Shown here in pieces: positions 1 to 64,000 of a stretch of 64,000 nt of DNA. Position 1 is the stretch's first letter; every line of letters begins with the position of its first letter. The notes under the pieces were generated by a model. The model made no database searches. It was not told the DNA's origin and was given only the letters and a program-made list of their open reading frames with translations. This stretch comes from Cyanophora paradoxa CCMP329 (taxonomy: Eukaryota > Plantae > Glaucophyta): assembly GCA_004431415.1 (NCBI GenBank), contig QPMI01000043.1, positions 1 through 64,000 of the forward strand, written 5' to 3'. The position numbers and the translations under genes are program-made.

Positions 1-581
1 GAGCAGCTGCGCGCCAGCGCGCCCCCGTCGGCCGGGGACGCCGACGCGTGGGCGGAGCGGCGCGCGGCGGCCCGCACCTCCCGCACTTCCTTCTGGTTGT
101 GCTGGGAGTAGATCTGCGCTCGGAGTCGGCCGGCGGGTCGGTCGGCGGCGGGGAGGCGGGGCGCGCGCCTTCCAGAAGGGCTCGAGGGGCCCGCCGGCGG
201 CGAGCATGAGCTTGGCGGCGCCGCCGGGGTGCCCGGCCACGAACTCCGTCACGTCGTACACGGCGCCGTCGAACGTCACCCAAATGCCCGTCTCCGCCGT
301 CTTGTGCTTCGCCACCTCGGCCCGCGAGTAGGTCGGCCACTCCTTCTTGCCTTTCTTGGCCGGCGCGTGACCCGCCTCCAGCTCCGCGCGCGGCATGAAC
401 GCCGCGGCGCCCGCGCCGATGACGACGGCGGTGCCGCAGATCGCAACGGCGCGCACCAGCGCCGGCGAGTGGCGCCGGGCGGCCGCCGACAGGGCCGCGC
501 GCGCGGACCTGTGGCACCGGGCTCAGGGGCGCGGCGCGCTACGAGAGGAAAGCGTCCGACGCACCGGAAAGCGCCCCGCAT
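1..581 (-). CDS. SUOX: Mitochondrial sulfite oxidase, N-terminal part (presequence plus cytochrome b5 heme domain); runs off the left edge
   Basis: Spliced translation [20 protein letters not shown]...[58 protein letters not shown]|[12 protein letters not shown]|LL matches the sulfite oxidase b5 domain ([18 protein letters not shown]). Three introns, one GC-AG. Confidence 0.9.
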
Positions 582-910
582 CCCTGATCGATTCGCCTTT
601 TTGCAGGGGGTACGCAGTAGTGCAACAGAGATTAGCCTACCCGAAGGGCGTTCCGTAGATCGCGGGAGGTGGAGCGGTACTGTGGTTGCTCGCAATGCAT
701 ATGACACCGCTGGCCTTCTCGGGCCCGGTCGCGGGCGTTTTCGGACGTGTGCATAGGACGGACGGCACGGCAGCGCCCGCGCTAGCAGCGCACTCCGAAC
801 GTGCGAGAGTTTGTGTCTACGCGAAAATTCGAGCACGTCCGGCGTGGACGGGAGCGCCGATCAGGCTCGAGTCCCGCCGCGAAGCCGCCCTGGGCGTCGC
901 CTTCTCCCCC

Positions 911-2415
911 ATGGCCGTCGAGCACTCGGCGGCTGCTGCAACAGCGTCCAGAGCGACGGCAACTGCGGCAGCGTCCAGGGCGGCTGCTGCAGCAGCAGCG
1001 TCCAGAGCGGCGGCGGCTGCAGCGCTCAAATTGCCGCCCTGGGTGCCTCCGGTTTGTCAAGCAGCGATCCGGGCGATGCACGCCGGCGGGCTGTATCGGG
1101 CAGCCGAAGCGTCGTCCTTCGTCATCCTATGCTTCATCTGGCCATACATAAGGAGGAGGCTGCTGGTGCGGGGCAAGTACGGCGCGGTCTCCTTCGCCCT
1201 CTCCGAGGTGCAGCAGCTACGGCACACGCCCTACCACACCTCGGTGCTCTGCGGCATCTGCCTCAAGCCCATTGACGAGCGGCCCTGGAAGGCCAAGCTC
1301 AACTGCGGCCACAAGTGCGCGCCGTGCCTCCAGCCGGCCGCCGCGCGCGGCTGTGGCCATGCTCGCCGCTCACTTCCGCCTGCGCCGGCGCAGCTTCCAC
1401 CCAAAGTGCCTGCAGGAGCGCGGCGAGGAGGTCGCGTGCACCGTCTGCGGTGCGATCCGTCCGCCCCCGTCCCCGCCCCTCGCTCTCGCTGAAGCTCGCG
1501 CGCGCCTGGCGGGCAGGCGGGGCCGCGGCCGGAGCCGGTGGGCGGCCCGGGGTGGCGACGGAGGAGTACGTCAAGGGCGCCCTGCGCCTCATCCGCGTGC
1601 GCCCGGCGGCCCGGCGGGCGGCGCGCGGCGCCCCTCCTCACGGGGCGCGGGCGGGCAGGCGCGGTTCGGCGAGCTGGTGCCTGCGGGGGCTGAGGAGTCC
1701 TTCCAAGCGGCCTCCAGCCCCATCCTCTACAGCCTCGACAACGCTCTCGCCGGCAGGCCCGCCCGCCCCCGCCCGGCTCCGCTCCGCCCCCGCCGACCGC
1801 GCGCGCAGGACGGCGCCGGCGGGGCTGGGGCAGCGCGCAGCGTGGGCGGCCTGGTGGGTGGCGGCCGCCGGGGGCCTTTTCGGGCTCTTCTGGGCCCTCG
1901 CCGGCCGCTTCCCGCAGCGCTTCGCCCTCTGGTGCGCCTTCAGGGCCTGGCAATCTCTAGCCGACTTGACACGCGCCGAACTCGCAAGAGGAAATCACTG
2001 CATTCGAATTCCACGAGCAAATTAGATTCAAGCGTGCAGAGTTCGCCTTAGGCGCGCTGCCTCTGCTCTGGCCGTCTAGACCTTGAAAAGAGCGGCCATC
2101 GTGTGGTTGCGGGTGCGGCTCGCGGGCCTGCGAGGCTGACCGGGCGGCGCGTGCAGGTTCGCCTTCTTCCGGCTGAACTTCCCCGCCCTGCTGGAGACGA
2201 AGGGGGCGCCGGAGAGGCAGGAGCGGGCGGCGCTGGCTGCGCTGCTGGCCTTCCTCGCGTGCGCCGGCCTCGCGGCGGGGCTCTCCTACGTGGCGCCCCT
2301 CGTGCCCCAGCGATGGGCCTTCGCCTTCCCCCTCTTGTGCGGCTTCGCCTGGTCCCTACTCGTCCCCACCAAGCGGCCCCCGGGCGGCAAGGGCAGGGGG
2401 CCCCCCGCCCCCTGA
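911..2415 (+). CDS. RING-H2-like zinc-finger membrane protein (putative E3 ligase)
   Basis: Spliced CGICLKPIDERPWKAKLNCGHN|FHPKCLQERGEEVACTVCG, followed by several hydrophobic segments; last exon 2158-2415 ends TGA. Start codon and last donor site are uncertain. Ala-rich tandem repeat at about 930-1025. Confidence 0.65.
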
Positions 2416-2523
2416 CCCCACCCGAGCCCCCGAGCGCCGAGTTGAGCTCTGCTGCTGTGGATCCATTGTACATGTACAGGGGCCGCGCCGGCCGCCGGGG
2501 TCTGCGGAGATGGGGATCGGGGG

Positions 2524-5205
2524 CTACATGTCGTCGTCCTGCGGGGGAGGGCGTGAGGGGCGGGCGGGGCGGGGCGGGGCGCGGGGGGCGGGCGGGGCGG
2601 GGCGGGGCGGGGCGGGCCACGGGGCTGTTGGCGGATCGCCAGGAGCGCTCCCAGTCGAAGAGGCCGGAGGAGCGGCCGCCGATGCCGGCGCGGGGGCCCC
2701 GCGCGAGCTCCCCCGAGGAGGCCCCGAGCCCCGCCGCGCCTTCGGCGACGTCGCCGGGATCACTGCCCGCCCCGTCAGAGCCGCCCCGCGGCGAGGCGGC
2801 CGCCGGCGGGGGGCGCACCGCGGGGGATGTTGGGTTCGGGGGAGGCCGGCGCAGGCCCCCACGGCTCCCCGTCCGCCGCTGCCGGCGCGACGGGCAGCGT
2901 GAGGCGCGGTCGGGGCGGGCGGGGCGGGGCGGGGCGGGGCGGACAGGAGGGGGGCGGGGAGGAGGAGGGGCGGGAGGAGAAGTCGAGGGAGCGGGAGAGG
3001 AGGGCGCGCGAGGGCGTCGTCGGCGTCGTTGCCGCCCCCGAGCTGCCCCCGCCGCTGCTCCCCGCCCCCCGACCCGGCATCCGGTCCCGCCCCGGGCCCG
3101 GCTCCCACGGCGGCAGCGCCGACGCCCGCCGCGCCTGCCTTGATTGAGGCGAGGCGAGGTCGGGGGCGGGGGGCGGGGCGGGGCGGGGCGGACGCGGTGG
3201 GAGCGGGCCTCCTCGCGGGCGCGCTGCTCGGCGGCCTCCTCCTCCCGCATCGCGTCCAGGTAGCGCCGCCCGCTGCGCCCCCTCGCTCGGCCCGGCCGCG
3301 CCCCGAAATGGAGGCCGGCGGGGGCGCACTTGATGACGAAGAAGCAGCCGTGCTCGGCCTCCCAGCGCTCCACGGCGGCCGCCAGCTTTGCCTTGAGCTG
3401 GCGGCCGCGTGAGGGGCGGAGGGGGGCGGGAGGGGCGGAGGGGGCGGGGCCGCGGGGCGGACGCGGGGCAGGTGGCGCTCGACGGCGGTGCGGAGGCGCT
3501 CCTCGGCGATGAGGTCGTGGCGGCGCGCCTTGCTCGTCAGCCGCTCCGGCTGCGAGGTCAGCGCCAGGTACTCCTCCCGCATCCCCTCCAGCGCCTCCCG
3601 CCGCTCCATCAACTCGAAGATCGGCCGCATCCGCTTCAGCTGCGCCCCCGCGCCGCGCCGCGCCGCCCCGCTCGGCCCTGTCCGCCCCGCGGTGGCGGGC
3701 GAGGGGGCGGGGCGAGGGGCGGACCATGGCCTCGCAGCGGGCGGCCTCCTGCCGGACGGCCTCGAGGGTGCTCTCGTCCCCGGGGCCGCAGTACGCCTCC
3801 TCGAACTTGCGCCGCGCCGCCTCCTCCAGCGCCATCTGCGCCCCGCCGGCCCTCAGCTCGGGCGCGGGGCGAGCGCGCGCTGCGGAGCGCGCCTCGTCCC
3901 AGCGGGCCTCGAGCTCGCGCCGGGCCTCGGCGATGAGGCCCGCCAGCCGCGCCTTCTGCTCCGCCTCCAGCGCCCCCAGCTCCTCCTCGTGCTGCCCGAC
4001 CCCTCAGCCGGCCCCGCGGCGGCGCCGGCGCGGGCGGCGCGCACGGCCTGGAGCGTTGCGAAGGCGAGCGGGGCGGCGGCGGCTCGCTCCAGAAACGCGT
4101 CGCGGCGCGCCCCGGGCACGTCCAGCGACTCCCACATCGCCCGGATCTTCGCCGCCAGGCCCTCCATCTGCCCCGCCGCCCCGCCGCCCCGGCGTCGGTG
4201 CCCGGGGCCCCTACACGCGCGGGGCGGCGGGGCGGTCGCAGGCGCACGTAGAAGGCTCGGTTGGAGCGCTCGCGGCGCCACTTGGCGACGAGGGCGCGCA
4301 GGGCGAGCAGGCCGGCGTCAGAGACGCCAGTCTCGGCCGCGGCGGCGGCCGCCCCGTCGGGGCCCCGCGCCGCCTTCTCCACGGGGTGCTCCAGCTGCGG
4401 GCCGGCGCGTCGGGCAGGCAGGCGGGCGGGCGGGCGGGCGGGCGGGCGCGGGGCCGCACGAGGTCGGAGTGGGCGTCGAGCTCCTCGAGGACGCCCTGCA
4501 GCTGGCCCGCCATCGCCCGCACCTCGTCCTGCCGCGCCTCCTGCGCCCCGCCCCGCGCCGCTGAGCGCCGGCGCGCCGCGGCGGGCCCGGGCGGCGGCGG
4601 CGCACGCGCTCGGCCTGCAGCTGCTCGAGGCTCTTCCCGAAGAAGTCGACGCGGCGCTGCGAGAGGTCCGAGTCCAGCGAGGCGTAGTTCGCGCGCGCCT
4701 CGTCCGGCGCCCCGAACTCGGACAGGAGGCCGAAGATGCGCCCCTGGAGGGCCCCGAGCTGCGCCCGCCGCTCCTCCCGCGCCCGCCGGAGGCCCTCTAG
4801 CTCCTCCTCCGCCAGCCGCGCCCGCACGTCGATGAACTGGCCCACGTCGCTGCTCGCAAGAGCGCTCTCCTCGACGCCCAGCACCGACACCAGCTCGTGG
4901 ATCGCCGCCTGCGACCGCTCCAGCTGCGACTCCACTTCCCGCGCTCTTGTCTGGGCGCGCGTGGCTGCCTCCGCGAAGAAAGCTGTAACCGCATCGCTGA
5001 TCAAAGACAACTCCCGGCTCACGTAGGTATCGCTGTAGCCGGAGAGGCTTGACTTGATGAGGGCCACGCCGGCCGCTGCCACGCGGCCGAGGTCGGCCGC
5101 GGGACGGTTGCGCGGCGGGCTCGCGCTCCCGTTCGCCTGCTTGACCGCCACAGCAACAGGACGTTGCAGGCTGCCCGCGACTGCCGGCAGCGCGCTAGCT
5201 ACCAT
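2524..5205 (-). CDS. MAP65/Ase1/PRC1-family microtubule bundling protein
   Basis: Exon translations RPIFELMERREALEGMREEYLALTSQPERLTSKARRHDLIAEERLRTAVERHLP and LAAAVERWEAEHGCFFVIK..RYLDAM match the conserved MAP65 core; coiled-coil N-terminus; start approximate. Confidence 0.82.
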
Positions 5206-5599
5206 CGCGGCGGCGGCGTTGTGGCGGACTGAGCGCGACCCACCCGTCGAAGTCGCTCGTCTGAGCTCTGCGTGCGTGCAGGTGGGCCACTGGCTCTGAA
5301 CTCCCTCGATTCGAAAGGCGCACGGGGTACAATGCCAAGCCGATAATCGCGGGTTCGAATCTGGCGTGGCCCCAGCGGCGACGGCCTGCTACAGCCGCCC
5401 GGGCTTATGATCAAAGATGTACACAGATCTAGAGAGGGTGTCATTGCGCGCATCTCCTTTGCGGTCCAGCCTCGGCGGCGCGCCGCTTCGGGCGTTCAAC
5501 CCCGAGCGATCCGCATGCAGCACCCGTGTCGAGTCCCAGCTCGGCGTCGCAGTCGGACAAGCTCAAGATTCCGAAGCTCAGCGCGCGAGATTAGATTAG

Positions 5600-6031
5600 A
5601 TGGCTGCAGCTGGCCGGCGCTTCCGAAGCGATGCCGAAGAGGTCTGGCTTGCGCCGAGGGGCGGCGCGGCCGCGGAGGCGTAGCGTAGCTAAGCGATCCG
5701 CCGGTGCAGGACGACGATCGCAGCCTCACGAAAGAGGAGGAGGACGAGGAGCGCGCGCAGCCGCAGAAGCGCCGCCTGCTCCCCAAGCGCGAAGAGATGA
5801 TGCGCCTCTGGAACGTGCGCGGCCGCCCGCCCCGCCCGCGTCACCTCGCCTGCCCCAGCTTTCGAGGCGCCGCGACGGCGCCGGGCGGCCCCTCGCGGCT
5901 CCCCCGGGCCGCTCGCGGCGGGGCGGGGGTGACGGGGGCGGGGGCAGCTGGCGAGGCCGGAGGCGCCGATCCTGCTGACCGCCATCGCGTGCCTGGGCGT
6001 CGCCTCCGCCACCAGCGTCGCCTTCCCCAAG
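5600..6031 (+). pseudogene. Truncated N-terminal fragment of an ABCB-type half transporter
   Basis: Spliced EEMMRLWN|LARPEAPILLTAIACLGVASATSVAFPK resembles the elbow helix and first TM of ABCB10/MDL/TAP proteins. No recognisable continuation follows the next donor. Confidence 0.45.
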
Positions 6032-6307
6032 GCCCGCCCCCGCCCGCCTGCACGCCCCCGCCCCCTGGCCCCGCCCCCCGCACAGGAGCCTCGCGATTGG
6101 AACAAGACCGTCGGACGCACGTGCGTGCGATCCCCGCCCGCTGCTTATTGTAAGGATTCGCGTCAGAGGCTGCCGGGTCCGCGTCCACCGATCCACGCGC
6201 CCTTTGAGGCGCTAGGCTTCGATTTCCCGTGCACGCTACGTGCGCAACCCCCGTGCCCGGCCCCTACAGCTAGTGCCCGACCGCGTCGCCTCCACGCGCC
6301 CCATCCC

Positions 6308-6416
6308 GGACCCCCCCCCCCCCCTCCCCCCCCCGCCCCCCCCCCCCCCCCCCGGTCCCCCCCGGGCCCCCTCCTCGAGAAGCTCCACCCCCGGCCCCTT
6401 CCCCGGCCCCCCCCCG
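6308..6416. repeat. Poly-C-rich tract
   Basis: Long C homopolymer runs seen directly. Confidence 0.9.
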
Positions 6417-6559
6417 AGCTCAAGCCTCGGACAGTCGATGTAAAAAACGAGCTGTTGCAATGCGCTGCAGCTGCCAGGCTCATCAAGCTGCGAGCTTTCC
6501 ATACTAATTAGTTATATTTTTCAACAGACTGAACAGGCACTATTGCGACTTCCTGAGCT

Positions 6560-6760
6560 CAAGCGGGTCACGAATCTGCGCAGGCGCAAGCTAGTGCTCG
6601 AGTACAGCGAGATGTGTTGGGCAGCGGCGCGCGGCAGGTACGTATACTCCGAGGCTCGCAAAATACCAGCTAGGATGCAATGCAGGATCACGGATCGGGA
6701 TTCGGGCCGGCTGAACGCCGCCTGTCGTGTTTTCGAGGATTGAAACCAGCGTTGGTACCG
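6560..6760 (+). repeat. Diverged direct repeat, copy 1 (copy 2 at 8444-8621)
   Basis: Shares CAAGCGGGTCACGAATCTGCGCAG, GCTAGTGCTCGAGTA, TACCAGCTAGGATGC and TGCAGGATCACGGATCGGGATTCGGG with 8444-8621. Confidence 0.9.
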
Positions 6761-7098
6761 GTCTAGTGAGAGAATCGAGTGTCTACGGAGGTGAAGTGCT
6801 GCTGGAAGGTCATAGGCGCGGGTGGAGGCCGGGGTGGGGGCGGCGGGGGTCTGCGAGGCGGGAGGGGTCTCCCGCGACACGCCTCCCGCATGACTCAGTG
6901 AGCTCCCGCCTGGCCTCCCCCCTGAGCGCCCACCCCTGGACTCCTGCTCCTGACTCCTGCATGGCCTGCTCCTGACTCGCCTCCTGGTCCCGCTGCTACT
7001 GCTGCAGGTCGGCCGGTCCCCGCCAGAATGCATCCCGCAGGCGCTGCAGGCGCCCCCAGTTGACGAACACCAGACCAGGAGCCTCGGAGAGAAGCGCT

Positions 7099-8229
7099 TC
7101 ATATCGTCGTAGCCCAGCTCGAACCGCCGCGGGACCTGGTCGTTGTCAGGGCGTTTCGCAGGGTCTCTATGAGCTCGTTGCGCACCTCGTCGATGCGCGT
7201 CGTCAGGGCCTTGCGCAGGGTCTCCCGGAGCTCGGAGATGCTGGTGTCGCAGGCCCGGCGCCACCAATACAGCTCGGGCGGGTTGTAGCGGATGAAGATT
7301 ACGGGCCACCCGTAATGCTCCGCGATCTGTTCCGCGAGGAGGCGCTCTGTTGCGCACAGGTAACCTCCCGTGCGGCTGCAGTCGCAGAAGATCCCGTGTA
7401 GGGCTGGGCACAGTCCGACTTTTCCCCCACCGGGTCGGTGGGCCCGCTGACTGTTACCCACCGGTGGCGGTCGGTGGAGGTGGGGGTACGTGCTACAGTG
7501 CGTGAAAATTGACATGAAATACGCTAAATTCTGCACAGCTTCAAGGCGCTACGCGCCTACTCTGTTCCCAACTGTCTGAAGCAAGTGCTTTGGGGCGAGT
7601 TCCGAAAGTTCAAGCCAGTTGTGGGGGAGGCCGGGGTGGTTGATGCTCAGAAGGGGTACGGGATATCGCGATCGATGGCGTCAGCTCCCTTGGGCTCCGT
7701 CGGATTGAAGAGCACAGGAGCGCAGGAGAGCAGGAAGATGAACTAAGCAGGACTTTCCTGGCCTGGGTGCACGGAATATGTAACTTTCGCGCGCGAGAAT
7801 ATGAAATTTTCGCGAGCCTACCCCCCCTAGAATTTTAATTTGTATGGTACCGGGCGTTGTATGGCGGTGGGCCAGATTTTCCACCCGGTCGGTCGGTGGG
7901 AGGTCGCCACTGCCACCGGCCGCCACCGGCCCAGCCCTAATCCCGTGCTGCCACTCGTCGACCTCGACCACAACGACGCGGTCGGGCCAGACGATCAAGA
8001 TGTCTGGCCGAGGGCAACCCCAGGACGAGAGGACGAAGGCGGAAAGCGTAAGGCGGGAGACGAACGCCAGCACATGGCCCAGAACCCTGAGCTCGACGCT
8101 GCGCACGCATCGTCATTCTCCGCGCTGCGCGCTGCACTGCGCGCTGCGCGCGCACCACTCATCGCGCTGCAGGGCATCCGGGTCGTGCCAGTGCGCCCGG
8201 GCGACGGCGAGCCTGTCCCGCTTGACCAT
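7099..8229 (-). pseudogene. PD-(D/E)XK (Vsr/DUF559-like) endonuclease gene interrupted by a MITE
   Basis: Removing intron 8099-8155 and the MITE plus one target-site copy gives MVKRDRL...CPRPDILIVWPDRVVVVEVDEWQHGIFCDCSRTGGYLCATERLLAEQIAEHYGWPVIFIRYNPPE... in one frame; motifs RPD, EVDExQH and FIRYNP. Confidence 0.75.
7399..7939. mobile_element. Non-autonomous hAT-type DNA transposon (MITE), 541 bp
   Basis: 11-bp terminal inverted repeats TAGGGCTGGGC (7399-7409) and GCCCAGCCCTA (7929-7939); perfect 8-bp target-site duplication ATCCCGTG (7391-7398, 7940-7947); subterminal CCACC/GGTCGGTGG repeats; AT-richer non-coding interior. Confidence 0.92.
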
Positions 8230-8443
8230 CGCTCGACACGAGGGGAAAAAGGCGAGGGGAAGGCATCGCCTTGAAGAAGCTCAGTATGTAAACCCACCGC
8301 GCACGGCTGCTAGGCTCTCGAGCTATCTTCAAGAGCTTCGCCTGTCGGCCGCTGGAGACTCGAGAGTACCAGTGCGGGGGCAGGGATATCAAGCGAGCTG
8401 TGCTGCGAGCTTCGATCTCCTGTAGCCAACGACGGCCTGTGCG

Positions 8444-8621
8444 CAAGCGGGTCACGAATCTGCGCAGACGCGAGCTAGTGCTCGAGTAGTGAGATGTGCT
8501 GGGCAGCGGTGCGGGACAGGTGCTCGCAGAATTACCAGCTAGGATGCGATGCAGGATCACGGATCGGGATTCGGGAGGGCCGAACGCCGCCCTGTTTTCG
8601 AGGAAGCCAGCGTGGGTACGG
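8444..8621 (+). repeat. Diverged direct repeat, copy 2, immediately upstream of RACK1
   Basis: Aligns with 6560-6760. Confidence 0.9.
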
Positions 8622-8656
8622 CTTTGGGAGGGGGGAAAGGGTTAGTACCGGGAATC

Positions 8657-10284
8657 ATGGCGGGTGCGACCAGGCCTCCTCGCGATCCTGCTCGCCTGGG
8701 CGCCCACGGCGGGGTGCAATCGTTAGATCTGGTCCTAGACTAGAGCTCGGGACCGCTAGCGCGCCCCTGGACTCCTCCAGCCACAGCTCGCCCCCTGTCC
8801 TCACTCCGCTCCTCCGCAGCCGAGGCGATGAACTTCCGCGGCCAGCTGAAGGGCCATTCGGGCTGGGTGACGGCTATTGCCGCCCCGCTCGACAACAACG
8901 ACATGATCTTGTCCGCCAGCCGTGGTACGCGGCGCGGCGCGCCGTGCAGCTCGCTCTCCTATTGTCAGCTTAGTGAGCTGACGCACTTCGCTGTGCGCTC
9001 TGCGCCCACCTGCAGACAAGACCGTGATCGTCTGGAGCCTCACCCGCGAGGAGGGCAACTACGGCTACGCCAAGCGCGCTCTGCACGGGTTAGCTCGCGT
9101 GCATAGACCCAGCTGCAGCGTTGGAACTCATAGCCTCCCCGCTGGATCAGCGCCTGACGCGCTGTGCCCGCAGCCACGCCCACTTCGTTCAGGATGTCGT
9201 CGTCTCGTCCGATGGCCAGTTCTGCCTGTCGGGCTCGTGGGGTGCGCGCGCCCTACGCTAGGACAGCACAGGCGCGCTGGGCGGAGGGCTGATCGCGCCG
9301 ATGCAGACGGCACCCTGCGCCTGTGGGACCTGAACACCGGCACCACCACCCGCCGCTTCGTCGGCCACACCAAGGTAACCTGGCGATCGTGCCTGCGTGT
9401 GCTGGTCGCGGGATGCAGACGGGGCGCGGTCGGGCGGCGCAGGACGTGCTCTCCGTCGCCTTCTCGGCGGACAACCGCCAGATCGTGTCGGGCTCGCGCG
9501 ACAAGACCGTGAAGCTGTGGAACACCCTCGGCGAGTGCAAGTACACCATCACCGACAAGGCGAGCTCCGCGCCGGGCGCGGCGGCGCCCGCGGAGGGCGA
9601 TCGCGGCGCTGACTCGCGCGCGCGCAGGGCCACTCCGAGTGGGTGTCCTGCGTCCGCTTCTCGCCCTCGACCCAGAACCCGCTCATCGTCTCCGGTGGCT
9701 GGGACCGCGTCGTCAAGGCGAGCTGCTGCGGGCGGGCGCGGGCGCGGCGCCGGGGGGCGGGGCGGCGGTCTGAGGGCGGGCGGGGCGCAGGTGTGGAACC
9801 TGACCAACTGCCAGCTGAAGACCGACCTCGTCGGCCACACCGGCTACATCAACACCGTGACCGTCTCCCCCGACGGCTCCCTGTGCGCCTCGGGCGGCAA
9901 GGACGGCCTGGCCATGCTCTGGGACCTCCAGGCACGCCCCGCCCCGCCCCAGCACCGCCCCGGGCGGCGCGGCGCCGCGGCGGCTGACGGCGGCCGCAGG
10001 AGGGCAAGCACCTGTACATGCTCGACGCGCAGTCGACCATCAACGCGCTGTGCTTCAGCCCGAACCGTTACTGGCTCTGCGCCGCCACCCAGAACTCGAT
10101 CAAGATCTGGGACCTCGAAAGCAAGAGCGTCGTCGACGAGCTCAAGCCCGAGTTCACCGGCGTCGGCAAGAAGAGCCAGCCGCCCCAGTGCACCTCGCTC
10201 GCGTGGTCGTACGACGGCTCCACCCTCTTCGCCGGCTACACCGACTCGATCATCCGCGTCTGGACCGTCGGCTCGGCCCGCTAA
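8657..10284 (+). CDS. RACK1: Receptor for activated C kinase 1 (WD40, 40S ribosomal protein)
   Basis: [16 protein letters not shown]...[64 protein letters not shown]. Seven introns if the ATG GCG G micro-exon at 8657 is used; alternative start 8828. Confidence 0.97.
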
Positions 10285-11033
10285 GCGGCCGACCCCTCGC
10301 ACGCGCCGCCCCGCGGCGCTTACCCTTCAGCATCGCTGCCATTGCCAATTCCCGAGGCCGGCGCCCCCGAAAGCCTGATTTGACGGCGCGGCCGCCCTGT
10401 CTCTGCTCGTCTGTCCCGAAGAATTGAGTGGAGCTCGTTCTAAACGCGCGCTTACGGGGCCCGGAACCGGGGCGTGGCGGGGACAACGCTAGGGGGGACA
10501 CAACAAGCCGATGTAAAATTTCACTGCGAGTCGACGACGTCGACGCTCTTATTACTATTAATAATGATGCACTGCTCGCCGCCGCGGCCGCCTCGAGGCT
10601 CACGATCATCCGGTGACCGACTCCACGTGCATGTCGAATGATCGCCGCTTCCGGTTCGGAGCTCGAGCGAGGACCGGAGATCTAGATAATCGATATCGCA
10701 TTATGCTCGTGCTCAGCCTGGCAACGGAACTACTTAACACTACAGCTACCTATCTACATCATCTGCTTTCTGTAACAAAACGTGAACTGAGGACTGAATG
10801 CCCGGAACTCAGGATCCTAGAAGCTTAAATGAAACGCATACATGATGACTGATCATAAAAGGGGAATAAAATAAGGCTGCGAAGTAGTGTAGGAACTCCT
10901 AAGAACATCGAGTTATCTACGCGCTTCAAACGCGAACCGGATCTGCAATATAGATGGAAAGGACACCTGGATCGATCGAATTCGAGGGCGGCAAAGCGGC
11001 GAGAAATGCTGCGCCGTGCGCCGCTGGCAGGGT

Positions 11034-11937
11034 CTACTCGTCGGGTTCGCAGCTGCACGGCCGGGCGTCAGCAACGCGCGGGCGGGTCGCGGGCTCGGGT
11101 GAGGGCGGACGTGGCGGTGAGGCCGCAGGAGCGGAGGCCCTCGACGTAGAGCTCGGCGACCTCCTGGACGACGACGGCGGCCACCGCGAAGCCTTCGTTG
11201 TGCGCCTTCGACATGATCTCCACCGCGTCCGCCGTCGTCAGCCCGTCGATCACCTGCCCCCGCCCGCCCGCCCCCGGCTCAGCGCTCCAGCCCACTGCAG
11301 GCGGCGCGCGCGCGGGCTGCTCGCCTTCAGCAGGCTCTGCACGACATGCTCGCGCTTGTTGAAAGGGTCGTTGAAGAGAAGCACCTGCGGGCAGAAGTTG
11401 AGAATGCCGCGGATTCGAAGCCCGCCGAAGGTTCCGCGGGCGCGGGACTGGAACGCACCCGGTACTTGGGCGCCTGCGCCTTGCGGCGAGCCATGAAAGT
11501 AGCCCAGGCAGTGTCTAAAAGAGCGGCGGATGCGGTCGGTTAACGCTCGCAGCGACCACGACACCCATTATGGGAGAGGAGAAAGCAACGGGGATCGCAG
11601 CGGGGCGAGCGCGGAACGCACCCACATCGACATCGCCGATCACACTAGGACGCTCCAACACAGCAGCGCCTCCCTTGAGGCCGCCGGAGCCGCCGGGAAT
11701 GCTCACGGCGCTGAACACCCGCTGCAGCTCGAAGACGACAGACTGCGGCGCGGGCCCCTCGCACTGCGTTGCCGGCTGTGCAGGAGCAGCGTTACGGCAA
11801 ACCGCCGGGCTCGCAATGGCAACTGCGCAAGCGAGTGCATGGTCAGGGCGAGCGGAATGGCAACTTCGCAATGATGTACCGCAACGGCCGATGGCTTGGG
11901 ACCGCACAGGATTCGCGGGCGCAACGAACGCGGCCAT
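11034..11937 (-). CDS. clpS: Plastid-targeted ClpS adaptor protein
   Basis: Transit peptide MAAFVAPANP...; VLLFNDPFNKREHVVQSLLK|VIDGLTTADAVEIMSKAHNEGFAVAAVVVQEVAELYVEGLRSCGLTAT|CEPDE*. Confidence 0.9.
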
Positions 11938-11995
11938 GTTGACAAACTCGCCGGGGAATGCGTGCTCTACCCCGCCAGAGGCGGGTACGGCAACA

Positions 11996-12736
11996 ATGCT
12001 GCGCGGCGGGCTCGTCAGCCTCGCGGGGCGCCTGGCTGCCGGCGGCGTGCCCAGGGCGCAGGCGCCGTCTTGCCTGTCTCAGTGCAGGGCATCGCACAGC
12101 AAGATCTTCGTCACTCTCAACAACGACGTCCCCGGGCTCGGCTACAGCGGCGAGGAGGCCGAGGTATCGCGCGGATACGGTGCATCCGTCCGTCTCCACG
12201 CCAGCAGCGCGGCGCGGCGCTGACGCCGCGCAGCCCGAAACTTCCTTGTCCCTCGCGGCCTCGCCCGGATCGTTCCGCTTGTGCGCGGCTTGAGGCGCGC
12301 AAGGCTTGCGAAGCAGAAGAGCCCAGAGGAGGCGCAGGTGCCTCTTGCGCTCCGCGCCTGGCCTCGCGCATGCTGAGGCGAAGCGGTTTAGGCGGCGACC
12401 GGCCCCGAGGCCGAGGAGAAGCGGATGGCCGACATGCTCCGCGGATATCTTTCAAGGAAGCCTCTTAGCTTCAAGCGCCAGATGGGGAAGGACGGTGAAT
12501 CCGCCACCGGGCGCCGCGCGCCCTCCTGGCGCCGACGCGGGCGGGCGGCAGGGCGCACCTTCCAGAGCACGGTGGCGCCGGAGCACGTGGCGAAGTACCT
12601 GCGGGAGAAGGCGAAGTTCGAGGTGGATGCGGGGGACGTGCGCGTGCCGGAGATCAAGGAGCCGGGCGAGTACGAGGGCGGCATCCGCATCGGCGGCGAG
12701 GAGTTCCCCGTCACCCTCTTCGTCGAAGCCCGATAG
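11996..12736 (+). CDS. MRPL9: Organellar (probably mitochondrial) ribosomal protein bL9
   Basis: Arg-rich presequence; VTLNNDVPGLGYSGEEAEVSRGY|ARNFLVPRGLA (L9 N-domain) and IKEPGEY (L9 C-domain). Confidence 0.85.
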
Positions 12737-13010
12737 CGCGCCCCGCCCGAGAGGCTCCTCCCTCCCCCCCTCCTCCCCTGTACTCTACTTGATGGACAGC
12801 GATAGGGCTCCGCATGCGCCCCGCCCGCCCCCGGCCCGCAAGCGAGAACGGAGGCACCGCTTCGTTGCTTGCAGCGCTCCTTCTGCTCTCGGCTCACTAA
12901 TGAGACGGGGAGGCACGAGATGGGATTCGATGGGCGGCGGGCTGCGCGGAGAGGAGCGGGCGCGGCGCTCGCGATCGGGGCGGAGGGTGCTGGAGAGGGG
13001 GGCGTCGGAG

Positions 13011-13881
13011 TCAGGGGCGGGCCTCGCCGAGGGCCGGCGCCGCCTCGGGCTCGGCCTCGAGCTCGGGCTCGCGGCGCAGCGGCCGCCCGTCGTGGTAGAG
13101 CAGCTTCGCGGCGGGGGCGGCCGCCCCGGGGCCGGGCCCCGCAGCGGACCGGGAGGGGCGGGCGGGGCCCCCCGCGGAGACCACCGACAGCCCCGGCAGC
13201 CGCAGCCGCGCCGCCGCGTTCATCTGCGCCCGCGAGCAGTCGGGGGTACGCGCATCGAGAGCGGGGGCTTCGTTCGCGCACGGCGAACTCGGCGACGTCG
13301 AGGGGCGGCTCCGAGGCGGGCTGGAGGGCCCAGAGCACCACGGGCACCTCCGCCTCCACCATCGCCTGCGGGGGGGCCCGGGTTCTAAGCCTTGAAGGGC
13401 GAGCTCGGGGGCCTGTTTCGAGCTCTGAGGCCGGGGGCACCTTGTGGGCCTCGTCGGAGAAGCCGCGGAGGCCGGCGAGGACGCGCACGGCGCCCTCCCC
13501 CCGCTCCCGCGCCCTGCGCCCGAGGGTAGGCTCGAGAGGCCGGCGGGGCGGGGCGCGCGGGGCGGGGCCGGGGGCGCTGACCCGCGGAGCTCGCGGACGT
13601 GGGCCGGCCCGAGGCGGGCGCGCGGCCGCAGGCGGGCCTGCACCATGACGGGCACGGGGTCGCCCTTCCCCAGCCGCCACTCCCCCACCAGGTCCGTCCC
13701 TCTGCGCCCCCGAAGCTCGCGGCGGGGCCGGGGGAGAGGGCGGGGAGGAGGGGCCGGGCGGACGGTCGCGGGGCCCGCCGATGGCCTGGAGCTGAAGGCC
13801 GTAGCAGGAGAGGGTGGCGAGGACCTCCCGCTCGAAGGCCGCCCCGCGCCCCGCCGCGCTCCCCGCCCCCGCCGGCCCCGC
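13011..13881 (-). CDS. RRG7/DUF2034 (Mrr-like, PD-(D/E)XK fold) domain, apparently the C-terminus of the MutS gene
   Basis: Spliced [27 protein letters not shown]|(G)TDLVGEWRL...[23 protein letters not shown]|...[14 protein letters not shown]|[11 protein letters not shown]...FA|[15 protein letters not shown]. One junction needs a shifted acceptor or a 1-bp homopolymer correction. Confidence 0.7.
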
Positions 13882-16800
13882 CTGTGCCGCCCGTCGCGCC
13901 CCGCCCCGCCCCGGCTGGCGCGCGTGGCGGGGGGCCGGCGCGCGCACGGGGACGCCGGCGCCTCCCACGTGCCCGCAGAGTCCGAACCCGCCGCAGCCGC
14001 CGCCGCGGTTTCCGAGCCGGCCCCGATCTCTTCCTCCTCCTCCTCGTCTTCCTCATCCTCGTCCTCGCCCTCCTCGTCCTCCTCGACGGGGCCGTCGTAG
14101 GGACGGGCCACGGTGCCCCCCTGCACGTGCGCCTGCCTCAGCAGCTCCCCCATCCGCTCCTGCGGGGACCTCAGCGCGCAGGCCAGGGGAAGGGACGCGG
14201 GGGCGGGACGGTGTGCGGGCCATCTGGCGGGCGTGCTCGGCGTCGGCGGCGGCGAGCTGCGCGCGGAGCGCCGCCGCCTCCCCCTCCAGCGCCGCCTCCC
14301 GCTCCCCCGAGGACGAGGGAGGAGGAGGAGGAGGAGGAGCGGGCGCCTGGGCGGCGGCGGGGGCTCCCCGGGCGGGCGAGGCGGCGGGGCGGGCGGGGCG
14401 GGGCGGGGCCGGTGGCGGAGAAGAGGGCGGCGAGGGCGGCGGGGGAGACGGTCGGCTGGGCCTCGAGGCGGGCGCGGAGGGCCTCGGCGCGGGCGACGAG
14501 GGCGGGGGGCAGCCCCGCGAGGCGCGCCGCCTCCACCCCGAACGAGCGCCCCGAGTCCCCCGGCCGCACCTCGCCCCGCGCGTCAGCTCCCCGCCGAGGC
14601 GCGGGGGGGGCCCTCCACGGGCTTCGACGCTAGAGCTCTCGGGGAGTCCCCGGGGCGGGCCTCACCTCGTGGGGGAAGTTGAGGAGCCCGTCGGGCCGCC
14701 GCTCCACGATCACCTGCCGCCGCCCTCAGCCCGGGTCCGCCCGCGCGCGAGGGGCGGCGCGGGGGAGGGGCGGGCCTGGAGGCAGGCGGCAGCGCCCGGG
14801 GGCAGGACGCGGGGGAGGTGCGCGAGCTCGTGGAGGTGCGTGGCGAAGAGCGTGCGGCAGCGCGCCTCCGTCGCGAGGTGCGCCGCGACGACCGCCGCGA
14901 TCGAGAGGCCGTCCTGGAACGACGTCCCCCGCCTGCAAAGGGGGGAGGAAGAGAATGAGGCGGAAGCGCGAGGTGTGAATGTGGAGAGGGTGGGGGGAGT
15001 CGGGGGGCGGGTGCGGACCCGACCTCGTCGACGAGAACGAGGGAGCGGGGCGTGGCGTGGGCGAGGATCTCCGCCGTGTCCCGCATCTCCACCGCGAACG
15101 TCGAGAGCCTGCCGCCCCCGGCAAGCTCAGCGCGGCGGGCGGGGCGGGGCGGGCGGGGCGGGCGGGGCGGGCGGGGCGGGCCCTTCGGAGAGCTCGTCGA
15201 GGGCGCCGACGCGGGTGAAGATGCGGTCCGCGATCGGCAGCCGCGTCCCCGCGTCGGCCGGCAGCCAGGAGCCCAGCTGCGCCATCACCTGCCCCGCCCC
15301 CCGCCGGCGGTGAGGCTCGGGGCTGGGGGGAGGGGTCGGGGGCGCGCCTGGAGGAGGCCGGCCATGCGGAGGTAGCAGGACTTGCCGCTCGCGTTGGGGC
15401 CCGTCAGGATCGCCAGCCGCGGGCTCTCCGCCCCACCCGCCTCCTCGCCGGCCCCGCCGTCCACGGGGCGGTGCAGGGGGTCCCCGGGCGGCAGCCGCGC
15501 CTCCCCGCCTGCCGCCGGAGAGTCGGGGCGCGCGCTCGAGGGGGCGGGGCGGGCGCGGACCGCCGAGGGTGACGGAGTTGGGGACGAAGGAGCCGCGGTC
15601 GAGGCGCTGCTCGACGACGGGGTGCCGCCCCCGCACCACCACCATCTGGCCCCCGCGAGCTCGAGCCGCCCTCGCCGGGCCCGCAGAGGGCGCCGGGGGC
15701 GCACGCCGCTGCCGTCGGGGCTCTCGAAGACCTCGGGGCGCGTGTAGTTCCAGTCGTCGGCCACCTGGCGGGAGCCGCTCAGCGGGGCGGGAGGGCGCGG
15801 GGCGGGGCGGGCGGGGGGCGCGCCTGGGCGAAGGAGGCGAGGACGTCGACGGCGGCCACCGCCTCGCTCGCCCGCCGCACCTCCCCGGCCTGCCGCCCCC
15901 CGCCCCGCCGCCCCGCTCGCAGGGGCGGGGCGGGGCCGGGGGAAGGGCGGGGCCGGGGGCGGACGACGGCGGCGACGTCGGCGGCGAGCTCGCGGAGGAT
16001 CTCCGCCTCCAGCTCCGCGATTCGGCGCCCGCCCATCTGCACCTGCCCGCCCCGCGTCGCCCGCCGTGGGGCCGGGGCGGGGGGCGGCGGGGGGCCCACC
16101 TGCTCCCAGGCCTCGACGAGCTCGCGGGTGGTGTACCGCGTGACCGACTTCAGGCGCTCCTCTGCCACGTACTCCGGAGGCACCCGCCCCGTGTCCCGCT
16201 GCGCGGCGTCGGCCCTCGAGGGGGGCGGGGCGGCTGCAGGGGCGCACGGTGGGGACGGCGAGGCGGCAGATGCTCTCCGACTCGAAGAGGCGGAGGCCCC
16301 GGATCCCCGTCCGCTCCTGCTCCCGCTTCTGCCGTCCCGACGCGCGCGTGAGCTGGCGGGGCGGGGCGGGGGCGCCGCTGCGGGGGCGGGCCTCGATGTG
16401 GGCGAGGAAGTCGCGGGCGCGCTTGAGGGCGGCGCGGCTCTCGTCCAGCTCCGCGCTCACCCCCCGCCGCACGGTCGCCCGCTTCTCGCTCACCGCCGGC
16501 GGCGGCACTGCCGGCCCGCCCTCAGCGAAGGGGGCGGGACAGGGCTGGAGGCGGGGCGGGGAGGGGCCGCACCCTCGACGAGGACGCGGCGGACGCGGGC
16601 GGCGGTGGCGCGCAGCGACTCCGTCAGCGACGCCGCGAGCTCCGCCCCGAAGGCCCGCCCAGGCCCCCAGCGCCCCCGACACCTCCTCCACCGCCCCTAC
16701 GCCCCGAGCGTCGCCCCGGGACGGCCGCGCCGGGCGGGCGGGGCGCGCCGACGGAGGCGGCGAGGGCGGAGAGGTCGCGGGCGGCGGAAACGCCGTTCGC

Positions 16801-19173
16801 GACGCGCGTGGCAATGCGCGGGAGGTCGAGCACGCCGTCCAGCGCCCGCCGCACCGCCGCCCGCCCCGCCGCCTCCGCCCGCAGCTCGCCCACCGCGTCC
16901 AGCCGCTGCCCGATCTGCGGCGGAGCAGAGCTCAGGCGGGTCGGCTCAGGAGAGCTTGAGCGAGCGGCGGGCCTCCCGGGGGTCGGTGAGGGGCCGGAGC
17001 ATCCAGGCGCGGAGGAGGCGGGCGCCGACGGCGGTCCGCGTCCTGTCCAGCGCCCAGAAGAGCGAGCTCTGCGGGCCGCGCCGCGCGGCTCAGGGGAGCG
17101 GGGGGAGGGCGGGCGGGCGGGGCCGGGCGGCCCGCTTGGAGGAGGGCCCCTCGAAGAGGTCGAGGTTGCGGCGGGCGACGGCGTCGAGCACCAGCCCGGC
17201 CCCCGCCGCCATCCTGCGGCCCCGCCGGCCCGTCAGGCCCCCGCCCCCGCTGCCGCCGGCCCCCGGCGCACGTGCGGGGCTCGTAGAGCGCGAGGCGCGT
17301 CCCCGCGATGGCCGCCGAGGCCGCCCCCGCCGCGCTCCCCAGCGTCGGCGGGCGGAAGGCCCGGCCCTCGGCGCCCCCATCGCCACCCCGTCCACGTAGC
17401 CGACGATCGCCGCGAGCGCGCGCGCCGCGTGCGGCCGCTCCGCCGCGAAGGCGCCGAGGTCGGCGGGGGCGGCGCCGGCGCCGGCGCCGAGGGGCAGGAA
17501 GCGGCCGGCGAGGCGGTCGAGCTGCTCGAACTCGACGGGCGCCCGCGGCGTGTACAGCAGCGTCAGCGGGAGCCCTGCGCCCCGTCGGCGCGGGCCGCCC
17601 GGGCGGGGCGGGGCGGGGCGGGCACCGGAGTCGATGAGCGGGGAGGTGCTGCCGCGGGGGACGACGCCGAAGCCGCTGGCCTGGAGGTCCGAGGACACGA
17701 GGGCGGGGCAGAGGACCTCGGCGGGGCGCAGCCGCTCGAGCTCGAGGAGCAGCTCGCCGCGGCTGCCCTCCAGCCCGTACGTCTCCCCCGTCGAGACGTC
17801 CGCGTAGGCCAGGCCGCCGCGCGCCCCCGCCTCCCCCTCGGGCGGCAACACGAGCGCCGCCAGCCAGCTGTTCTCGCCCCGCTGCAGCATCGACTCCTCC
17901 AGCAGCGTCCCCGGCGTGATCACCCGCTGCCCGCCCCCCGCCCCCGTCGGCCCCGGCGGGCCCGGAGGCCGGGGCGGGGGGCGGGCGCACCGTGAGGACG
18001 CGGCGGAAGACGTAGCCCTCGTTGTCCTTGCTCTCCCCCGGGCGCAGCTTCTGCGTGGGGTACCGCACGCCCGTGCGCACCTGGTCGCAAATCGCGACAG
18101 AGAAGCCCTGCGCGCGGGCGCAAGGCCCGAGTCGCGCCCAAATGCGCCAGCGGGCGGGGAGGCGGGAGGGGCCAGAGGCGCCTTGCTGATGAGAGTTACT
18201 GCGTACTTGTCGACAGCGTGACTGCCCGGCCCTCAGCCGGCGGCGGCGCAGGTGGGCGGGTGGGCGGGTAGCAGCGCACGCGGGGACGCCGGCCATGGGT
18301 ACGCGGATGCGGCCCTCGGACAGCGGCGCGCCCTCGCCGCGCTTCAGGCCCCGCGCCTTGTAAGCCTCCGCTTTTGCCGTCAGCTGTACCCCCGTCGCCG
18401 CCTTCAGGCTCCGCGCATCCTGCCGCCCCCGTCGGACCCGGCGGCTGTGCTCCGCGCCCTGCCCCGCCCCACCTCAAAGTACGCCTGCGAGAGCGGGGCG
18501 GGCCGTCAGGAGGGGCTGGCCGCCGAGCGCGGACGCTCCGCAGACCTCGTAGAAGTCCCCCACGCGGTACAGAAGGAGCGCCTGCTTAACGTCGTCCTTC
18601 TTTTCTGCGGCGCGCTCGGGCGCGGCCGCACGCACGGGGCGGGACGGCGGCCGCACCGCAGTAGTCCCGCGTGAGGCTGTTCAGGTACTTGCGCTCGACC
18701 GTCTGCGTCGTCAGTTCCGAGATCGGCTCCTTCACCGGCTCCCCGCCTGCATGCGCCGCCCCGCTCACCGCTCGGCGCCCAACGCGGCGCGGGCGCACGG
18801 CGGGGCCGATCGCACCGTCCTCTTCATCGTCGCCGCCCTCCTCGTCCTCGGGCTCTTCGGGGGGGGTGGCGTCCTCGGCTGTCGGATACGCATCGTCTCC
18901 CGTCGCCGCGGACGCGGCGAGCGCCGTGCGCGTCGCGAACTGCCGCGGCGGCGGCCACGCCAGGCCGCCGAGGAACGACCGCCCGGCGAGAAGCGCCGAG
19001 CGCGTCCACGCAACTCTAGCGCCGGCATCTCCGAGCCAAGCAGGTCGCCGTCGCACGAGTGCGACTGCGTTGCGGGTGCGCACGGCCGGCTTGGCGACTC
19101 GCGCCGGTAGCGCGGCCCAGGCGAACATGCGAGTACGCCCAGGCGCTCCCTGACTTGTCGGAGGCACAAACAT
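13011..19173 (-). CDS. mutS: Plastid-targeted cyanobacterial-type MutS1 mismatch-repair ATPase with C-terminal extension (MutS core about 14450-18720)
   Basis: [11 protein letters not shown]|AYFE|[100 protein letters not shown]-terminal transit-like peptide (ATG 19173 or 19128, SFLGG motif). Confidence 0.92.
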
Positions 19174-19359
19174 GCGACAAGCAGCGCCTCCGGCCGGACC
19201 CTGCGCCGCGATCCGTTTTGGCGTACCCGTGCCGCGTTCGTCTCCCCCCAAAATCTTGTCGCGCCCTGCGGCGCGTTGCGACCAACGGCGGCACTCGCTC
19301 GCGCTGGTCTGAGGTCTGTAGGACCATCTGCAGCCCTCAGCATCGCTCGCGTCAGCAGC

Positions 19360-22319
19360 ATGTCGTCGGCCTACGTTGCCCCCTCGCCGCTCGCAGGCAC
19401 CCGCGAGATCGCCACACCGGTGCACTCGGTGAAGGCGGCGTACGCTCAGGCTAGCCGCCCGTCGCGCACCCCCTCCAGCCGCGCCGTCCGGTCGGCGTTC
19501 GGGCAGACACGCTCTGTGCACTCGTTCGACGCCAGCTCGTTCTTTGGCACGTCCCTTCGCCAGGCTCGCGCCCAGCAGCCGATTCGCGCTAGCTACGCGC
19601 CCATATCTGCCAACGCGAGCAGGTGCGCTCCGGACCCGCGCGCAGGCCCTCCCGTCACTCGAGCACCACCCTAGCTCATGCACGTACCTGATTCGCAGCC
19701 CTGCGGTCGCCGACAAGGCCCCCACCGCACCGGTTGAGCTCCCAACTAATGAATCTTCTCCCAAGCTTCTTCGCATCCGTCACAGCTGCGCCCACATCAT
19801 GGCTATGGCCGTGCAGAAGCTGTTCCCTGGCACTCAAGTCATATCCTTTAGGCCCACGCGCTTGCGCTCCTTGCGTGCTAGCTCGCTGCCCCCGACCTTC
19901 CTTGACCGCGTTCCGCCTGCACACCATCGGTCCGTGGATCGACAACGGCTTCTACTACGACTTCGACGTGAAGGAGCCGTTCCAGGAGTCCGACCTTAAG
20001 AAGATCAAGAAGGAGATGGACAAGATTATCAAGCGCAACCTGCCTATCACCTGCGAGGCCCGCCCCGGCCCTTCCGTCCGCGCGTCCGCACCTCACCGTG
20101 CGCTCGAAAACAGGAGGTGACGCGGGAAGAGGCGGAGAAGCGGATCCAGGCGCTCGGCGAGAAATACAAGCTCGAGATCCTGAACGACATCAAGGACGAC
20201 AAGATCACCATCTACTCCATCGGCGAGGAGTGGTGCGTGCGACGCTTCCTTTCCTTTCCTTTCCTTTCCTTCGTGCTCTGCAGGAACGGCGGCTGACGGC
20301 GGGGCGGGCAGGTGGGACCTCTGTGCGGGCCCGCACGTGGAGAAGACCGGCGACATCGCGACGGGCGCCTTCGAGATCGAGTCGCTGGCCGGCGCGTACT
20401 GGCGCGGTGACGAGAAGAACGCCATGCTCCAGCGCGTCTACGGCACCGCCTGGGAGAGCCCCGAGCAGCTCAAGGTCCGCCCGCCAGGGGCCGCCGGGCG
20501 GGGCGAGGCTGACGCTCTCGCAGGCGTACCAGGTGCTGCGCGAGGAGGCAAAGCGCCGGGACCACCGCCGCATCGGCCAGGTGCCGCGCCGCGCCGCGGG
20601 ACGGGCGGGCGCGGGGGCCTCTTTGACGCGGCGGGGCGGCACGCGCAGGAGCTGAACCTCTTCAGCATCCAGGACGAGGCGGGCGGCGGCCTCGTCTTCT
20701 GGCACCCGAAGGGCGCCATCATCCGCCACATGATTGAGAACTACTGGAAGCAGGCGCGGGCCGGCCCCGCGCTCCGCCTCCCGCCGCCCCGCCCCTCCGA
20801 GCCGCCCCGCGCGCAGGCCCACCTCGACGGCGGCTACCAGCTCGTCTACTCGCCGCACATTGCCAATCAGCAGCTTTGGAAGGTGCGCCCCGGCCCGGCC
20901 CGCGCACGCGCGCGCCCGTCGCGCCCCCGGCGAGCGGCGGGGCGCGCAGACGTCGGGCCACCTGGACTTCTACGCGGACTCTATGTTCAACGCCATGTCC
21001 ATCGACGAGGACGCGTACCGCATCAAGGCGCGCCCCGTGGGGCTCGTGCGGGGCGTGGCTGAGGAGATGCTCCTGACGCGCGGGCGCAGCCGATGAACTG
21101 CCCGTTCCACGTGCTGATGTACAAGGACGGCCTGCGCTCGTACCGCGAGCTGCCCCTCCGCTGGGCCGAGCTCGGCACCGTCTACCGCTACGAGCGCTCC
21201 GGTCCGCCCCGCCCCGCCCCGCCCCGCCCCGCCCCGCCCCGCCCGGCCGAGCGGCGGGCGGCAGGGACGCTGCACGGGCTCTTCCGCGTGCGGGGCTTCA
21301 CGCAGGACGACGCGCACGTCTTCTGCCTCCCGAGCCAGGCCCGCCCCCCGCCCCGCCCCCCGCCGCCCCCCGCCAACTCCGCAGGCAGATCGCGGAGGAG
21401 ATCCGGAAGGTGCTGGACCTGGTGGAGGACATCCTCTCCTTCTTCGGCTTCCACAAGTACGAGGTCAACCTCTCCACGCGCCCCGAGAAGAGCGTCGGCT
21501 CCGACGACATCTGGGACAAGGCCACCGTCGCCCTCCGCGAGGCCCTTGACGCCAAGGGCTGGGACTACGCCGAGGACGTCGGCGGCGGCGCCTTCTACGG
21601 CCCCAAGATCGACATCAAGATCCAGGACGCCATCGGGCGCAAGTGGCAGTGCTCCACCATCCAGTGCGACTTCAACCTGCCAGAGGTGCCCCGCCCCGGG
21701 CCCCGGCGGCCCCGGGGACGGCGGCGGGGCGGGGGGCTGAGGGGCGGCGGGGGCAGCGCTTCGACATGGAGTACGTGGCGGCGGACGGGTCGCGGCAGCG
21801 GCCGATCATGATCCACCGCGCCATCTTCGGCTCGCTGGAGCGCTTCTTCGGGATCCTGTGCGAGAACTACGCCGGCGACTTCCCCCTCTGGCTCTCCCCC
21901 GTCCAGGCCCGCGTCATCCCCATCACCGAGCAGCAGGCCGACTACGCCAGCGAGGTCGCCGCCCGCCTCCGCGCCGCCGGCCTCCGCGCCGAGGTCGACC
22001 ACTCCGGCGACCGCCTCGGCAAGGCCGTCCGCAACGCCGAGAAGGCCAAGGCGCGCCCCGCCCCGCCCCCCCTCCCCCTCCCCACCCTTTCCGAACGTAT
22101 TCCTCAACGCCCGGACAGATCCCGGTCATGTGTGTGGTGGGCAAGGAGGAGATGGCGAACGGGGCGGTCAACGTGCGCATCCGGGCGAAGCGGGACGAGA
22201 ACAGCGCGGAGAACGCCGGCGAGATGGGCACGCTCTCCGTGGACGACCTCGCCACGACGCTGCAGGCCGCCGTCGAGAGCCGCCTCACCATCGACGAGTT
22301 CCACAAGCGGCGGCAGTAG
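19360..22319 (+). CDS. thrS: Organellar (plastid) threonyl-tRNA synthetase, cyanobacterial type
   Basis: Transit peptide MSSAYVAP...SSFFG; [34 protein letters not shown]|[62 protein letters not shown]; 13 introns. Confidence 0.97.
19841..19922 (+). other. U12-type (minor spliceosome) AT-AC intron, 82 nt
   Basis: 5' ATATCCTTT, branch site TTCCTTGAC (19898-19906), 3' CAC. Removal restores the conserved QV|TIGPW. Confidence 0.93.
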
Positions 22320-22639
22320 CGCCCTGCTCCCTTTTCGCTTCTCCTCGCCAGGGGTGGGTAGGCGCCGTGCACTGATGCTGTCCCTTCTGTTCTAGCCAGG
22401 CTTTCCTTTGTGTGATCTATGCATGTTCGTACCTAAACGGTGTGCACGCACGGCGCGGCAGCCAGTTTGCAAGTGCTAGCAGTTCGCCGACGGGTACAGA
22501 ATTGAAGACGGCTTAGCTAGCGCGGCGCTTCAACTCGCCAGCCTTCAACAGCTTCAACTCGCCAGCCCAACACCAGCGAAGAGCTTCCCGCACACTCGTA
22601 CACGCGAAGCGCACCCACGCCAGCCCAACAACAGCGAAC

Positions 22640-23785
22640 ATGGGGCGGTCGGTCCGTCGCCCCAAGAAGAGGGGATCCGCGAAAGTGAGGCGCGTTCAGA
22701 AAGTGGTGCGCAGGGCCCTTCAATTCCCCGCCCCGATTCAGCACCTAGCTCGGCGGGTGGTCGAGCCCCGGCGCCGCCGATCGATCGCGCGCCGCGTGGC
22801 TGCACGCTGGCGGCGGGGCTGTGGTTTGGCCGTAGTCATTGGGTTTACTTCGTCAGCTGCGGTCGTTCGAGAGCTCACAGGATCGCGCGCGCGTTCGGCG
22901 AGCGCAGAAGAAGACCACGCCGACGCTGCATCAGACGCTGGACGTGTGGGAGGACAAGGCGACGCTCAAGGCGAACTACAAGAAGCTGGGCCTGGCGACG
23001 AACCCGAACAAGAGCCACACGACGGGCCACGCGCCGCGCGGCTCGGCCGGGAGCGGCGTGGTGGTCGCGCTGCGCAAGCTCGACTCGGGCGAGGAGGTCG
23101 CGTACGAGCCGCCGAGCGAGGACGAGGAGGAGGACAGCGAGGGCGAGGATGCCGAGGCTATGAGCGAGGACGACGAGGAGGGCGAGGTCATGAAGCCCGT
23201 CGACGGTGCCCCGCCCCTGCCAACCCGCTCTGCCCGCCCCGCGCCCCGCTGAGAGCGCGGAGCAGCGCTGGAGGCGGCGCTGGCGGCGGAGGCGCCGCTG
23301 CTGGAGCCGAAGATCAAGCCGCGGCTGAGCGAGGCGGAGCGCAAGACGACGGAAGCGCTCTTCAGGAAGCACGGCGACAACTTCGAGGCGCAGGCCCGGG
23401 ACATCAAGCTGAACGGCCCGCCCCGCCCCGCCCCGCCCCTCGCGAGAAGCCTGCTGACGAACTCGCTTCCATTGCAGCGCACCAGCTGACGGCGGCGGCG
23501 CTGAGGAAGCGGCACGCCGAGTACGTCAAGTACTACGGGGCGGAGAAGCTCGTCCCGCCCGCCCCGCGGGCCCCCGCCGCGCCGGCCCCGGCACCCCGCG
23601 CGGCCGCCAAGGAAAAGCCGGCGGGCAAGGCAGAAAAGCCGGCGGCGGCCAAGGGAGAGGAGAAGAAGGCGAAGGAGGCGGCGGCGGCGGCGGTGGCGGA
23701 GAAGAAGAAGGCGGTCGTTCCGGAGAAGAAGGCGGGCAAGCCGGCATCGGCGGCCGGCAAGGGCAAGGGCAAGGGCTCGGCGTAG
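22640..23785 (+). CDS. NOP16: Nucleolar ribosome-biogenesis protein Nop16
   Basis: Basic N-terminus; WEDKATLKANYKKLGLATNPN; LSEAERKTTEALFRKHGDNFEAQARDIKLN|AHQLTAAALRKR. Confidence 0.88.
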   Translation: MGRSVRRPKKRGSAKVRRVQKVVRRALQFPAPIQHLARRVVEPRRRRSIARRVAARWRRGCGLAVVIGFTSSAAVVRELTGSRARSASAEEDHADAASDAGRVGGQGDAQGELQEAGPGDEPEQEPHDGPRAARLGRERRGGRAAQARLGRGGRVRAAERGRGGGQRGRGCRGYERGRRGGRGHEARRRCPAPANPLCPPRAPLRARSSAGGGAGGGGAAAGAEDQAAAERGGAQDDGSALQEARRQLRGAGPGHQAERPAPPRPAPREKPADELASIAAHQLTAAALRKRHAEYVKYYGAEKLVPPAPRAPAAPAPAPRAAAKEKPAGKAEKPAAAKGEEKKAKEAAAAAVAEKKKAVVPEKKAGKPASAAGKGKGKGSA

Positions 23786-23876
23786 GCGCCCCGCCCCGCC
23801 CCGCCCCGCCCTGCCCCGCCGCGTGTGGGAATCGGAGGCGAGGCCGGCCGTCGCCGCGTGGGCTGGGGAGCGGGGC

Positions 23877-26830
23877 CTAGGGGCGGGGCAGGGCGAGGGC
23901 CTTGGCGAGGAAGGCGTAGTCGCGGGCGACGTCGCGCAGGGAGGCGAGGCGGCCGCCCTCGCCCCCGTGGCCCATCCCGCGCCGCGTCAGCAGCAGCGCC
24001 GGCCCGCACGCCCCGCCCCGCTCCTGCCGCACCCGCCGCAGCCGGGCGAGCCAGCGGGCGGGGATCCAGTAGGGGACCCGCTGGTCCTCGGTGGTCGTCG
24101 TGAGGAAGAAGGCGGTGCGGGGGTGCGGCAGGCGCCCCGCGGCGAGGCCGGCGTAGGGGCAGTAGCCGGCGATGGCGGCGGCGGCCTCGGGGAGGCGCGG
24201 GTCGCCCCACTCGTCGCGCTCGTGGGCGGAGAGGGGCAGCGAGTCGTCGGCGATGGTGCGGACGACGTCGAGGAAGGGGACGCGCAGGAGGGCGGCGCGG
24301 AACAGGCCCGGGTAGAGCGCGGCGGCGGCCCCGACGAGGAGGCCCCCCGCCGAGGCCCCCGAGGCGGCGAGCAGCTCCGGGCGCGCGGCGCCGCAGGCGA
24401 CCAGGTGCCGCCCCGCCGCGGCGAAGTCGGCGAACGAGTTGGCCTTGCGGGCGAGCCGGCCGGCCTCGTGCCAGGGGCGGCCCAGCTCGCCCCCGCCCCG
24501 CACGTGCGCCACCGCGAGGGACCAGCCCCGCCGCAGGAGGCTCAGCGCCGCCGGGTCGAACCCCGTCTCCGCGCTCACGCCGTACGCCCCGTAGCCGTGC
24601 ACCAGGCACGGGCCGGGGCCCTTCCTGCGCCGAGTCTCGGGGGGGGCGGGCGGGGCGGGGGCGAGCGGGGCGGGGGGGCCGGGCACCGGCGGGAGGCGCG
24701 GTGGGTGACAAGGGTGACGGGGACGGAGGCCGGGGTCGGGGCGGAGCCGTCGAGGGAGAGGCCCGGGGAGGGGGCGAGGAGGCGCTCGCAGGCGTACTCG
24801 TCGGGGTCGTGGGGGCGGCCGGCCTCGAGGGCGGGGGCGGCCTTGAGGAGGCGGGCGGAGCCGTCGGCGAGGAGCAGGTCGAAGGTCTCCTCGGGCCGCA
24901 CCGGCGTCGACACAGCGTAGCGGAAGGTCGCCCCGTTCTGGAAGTCCGCGTTCGCCCCGGGGGAGACCTGCCGCGGGCCCTCCGGCAGCGGCGCCGCCCG
25001 CGCGCGCCCCGCGTCGAGCAGCGCCGCCTCCTCCGAGCCGGGCGGGCCGGGGCGGAAGGGCACGGCCCGCAGGCGCTGCGAGCCGCCCGCCCGCTCGTGC
25101 AGCACGACGTGCGTCTGCGTCGGCGCCGGTCGGGGGGCGAGGGGAGGGGCGCGCGCAGAGGAGCCGGGGCGGGGAGGGGGCCGGGCACGGCGAAGACGTC
25201 GCAGTCCTCGATGCGGACGTCGGGGTCGTGGGGGAGCACGTCACGCCAGGCGGCCGCCCCGCGCGCCGCGCACTCCTCCAGGGGCGCCCCCGCCAGCCGG
25301 TAGTTCTCCGCCCCGCCCGCGTTCGTCACGAAGTAGACCCACCCCTGCTGCCCGTCGGGGGGGAGGGGGGCCGCGGGGGGGGGCACGCGGGCGCACGTGG
25401 CGGTGCTCAGCGAAGTACTCGAGGCCCGGGGTGCGGGCCTGGAGGCAGCGGGGCCGGGCGGCCCAGGGCGCCCGCGCGTCCAGCGCGTGCACCTCCGACT
25501 GGGCCTTCGAGTTCACCGAGACGAGCAGCAGCGCCTGCCCCCGGCTCGGCGGCCCGGCCGGCGGAACGGGGCCGGCGGGCGGGGCGGGGTGAGGGGGCTC
25601 GCACGGCGTCCTTGGTGCGGGTGACGTCGACGAAACAGGCGGGGTCCGGCTCGCTGAAGATGAGCTCCTCGCCGGCCGCGCCGCCGGCCGTGATCCGGCA
25701 CCGGTACACTTGGTGCGGGCGGTGCAGCGCGTCCGGCCGCGTGAAGAGCAGCGTGGGGGGCGCCCCACCCGCCCCGTCGCTCGCCCACTCCACGCTCCGC
25801 ACCCGCGGCACCACCGCAAGCTGCGCTCGGTCCGGCCGGGGGCCCCTCAGCCTCTGGGACGAGGAGGGGCGCGCTCGGCGCCGTGGGGGCGCACGGGGCG
25901 GCGGCGGGGGCGCGGGTCGGCGAGGTCGAGGACGCGGGCCTCGAAGCTCTCGTCCGCAGACTCGTCCGCCGTGTACGCCAGGTACCTGCCCGGCTGCGTC
26001 AGCCGCGCGGCGCAGCGCGGGGCGGCGCGGGGCGGCGCGGGGCGGGCCGGTGGCAGGGGGAGAGCTTCATCTGCCCCACCGCGAAGTAGGAAAGGCCCCG
26101 CGAGAGCTCGTTCTGGTCCAGCAGCACCTGCGAGTTCGAGCGGGGCGGCTCGGGCCGCGCTCGGCCGAGGGGGGCGCCGCGCGGCGATAGGGGCGGAGGA
26201 GGGGCGCGCCTCCTCGGGCCCCATGCCCTGCTCGGGGCGGGCGACGTCGGGGCCGCGCCGCCGCCTGCAGAAGACGGGGAACTCGGCCCCGCTCGGGAGC
26301 CGCGTGTAGTACATGTAGCTGCCGCCGGCGCCGCGTGAGGGGGGCCGGGCACCCCGCGCCGGGCAGGCGGACGCCACAGCAGGCGGGCGGGGCGACTGCG
26401 CACTCGCCGATGCGCTCGGGGACGGTCGCGTCCACCTCGACGTGCCGCGCAGCCATCTCCTGCGCCGCGCAGTCGGGCCCCGCAGCGCCGCCTCCGCGAC
26501 CGAAAGCACGCGCGCACCTCGTACAGCTCCTGCTGCAGGTCTTCCGTGTCCGCGAACCACGCGCGGAGGTAGCTGCGGCGGGGCCGAGTCGGCGCCGCGC
26601 TGCGGCCCGTGGCAGCGAACGGACCGGTTCTCGGCCTGCAGGTACGCGCGGGTCTCGTTGCTGTCTTCGCGCAGCCACGCGTACTCGTCCGGACCGCGAC
26701 CGACGCGCGCGACCGGCGGCGCGTGGATCGCCGAGCGGGCGGCAGGTTGTTGCTTCCATCCGCCACCACCAAGAATCCCTGACAGGATGCGCCGCCCCAG
26801 GCGGGCGCCCGTGAGGCCCGCCGTGGCCAT
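23877..26830 (-). CDS. S9A prolyl-oligopeptidase family protein (oligopeptidase B / protease II-like), with presequence
   Basis: DEYAWLRE, YLQAEN, HGYGAYG, AHVRGGGELGRPWH, catalytic GASAGG, VPFLDV, EWGDP, DQRVPYW, GHGG. Confidence 0.92.
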
Positions 26831-26922
26831 CAAATCCGTCGGTCGTTCTCACGTACCCCAATCGGAAAAAAACCAAACCGGGCCCGTGGAGCAAGAAGAC
26901 CAGCCATGCGATAGAAGTAGGA

Positions 26923-29900
26923 ATGACGCCCGGGCCTTTACCGCTGCGCCAGCCGCCCTACGGCCCCTTGCCGAAGGGCCCGAAGGCCGGGCTCTCAACT
27001 AGTCCGGTGTGTATGCTCGCGCCTCTTTCTACCGCGGCTCACGGGTCTGCAGCATCTACAGCCTTCGGAAAGCGCATCAGGTCGCGCAGGGTCCAGCCCG
27101 TTTGCGTCGGGTTCGTGCACCCGCGTTCAAGCTGGATCCCGCGCGGCAGCTAAGCCGCCCCGCAGCAGCTAAGCGGAATGGAGCAAGTCCAAGACCACAG
27201 GTGCGTTGGCCTCCGCCTGGGCGATAGCTACGCGCCCCGAGCCCGCCCGCAGGGCGAGTTGAAGGGCGTCGAGGATCCCTTCGCCCTCGACGTGACTGAG
27301 CTGCTGCGGGAGGAGGGCATCGATGTCAGCGTCCGACAGACCGCCTCGGCGAGCGCCGGCGGCGTCCAGCTGCCCCTCGAAGCCTTCGATAGCACAGATT
27401 TCGAGACTCACGCGCCGCTCGACTGGGTGACGGTGCGGCGCCCGCCCCGCAGCGCGCGCAGCACCGGAAGGCCGTGTTCGATCGGGGAACGCGCAGCGGG
27501 AGCAAAAGGAGCGGCGGCGATTCGCGAAGGCGCTGATCTACAGTGCTGATGGGCGGGGCGAGTGGAAGGAGTGCCGCGTGGTGGATTACAACGAGACGCA
27601 GAACAAGTACCTTGTCGAGATGCGTGAGACGCGCAAGCGCGTCCCGATCTCGAGGTGCGCGCGGGCCGCGGCGGGCCGGCCCTGAGGTCGCGGGGCCGAT
27701 GCAGAGGGGTCGCGGCGCAGGTTGAACCTGCTGTTCGCGACGGAGGACCCGCGCATCTTCGCGAAGCGCCTCGCGAGCGCGCACCACTCGCGGCGCGACG
27801 CGGAGGCGACCCTGGTCCGCCGGGGCCGGGCGAGGGGCGGGGCCGGGCTGGCGAGGGCTGACGGGGGCGGGGGGGCGCTGCAGCGGTACAACCTGATCGT
27901 GGAGAGCATGCCGACGGACGACGTGCCGCCGCTGCGGCTGGAGCAGGTGAACCGGATCCTCGACTCGGCCATGAACTCGGACGTCCTCCGCGCCGCCATG
28001 GTGCCCCCCGCCCCCCGCCCCGCCCCGCCCCCCCGCCTCTGACCGGCCGGGGGCCGGCCGCGCAGCTCGACACGTCGAGCCTGCTGCAGGAGGTCAGCTC
28101 CGAATACTCCCGCATCATGAGCAAGGCGAGCGGCGGCGGGGCCCGGGGCCCGGGGCGCGGGCTGACGGCGCGGGCTGACGGCGGGGGGTCAGATCGTCTT
28201 CGACGAGACGCTGAAGGAGCCCGGGATGAAGGAGCAGTTCAAGCTGGCGACGCTGCCGCCGCCGGCGCCGCCGCCGCCGGTGCCGCTGGTGGGGACGGTG
28301 AGCGTGCCGGCGTACGAGTTCGAGGGCCAGTTCCGGGACTTCGTCGCCGTCTCGTGCCTCACCAAGCCCGACCTCATCTACGCCCTCCTCAAGATCCACG
28401 ACGAGTGCGCCCCGCTCGCCAGCCCCGTCCTCGGCGGCTCCGGCTCCGGCGAGGGCTCCTCGGCGGCGGCGGCGGCGGCGGCGCTCGTCGCTGGGCGGAT
28501 CCCCGGCGGGCCGAGCGGCGGGGCGGGCCAGATCGGGATGCCGCCCTCGCTCTGCGCGTTCGCGACGCAGTTCGGGCGGAGCACGGCGCTGGAGGACTTC
28601 CACGGGGCGCAGACGGCGGCCTGCGCGCAGCTGCTGCACGCCCTCAGCGAGCCCCTCCACAGCGCCCTCACGGGCATCTGCGCCTCGGTCAAGATGGCCC
28701 TCGTGCAGGCGCCGGCGTGGTCGGCGGCCCCGCTGGACCCGGCGGAGGCGGCGCGGGAGCGGTACCGGCGGTTCGTGCGGATGGTGAACCTCGTGGCGCA
28801 GGACTCGCTCCGCTTCCTCATCTACAACTCCCTCGAGCGCTACGCCGCCTTCGTCGAGGTCGCCGCCGACTGCACCGTCGCCGTCTCCGGCACCGACGCC
28901 GTCGCCACGGAGCGCGCCGCGCCGGCCCCGCGCAGCAAGTTCGCCCGCAAGCTCCCCCAGCGCCCGCAGTCCGCCTCGGCCTCCACGCCCCGCACGGCGG
29001 CCCTGCGCGAGGAGCTCGCCGAGCAGCTCACGGCGCCCCTCTTCCTCCTCGACCTCCTCCCGAAGCGCCTCGACGCGCCGGCCGCGGAGGCCGCGCCCTC
29101 CTCCCCCGCCCCTCCCCCCGCCGAGGGCGAGCCCGCCCAGCACCACCACCACCACCACGAGTCCAAGCCCGCCGCCGAGGGACACCCGCCCCCCGCCGAC
29201 GGCGAGAAGGCGGCGCCCGCTCCCGCGGCGGCGGCGGGGGCCGGGGGCGGCATGGTCCTGGGGTACAGCGTGCCGCCGGAGCGGTTCGTGGACGTGGCGG
29301 CGCGGGTCATCGACGAGGCGCTGGAGCGGCTGATGGGCGTCCCCGCCGTCGAGGCCCCGCCGGCCCCGGGCGAGAAGCCGCCCGGCCCCAACGACCGCAA
29401 GATGCTCGGCAGCGTCGCCCCCGGGGAGGAGGTCGTGGAGGAGGCGAAGCGGCGGGTGGCGGCGGCCGTGGGGCGCGCGATCGAGCCGCTGCGGGCGTAC
29501 CTGCAGCAGTACGACCCGCTCCTCGAGTTCGTGTCGCTGGACGTGGAGGCGCACATGGCGGAGGTCGAGGCCCGCTCGCCCCCGCTCGCCGACCTCAAGG
29601 AGAAGCTCCTCCAGCACGCCGCCGCCCGCGCCGAGCTCGAGCAGCGCATCCCCCTCTCCCTCGCCGTCGGCGCCTTCCAGGTCAACTGCAGCGCTGTCCG
29701 CAGCCTCCTCGTCGGCAAGCACACCCGCATCATCCAGCTCTGTGCGCGCGCGCCCCGCCTCGGCCCGCCCCGCCATGCGCCCCCGCCCCGCTCACGCCGC
29801 GCCCCTCGGCGCCGCAGTGCTGCAGCTGGTGGCGAAGAAGGCCCGGGCGCTGGCGGAGGGGGTGATCGGGGAGTTCGCGGGGATGCACGAAAAGCTCAAG

Positions 29901-32900
29901 GCGCGGCCGACGAACATCGAGAAGGTCACCGAGATGCGCGAGTACATCGCCAGCATCCCCGAGTCGGCCGGCAAGGTCCGCCCCTCCCCCTCTGCTTCGT
30001 TCGCGGGTGGGTCGAGCCGCGGCTCACCGGGGGGCGCGGGGGAAGGTGGCGGGGACGATCGAGGAGATGATGACGCACTTCGACCTGCTGGAGGAGTTCA
30101 AGTTCGAGCTGGGGCTGGCGGACTTCGTGCAGCGGTGGGAGGCCTTCGGGTGGCCCCACAAGATCGGCGTCGCCTGCGAGCAGGTCGAGCTGCTCCTCGA
30201 GAAGGACCGCGAGAAGTTCCTCCACGAGATGGAGGGCGAGCAGGACGCCTTCGAGAAGACCGTCTCCGAGCTCGCCGTCAAGGGCCCGTCCCCCCGCCCC
30301 CCCGCCCCGCCCCGCCCCGCCCCGCCCCGCCCCGGCGCGCCGCGCCGCGCTGACGCCCCCTCCCCCGCGCAGTGGACGGGTTCGCGCAGTACCGGGACAT
30401 GGCGAAGGTGAAGCAGGTCTCGGCGATCGTGAAGGGGATCCAGAAGCAGCTCAAGGAGTGCGAGGGAAGGCGCAGCAGTTCAACTCCCGCGAGTCCCTCT
30501 TCGGCAAGCCCGTCACCCAGTACGAGCAGCTCGCGAAGATCGGGAAGGACTTCACGCCCTTCGCCGACCTCTGGAACACGGCGGCGGACTGGCAGGACTG
30601 GTACCGGGCGTGGTACGACGGGCCCTTCACGGAGCTCGACGCGGACGCGGTGGACAAGAACCTGACCGAGGCGACGCGGACGATGTTCAAGGCGACGAAG
30701 CACTTCAAGGACGTGCCCGGCTGCCTCGCCATCGCCACCAAGCTCCGCACCGAGATGGAGGCCTTCCGCGTCTTCGTCCCCGTCGTGCAGGGCCTGCGCA
30801 ACCCCGGCATGCGCGACCGCCACTGGGAGGAGCTCACGGAGAACCTCGGCTTCGCGCTGCGCCCCGACGAGACCTTCACGCTCCGCAAGGCCACCATGGA
30901 CCTCAAGCTGCACGAGAAGGCGACGCTGGAGATCATCCAGAAGGTGGCCGAGAAGGCCGTCAAGGAGTACGCCATCGAGACGGCCCTCGACAAGATGCTC
31001 GGGCTCTGGCAGCCGCAGCACTTCGAGGCGCACCACTACCGCGAGACCGGCACCTATGTCATGAAGCTCTCCGACGAGATCAACACGCTCCTCGACGACC
31101 ACATCGTGCTCACCCAGCAGTACTCCGTGCGCCCGCGCCTCTCCCGGCGGCTCCGCCTCGCCTCCCGGCGCCTCCTCTGCTTGCCTCCTCGACCGCTGAC
31201 GGCGGGGCCCCGGGCGGGGCGGGCAGTTCTCGCCGTACAAGAAGCCGCTGGAGGAGCGGATCGCGGCGTGGGAGAAGAAGCTGCGGTACATGCAGGACGT
31301 GCTCTCCGAGTGGCTCACCTGCCAGCGCAACTGGATGTACCTCCAGCCCATCTTCGACTCGGAGGACATCAACCGGCAGCTGCCGACCGAGGGAAGCGCT
31401 TCGCCAACGTGGACCGGACGTGGCGCAAGATCATGAAGGCGCTGAAGGAGCAGACGCACGTGCTGACCTTCACCGAGGACCAGACCCTCCTCGAGACCTT
31501 CCAGAAGTGCAACGAGGACCTCGAGCGCGTCCAGAAGGTGCCCCCCCGCCCCCATCCCCACCCCCCTCCCCGCCCCCCGCCCGCCCCGCGCCTCGGCCGA
31601 CGGCGACGGTGCGCAGAACCTGGCGGACTACCTGGAGACGAAGCGGGCGGCCTTCGCGCGCTTCTACTTCCTCTCGAACGACGAGCTGATCTCCATCCTG
31701 AGCCAGACGAAGGACCCGCTGGCGGTGCAGCCGCACCTGCGCAAGTGCTTCGAGGCGATCGCGGAGCTCAAGTTCAACGCGGACACGTCGATGTCCTCGA
31801 TGTTCTCGGCGGAGCGGGAGGAGATCCCGTTCGTGGAGAAGGTCTTCCCCAAGGGCAACGTGGAGCACTGGCTGCTCGAGGTGGAGAAGATGATGAAGCG
31901 CTCCATCCGGGACGTGCTCAAGCGCGCGCTCGCCGACTACACCGCCACGCCCCGCGCCGACTTCGTCCTCAAGTGGCCCGGCCAGATCGTCCTCGCCGGC
32001 ACCCAGACCTACTGGACGCGCGGCGTCGAGGAGGCCCTCGGCGAGCGCGGCCTCGACGGCGTCAAGGCCTTCTACGAGACGCAGCTCGGGCAGCTGCGCG
32101 AGCTCACGGTGCTCGTGCGGCAGCCCCTCACCAAGCTCCAGCAGAAGACCATGGCCGCCCTCATCGTCATGGAGGTGCCGCCCCGCCCCGCCCCGCTCTG
32201 CGTTGCGCGCGCGGCCGGCGGCCTCTGACGGCGGCGGGGCCAGGTGCACGCGCGCGACGTGGTGGAGAAGCTGATCGACGTCAAGGTGGGCAGCGTCGGG
32301 GACTTCGAGTGGGTGAGCCAGCTGCGCTACTACTGGGAGGACGACTGCATCGTCCGCATGGTCCAGTGCACCTTCCCCTACGGCTACGAGTACCTCGGCA
32401 ACACCGTGCGCCGCCCCCGCCCCCCGCCCCGCCCCCGGGCGACCCCGCCGCCGGCGCCGCCTCACGGCCCCGCGCCGGCGCGCAGTCGCGGCTGGTGATC
32501 ACGCCGCTGACGGACCGGTGCTACATGACGCTCATGGGGCGCTCCACCTGCACCTTGGCGGCGCCCCCGCCGGCCCCGCCGGCACGGGCAAGACCGAGTC
32601 CACCAAGGACCTCGCCAAGGCTCTCGCCAAGCAGTGCGTCGTCTTCAACTGCTCCGACGGCCTCGACTACAAGGCCATGGGCAAGTTCTTCAAGGGGCTC
32701 GCCACCGCCGGCGCCTGGGCCTGCTTCGACGAGTTCAACCGCACGCCCCGCACGGCGGCCCTGCGCGAGGAGCTCGCCGAGCAGCTCACGGCGCCCCTCT
32801 TCCTCCTCGACCTCCTCCCGAAGCGCCTCGACGCGCCGGCCGCGGAGGCCGCGCCCTCCTCCCCCGCCCCTCCCCCCGCCGAGGGCGAGCCCGCCCAGCA

Positions 32901-35900
32901 CCACCACCACCACCACGAGTCCAAGCCCGCCGCCGAGGGACACCCGCCCCCCGCCGACGGCGAGAAGGCGGCGCCCGCTCCCGCGGCGGCGGCGGGGGCC
33001 GGGGGCGGCATGGTCCTGGGGTACAGCGTGCCGCCGGAGCGGTTCGTGGACGTGGCGGCGCGGGTCATCGACGAGGCGCTGGAGCGGCTGATGGGCGTCC
33101 CCGCCGTCGAGGCCCCGCCGGCCCCGGGCGAGAAGCCGCCCGGCCCAACGACCGCAAGATGCTCGGCAGCGTCGCCCCCGGGGAGGAGGTCGTGGAGGAG
33201 GCGAAGCGGCGGGTGGCGGCGGCCGTGGGCGCGCGATCGAGCCGCTGCGGGCGTACCTGCAGCAGTACGACCCGCTCCTCGAGTTCGTGTCGCTGGACGT
33301 GGAGGCGCACATGGCGGAGGTCGAGGCCCGCTCGCCCCCGCTCGCCGACCTCAAGGAGAAGCTCCTCCAGCACGCCGCCGCCCGCGCCGAGCTCGAGCAG
33401 CGCATCCCCCTCTCCCTCGCCGTCGGCGCCTTCCAGGTCAACTGCAGCGCTGTCCGCAGCCTCCTCGTCGGCAAGCACACCCGCATCATCCAGCTCTGTG
33501 CGCGCGCGCCCCGCCTCGGCCCGCCCCGCCATGCGCCCCCGCCCCGCTCACGCCGCGCCCCTCGGCGCCGCAGTGCTGCAGCTGGTGGCGAAGAAGGCCC
33601 GGGCGCTGGCGGAGGGGGTGATCGGGGAGTTCGCGGGGATGCACGAAAAGCTCAAGGCGCGGCCGACGAACATCGAGAAGGTCACCGAGATGCGCGAGTA
33701 CATCGCCAGCATCCCCGAGTCGGCCGGCAAGGTCCGCCCCTCCCCCTCTGCTTCGTTCGCGGGTGGGTCGAGCCGCGGCTCACCGGGGGGCGCGGGGGAA
33801 GGTGGCGGGGACGATCGAGGAGATGATGACGCACTTCGACCTGCTGGAGGAGTTCAAGTTCGAGCTGGGGCTGGCGGACTTCGTGCAGCGGTGGGAGGCC
33901 TTCGGGTGGCCCCACAAGATCGGCGTCGCCTGCGAGCAGGTCGAGCTGCTCCTCGAGAAGGACCGCGAGAAGTTCCTCCACGAGATGGAGGGCGAGCAGG
34001 ACGCCTTCGAGAAGACCGTCTCCGAGCTCGCCGTCAAGGGCCCGTCCCCCCGCCCCCCCGCCCCGCCCCGCCCCGCCCCGCCCCGCCCCGGCGCGCCGCG
34101 CCGCGCTGACGCCCCCTCCCCCGCGCAGTGGACGGGTTCGCGCAGTACCGGGACATGGCGAAGGTGAAGCAGGTCTCGGCGATCGTGAAGGGGATCCAGA
34201 AGCAGCTCAAGGAGTGCGAGGGGAAGGCGCAGCAGTTCAACTCCCGCGAGTCCCTCTTCGGCAAGCCCGTCACCCAGTACGAGCAGCTCGCGAAGATCGG
34301 GAAGGACTTCACGCCCTTCGCCGACCTCTGGAACACGGCGGCGGACTGGCAGGACTGGTACCGGGCGTGGTACGACGGGCCCTTCACGGAGCTCGACGCG
34401 GACGCGGTGGACAAGAACCTGACCGAGGCGACGCGGACGATGTTCAAGGCGACGAAGCACTTCAAGGACGTGCCCGGCTGCCTCGCCATCGCCACCAAGC
34501 TCCGCACCGAGATGGAGGCCTTCCGCGTCTTCGTCCCGTCGTGCAGGGCCTGCGCAACCCCGGCATGCGCGACCGCCACTGGGAGGAGCTCACGGAGAAC
34601 CTCGGCTTCGCGCTGCGCCCCGACGAGACCTTCACGCTCCGCAAGGCCACCATGGACCTCAAGCTGCACGAGAAGGCGACGCTGGAGATCATCCAGAAGG
34701 TGGCCGAGAAGGCCGTCAAGGAGTACGCCATCGAGACGGCCCTCGACAAGATGCTCGGGCTCTGGCAGCCGCAGCACTTCGAGGCGCACCACTACCGCGA
34801 GACCGGCACCTATGTCATGAAGCTCTCCGACGAGATCAACACGCTCCTCGACGACCACATCGTGCTCACCCAGCAGTACTCCGTGCGCCCGCGCCTCTCC
34901 CGGCGGCTCCGCCTCGCCTCCCCGGCGCCTCCTCTGCTTGCCTCCTCGACCGCTGACGGCGGGGCCCCGGGCGGGGCGGGCAGTTCTCGCCGTACAAGAA
35001 GCCGCTGGAGGAGCGGATCGCGGCGTGGGAGAAGAAGCTGCGGTACATGCAGGACGTGCTCTCCGAGTGGCTCACCTGCCAGCGCAACTGGATGTACCTC
35101 CAGCCCATCTTCGACTCGGAGGACATCAACCGGCAGCTGCCGACCGAGGGGAAGCGCTTCGCCAACGTGGACCGGACGTGGCGCAAGATCATGAAGGCGC
35201 TGAAGGAGCAGACGCACGTGCTGACCTTCACCGAGGACCAGACCCTCCTCGAGACCTTCCAGAAGTGCAACGAGGACCTCGAGCGCGTCCAGAAGGTGCC
35301 CCCCCGCCCCCCATCCCCACCCCCCCTCCCCGCCCCCCGCCCCGCCCCGCGCCTCGGCCGACGGCGACGGTGCGCAGAACCTGGCGGACTACCTGGAGAC
35401 GAAGCGGGCGGCCTTCGCGCGCTTCTACTTCCTCTCGAACGACGAGCTGATCTCCATCCTGAGCCAGACGAAGGACCCGCTGGCGGTGCAGCCGCACCTG
35501 CGCAAGTGCTTCGAGGCGATCGCGGAGCTCAAGTTCAACGCGGACACGTCGATGTCCTCGATGTTCTCGGCGGAGCGGGAGGAGATCCCGTTCGTGGAGA
35601 AGGTCTTCCCCAAGGGCAACGTGGAGCACTGGCTGCTCGAGGTGGAGAAGATGATGAAGCGCTCCATCCGGGACGTGCTCAAGCGCGCGCTCGCCGACTA
35701 CACCGCCACGCCCCGCGCCGACTTCGTCCTCAAGTGGCCCGGCCAGATCGTCCTCGCCGGCACCCAGACCTACTGGACGCGCGGCGTCGAGGAGGCCCTC
35801 GGCGAGCGCGGCCTCGACGGCGTCAAGGCCTTCTACGAGACGCAGCTCGGGCAGCTGCGCGAGCTCACGGTGCTCGTGCGGCAGCCCCTCACCAAGCTCC

Positions 35901-38900
35901 AGCAGAAGACCATGGCCGCCCTCATCGTCATGGAGGTGCCGCCCCGCCCCGCCCCGCTCTGCGTTGCGCGCGCGGCCGGCGGCCTCTGACGGCGGCGGGG
36001 CCAGGTGCACGCGCGCGACGTGGTGGAGAAGCTGATCGACGTCAAGGTGGGCAGCGTCGGGGACTTCGAGTGGGTGAGCCAGCTGCGCTACTACTGGGAG
36101 GACGACTGCATCGTCCGCATGGTCCAGTGCACCTTCCCCTACGGCTACGAGTACCTCGGCAACACCGTGCGCCGCCCCCGCCCCCCGCCCCGCCCCCGGG
36201 CGACCCCCGCCGCCGGCGCCGCCTCACGGCCCCGCGCCGGCGCGCAGTCGCGGCTGGTGATCACGCCGCTGACGGACCGGTGCTACATGACGCTCATGGG
36301 GGCGCTCCACCTGCACCTTGGCGGCGCCCCCGCCGGCCCCGCCGGCACGGGCAAGACCGAGTCCACCAAGGACCTCGCCAAGGCTCTCGCCAAGCAGTGC
36401 GTCGTCTTCAACTGCTCCGACGGCCTCGACTACAAGGCCATGGGCAAGTTCTTCAAGGGGCTCGCCACCGCCGGCGCCTGGGCCTGCTTCGACGAGTTCA
36501 ACCGCATCGACATCGAAGTGCTCTCCGTCATTGCCCAGCAGATCCTCACCATCCAGCAGGCCATCATCGTTAACGTGCGCCGCCCCGCCCGCCCGCGCGC
36601 GCGCCGGCGCCTTCGCCCGCCAACCCGCGGCGCGCAGGCGAAGACGTTCGACTTCGAGGGGTCGACGATCGCGCTGGACCCGACCTGCGCCGTCTTCATC
36701 ACCATGAACCCGGGCTACGCGGGGCGCACCGAGCTCCCCGACAACCTCAAGGCCCTCTTCCGCCCCATGTCCATGATGGTCCCCGACTACGCCCTCATCG
36801 CCGAGATCCGCCTCTTCTCGTTCGGCTTCGACCGGCCCAAGCCGCTCGCCCAGAAGCTCGTCTCCACGTTCCGCCTCTCGTCGGAGCAGCTCTCGTCGCA
36901 GGACCACTACGACTTCGGCATGCGCGCAGTGAACACGGTCATCCAGGCGGCCGGCATCCTGAAGCGGGACCACCCGACGATGGACGAGGACGAGCTGCTG
37001 CTGCGCGCCCTGCGCGACTCGAACAAGCCCAAGTTCCTGCAGGAGGACATCGTCCTCTTCAACGGCATCATCTCCGACCTCTTCCCGGGGACGCGCGAGC
37101 CCGAGGCCTCGTACCCGGCCCTCGAGGGCCACCTCAAGGACGTCATCGCCAAGCACCACTTCCAGGCCGTCGACGAGTTCATCCTCAAGTGCATCCAGTG
37201 CGTCCAGCCCGCTTGTTTTGCGCCTCCCTCCCCCGCGCTCGCCCGCGCGCCGCCCCTGACGCGACGGCAGGCTGTACGAGATGACGGTTGTGCGGCACGG
37301 GATGATGCTCGTCGGGCCGACGGGGGGCGGCAAGACGAAGATCCTGCGGTGCCTGCAGGAGGCGATGTCGCTCTGCAAGGGCACCGAGGGCTTCGAGCAC
37401 GTCCGCGTCTACGTCTGCAACCCCAAGTCCATCACCCAGAACCAGCTCTACGGCTCCTTCGACCTCCAGACGGCGCGCCCCGCCCGCCCCCGCTCTCCCC
37501 GCGCCCCGCCGCCCGCCCTGACGGGGCGCCGCAGGGCGAGTGGACGGACGGCATCGCGGCGACGCTGATCCGGCACATCTCGCACCCCGACACGGAGGAG
37601 ACGGGCGTGAAGCAGAACGAGATCAAGTGGATGGTCTTCGACGGGCCCGTCGACGCCGTCTGGATCGAGAACATGAACACGGTGTTGGACGACAACAAGA
37701 AGCTCTGCCTCAACTCGGGGGAGATCATCCCGCTGGCGGAGAACAACCGGATCATGTTCGAGGTGGAGGACCTGGCGGTCGCGTCGCCGGCGACGGTCTC
37801 CCGCTGCGGCATGATCTACGTCGAGCCGATGTACCTCCTCCCCTCGGAGCGCGAGCCGCAGCGCGCCGCCGAGTGCCCCATGCTCAAGTCCTGGCTCCAG
37901 ACGGCGCACGCCAACATCGCCCCCTACGCGGAGAAGATCTCCGTCCTCTTCAACACCTACGTCTCCCCCGCGCTCTTCTTCGTGCGGCGCAACCTGAAGG
38001 AGCCGGTGCCGACGGTGGCCCCGAACAACATCCTCTCCTTCCTCAAGCTCTTCAACTGCATGCTGGTACCCTTCACGAAGCCGGCCCACGGGCACGAGGA
38101 GGTCGACAAGGCCCTCCTCGACAAGCTCTCCGGCCTCCTCGAGCCCCTCTTCGTCTTCTCCCTCATCTGGTCCCTGGGCGCCACCTGCGACGCCGAGGGC
38201 CGCCGCCAGTTCTCCCAGTGGCTCCGCGAGCGCATGCGCGACGCGGCGGCCAAGATGCTGCTCCCGCCCCGCGGCCTCGTCTACGACTACTGCATCGACT
38301 ACCAGAAGAGCCAGTGGGTCGGCTGGATGGAGACCATCCCCGAGTTCCAGTGCGCCCGCCCCCGCGCCGGCGCCGGCGCCGCCTCTCCCGCCTGCCGGCG
38401 GCGCGCGAGCTGCAGCTGACGCGGCGCCCGCTCCGCCGGCAGGATCGACCCGAAGATCAACTTCCAGCGGCAGTTCGCAGAGATCATCGTGCCGACGATC
38501 GACTCGGTGCGGAGCACGAGCCTCCTGGAGACGCTGGTCGCCTCGCACTGCCACATGCTCGCCGTGGGGCCGACGGGGACGGGCAAGTCGGCGAACATCT
38601 CCCTCAAGCTGAAGACGGGGCTCGACGCCAAGTTCGAGCCCATCTTCCTCACCTTCTCCGCCCAGACCTCCGCCAACATGACCCAGGGTGCGCCCCGCCC
38701 CGCCCCGCCCCGCCGCGAGCCCGGCGCCCCCGTCGCGCCGCCCGCCGACGGCCGCGGCGCAGACATCCTGGACAGCAAGTTCGAGAAGCGGCGGCAGGGG
38801 AAGGACAGGGACACGGGGCTGGACTACACCGTGTGGGGCCCCGTGCTGGGCAAGCAGTTCGTCATCTTCATCGACGACATGAACATGCCGAAGCGGGAGG

Positions 38901-41900
38901 TCTACGGCGCGCAGCCGCCCATTGAGCTCCTGCGGCAGTGGATGGACCACAAGGGCTGGTACGACCGCAAGACCCTCAAGTTCCGGGTCGTGGACGACAT
39001 CACGATGGTGGGGGCGATGGGCCCGCCGGGCGGCGGCCGCAACCCCGTCACGAACCGCCTCGTGCGGCACTTCAACGTCGTCTCGTTCACGGAGATGGAG
39101 GACTCGTCGCTGGGCCGCATCTTCAACACCATCACGGACGCCTTCCTGGGGCGCGGCTTCGCGGAGGGCGTGCAGCGGCTCGGCCCGAAGCTCGTCGAGG
39201 CGACCATCGCCGTGTACAACGCGGCCTGCAAGGGCCTCCTCCCGACCCCCTCCAAGTCGCACTACACGTTCAACCTGCGCGACGTCTCCAAGGTCATCCA
39301 GGGCCTCCTCATGGCGGACGGGCGCAAGGTGGCGGAGCCGGTGCAGTTCATCCGCCTCTGGGCGCACGAGAGCGCGCGTGTCTTCCGGGACCGCCTCGTG
39401 GACTCGACGGACGCGGCCTGGTTCGACGCGCTGGTGCGGGAGCAGATCGAGACGATCATGGGCGTCGAGTACAAGGCGGTCGTCACCTCGCCGCGCCTCA
39501 TCTACGGCGACTTCATGGTCCCCGGGGCGGACCCGCGCACGTACGACGAGATCAGCGACATGGAGAAGCTGAAGCGGATCGTGGAGGAGTACCTGGACGA
39601 GTACAACAACATCAACATGCCGATGAAGCTCGTCATGTTCCTGGACGCCATCGAGCACGTCTCCCGCATCGCCCGCGTCCTCCGCCAGCCCCAGGGCAAC
39701 TGCCTCCTCCTCGGCGTCGGCGGCTCCGGCCGCCAGTCCCTCTCCCGCCTCGCGACGTACATCTCCGAGTACTCCATCTTCCAGATCGAGATCTCGAAGA
39801 ACTACCGCCTCGCCGAGTGGCGCGAGGACCTCAAGAGGCTCCTCAAGACGGCCGGCCTCGAGGGCAAGCCCGTCGTCTTCCTCTTCTCCGACACGCAGAT
39901 CGTCTCGGAGGCGTTCCTCGAGGACATCAACAACCTGCTCAACAGCGGGGACGTCCCCAACATGTTCCGCGACGACGACCTCGGCGTCATCTTCGAGAAG
40001 ATGACGCCCCTGCTGCAGGCGGCCGGCGCGACCGTCTCCAAGACGAACCTCTACGCCGCCTTCGTGCAGCGCGTGCGGGCCAACCTCCACATCGTCCTCT
40101 GCATGTCCCCCATCGGCGACGCCTTCCGGAACCGCCTGCGGATGTTCCCGTCGCTGGTGAACTGCTGCACGATCGACTGGTTCCACCCGTGGCCCGACGA
40201 GGCGCTGAAGAGCGTGGCGTACGACTTCTTCCAGGACGTGCCCGTCTCGGACGCCGTCAAGAGCGGCGTCGTGGAGATGTGCGGCAAGGTGCACCTCTCC
40301 GTCGAGCGCAAGAGCCACGAGTACCTCTCGGAGCTGCGGCGGCACAACTACGTGACGCCGACGTCGTACCTGGAGCTGCTGCAGGCCTTCCGGCAGCTGT
40401 ACGGGGAGCGGGGGCGGGAGATCGCGGAGAAGAAGTCGCGGTACCAGGTGGGCCTGGACAAGCTGCAGCACACGCAGGGGATCGTGGACACCCTCCAGAA
40501 GCAGCTCGAGGCGGCCAAGCCGCAGCTCGAGGAGACCATGAAGATGGTCGAGCAGCAGCAGGTCCAGATCGCCGCCGACAAGGAGCAGGCCGCCGTCGTC
40601 CAGGAGGAGGCCGCCAAGGCCGAGGCCGAGGCCAAGTCGAAGCAGGAGGAGTGCCAGTCGATCAAGGACAGCGCGCAGTCGGACCTCGACAAGGCGCTCC
40701 CCGCGCTCGAGGCCGCCGTCAAGTGCCTCTCGAAGCTCGACAAGTCGCAGATCGTCGAGGTCAAGGCGCTGAAGAAGCCGCCGGAGGGCGTGAAGACGGT
40801 GATGAAGGCGGTCTGCATCATGATGCAGGTCAAGCCGGTCAAGATGAACGACCCGGAGAACCCGATGGGGAAGAAGATCGACGACTACTGGGGCCCCGCC
40901 CAGAAGCTGCTCAGCGACCTCGGCCCCGACAAGTTCAAGGAGGAGCTCATCAACTTCGACAAGGACAACATCCCCAAGGACGTCATCCAGAAGGTGGACC
41001 CCATCTGCGCCGACCCGACCTTCGAGCCGAACGAGATCCGCAAGGTCTCCGTCGCCTGCGAGGCCATGTGCATGTGGACGCACGCGATGCGCACCTACTA
41101 CTACGTCTCCCTCGAGGTCGAGCCGAAGCGGCAGAAGCTGGCGCAGGCCGAGTCGGAGCTCAAGGTGGTGACGGACATGCTGGACCAGGCGCAGGCGAAG
41201 CTCGCCGCCGTCAACAAGCGCATCGCCGACCTCGAGGCCGCCTACGACGCCGCCATCAAGAAGAAGGAGGAGCTCGAGACGGAGGTCGCCCGCTGCACCG
41301 TCCAGCTCGGCAACGCCACGAAGCTCATCTCGGGGCTCGGCGGCGAGGCGACGCGCTGGCGCGAGGCGGTGGCGAACCTGGAGCGGGACGAGGGCTGGCT
41401 CGTGGGGGACGCCCTCCTCTCGGCGGCCGCCCTCTCCTACCTCGGGCCCTTCGTCGCCTCGTACCGCGAGGCGCTCCTCTCCGACTGGGTCGGCGCCATG
41501 GCCGAGTACTCCATCCCGAGCTCCCCCAAGCCCTCCATCCTCCACACCCTCGGCGACGCCGTCCTCATCCGCCAGTGGGCCCTCTGCGGCCTCCCCTCGG
41601 ACAACTTCTCCGTGGAGAACGGGATCATCATGAGCAAGGCGCGGCGCTGGCCGCTCCTCATCGACCCGCAGGGGCAGGCGAACAAGTTCATCAAGAGCCT
41701 GGAGGCGGCGAACCAGCTCAAGGTGATCAAGGCGAGCGACTCGGGCAAGAAGATCCAGCAGACGCTCGAGATCGGCGTCCGCATGGGCACCCCCGTGCTC
41801 CTCGAGAACGTCGGCGAGGCGCTGGACCCGATGCTGGAGCCCGTGCTGCTGAAGCAGACGTACAAGGACAACACGGGGACGATCGTGATCAAGATCGGCG

Positions 41901-44900
41901 ACAGCGTGATCCCGTACGCCGACTCGTTCCGCTTCTACATCACGACGGTGCTGCCGAACCCGCACTACTCGCCCGAGGTCTCCGTCAAGGTCACCCTCCT
42001 CAACTTCACCATCACCCCCGACGGCCTCGAGGAGCAGCTCCTCGGCATCGTCGTCGAGAAGGAGCGCCCCGACCTCGCCGCCAAGAAGAGCGACCTCGTC
42101 GTCCAGAACGCCAACAACAAGAAGAAGCTCAAGGAGATCGAGGACGAGATCCTCTACCTGCTCTCGCACTCGCAGGGCAACATCCTGGACGACACGAAGC
42201 TCATCGAGACGCTCTCCGTCTCCAAGGTCACCTCGGAGGAGATCCAGAAGGCGGTCGCGGAGGCGGAGGTGGCGGAGAAGGAGATCGACGCGACGCGGGA
42301 GCGCTACCGGCCCGTGGCCTACCGCGGCTCCATCCTCTTCTTCTCCATCTCGAACCTGAGCCTCGTGGACCCCATGTACCAGTACTCCCTCACCTGGTTC
42401 GCGACGCTCTTCGGCAACGTCTTCGCGGTGGCGGAGCGGAGCGAGGACTTCGACACGCGCGTCAAGGCCCTCAACGACGCCGCCACCTACTCCCTCTACA
42501 CCAACGTCTGCCGCTCCCTCTTCGAGAAGCACAAGCTCCTCTTCTCCTTCCTCCTCTGCGTGCGCATCCTCCAGGGGGACGGCCGCATCGACCCCGCCGA
42601 GTGGCGCTTCCTCCTCGCCGGCGCCACCTCCGACGAGATCTCCGTGCGCCCCCGCCCGCTCTCCCTCCCCTCCCCCCGCCCCCGCCGCCCCGCCCCGCCC
42701 GCCTCACCGGCCCCCGCCGCAGATCCCGAAGCCCGAGGCGGAGTGGATCGACGCGTCGATGTGGATCGACGTGCTGAACCTGTCGCACCTGCCGGCCTTC
42801 GCCGGCTTCGCCGAGTCCTTCGCCGCCGACGTCGACGCCTTCAAGGCGGTCTTCGACGCCAACGAGGCGCACCAGCAGCCGCTCCCCGACCCCTGGTCCT
42901 CCAAGCTCGACCCCCTCCAGAAGCTCCTCGTGCTCCGCTGCGTCCGCCCCGACAAGGTCGTCGCCGCCGTGCAGGACTACGTGGTGGCGCACCTGGACAA
43001 GCGCTTCATCGAGCCGCCGCCGTTCGACCTGGAGGCGGCGTACAAGGACTCGACGTCGGCGACGCCGCTGCTCTTCGTGCTGAGCGCCGGGGCGGACCCC
43101 GTCGCCGACCTCCTCAACTTCGCCGACGCCATGCGCTTCCGCTCCCGCCTCGACCTCCTCTCCCTCGGCCAGGGCCAAGGGCGCGCCCCCCCGCCCCCGC
43201 CGCCCCCGCGGTCCCCGCACCCGCGCCCGCGGCCGCCGCTGACCCCGGCGGCCCCGCGCGCAGGCCCAAGGCGGAGCGGCTGATCCGGGACGCGAAGGAG
43301 TCGGGGCGCTGGGTCGTCCTCATGAACTGCCACCTCTTCGTGAGCTGGATGCCCCAGCTCGAGAAGGAGGTCGAGGAGCTCGCGGCGGGGGCGGACAAGC
43401 TCCACCGCGACTTCCGCCTCTGGCTCACCTCCATGCCCTCGGACAAGTTCCCCGTCTCCGTCCTCCAGAACGGCGTCAAGATGACGAACGAGCCGCCGGC
43501 CGGCCTCAAGATGAACGTCAACCGCAGCTACTTCTCCCTCACCGACGAGCGCCTCGAGGCGACCAAGCGGCCGGCCGACTGGCGCAAGCTCCTCTTCTCC
43601 CTCTCCCTCTTCCACGCCGTCATCCAGGAGCGGCGCAAGTTCGGGCCCCTCGGGTGGAACATCGCGTACGAGTTCACGGACGGCGACCGCGCGGTCTGCG
43701 TCATGCAGACGGAGCAGCTGCTCGACGACTACGCCGACGTGCCGTACAAGGTCATCCGCGTGCTCACGGGCGAGGTGAACTACGGCGGGCGCGTCACCGA
43801 CGACTGGGATCGGCGCACGCTCATGAACCTCCTCGGGGACTACATCAACCCGGAGGTGCTCGCTGCCGGCTACGCCTTCTCCCCGTCGGGCATCTACCGG
43901 AGCATCGACGGGGCCGACCGCCGCTCCTACCTCGACTACATCGCCTCGCTGCCGACGAACGCGGCGCCGGACGCCTTCGGGCTGCACCCCAACGCGGACA
44001 TCACGTGCGCGCAGGGCGAGACGGCGGCCCTCTTCTCGACGATCCTCCTGCTGCAGCCGCGCGTCTCGACGGGCCTGGGGAAGACGCGGGACGAGATCCT
44101 GGGCGACGTCGCCAAGGACATCGCCTCGCGCGTCCCCGCCGAGTTCCCCCTCCTCCAAGTCGCCGAGAAGTACCCCGTGTCGTACGGCGAGTCGATGAAC
44201 ACGGTGCTGACGCAGGAGTGCATCCGCTACAACCGCCTCCTCGCCGTCATCCACCAGTCGCTGGCGGACATCCAGAAGGCGATCGTCGGCCTCGTCGTCA
44301 TGTCCGAGTCCCTCGAGCGCATGGGCGACTCCCTCTTCAACAACCAGGTCCCCGCCATGTGGCAGGAGAAGGGCTACCCCTCGATGAAGCCGCTGGCGGC
44401 GTGGGTCTCGGACCTCATCGAGCGCCTCGCCTTCGTGCAGCGCTGGATCGACCACGGGACGCCCCCGGCCTTCTGGATCTCCGGCTTCTTCTTCCCCCAG
44501 GCCTTCCTCACGGGCACCCTCCAGAACTTCGCCCGCAAGTACAAGCGCCCGATCGACACCGTCTCCTTCGACTTCCGGGTGATGAGCGGGATGGCGCCCG
44601 ACCAGATCGCGGAGCGGCCGGCGGACGGCTGCTACATCCACGGCCTCTTCCTCGAGGGGGCCCGCTGGGACCACGACTCGGCGGCCCTCGGCGAGTCCCG
44701 CCCCAAGGAGCTCTACACGCCCCTGCCCCCCGTCTGGCTCCTCCCCACCCCGAACCGCAAGAAGCCGGCCGAGGGCATCTACAACTGCCCCGTCTACAAG
44801 ATCCTGACGCGGGCGGGCACCCTCTCCACCACGGGCCATTCCACCAACTACGTCCTCGCCCTCGAGCTCCCCTCCTCCCACCCCGAGTCCCAGTGCGCTC

Positions 44901-45008
44901 GCCGCCCGCCCCCTCAGATGGGCCCCCGTTTGCGCCGTCTCATCCTCACGCGCGCCGCGCAGCTGGATCAAGCGCGGCGTCGCCGCTGTGACGCAGCTCA
45001 AGTACTAG
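26923..45008 (+). CDS. DNAH1: Axonemal inner-arm dynein heavy chain, DNAH1-like
   Basis: N-terminal [19 protein letters not shown]; P-loops [32 protein letters not shown]; stalk; C-terminal CPVYK...HWIKRGVA. Contains an internal 3.76-kb duplication with 1-bp frameshifts; start codon tentative. Confidence 0.95.
28984..36504 (+). repeat. Tandem duplication of about 3.76 kb inside the dynein gene (28984-32741, 32742-36504)
   Basis: Junction GAGTTCAACCG|CACGCCCCGC at about 32742; the copy differences seen are 1-bp homopolymer indels. Confidence 0.97.
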
Positions 45009-45025
45009 CGCCCCCTCTCCCCCTT

Positions 45026-45155
45026 TTCCGGAGCCACCAGGCCTTTCACTCTGTGTAAAGTAGCTACAGACTAGCTATAGCCACGTCGAATTCCGGAGCC
45101 ACCAGGCCTTTCACTCTGTGTAAAGTAGCTACAGACTAGCTATAGCCACGTCGAA
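45026..45155 (+). repeat. Perfect 65-bp tandem duplication in the dynein 3' region
   Basis: TTCCGGAGCCACCAGGCC...GCCACGTCGAA at 45026-45090 and 45091-45155. Confidence 0.95.
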
Positions 45156-45556
45156 TTCGTATGGTGTCAGAAGAGCCTAGTTTATGGTGCTGCTAGGCGT
45201 GGCCATGCGTGCTGTGCAGTTCTAGCAGGCTGGCGGCGAGAGCGAGCAGAGCTGGTATTCCAGGAGCAAGCACAGGTGCAGGGTACAAGTGTGTCACCCG
45301 GGGTATGAGCCCAGGAGGGGTACATGAAAAGTAGTGGGGGTCCAATCGGCGCACTCAATGCGAGCGCTGCGGAGACTAAGGCCAAGCACTGCGAGTAGCG
45401 AGACTCGGGGTGCCGGCTCCTGACGGCATAAAGCCGTGAGGCAATAGGTGATCAAGACCCTTTTTCGCAAGGAACACTGCGCATGCATGCGCAGTGCAAT
45501 CGATATCGGGGGCATCTCTAGATCTACATCTAGCTATAGCCCCTGGGCTCCGGCCC

Positions 45557-45597
45557 GGGGGTGGGGGGGGGGGGGGGAGGGGGGGGGGGGGGGGGGG
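45557..45597. repeat. Poly-G tract
   Basis: Seen directly in intergenic DNA. Confidence 0.9.
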
Positions 45598-46226
45598 ATG
45601 CCGTGAGAATGTGAACGTGCCATCCATCGATCGGAATTTTGGAATTCGAAGTCACTGATCATGACTCGCGTGATAGAGAGGAGTGGTGCAGCTAGTTGCC
45701 ATCACTCCCCTCCCCCGTGCCCCTCCGCCCTCAAAATTCCCCGGGCCAGGCCTCGCAAACGGCCTACTGCCAGCGCGGCTCTCAGGCTCTCCTCGGGGCG
45801 CATAAGCCCCTCGCATCATCCCCACATGCATATGATCATGATCTGATGAGCATTTCCGGAGCGGCTCAACTTGGCAAGCTTGCGTGTCGACGTCACGTCA
45901 AAGTTGGTGTAATGGTACCGGCCACGTGCAATGGGCCAGGGGCCGAGCACTAGGCTATCATGCATTCACTTGCACCGCCGGGACGTGGCACAGATTGCAC
46001 AGCTTGAGGATTTAATTTCTACCAAATTTAAATTTTCAAGCCTTACAGCGCACACATAGACACGATAGAAAGGCTTCAGCCGCTCCTACAGACTAAAAGA
46101 CTAAAATTACACTACAGCTACATCTATGCAAGAATCTACACCCGCTGCCGCGCGCACACCACCCGTCTGCACACAGGCACACGAATCCTTAAGGTGAGAA
46201 AGAAAGGCTGCTGGTGTGGAGGGCGG

Positions 46227-49200
46227 TCAGGCGTCGAGGGAGTCGCGCTGGCGGGCCTCGGCCTTCTTGCGGCTCTCCACCGAGTCGGGGTTCTCGGAGC
46301 ACCAGCGCGTGATGTGCACCTTGGCGTTCTTGAACGTCCGCCCGCAGAACGGGCAGTCCTGCAGCGCCTCCGCCGTCGCCCTCGCCCCTGACCCCGACCC
46401 CGCACCCGCCCCCGACGCCCGAGCCTGCCGTCGCGCCCGCCTCGTCAGCGAGGGAGAGGACGGGGACAGGGGCGGGGGGGCAGCGGCGCACGGGCGATGC
46501 GGGGCGGCGCGGCTTGCGGGCGGCGCGCTTGGGGCTCGCCGGAGCCGCTGCCGCGGTGGCGCCCGCCTGCTGCGCGGCGAGTCGCTCCTCGAGCTCCTGC
46601 GCGGGCCGGGGGCGTCAGCGGGGGGAGGAAGCGGCTGGTAAGCGCGGGGGGTACCCTGTTCTCGGCCTCGAGGGCCTGGAGGGTGGCGCGGAGCTCGTCG
46701 AGGCGGCGCCCCGCGCTCGCCTCGTCGCGCCCCGCGGCGCGGGCCGAGGACTCGAGCTCGAGGATGCGGGAGCGGGCGGAGGCGATCTCCCCCTCGAGCT
46801 TCATCGCCCGCTCCGTGGCCATGCGCCCCGCCCGCTCCGCCATCGCCACGGCCTGCTCCATGCGGGCGAGCCGCTCGCGCAGCTCGTCGCGCTCGCCCTC
46901 CGCCTCCACGAGCGCGAGCTGCAGCTGGCGGGTCTTCTCGCGCCCCTCCTCGCCGGCCCCCGCGCCCCCGGCGCCGAGCCGCTTGGTCGCCTCGGCGAAC
47001 ATGGACTGCACGCGGATGGCCCGATCCTCGGCCGCCGCCAGCATGCCCCGCAGCGCCTCCCGCTCCTCCGCCGCCCCCTCCAGGCTCGCCTCCAGCTCCC
47101 GCCGCGCCGCCCGCGCCGCCGACTCCACCCGCTCCCGCTCCGCCCCCGCCGCCCGCTCCGCCTCCGCCGCCCGCGCCTCGGCCGCCTCCAGCTGCGCCTG
47201 CAGCGCCCCGCGCTCCTCCTCGGCCCCCTCGAGGGCCCGCAGGAGCCGCGTCTGCTCCTCCTGCGCCGCCCGGCTGTCCTCCAGCCGGCTCCGCGCCTCC
47301 TGCAGCGCGCCCTCCGCCTCCCGCGCCGCCCGCTCGGCGCCGGCGAGGCGGTCGGCGAGCGCGGCGCGCTCGGCCTGCGCGGCGGCGAGGCGGGACTCGA
47401 GGGCGGCCTGCTGCTCGGCCCGCTGCTCCTCGCCGAGCTGCAGCCGCCCGCGCGCCTCCCAGAGCGCCGCCTCCGCTGCGCTCAGGCGCGCCACCAGCGC
47501 GTCCCTCTCCCCGTCGCGTCGATCAGCGCCACCTGCAGCCGCTGCTGCTCCTGCCGCGCCGCCTCGCCCTCCGCCAGCCGGCCCCGCGCCGCCTCCAGCG
47601 CCGCCTCGGCCGCCTTGGCCTTGGCCTCCGCCGCCTCCAGCTCGCCCAGCAGCGAGTTGCGCTCGCCCTCCGCCGCCTCCGTCGCCGCCCGCAGCTCCCC
47701 CCGCGCCGCCTCCAGCTCCGCCTCCAGGCGCCCCTTGGCCGCCTGCAGCGCCCCTTCCGCCGCCTGCAGCTGGGCGCGCAGCTCGCCGCGCTCGCGGCGG
47801 GCCTCCTCGAGGCTCGCCTGGAGCTCGCGCTGCTTGCGCTGCGCCGCCTCGCCGGCCGCCAGCTTCCCCTTGGCCTGCCCCAGCGCCGTCTCCGCCTGCC
47901 GCGCTTTCGCCTCCGCCTCGTTCAGGCGGTGCCGCAGCCCGTTCCGCTCCCGCTCGGCCGCCTCGAGGCTCGCCCGCAGCTCGCGCTGCTTCTGCTGCGC
48001 CGCCTCGCCGGCCTGGCCGAGCCGCGCCCGCGCCTCCTCCAGCGCCGCCGCCCGCTGCTGGGCCTCGGCCTCCGCGGCGTTGAGGCGGGAGATGAGGGCG
48101 TCCCGCTCGCCCTCGGCCTGCGTGAGGGCGAGCTGCAGCCGCTGCTGCTCGCGCCGCGCCTCCTCGCCCTCCGCGAGCTTGCCCTTGGCGCCCGTCAGCG
48201 CCGCCTGCGCCTCCATGGCCGCCCGGTGCGCCGCCTCGAGCTCGCCCCGCAGCGCGTCCCGCTCGCCCTCGGCGGCGGCGAGCTGCCGCTGGAGGCGCTC
48301 CTGCTCGACGCGCGCCGCCTCGGCCGCCTCGAGGCGCTTGCGGGCCTCGGCGAGCGCCGCCTCGGCGTCGGCGGCGCTGCGCTCGGCGGCGGCGAGGCGC
48401 TCGCCGAGGGCGCGCCGGTCCACCAGCGCCGCCTCCGCCGACCGCCGCAGCTCCTCCTCGAGCTCCTCGCGGGCCCCCACCGCCTCCGCCGCCGCCCCGC
48501 GCACCGCCGCCAGCGCCCGCTCCGCCTCGGCCAGGCGCGCCTGCAGCTCCCCCTCGCGCGACGCCGCCGCCTCCTCCGTGCGCCCCTGGGCGGTGCGCGC
48601 CGCCTCGAGGGCGGCCTGGAGGCCGTCGCGCTCGGCGCGGAGGGCGTCGGCGCCGGCCTCGAGGACCGAGAGGCGGGCGAGGAGGTCGGCCCCGCGCGCC
48701 GCCGCCGCCTCGAGCTCGCCGGCGCGCCGCTCCAACGCCGCCCGCTCCGCCTCGGCCGCTTCGAGGCGCCGCGCCAGCTTCGTCCCCCGCTCCAGCGCCC
48801 CGCCGGCCTTGCGCTCGCTCTCCGCGAGGCGCGCCCGCAGCTCCTCCAGCCTCGCCTCCCCGTCCGCCACGCGCCCGCGCAGCTCCGCCGCCGCCGCCTC
48901 CAGCGCCTCGACGCGCTCCTCGGCGGCGCGGCGGGCGGCGAGCAGCTGCCCCGCCTCCGCCGCCGCGCGCTCCAGCTCGCGCGCGCGGCCCTCCAGCGCC
49001 TCGTAGCGGTTCTCGGCCGCCACGGCGCGCGCCAGCGCCTCCGACGCGGCGCGGGCCTGGGCGGCGGCGGCGGCCTCGGAGCGGCTCAGCGCGGCGTCGA
49101 GCTCGCGGACGCGGCTCTCGAGGCGGGCGACGGCCTCGCGGAGGCCGGCGCCCTCGTCCGTGGCGCGCTGCAGCGCCGAGCGGAGCGCGTCGGCCTCGCC

Positions 49201-50725
49201 GACGGCCTCCTCGTAGGCCCGCTCCAGCGGCCCCAGGCGCCCCTCCAGCTTCGAGAGCGCGTCCCGCAGCGCCAGCCGCTTCTCCTCCGCATCCCCCGCC
49301 TGCCGCGCCGCCGCCTCCCGCTGCGTCTCCGACTGCTGCAGCCGCCCCTCCACCGTCGAGAGCTGCGCGCGGCGCTCAGCGGAGCGCGGCGGGGCGCCGG
49401 CGCGCTGGCGGGCGGGGGGGGGGCGGGCCTGGTTGAGGAGGCGCGAGTTGGCGGCCTCGACCTGCATGCGCCGCGACTCCTCGCGCTGGAGGACGCGCTC
49501 CGTCTGGCCCACCTTGTCCGTCAGCGCCGCGTTCGAGCGGCTCACCGCCTGCGAGCCCGCCCCGCCCCTCGGAAAACGGCGACGCGGGGCCGGGCGGCGG
49601 GGCTGGAGGGGGCGCGGGCGCGGACCTCGATCTGCATGCGGAGGTTCTCCTTCTCGCCCTGGAGGAAGAGGATGCGGCGGTCCGCCTCGTCCAGCGACGC
49701 CCGCAGCGCCTCCACAGCCGACGCCGCCGCCGACGCCGCCTCCGCCACGCCACTCTCCGCCGCCCCCGCCGCCGCCTCGTCGCCCGTCCCCGGGCCGCTC
49801 AGCAGGCCCTGCGCCGCCCGCTCCCGCAGCTCGGCGATGAGCTCCTGGGCCCGGCTGCGCCGCGCGGCCGCCCGCTTCGCCGCGATCTGCAGCAGCTCGC
49901 TGCTCGGCTCCGCGGTCGTCCCGGTGATCCTGCGCTCCGCGGCTCGCTCCCGCGCCGGGGCGGCGGCCGCGGTGTGCGGGGCGGCGCACCGGTCGGCCCA
50001 CGTGCGCATCTTGTCCTTCCAGCTGTCGACGTTGATGCCCATCGGGCCGCGGCGGGAGGTCCACGTCTCCTTGCCGTAGCCGTCGGACAGCTCCTTCAGC
50101 GAGTCGGTCAAGAGCGCCGCGTAGCTCATAACCGTCACCGTCGCCAGCGTCCCGAACCTGATTTCCCGGCGGCAAAGTGAGCCGTGGGCGCGGGGGGCGC
50201 CGCGCGGACCGCACCCCTCCGGCTCGGCCCACCAGCGCCGAATCGTCCCTGCGACCGGAGTTACGGGAATCCAGAGGGCTCCAGCCAGTCATTGGACGCA
50301 CGTGTTGTGTTGCGGAGGGCGAGCCACATGCCGTCGAGCTCGCTTGTCTCGGAGATCTGCCGCCAATCTCAAATCACTGGCGGCGGCAAAAAGGGGGGCC
50401 GGCGCACGTCGGCTGGCAGCGACGGAATATCATAGTCCGGCCGTTCAACATCGCAGCGGACGCTGAACTGAGGCCCGGCGGCGAAGGAGCGCGACGTGTG
50501 CTCGGCGCCCAAGCGGAGCCGCCGCCGGGAAAGATTCCATCCGTGTACTGTGCGTCGCCGCGGGCGAACGACGCGGAGAGACGCCGCCTGACTGCCAGAG
50601 CGGAGGGTCGAGAAGCTGCTTGCCTCGCTCACGGCCAAGGACGGCGCGGAATCGTCGGTCCGTGCCGCCCCCGTCGCTGAGGCTGTCAGAAACGCCGGCA
50701 GGCTGCCTTCCCGCGGCCTGCTCAT
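46227..50725 (-). CDS. Long Ala/Glu/Arg-rich coiled-coil protein with internal repeats of about 52 aa and a C-terminal C2HC zinc finger
   Basis: Repeated AEGERDAL..L.AAE...ARGRLAEGE units; ends CPFCGRTFKNAKVHITRWCSENP...DSLDA*; apparent frameshift near 47510; start uncertain. Confidence 0.7.
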
Positions 50726-51233
50726 CGAACCACTGTTATCCTTCGAACAAGTCTTACCCCCCCCCCCTTCCCCCCCCGGGTCGCGCCCTTCTCCTCGCTT
50801 CCACCTTCGGGCCAGCCGCATGCGCATCCAGCGCTCCAATCGTCGTCCTCCGCATGTTACCGCGCTTCTGCCCTCTAGATCTATGCTCGCCTGCCTCTAG
50901 ATTTGGCCCTAGGCCGCCGCATCAAATTGATCCTGGCGCGCTGGCTCCACCTTCTCGTCGCCGAACGCTTGCGCATTAGCTGGTGCAGCGACGTGGTGGG
51001 GCGACGGCGCGGATGATGGGTGGCTTGGCTTGTCGGCACGATGGGAGATATCACGTAATACTGTGAACTGCAAATCCTACCTAATCTGTACGGCTATGCT
51101 CGGAGTCTGTCAAACAGCAAGAAGGAAAAGTACATCGAGGCCTGCAGCGATGCGCAGCACACTCGCTTGGGCGGAACTGGCCGGGCGCGAGCGGAGCTAG
51201 GACGGCGGAACAAAAACGCTCGGTACGATCCTG

Positions 51234-51848
51234 CTAATTAGCGTGGACGCCGTTCAGGGGGTGCCCGCGGGCAGGTGGACCTCGTCCGCGACGTAGCCCT
51301 TCGGCGTGTTCTTGTACGAGAACTCGACAAACTCGCCGTCGCGCAGGGAGCGGTAGCCGGGCAGCTGCGGACGCGGCGGGCGTCAGGGGGGACGGCGAGA
51401 CCGTATTTCGCTGGCATTCAGCGAGCGTATGCAAGGGCACGTCGCCGCACAAACCTGGATGGCGGTGAAGTGCACGAACTGGGGCCGCACGAGCGGGGAA
51501 AAAGGGGCGAAGCGTCAGGAGGCGGTGCTTTCGCTCAACGACACTAGCGCACCACCTCCTTGCTCGGCTCCTCATCAGGAACGAGGAAGCCGTAGCCCTT
51601 CTTGCCCTGCGCAAGGGTCGACGCGATCAGCCGGCGCGGCGAGGGCGGAGGGCCAAGCGGCGTCATTCACGCACCGAAAACCACTTCACCTTGCCCTGCG
51701 CGAAATGGATAGACGGGGAGGCACAACCGAGCTTGCGTCAGTGGGAGGCGGGCGACCGGCGTGCATGCGGGCGAACCTTGACCCTCTGCCCCGCACCGCC
51801 GGCGGCAGAGGCTGTGTTGCGAAGGGCGATGGCGAAGGATTTCAACAT
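51234..51848 (-). CDS. Small single cold-shock-domain protein with N-terminal targeting-like peptide
   Basis: Five exons: MLKSFAIALRNTASAAGGAGQRVK|GKVKWFS|GKKGYGFLVPDEEPSKEV|FVHFTAIQ|LPGYRSLRDGEFVEF...HAN*; RNP1 and RNP2 intact. Confidence 0.9.
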
Positions 51849-52048
51849 GTTTACAAGAAAGCTAGGCCTGGATGTCCTGACGTCGGTACCCCCCCCTCCC
51901 GAGCATCCAGGCCCTTTTCCGGCACTCGCACGGGGTCTGGCGCGTTCAACGATCGAGGAAAGCTGCACGTGACTGCAGAACGTCCTTCGGCATGCCGCGT
52001 TAACCAGCTCGGTGTTTTACCTTTGCCCGGACCTTCGGCGTGTCTACG

Positions 52049-55000
52049 ATGAGCGAAGAGCGGTCCGCGAAGAGGCCTCGTCCCGATGCCGATGCTTCGT
52101 CGGGGTCGGGGCCCCTCCCGGTGCTTATTTCCGAGTGCCTTTCCTGCAACGCCTCCCCCGCTCACTGGCGCTCCTCACACAGATGGATGTCACGGTTCTG
52201 CAACACCAGAACAAGATGCTCGCCCAGCGGCTCAGCGAATACAAGCGCGATGCCGCCGAGCTGGAGCGCAAGAATGCGAACCTCACCGCGCGGCAGCTCG
52301 CGTTCGACACGCACATGAGCGTGGTGAATCGCTATTGGCACATGGTGCACTCGTTATTTGTATCGTCGGTTGCCCTGCTGGAGCCCTGAACGGGATCGCG
52401 CAGTTGAATGAGAACCTGTCGGTCATCCTCGCGCGGATCAGCCCTACGCCGCTCCCTTCCGCCGAGCGTGCGTGAATATGCACGCATTATGCATGCATCT
52501 GCGCCCGCCCACGTTCTGTGCAGCGGAGATTAAGACAGAGGATTCGAAAACACCCATCCCTTTCATGCAGCGTCTGCTGGACCTAGACCGACCTATCGAA
52601 CAAGAGGACTTAGAACAGCGGCTACATCTCCGATGCGAGTTCACCGCCGCGACCCTGGGTCAGATCGTCGATGTGCTCGAGAGGCAAGAGAAGAAGTTCC
52701 AGGACCTCTTCGCCATGTTCAGAAACGAAACGGGTTTGCATTTTCCCTTCCTCTCTCCTTGAACGCTGCTGAGAGTCGTATCGCGCGTACAGATCCCGCG
52801 AAGAAGGGCGACTTGATCTGGCAGGCCATCCAGCACGACAACCAAGCGCTGCGCGAGGCCCACGAGCGGAACAAGGTCCGTTTTCCTTTCTTTTCCCTTG
52901 TCGAAGGGCCTGGCGTCGATCGCCCACGCGCAGGTGGTCATGGACACGCTGCAAGTCCGCCACCACAACATCATGGTTGAGATCAAGGAGCAGCAGGACA
53001 CGAACATCTTCTCCAAGCAGCGCCTCGCGGAGCTCGAAACCGATAACGAGCGCCTGCGCAACGATTTCGTCACCGTCGACCGGAGGCTCGGTCCGTGCCC
53101 CGCGCCCCGCCCTCCCCGCCGCTCCGCCGACGACCTCCGGGCGTGCAGCCAAGCTGCAGGATCAAATCGAAAAGCAAAGACAGACCATTCTCGCCGCGGA
53201 GGAAGAGAAGAGCAAGGCCGCGCAAGCGTCCTCGTCGCAGGGCCAGGCCCCCTCGGTGCGGGACTCTGCCGCGACGCCTGGGCGCGCGAACACGTGCCGG
53301 CAGCTGACGGCGAGTCGCAGCCGCCGCCGGCGTCGGGATCTGGGCAGGCGGCGAACGGCCCGACGGTGGAGAAGAGCGAGCTGGAGATCGCGGAGGCGAC
53401 GGCGAAGGCGCGGCTCGAGGAGATCGAGCGCCTGCGGGAGCAGAAGGTTGTCCTCGAGCAGGAGCTGCAGCGCCTCAAGACGCAGGCCGTCGTCGCCAGC
53501 GACGAGGCCGTCAGCAAGGCGCCCAAGTTTCTGGCCCTCTTCCAGCACTTCCAGGCGCGACCCGGCCCCGCCCGCCGCGCGCCCCGCAGCCGGCGCCGGC
53601 TTCCCGGAGCGAGCCTCGCCCGCCCGCAGATCCAGGGGACGGAGAAGGAGCAGATGCGGAGCGCGGTGAGCGCGCTCACGCGGGACCTGACGGACCTGCG
53701 CGAGTCCTCCGCCGCCGAGCTCGAGCGCCTCACCGTGCGCCCCGCGCGCCGCCTGCGCCCGCTCCTCGACGCCGCCGCCGGGGCCGATGGGGCGCACCGG
53801 GCAGGAGTCGGAGCGGGAGAAGCGGGAGCTGCTCGACGGCAAGCTGCGAGAGGCGGAGCGGGAGCTGGCGAGGCTGCGGGGCGAGCGGGAGGAGCTCAAT
53901 CTGAAGGTCCTGCAGCTGCAGAAGGGCGCGGGGCAGGGCGGCGGCATCAAGCGCGAGGACCTCGTCCTCTTGGAGCGCAACCTCCAGTCCCAGAACAGGA
54001 AGCTCATCCGGCAGGCGAGCGCTGCCGTCCTTCCCGGCCCGCCGCCCACGCCCGCTGACGCATTCTGGCCCGCAGGTGGCGGATCTGAAGCAGAAGCTGG
54101 AGGAGAAGGACGCGCAGAAGGAGGCCGAGTTCAGCGAGCGCCTCGGGGCGAGGGTGCGCGCCTCTTGCCGCCGCTCCGCGCCTGTCCGTCGAGGAGGGCG
54201 CGGCGCCGAGCCCAGCCGTCCGCAGAGCGTCGAGGTGAAGGAGCTGCAGGAGAAGCTGGCGCGGGCGCAGGAGCGCGTGAAGCAGCTCGAGACCGGGAGC
54301 AGCAGTGCGCGCATCCGGCCGGCTCGCGCCTCGGGCACGGGGCGCGCCCGCTGATCGGCCGGGGCCGGCAGGCGGCGCGGGGGCGCAGGCGTCGCCGCGG
54401 GGCGAGGAGGGCCCGAAGACGGCGGAGGAGCTGCAGACGGCGCTGCGGAAGCGGGAGGTGCAGCTGGCCAAGGCGGAGAAGGGCCTGGGGGAGGTGCGGG
54501 CGCAGCTGGAGGCGGCCAAGGCGGAGCAGGAGGCCGTGCTCGCAGAGCTCGAGGCCGTCTCCAAGGAGTTCGAGCTGCTGCAGGACCAGAACCTGCGCCT
54601 CGCCAAGGAGCTGACGGAGAAGGACGACGCCAACACGCAGCTCATCGCGGAGCGGATCAAGGCGAACCAGCAGCAGGCGGCCGTCGCGGCGGAGCGGGAC
54701 GCGCTCGCGCGCAAGGTGGCCGCGCTGGAGGAGGCGCACACGGCGCAGGGGGAGCAGCTGGCGAAGGTGGAGGCGCGCGTGGGGACGATCGCGGAGCACG
54801 CGGCGCGGGCGGGCGAGGAGGCGCGCACGAGCGTCGCCCTCGTCGAGGCCCTCAAGCGCGCCGGCCGCGACGCCCAGAAGGAGGCCGCCGACGCCAAGGC
54901 CCGCCCCTCCGCCCCCGCGCACCTCGTCCCGCCCTGCCCGCCGGCTGACGGCGGGCCGGGGCAGACGGAGGCGGAGGGGGCGCGGCAGCAGCTGGCGGAC

Positions 55001-55425
55001 GTGCAGCGGCGGCTGGACGAGAAGATCGCGGAGCTGGAGGTGGTGGACCACCAGCGCAAGCGCGCCAGCGAGGAGCTCGCCGCCTCCAAGCGCCGCCTCG
55101 AGAAGGAGCTCGAGCGCCGCAAGGAGCGCGAGCGCGGCGGCGGGCGCGACGGCGAGCTCGAGGAGCTCATGCAGGAGGAGCTCCGCGTCACCAAGGAGAA
55201 GCTCAAGTGCTCGGTGTGCCACCTGCGCCCCAAGGAGGTCATCATCGCCCGCTGCTTCCACATGTTCTGCCAGCACTGCATCCAGAAGGCGCGCCCCGCC
55301 CCTCCACCCCCTCGCCCTGCTCCCCCTGACGCCCCCCGCAGTCGCTGCAGGTGCGCAACCGGAAGTGCCCGGCCTGCGGCGAGAAGTACGGCGGCGAGTC
55401 CGACATCCACAACATCTACCTGTAG
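52049..55425 (+). CDS. BRE1: Histone H2B E3 ubiquitin ligase BRE1/HUB
   Basis: MDVTVLQHQNKMLAQRL, ELLQDQNLRLAKELTEKDDANTQLIAERIKA, C-terminal RING KCSVCHLRPKEVIIARCFHMFCQHCIQK|SLQVRNRKCPAC; 14 introns. Confidence 0.95.
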
Positions 55426-55685
55426 CCCCCCGCGTCGCGCCCCCTCCCGCCCCGCGGCCTCCTCGCCCCCTTGCCCCCCTTGCCTCTCCCACAGCCCCGC
55501 CGACGTCGACGCGCCCTTAGTTCTCGCCCCCGGCCCCCGCCAACCCCACGTGCCTGCCACCCCGCCTCCCGCGCCGCACCCTTGTCCCCTCCCCCCCGCC
55601 CCGCGCGCTGCGGCCCCGCGCCAATTTTGGTCAGCAATGCGAAGTATTCTTGATCCGAGAGGGGGAGGGGCGTCGGGGCGGGGGG

Positions 55686-58600
55686 CTAGAAGTCGGAGGA
55701 GGCGACGGCGGAGAAGAGGCCGGCGACGCGGGCGCAGAGGAGCTCGGCCTCGACGACGCTCGCCGGCGGCTTCCCCGCCACGTCCTTCTCCGCCCGCTCG
55801 AAGCGCCGCCGCAGCCGCGAGGCCGCCGACGCCGCCGCCGCCTGCCGGTCCACGTGCGCCGGCAGCGGCCCCGCCCCGCGCCGCCGGCGCCGGCCGCCTC
55901 CTCGAGGACGGCGGCGCCCGACTCGAGGCGGAGGCGCGGGCCTCGACGAGGCCCTCGGCGAGGGCGAGGCGGCGCGCGAGGAGCCGCCGCACCGCCTCGC
56001 CCCAGTCCCGCTCCGACGAGACGAAGGCCCCGTCCGCTCGCACGCCGCCACGAACGCCGCCCGCCCGATCCGCTCCCCCTCCCCCGCCGCCTCCGGCGAC
56101 GCGTTCAGAGTGCTCGCCCGCCGCGCCTCGGCCATCAGGCGCGCCCCTCCGCCAGGATCGCCTCCGGCGGCACGGCCGGCGCGGCGGGGCGGCCCGCGAC
56201 GGCCCCGCCCCGCCGCGTGCGTGGCGGCCGAGCGGGCGGAGGGCGCCGGGGAGGGGACCGCCGAGCCGGCCCGCCCAGCCCGGGGCCGCTCCGCCCGGGG
56301 CGAAGACGAAGGCGCCGCCGCCGCCGCCGGCCGCCCCGGCGCCGAGGTCGGCGGGGCGCCCCGCGGGGGCGGGCGCGAGGAGGCGGGCCCGCGGCGGCGG
56401 AGGCGGCGGCGGAGGCGGCGAGGGTGAAGGCGCCGGCGCACGCCTCGAGGTCCTCCCGCGTCGCCCGCCCTGCGCGCCGCGTCGGGGGCCGGGGGAGGCG
56501 GGGCGGGCGTCCAGTCAGGCGGGCAATCCAGCGCGCAGAGAAGAAAGCGAGGGGGCGGAGGGGAGGGGTGGGCGGGGCGGACCGTCGCCGTCGAGGTCGG
56601 CGGCGTCGAAGAGGGCGGCGAGGGCGCGGCGGCGGCGGGCGCGCTCCTCGGGCGCCGCCGCCGCCACCGCCTCCAGCACGTCGTCCGCCAGCAGCCGCCT
56701 GCGCCCCGCCCCGCCTCAGCGGCGCGCCCGGGCACGCGGCCGGCCCGGCGCACGGGGCGCTGGTGCGCGGGTCGGCGAGGGCGCGCGGGAGGAGGCCGGC
56801 GAGAGCGCGGGCGGCGGCGTCGGGCCGGCGAGGGCCCCCAGGCGCATCTGGAGCACCGCCTCCGCCCGCGGGATCGACACGTAGCTGCGCGCGGCGGCGG
56901 CGGCGGCGGCGGCGTCGGCGTCGGGGGAGGGCGGGGGAGCTCACAGCGCGCCCATGGCGGGCGGGCGGGGGCGGACCTGTTGCCGTCGGGGTCGTCGGGG
57001 AGGAGGGGCCCGACGGGGCAGGCCTGGAGGGCGGCGAGGGCGCCGAGGTACGCGTCGAGGGCCTCCGGCGGCGCCGCGGGGGCCGCCGTTTGGCCCTCCC
57101 CGCGATCCCAGGAAGCGCGCGAAGGCGGCGAGGCGGGCGGAGCTGAGGCGCGCGGCGCGCGGGCCCCCGCCGGGCGCCCCGGGGTCCATCCAGTGCCGCA
57201 CGCTCCGTACCAGCGAGGCGAGCTTCTGCGAGGCGGGCGGGCGGGGGCGTGAGAGGGCTCGGGGGCGGGGGCGGGGCGGGGGTCGGGGGCGGGCGCGCGG
57301 CCTGGGCGGCGTCGGGGACGCCGAACTTGGTGAGGAAGTACTCCCAGACGAAGGTCCAGAGGTCGGCGCGGGGCGCCCCGTCGGCATCGTCGAGGGCGTC
57401 GGCGGCAACCTTCTCGTGCAGCAGCGCCGTCACCGCCCGCACCGCCGCCCGCTTCGGCATCAGCCGCCCCTGCTCCCCGAGGCCGCGCCCAGGCCGCCCG
57501 GGGGGGCCCGCCGCCGGCCCCCCGCGGGGCGCCGGCAGGGGCTCGGGGAAGGCGTCGGGCTCGCCGCTCGAGGCCACCGACTGCGCGCTCCGCGGCCGCG
57601 ACGGCGCCGCCGACGCCGGCCGCGAGAGCCCCGCCGACGTCGGCCGCGATCCGGGCCCCGCCGGCGCCTGTTGCGCCGAGGACGGCCGCGACCCGGCGGC
57701 CGGCTGCGGGCCCCGCGGGGCGGTGGCAGTGGCGGTGGCGGTGGGGGCGGGGCGGGGGCGGCGGGAGGGGTCTGCGGGCGGCCGAAGGAAGAAGGGACGG
57801 GGTCCGGTGAGGGGAGGGGGCGGTGGAGGGTACGCCTCGGGCGGGGCGGCCGCGGCGTACATGCCGGCGACGCCGGCGGGGGCGGCGGGGCGAAGTCGGA
57901 GTGGGGCGAGAGGAGCGCCGCGGGGCTGCGGCCGCCGGACGCCGAGCCCGAGCCCGGCCAGCTAGACGCCGAGCCCGAGCCCGGCCGGCCGGATGCAGAG
58001 CCCGAGCCCGGACGGCTGGGGCCGAAGGCCGGGCCCAGCGCGGGGGAAGGAGAGGCCGGGGAAGATGGGGACGCAGGGCGGGCCTCGCGGGGCGAGGCGG
58101 GGCCCGGGGCCGGGGCGCGGGGCGAGGCGGAGGCCGAGGCGGGGCCCAAGGCGGACTCGGGGGCGGAGGCGGAGGCGGGACGGGGAGGCGCCCCGCGGCG
58201 GGCGGGGCGGGTGGCGCCGCCGGGGTCTCCTCCCAGAGCTCGTACCCCGCGGCGGCCGGCGGCGGCGCGAGCGGAGCCGGAGCGAGCGGGGCGGTAGAGG
58301 CTGGGGCGGAGGCGGCGGGTGCGGGCGGGGGCGACAGGGAGGAGCGGCGCTGCATGGCGGGGGCGGAGGCGGGTGCGGGGGCGTGGGGCGGGGGCGCCTC
58401 GCCGCCGGACGCGGCTGCCTCCTCGCCGGAGGCCTCCTCGAGGGCCTCGGCGAGGAAGCCGGCGGAGGAGGGCGGCGGGGGCAGCGCCGCGGAGCTCGGG
58501 CGCCGCGGGCCCGTTCCGGCGAGCAGCTGCGCGAGGTCGGGCGGCGCGCTCGCCAGCGCCCGCACGGACGAGCGGCGGCGCCCCGGGGGGCCGCCGAGCG

Positions 58601-61600
58601 GGGGCGCGCCGGCGGCGGAGGAGCGGCGGCGGGCGGCGATGCCGAGGCCGAGGGCGGGGCGGGGGCGGCGGGGAGCGGGGCCCAGGGGTCGCCGGCGAGG
58701 TGCGCCTCGAGGGCGGCCTCGGCGCGCGCCATCTCCGCCTCCGCCGCGTGCTCCTCCCCCTGCGCCTCCCGCAGCTCCCGCTGCAGCCGCGCCTCCTGCT
58801 CCCGCCACTTCTTCTCCGCCTCCGCCGCCCGCCGCCGCTTCTCCTCCGCCGCCTTCTTCAGGTAGTTGAGCTGGGCCTGCAGGGAGCGCCCGGCGGCCTC
58901 GCGCTCGCCCTTGCGGCGCGCGCGCTCGCCCTCCTCGCGCTCGTACTTGTCCATCTCGGCGTTGAGGCGCTGGAGCGCCAGCGAGGCCTCCGTCTCCACC
59001 GCGCGGTCCCGCGGCGCCCCCGTCTCCGTCTGCGTTCCCGCGCCCGCGTGATCGCCTCCCGCGCCGCCCCGCCGCCCGCCCCGCCCCCGCCCCCGCCGCG
59101 CCCCCGCCCCCTCGCCCTCCCGGCCACGCGGCGCGCCGCCGTGCGCCGGGGGCGGGCGGCGCGGGCGCGCTCGGCCTCCTCGGGGGCTCCTCGCCGGGGA
59201 GGGGCGGCGGGGGCCCGAAGGTGACGGTGCGGCCCTCGGCAGCGGCGGCGGCCTCGTCGGCCCCGCGGCGGCGGCGGCGGCGAGGGCGTGGGCCTCGGCG
59301 AGGGAGCCGCCGCCGAGGGCGCACTGGACGTCCTTGTCGAGGCGGCGCGCCGGCAGCAGCCGCACCTTCGCCTCCTGCAGCGACAGGCTCGCGTCCCGGT
59401 ACGCGTCCGCCATCTCCGACGCGCTCCTGCCCGCCCCGCGCGTGAGGGGAGGCGCCGCGCACGGCGTCGCGCAGCCTCGCGGGGCGCAGCGCGGGGCGGA
59501 CCGGGTGGCGGTCTGGAGGCCCCGCGCGAGCTCCCCCTCGATGTCCGCCATCTCGAGCTCCAGCTCTGCCGCCCCCGCCGCCGGGTCAGGCCGGAGGCGC
59601 CCCGTCGGGGAGGGAAGTGCGCCGCGGGGCGGGGCGGGGCGGGGCGGGGCGGACCGACGCCACGGGAGTCGGCGAAGATGCGGCGGTAGGCCTGCTCGAG
59701 GGCGTCGGCGCGGCGCACGCGCTCCCCGAACTCCTCCTCCACGCTCCGCCGCAGCGCCCGCGAGAGCTCCTGCAACGAGGCCGCCCCGTCAGCGGCGCGC
59801 GGGGCGCAGCGGAGGGCCCCCCTGAGGGAGGCCTGCCTCTGGCGCCAGGTACGCGATCTCGGGCATGGGCGGCGGCTGGTGGGACTGCCTGCGGCCGCCG
59901 GGCCCCGGGCGCCGCCGCCGCCTCCCGCGGCGGGGGCGGCGGAGGCGGCGAGGGAGGCGCGGTGGGCGGCGGCGGCGAGCTCCTCGGCGTGCTTCACGCG
60001 GAGGCCCTCCGAGAAGGCCTCCTCCGCCCCCGTCGCCGTCGGCAGGCTCGCCGTGAACACCGGCCCGGCCCCCGCGCCGCCCCGCCCTTGGCCCGCCCGG
60101 CGGCCTGCACGTGCACGTGGCGGCCCTCCCCGCCCCGCCCCCGCCTGCGCCGACGTCAGAAAGAGTCGGCCGGCGGGAGGGGAGCGGGCGGGCGCGCGTG
60201 GATCTCGGCCCAGGGGTCCTCGTTGGCGACGGCGGCGACGGCGGCGGCGGAGCGGGCCGAGTCGGCGGGGCCCGTGCGCCCGCTTCCGCTCCCGCTCGTC
60301 ATCGACTCCGCCCGCACGCTCCCCGACTCCGTCGTTCCCTCCGACGCCGCCGCCGCGCCCCCCGCGCCCTCCGCCCCGCCCCGCCCCGCCCAGGCCTCGA
60401 GGGCGGCACGGCCGGCCCGCCTCCGCCCTCGCCCCCTCGGCCCGCCGGCCCGCCGGAGGGCCCCCGCGGCGCTCCCGAGGAACGCCTCCGTCAGCCGCGT
60501 GTTCTTCGCCTGCAAAAGCGCGTTCTGCTCCCCGACTGCCCCCGCCGAGAGCCCGTCGGCGAGGCGAAGGCGGGGGCGCGGGGCGCGGGGGGGCGCACGG
60601 CGCTTGAGCTCGGCGGCGGAGATGTCGGAGGCGAGGCGGTGCAGCTCCGCCATGCGCTCGAGCAGCGCCGCGTAGCTCCGCCACAACCGCCCCAGCAGCC
60701 GCGCCCGCGCTCGGGGCGGCCCCCCGGCGGCGGCCCCCGCGGCGGGGTCCGAGGCGAGCAGCTGGGCGCAGAGCTGGTGGGAGGCGACGTGGAGCAGGCG
60801 GCCGGCCGCGACGGCCGCCTCCGCGGGGTCCGCCCCCTTCTGCACCGCCCCGCCGTACTCCGAGACGAGCGACTGCAGGGCGCCCGAGAGCCAGCGGTCT
60901 GCCGCGGGGCCCGCGAGCTGAGTCGAGGGGGCGAGCGGGGCCGGGGCGGGGGCGCGGTACCGGTCTCGGCGGGGTCCTGGGAGAGGGCGGGGGAGAGGAC
61001 GGAGGAGAGGTAGCCCGGGGCGAGGTCGGCGGGGAGCACGCCGGGCTCCTCCACCTCCATCGCCGCCAGGTCCAGCACGTACCCCAGGCTATGGTACCTG
61101 GGAGGGGGGGGATGAACGACTGGGGGGTGCGGAGACGGGGAGGGCGGAGGGGCGCACTCGGCGCCGGAGGCGGCGTGGCGTTCGATGGCGGCGGCGAGCT
61201 CGGGCCGCTCGGGGGCCGCCAGGCGGGAGGCCGAGGCCGACGAGGCGAGCCGCACGGCGCTCCCGCGAAGTGCTGCGGCGAGGCCGGCGCCCCCGCGGCC
61301 CCGCGCCGCGGCTGCTGCTGCTGCGGGCCGGCCGAGGCGGGGCGCCCCCCTGGGCGCGCGCCGGCGGCGCCGAGCGGACGCGGGTCATGCCGCGGGGGCC
61401 GGCCGCGATCCGGGCAGCCGCCTCCAGAAGCTTTCCGCCGGCGAAGGCGTGCACGGGGCTCGCGGGCCGCGCCGCGGGGGCGGCCTTCTTGGGCGGGGCG
61501 GTGGTGGGGCGGGAGGGCGGGGCCGAGGGCGGAGAGGAGGGCGAGGGCGCCTCCCCCCCGTGCGCTTCGAAAGAGTCGATGTCGCCCTGCTCCTCGAGCA

Positions 61601-62012
61601 GCGAGCCGCCCAGCACGTCGGCCACCGAGAGGCGCCGCCCGCGCCGCTCAGCCAGGCTCGGAACGCTCACGCTCCCGTGCATGCCGGCGGGGAGGGACGA
61701 AGCCGACACGGAGCCATAGCTCATCCGGCTCATCGCCGAGAGGGGCCGCGTCTGCCCCGGAGCCGCCGAGCGCGGGCGCATAAGGTGCGCCGCCGAGGCG
61801 CCCGACGCCGAGGACATGGGCGAGGGCGGGTCGCCGCCCACGAAGTTGTGGAGCAGGGCCTTCTCGAGCTCCCTTCGCCGGTCCCGCGCGTGCAGGATCT
61901 GCAGGCGCGCCATGTCGTGCACGTCCTCGCTGTCCGTCTCCCACCGCGAGTAGAAGAGGGCGAGCGGACCGCTGCCCTCGGGCGGTCGAGCGGGAGCTCC
62001 TTTCGCCGCCAT
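55686..62012 (-). CDS. Large low-complexity/coiled-coil protein, possibly ciliary; exon structure only partly resolved and may be more than one gene
   Basis: Coding-like exons with splice signals. Segments LLHVASHQLCAQL...RARLLGRLWRSYAALLE (reminiscent of p28/AXDND1) and LLHEKVAADALDD...LWTFVWEYFLTKFGVPDAAQ (reminiscent of TSNAXIP1-like proteins). Confidence 0.5.
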
Positions 62013-62460
62013 CGCTTCCGCGGCAGGCGTGCTGCCTCAAAGCGCCCAGCCTGCAGCTCAGGTGCTCCTCGGAACGTCGTAATCGCTACAGACCAGACGG
62101 AGCCGTCTCCATGCTTGCGGTGCAGCACCCCATTTTGTGCATAAAGCGGACAGGACTCTTCTGCAGACTGCAGGAACTCTGCAGCGGGTGGGCCGCCGCC
62201 AGCTGACGACGGTCTGTTATAGGGTTTCGCGCTGGGCGCGCTGCAAACGCTTCCAATCGCTCAGGGTTGTTAGCTAGAGCGGCTCCCGGCGCTGGACGCG
62301 CTGCCCGCTGGCTCCAGCGGTCTGGCACTGGCTGCGACTGGCTGTCACTGGCAGCGAGCAGGGATACCGCAAAGCTGAGAGGCAGTGCTTGAGCTAGTGT
62401 CAACGTTTACTCCGGAGAGAACTTCGTACACCGCGAGCTGAGGCCTAGGCACGCGAGCGC

Positions 62461-64000
62461 ATGCACCAGCATCGAGCGCTGGTGCTCGCCGCGGGTGCGG
62501 CGGCGGCCGCGGTCTGGGCGTGGTGGCGGTCGAGAATTTCATCGCTGGAAGCGAGCACAGGCGCGCCAGTGATCCGGGTCGGCTGGCCGATCATCGGGAC
62601 GGCAAGAGGTGCGCATGCGCCGCCGAGTCGGCGCGGCGCCGCCCGGACCACCTGTCCCCCGCCGACGGCTGCTGCGCAGCGTTCCGGAAGGATCCTCTCA
62701 AGCTCCTGCGCGAGGCTCGCGAAGCTTACCCCGACGCCGGCGGCGTGAGCCTCGACCTGCGTCAGCGCGGCCCCCTCCGACTCCGCCTGGCCCGCGGCTG
62801 ACGCTTCCGTGCGCAGTGGCGATGCAGCTGACGGTCGTGTGGGGCGAGGAGGAGGTCGTCGCGTACCACAAGAGCCCGCGGCCCGTGCTGTCGACGCGGC
62901 CCTTCATCGACCGCAACTGGGAGCCAGTCTTCGGGCCGCGCTCGGAGGCGGCGCGGGCGCACCAGTACGGGGCCAGCGGGCACGAGTCGGAGGACTTCAA
63001 GTACATCTCGCGGGCCGTCTCGCGGCCGCAGCTGGAGGCGTTCCTCCCTGTCGAGCTCCGCGTCGCCGCCGAGGAGGTGGCGCGCTGGGCGGCGGCGCCC
63101 TGCTTCGAGGCGTACGAGGCGGCCTCGCGGCTCGTCATGCGCGCCAACGTCCTCTTTTTCCTTGGGCCCGCCTTCGAGCCGCACGTCGACCGCATCGCCG
63201 AGACCTTCCTCCGCCTCGAGCAGACGGCGCGCCCGCCCGGGAGGAGGGCGCCCCAGCCCGCCGCTGACGCCCGGGGCCCCGCAGGCTGTGTCGCCTCAGA
63301 TGTGGGTGGGCGGCCTTGCGCGGCGGCGGGCCGCGCGGCTGCAGCGGCGCCTGGCGACGATCTTCACGGGCGTCTGGCGCTCCGCCGGCATCCGCCCCGC
63401 CCAGGAGGGGGTGCCCGCCGCCCCCGCCCCCCGCCGCCCCGCCCGCATTGACGCGCGAGCGCAGCTGGGGGGCTTCCTGGCCCACTTCCCCGACTTCTAC
63501 GAGGAGAAGGACTTCGTGCACATCCTTATCGGTCCGCACGAGCCGGCCCGTGCCGGCGGCGCCGCTCGCCGGGGCGCGGCCGGCGCCGCTCGAGGCGGGG
63601 GCGGGCAGGGATGCTCTTCGGGGCGCACACGACGACGGCGGGGACGCTCTCCTGGCTCCTCGCCTCCCTCGCCCAGCACCCCGAGCGCGCCGCGCGCCTC
63701 GCCGCCGAGCAGGCCGCCATCGTCGCCGCCCGCGGGCCCGCCCTCGACCTCGCCGCCCTCGACGAGGCGCCGCTCCTGGGCCGCCACTTCAAGGAGGTCG
63801 TCCGCCTGCACACCGTGCCCCTCACCGTCCGCGTCGCCGCCCAGCCCTGCACCGTCCCGCCCCGCGCCCCTCCGCCCCGCGCGCAGGCCCTGCCGGGCTG
63901 ACGGCCTCGCAGCTGGGGCGGTACCGGATCCCGGCGGGGCGGCACGTCGCGTCGAGCCCGCTGATCTCCAACTCGGACCCGGCGACCTTCGAGGACCCGC
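62461..64000 (+). CDS. Cytochrome P450 (partial; runs off the right edge)
   Basis: N-terminal anchor, GWPIIG, FRKDPLKLL, I-helix GMLFGAHTTTAGTLSWLL, K-helix KEVVRLH, YRIPAG...FEDP. Confidence 0.92.

What the first reader, a model, noticed from the sequence alone, without database searches (positions are those of the whole stretch)
13011..19173. Plastid-targeted cyanobacterial MutS1 apparently fused to a C-terminal RRG7/Mrr-like nuclease domain: candidate self-contained organellar repair enzyme
Seen: a complete MutS1 with the mismatch-binding GDFYE motif and cyanobacterial-type signatures ([21 protein letters not shown]). After its last helix ([11 protein letters not shown], about 14460) there is no intergenic-like DNA or fresh targeting peptide. 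A Pro/Ala linker, a short coiled coil ([17 protein letters not shown]), an acidic tract and then FE...GGxxD.xDLxGxW...VQxR...GPxxVREL...GFSxEA...MNxxA follow, all carrying this genome's intron signals. Established: MutS-nuclease fusions are known with GIY-YIG (plant MSH1), HNH (octocoral/viral MutS7) and Smr (MutS2); RRG7/DUF2034 is a stand-alone mitochondrial Mrr-like protein. Inference: this may be an independent recognise-and-cut architecture for organellar DNA, one I do not know from described families. Caveats: the join needs one 1-bp correction in the GCCCC run at about 14390-14410 or a weak GC donor at about 14461, and such indels occur elsewhere in this window. The QxK catalytic motif reads QAR, so the domain may be altered or inactive.
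Basis: partly seen in the sequence, partly recalled or inferred. Interest (0 to 1): 0.9.

Follow-up and report, generated by a model that had tools for sequence, protein, structure and literature searches.

The report
Cyanophora MutS1 with Mrr-like tail
This is the nuclear gene of the glaucophyte alga Cyanophora paradoxa for a bacterial-type mismatch-repair protein (MutS1) that carries a degenerate Mrr-type restriction-nuclease-like domain at its end; the fusion looks real, but it was already described in a 2024 Plant Cell paper.

Summary
On the minus strand, 19128-13011, lies a gene of about 32 exons. It encodes a complete bacterial-type MutS1: Pfam domains I-V, NCBIfam MutS equivalog 636 bits, FxE motif and Walker A/B. 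A low-complexity, acidic linker of about 130 aa follows, then a domain that matches Pfam Mrr_cat (24-26 bits, cut-off 21) and RRG7 (22.6-25 bits, cut-off 22).

The organism is Cyanophora paradoxa. The public gene model tig00000169_g11881.t1 (1321 aa) maps exactly on the window and is already fused.

The fusion is not new. The architecture, the Arg-for-Lys change, the shortened Asp spacing, the doubt about nuclease activity and the link to loss of MutL are all in Plant Cell 2024 (PMC12292046).

What I add concerns the junction.
- It is not cleanly proven.
- The stop at 14171 lies inside a typical GC-AG intron (14220-14160).
- The model's other junction intron (14314-14257) looks like a workaround for a frame error.
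- RNA contigs differ from the window by 1-bp indels at three places in this gene.
- The RNA contigs break inside the low-complexity stretch 14306-14420.

Fusion probability is about 0.75. No protein with a similar C-terminal domain turned up in any search. Novelty: already known. Interest: low.

The parts
13011..19128 (-). Whole coding region of the Cyanophora paradoxa MutS1-Mrr_cat-like gene (public model tig00000169_g11881.t1, 1321 aa, about 32 exons)
   Evidence: P0001 found with a MutS exon frame, named by EukProt, mapped exactly onto the window
18814..19128 (-). First exon: N-terminal presequence ([18 protein letters not shown]...) followed by an acidic stretch; presumed organelle-targeting peptide
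   Evidence: Targeting is inferred from the sequence and from the TargetP analysis reported in PMC12292046; it was not tested here
18546..18605 (-). Exon with the mismatch-binding FxE motif (GDFYE, residues 150-154)
15348..15506 (-). Exon with Walker A (GPNASGKS, residues 809-816); both of its borders are seen in RNA contigs
14315..14569 (-). Last MutS exon (end of domain V, ...[11 protein letters not shown]) running on into a Pro/Ala/Ser-rich linker; coding-like in frame f0 down to about 14400
   Evidence: Acceptor at 14570/14569 seen in three RNA runs; codon log-odds +35.6 and +17.5 in f0
14306..14420 (-). Low-complexity C-rich and CCT/TCC repeat stretch where the reading frame is ambiguous and the RNA contigs break; most likely site of the frame error(s)
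   Evidence: The reads tool masked it as a repeat; the contig-length arithmetic in the full report rests; codon scores are ambiguous
14257..14314 (-). 'Intron' of the public model that removes [19 protein letters not shown]; probably coding sequence, skipped by the gene predictor to stay in frame
   Evidence: Coding-like in f1 (+17.2). Lowest C content after the donor of all introns in the gene (0.25, the others 0.40-0.80), G 0.57, no branch-like motif
14221..14256 (-). Linker segment [12 protein letters not shown] in frame f1 (a 36-nt micro-exon in the public model)
   Evidence: +14.8 in f1
14160..14220 (-). GC-AG intron B (61 nt): donor ATG|GCCCGC, CTGAG 15 nt before the CAG acceptor; contains the TGA (14173-14171) that ends the literal MutS frame
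   Evidence: Non-coding in all three frames. Donor hexamer identical to that of the RNA-validated intron 14775-14714. Composition typical of this gene's introns. Splicing itself was not seen in the rows shown
13948..14159 (-). Exon E0: ERMGELLRQ..., acidic tract ([19 protein letters not shown]), Ala/Ser-rich end; includes the ATG at 14153
   Evidence: f2 +20.5, +48.3
13764..13858 (-). Exon E1: motif I (AFEREV) and first half of motif II (GGPRD)
   Evidence: +30.6
13582..13699 (-). Exon E2: second Asp of motif II (TDLVGEW), motif III VMVQAR (Arg in place of Lys), HVRELRG
   Evidence: +43.5
13441..13513 (-). Exon E3: [24 protein letters not shown]
   Evidence: +30.1
13282..13365 (-). Exon E4: [28 protein letters not shown] (end of the Mrr_cat match)
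   Evidence: +49.6
13011..13223 (-). Exon E5 with the stop (TGA 13013-13011); RNA contigs of three runs break exactly at 13223, the predicted acceptor
   Evidence: records 2, 6, 11; +54.8
12858..13010 (-). 3' untranslated region, as far as the RNA contigs reach
   Evidence: X1 record 2 starts at 12858

Best explanation
One nuclear gene of Cyanophora paradoxa encodes one polypeptide. From the N-terminus it has an organelle presequence, a complete cyanobacterial-like MutS1, a flexible linker of about 130 residues (Pro/Ala/Ser-rich, a short Ala/Glu helix, a long acidic tract), and a small Mrr_cat/RRG7-type PD-(D/E)XK-like domain.

The literal stop codon at 14171 is intronic. It sits in the branch-site-like CTGAG of a 61-nt GC-AG intron. 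The remaining frame jump, between about 14400 and 14315, comes from 1-bp error(s) in the assembly or, less likely, from the short intron that the public model uses.

Inferred mechanism: the MutS1 dimer scans muroplast (or mitochondrial) DNA for mismatches. The tethered Mrr-like module is brought to the same DNA. Lys of motif III is Arg, and the two Asp residues of motif II are one residue closer than in Mrr enzymes. So the module is more likely a DNA-binding or weak, atypical nicking module than a standard restriction-type nuclease. In a lineage reported to lack MutL, it may supply part of the downstream step.

Shown: the gene, its domains, and most of its splicing. Inferred: continuity of the reading frame across 14420-14160, targeting, and any activity.
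For: Domains: MutS I-V and Mrr_cat/RRG7 in P0001; MutS equivalog; the ten best language-model neighbours of residues 1120-1275 are all Mrr_cat clusters at 0.92, among them one fungal RRG7 cluster.

Gene structure:
- P0001 maps exactly on the window.
- Six introns of the MutS part and the acceptor at 13224/13223 are seen in spliced contigs of three RNA runs.
- Two of those six introns are GC-AG, with donors GCCCGC and GCGCGC.

Junction:
- Only 18 nt separate the TGA from the next ATG.
- The MutS frame is non-coding-like from 14314 to the TGA (-17.4, -16.8, -12.6).
- Frame f1 is coding-like there (+17.2, +14.8) and has no start codon of its own.
- 14220-14160 is non-coding in all frames and looks like this gene's other introns.
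- RNA contigs differ from the window by 1-bp insertions after 16651, 16663 and 17373. The public model dodges these places (no canonical intron for its 17386-17213 gap). Frame errors in this gene are therefore documented.
- By length arithmetic, the RNA contig that carries the last exons (X1 record 2, 1133 nt) reaches at least 176 nt upstream of 14159. The MutS contigs end at about 14402-14446. Both ends fall in or next to the masked repeat 14306-14420. The contig depths are similar: 11.1 against 14.5, 10.6 against 16.3, 8.1 against 9.4.

Literature: the same architecture and the same residue changes are reported in PMC12292046.
Against: - No RNA contig row shown bridges 14420-14160, so neither splicing of intron B nor the frame across the linker was observed directly.
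- Read literally, the window does not give one open frame unless the atypical intron 14314-14257 is used.
- The Mrr_cat score is just under its cut-off in the whole protein (20.7 against 21) and only modestly above it for the excised domain.
- The single-sequence structure model was poor (pLDDT 44.8), and its fold searches were uninformative.
- No protein with a similar C-terminal domain was found, so conservation of the architecture could not be tested.
Confidence: 0.75

Rival explanations
1. Two proteins, not one. The window sequence is correct and 14314-14257 is not spliced out. MutS1 then ends at TGA 14171 (or, if intron B is spliced, about 35 codons into E0). The Mrr-like protein is made separately from ATG 14153, either from the same (bicistronic) mRNA or from an overlapping transcript.
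For: Literal reading of the sequence: stop at 14173-14171, ATG at 14153, a 380-codon open frame from there. No RNA row bridging the junction was shown. The model's bridging intron is atypical. From my own knowledge, bicistronic mRNAs have been described in green algae.
Against: The MutS frame is strongly non-coding-like over its last 140 nt, while f1 is coding-like without a start codon. The stop lies in a sequence with all the marks of this gene's GC-AG introns. There is no room for a promoter or untranslated regions. 1-bp discrepancies between RNA and the assembly are documented three times in this same gene. The RNA contig with the last exons extends at least 176 nt upstream of the ATG (arithmetic).
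Confidence: 0.2
2. The fusion is real and the Mrr-like domain is an active, mismatch-directed nickase or cleavase. MutS1 would then be a self-contained recognise-and-cut enzyme that replaced MutL/MutH in the Cyanophora organelle.
For: Motif I Glu (E1137), both Asp residues (D1159, D1162) and the Gln of QxK (Q1180) are kept, and Lys is replaced conservatively by Arg. The domain has a strong coding signal, so it is not decaying. Glaucophytes are reported to lack a cyanobacterial-like mutL (PMC12292046). MutS-nuclease fusions recur: GIY-YIG in MSH1, Smr in MutS2, DPD1 in Viridiplantae MutS1 (DPD1-type RNase_T fusions seen). From my own knowledge, a few PD-(D/E)XK enzymes such as BamHI and BglII work without the Lys.
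Against: Lys of motif III and the spacing of the two Asp residues are reported as essential in Mrr-family enzymes, and both are altered here (PMC12292046; sequence). No relatives exist to show that these residues are under selection. There is no structural support.
Confidence: 0.3
3. The C-terminal match is spurious: the tail is an unrelated alpha/beta domain or disordered extension, not a PD-(D/E)XK fold.
For: The scores are marginal. There is no PDB sequence match. The fold searches gave kinase lobes and weak rows.
Against: Two related Pfam models pass their cut-offs on the excised domain, and the Mrr_cat match covers positions 6-107 of 115. All ten best feature neighbours are Mrr_cat clusters. 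The three family motifs occur in the right order and spacing. The predicted secondary structure runs helix, three strands, helix, strand. CD-Search found the same independently (PMC12292046).
Confidence: 0.07

Closest known systems
Cyanophora paradoxa MutS1 with C-terminal Mrr_cat-like extension, as described in 'Expansion of the MutS gene family in plants' (Plant Cell 2024, PMC12292046)
   Same: The same gene and protein. The paper reports cyanobacterial-like MutS1, a C-terminal Mrr_cat superfamily hit, Arg for Lys in motif III, a 1-residue deletion between the motif II Asp residues, no close relatives, and a possible link to loss of mutL.
   Different: Nothing in kind. Added here are the RRG7 profile match and an RNA-contig check of the splicing. 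Also added is the observation that the MutS-to-tail junction of the public gene model rests on one typical GC-AG intron plus one doubtful intron in a region with assembly frame errors.
Plant MSH1 (MutS + C-terminal GIY-YIG endonuclease)
   Same: An organelle MutS-family protein with a C-terminal nuclease-type domain on one chain; the logic is recognise and cut.
   Different: Different MutS lineage and a different nuclease fold (GIY-YIG, not PD-(D/E)XK). No GIY-YIG match in P0001.
DPD1-MutS1 of Viridiplantae (N-terminal DnaQ/TREX-like exonuclease fused to cyanobacterial-like MutS1)
   Same: The same MutS1 lineage acquired from the plastid, also joined to a nuclease module (PMC12292046). Such proteins appeared among my MutS hits with an N-terminal RNase_T domain: P0069, P0022, P0016.
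   Different: There the accessory domain is N-terminal, an exonuclease, and has an intact active site. Cyanophora lacks it and has the C-terminal Mrr-like domain instead.
Bacterial and plastid MutS2 (MutS core + C-terminal Smr endonuclease)
   Same: A MutS-family ATPase with a C-terminal small nuclease domain.
   Different: MutS2 lacks domains I and II. P0001 has them and scores as MutS1 (636 bits), not MutS2 (145 bits against a cut-off of 400). No Smr match.
Fungal RRG7 (PF10356) and bacterial Mrr_cat (PF04471) stand-alone proteins
   Same: Motif order FE ... GGxxDxxD ... VQxK/R ... VREL.G. Profile matches of 22.6-26 bits; feature neighbours.
   Different: Those are stand-alone or have other partners and keep the QxK Lys. 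Here the domain is fused to MutS1, has Arg for Lys, and has a shorter Asp-Asp spacing.

Membership tests
Bacterial-type MutS1 (mismatch-recognising MutS) | All five MutS domains in order; family profile above its curated cut-off | tested here: met
   Pfam MutS_I to MutS_V all above their cut-offs; NCBIfam NF003810 636.3 bits against a cut-off of 480
Bacterial-type MutS1 (mismatch-recognising MutS) | FxE mismatch-binding motif in domain I; Walker A and Walker B in domain V | tested here: met
   GDFYE 150-154, GPNASGKS 809-816, [12 protein letters not shown] 885-896
Bacterial-type MutS1 (mismatch-recognising MutS) | Cyanobacterial affinity in a phylogeny | not tested
   Taken from PMC12292046, Fig. 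4 as described in its text. My scan of bacterial genomes with the MutS core found nothing, because that tool sees only close relatives
Mrr_cat (PF04471) PD-(D/E)XK restriction-endonuclease domain | Profile match above the gathering score | tested here: inconclusive
   20.7 bits in the whole protein (cut-off 21); 24.2 and 26.0 bits for the excised domain; covers model positions 6-107 of 115
Mrr_cat (PF04471) PD-(D/E)XK restriction-endonuclease domain | Motif II with two Asp residues at the family's spacing, and motif III QxK with Lys (catalytic signature as given in PMC12292046) | tested here: not met
   GGPRD-RT-D, one residue short; VMVQAR, Arg at 1182. The paper reads it the same way. The exon E1/E2 junction falls between the two Asp residues. 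Only one canonical GT-AG pair keeps the frame there, so the short spacing is probably not a model artefact
Mrr_cat (PF04471) PD-(D/E)XK restriction-endonuclease domain | alpha-beta-beta-beta-alpha-beta nuclease core fold | tested here: inconclusive
   The predicted secondary-structure order fits, but pLDDT is 44.8. Structure searches were uninformative: best Z 6.8, to a kinase; TM about 0.4, with Mrr_cat clusters at rows 1, 4 and 8
RRG7 (PF10356) | Profile match above the gathering score over most of the model | tested here: inconclusive
   16.3 bits in the whole protein; 22.6-25 bits for the excised domain (cut-off 22), but only model positions 84-153 of 185. Best read as the shared Mrr core, not RRG7 membership
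Plant MSH1 | C-terminal GIY-YIG domain | tested here: not met
   No GIY-YIG family among the Pfam matches of P0001 at E up to 1
MutS2 | No domains I and II; C-terminal Smr | tested here: not met
   Domains I and II are present, there is no Smr match, and the mutS2 model scores 145.5 bits against a cut-off of 400

The most novel reading that the evidence does not exclude
Despite QxR and the shortened Asp spacing, the tethered Mrr-like module might be a working, MutS-activated nickase that took over the strand-incision step after loss of MutL in the glaucophyte organelle. That would be an independent, PD-(D/E)XK-based version of the 'recognise-and-cut on one chain' solution seen in plant MSH1. 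The idea itself has already been raised in print; only its demonstration would be new.
Probability: 0.2. Interest if true: 0.55.

Novelty: already known. Interest (0 to 1): 0.2.

Why it matters
MutS proteins have repeatedly picked up nuclease modules in organelles. Cyanophora's Mrr-like tail is one more example, so far seen in a single species, in a lineage reported to lack MutL. Because it is already published, the value of this check is narrower.

First, it confirms the architecture from the raw genome and from RNA contigs.

Second, it warns that the published domain picture rests on one automatic gene model. That model's MutS-to-tail junction and several internal exons are shaped by 1-bp discrepancies between the assembly and the RNA. 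Anyone who clones or expresses this protein should first fix the true cDNA.

Tried and rejected
1. Pfam on unspliced downstream frames gave no hit; the exons are too short.

2. Two word-based homologue searches with unspliced frames of the tail were blank. A third, with the public protein restricted to residues 1129-1275, returned only the protein itself.

3. phmmer of the tail against the other 149 MutS hits found nothing.

4. Scans of bacterial/archaeal genomes and of metagenome contigs with the tail were blank, as was the genome scan with the MutS core. tblastn against plasmids gave no match. The PDB sequence search gave only a chance hit at E 0.24. NCBIfam has no model for the tail.

5. 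The single-sequence AlphaFold model had pLDDT 44.8. Its structure searches gave kinase N-lobes at Z below 7 and weak rows at TM about 0.4. I do not use them as evidence. No alignment could be built, because no homologues were retrievable.

6. I rejected it as the main path: 14461-14400 is coding-like in the MutS frame, and the f1 reading of 14346-14315 uses CCT codons that are disfavoured here (-24.7). RNA contig lengths also fit read-through to 14402-14446, though this was not seen directly.

7. A GT donor at 14209 with the acceptor at 14160 runs into a stop (hand check), so I rejected it.

8. An exact look-up of the 380-aa literal open frame in public assemblies found nothing on record.

Exons were searched by reference, and the joined protein came from the tool as P0001.
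Full report
**What is there.** The region is about 80% G+C, so long open frames occur on every strand and frame. Pfam found MutS domains I, II, III and V in successive stop-free frames of the minus strand between 18680 and 14174. It found nothing in the unspliced frames downstream.

**Identifying the gene.** I searched 1.84 billion representatives with one MutS exon frame (17926-17093). One hit stood far above the rest: P0001, 1321 aa. Its source name is EukProt EP00741 Cyanophora paradoxa, tig00000169_g11881.t1. P0001 maps onto the window in about 32 exact segments from 19128 to 13014. It is therefore the public gene model for this very sequence.

**Domains of the public protein.**
- Pfam: MutS_V 203 bits, MutS_III 127, MutS_I 80, MutS_IV 39, MutS_II 27.
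- NCBIfam MutS equivalog: 636 bits against a cut-off of 480.
- Motifs: FxE (GDFYE 150-154), Walker A (809-816) and Walker B (885-896).
- After domain V ends at about residue 996, a 132-residue Ala/Glu/Pro/Ser-rich linker with a long acidic tract follows.
- Residues 1133-1236 then match Pfam Mrr_cat. The score is 20.7 bits in the whole protein and 24.2-26.0 bits for the excised domain (cut-off 21), covering model positions 6-107 of 115.
- The same residues match RRG7 at 22.6-25 bits (cut-off 22), but over the core only.
- A language-model feature search of residues 1120-1275 returned Mrr_cat clusters for all ten best hits at 0.92, including cyanobacterial clusters and one fungal RRG7 cluster.
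- The family motifs are present in order: AFEREV, GGPRD-RT-DLVGEW, VMVQAR, HVRELRG.

**RNA evidence.** Three runs (X1, X3, X5; two studies) hold spliced contigs of this gene. A 2012 run (X8) holds unspliced, genomic contigs. Six introns of the MutS part are seen as skips in all three RNA runs. Once the ambiguity at each joint is resolved, four are GT-AG and two are GC-AG, with donors CAG|GCCCGC and CAG|GCGCGC. Contigs of all three RNA runs break at 13223, exactly at the predicted acceptor of the last exon. X1 record 2 starts at 12858, which gives a 3' UTR of about 150 nt.

The RNA contigs also carry one extra base after 16651, after 16663 and after 17373. At these places the public model uses odd workarounds: a gap at 17386-17213 with no canonical splice pair, and a TAG acceptor at 16697. 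In both places RNA contigs run on past the model's exon end, to 17271 and to 16748. Frame discrepancies between this assembly and the RNA are thus documented in this very gene.

**The junction.** Read literally, the MutS frame (f0) continues from ...[11 protein letters not shown] through a low-complexity stretch to TGA at 14173-14171. An ATG follows at 14153 in another frame.

I scored codons with a table trained on the MutS exons, against the off-frames of the same exons. The results were:
- f0 is coding-like down to about 14400 (+35.6, +17.5).
- 14399-14315 is ambiguous.
- f1 is coding-like over 14314-14221 (+17.2, +14.8; ...[29 protein letters not shown]) and has no start codon.
- 14220-14160 is non-coding in every frame.
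- From 14159 on, f2 and then the model's frames are strongly coding: E0 +20.5 and +48.3, E1 +30.6, E2 +43.5, E3 +30.1, E4 +49.6, E5 +54.8.
- f0 between 14314 and the TGA scores -17.4, -16.8 and -12.6.

The segment 14220-14160 starts with GCCCGC, the same hexamer as the RNA-validated GC-AG intron at 14775. It is C-rich after the donor (0.70) and has CTGAG 15 nt before its CAG, like the other introns of this gene. The stop codon is part of that CTGAG. Splicing it joins ...HARQM (f1) to ERMGELL... (f2) in frame, as in the public model.

To get from f0 to f1, the public model removes 14314-14257. That 'intron' is the compositional outlier of the gene: C 0.25 in the 20 nt after the donor (the others 0.40-0.80), G 0.57, and no branch-like motif. 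It is also coding-like in f1. I think it is more likely a predictor's workaround for one extra or two missing bases in the repeat 14420-14306 than a real intron. Either way the result is one reading frame.

By arithmetic on contig lengths and the exon model, X1 record 2, which carries the last exons, reaches at least 176 nt upstream of 14159. The MutS contigs of X1, X3 and X5 end at about 14402, 14446 and 14441. Both sets end in or beside the stretch that the tool masked as repeat (14306-14420). The depths of the two sets of contigs are similar. This fits one transcript broken by the assembler, but it is not a direct observation.

I put the fusion at about 0.75. The main rival, two proteins from one or from overlapping mRNAs, stands at about 0.2.

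**Prior description.** A full-text search found 'Expansion of the MutS gene family in plants' (Plant Cell 2024, PMC12292046). It states the following:
- The glaucophyte Cyanophora paradoxa has a cyanobacterial-like MutS1.
- That MutS1 has a C-terminal extension weakly similar to the Mrr_cat superfamily (CD-Search, bit score 39.5, E 0.0036).
- No closely related sequences exist.
- Motif III has Arg instead of Lys.
- One residue is missing between the two motif II Asp residues.
- Nuclease activity is therefore doubtful.
- The loss of mutL in Viridiplantae and glaucophytes may relate to the gain of accessory domains on MutS1.

The architecture is therefore already known.

**Is the architecture found elsewhere?** All of my searches were negative or blank.
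- None of the other 149 best MutS representatives has a similar tail.
- The word-based search of 5.8 billion proteins of 727-2312 aa with residues 1129-1275 returned only P0001.
- Scans of bacterial/archaeal genomes, metagenome contigs and plasmids were blank.

This agrees with the paper's remark on the lack of relatives. These tools are not sensitive to distant relatives, though, and fragmentary transcriptome proteins may have been outside the length limits.

**Function.** Shown: an intact MutS1 with all its motifs, and a translated-looking Mrr-like domain. Inferred: organelle targeting, from the N-terminal [11 protein letters not shown]... presequence and the TargetP analysis reported in the paper. 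Also inferred: a mismatch-scanning dimer that carries the Mrr-like module on a long acidic tether.

Because Lys is Arg and the Asp spacing is short, I favour a binding or atypical, weak nicking role (about 0.65-0.7) over a standard nuclease (about 0.3). The E1/E2 exon junction falls between the two Asp residues. Only one canonical GT-AG pair keeps the frame there, so the short spacing is probably real.

The structure could not help. The single-sequence model had pLDDT 44.8. Its secondary-structure order is right for the nuclease core (helix, three strands, helix, strand), but the fold searches were uninformative.

**Verdict.** Novelty: already known. Interest: 0.2. The useful residue is a warning that the exact linker sequence, and several internal exons of the public model, need cDNA confirmation.

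Noticed in passing
window 16651, 16663, 17373 (minus-strand MutS exons): Spliced RNA contigs of three runs carry one extra base at each place relative to the window. The public gene model avoids these places with a non-canonical gap (17386-17213) and a TAG acceptor (16697), and it reads 16696-16574 partly in a doubtful frame ([14 protein letters not shown]...). Either the assembly has 1-bp deletions or the strains differ. X8 showed depth 26.4 at 16651 and 16663 with no contig carrying the extra base, but no X8 contig of this locus was among the rows shown there.
   Followed up: partly
window 13224-18815, introns of the MutS gene: About a third of this gene's introns are best read as GC-AG, with donors GCCCGC or GCGCGC followed by a C-rich stretch. 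Two of the six RNA-validated introns are of this kind (14775-14714 and 15347-15289). That is an unusually high share for a eukaryote. I did not check it genome-wide.
   Followed up: partly
window 12425-12733, + strand: A convergent neighbour gene: the open frame has a weak match to the ribosomal protein L9 C-terminal domain (21 bits, cut-off 23.2). RNA contigs of high depth (about 82-97) lie at 12601-12810. This is probably an organellar L9 gene ending about 50-100 nt from the MutS gene's 3' end.
   Followed up: partly
P0069, P0022, P0016 (hits): These MutS1 proteins have an N-terminal RNase_T (DnaQ-like) exonuclease domain. They correspond to the DPD1-MutS1 fusions of Viridiplantae described in PMC12292046. 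P0069 also has a 235-residue C-terminal tail with only a sub-threshold PC4 match.
   Followed up: partly
P0118, P0135 (hits): These MutS proteins of about 1270-1290 aa carry an intein with a LAGLIDADG homing endonuclease inserted just before or in domain V.
   Followed up: no
window 19700-21000, + strand: The divergent upstream neighbour looks like a threonyl-tRNA synthetase (…[22 protein letters not shown]… in the open frames). I did not examine it.
   Followed up: no
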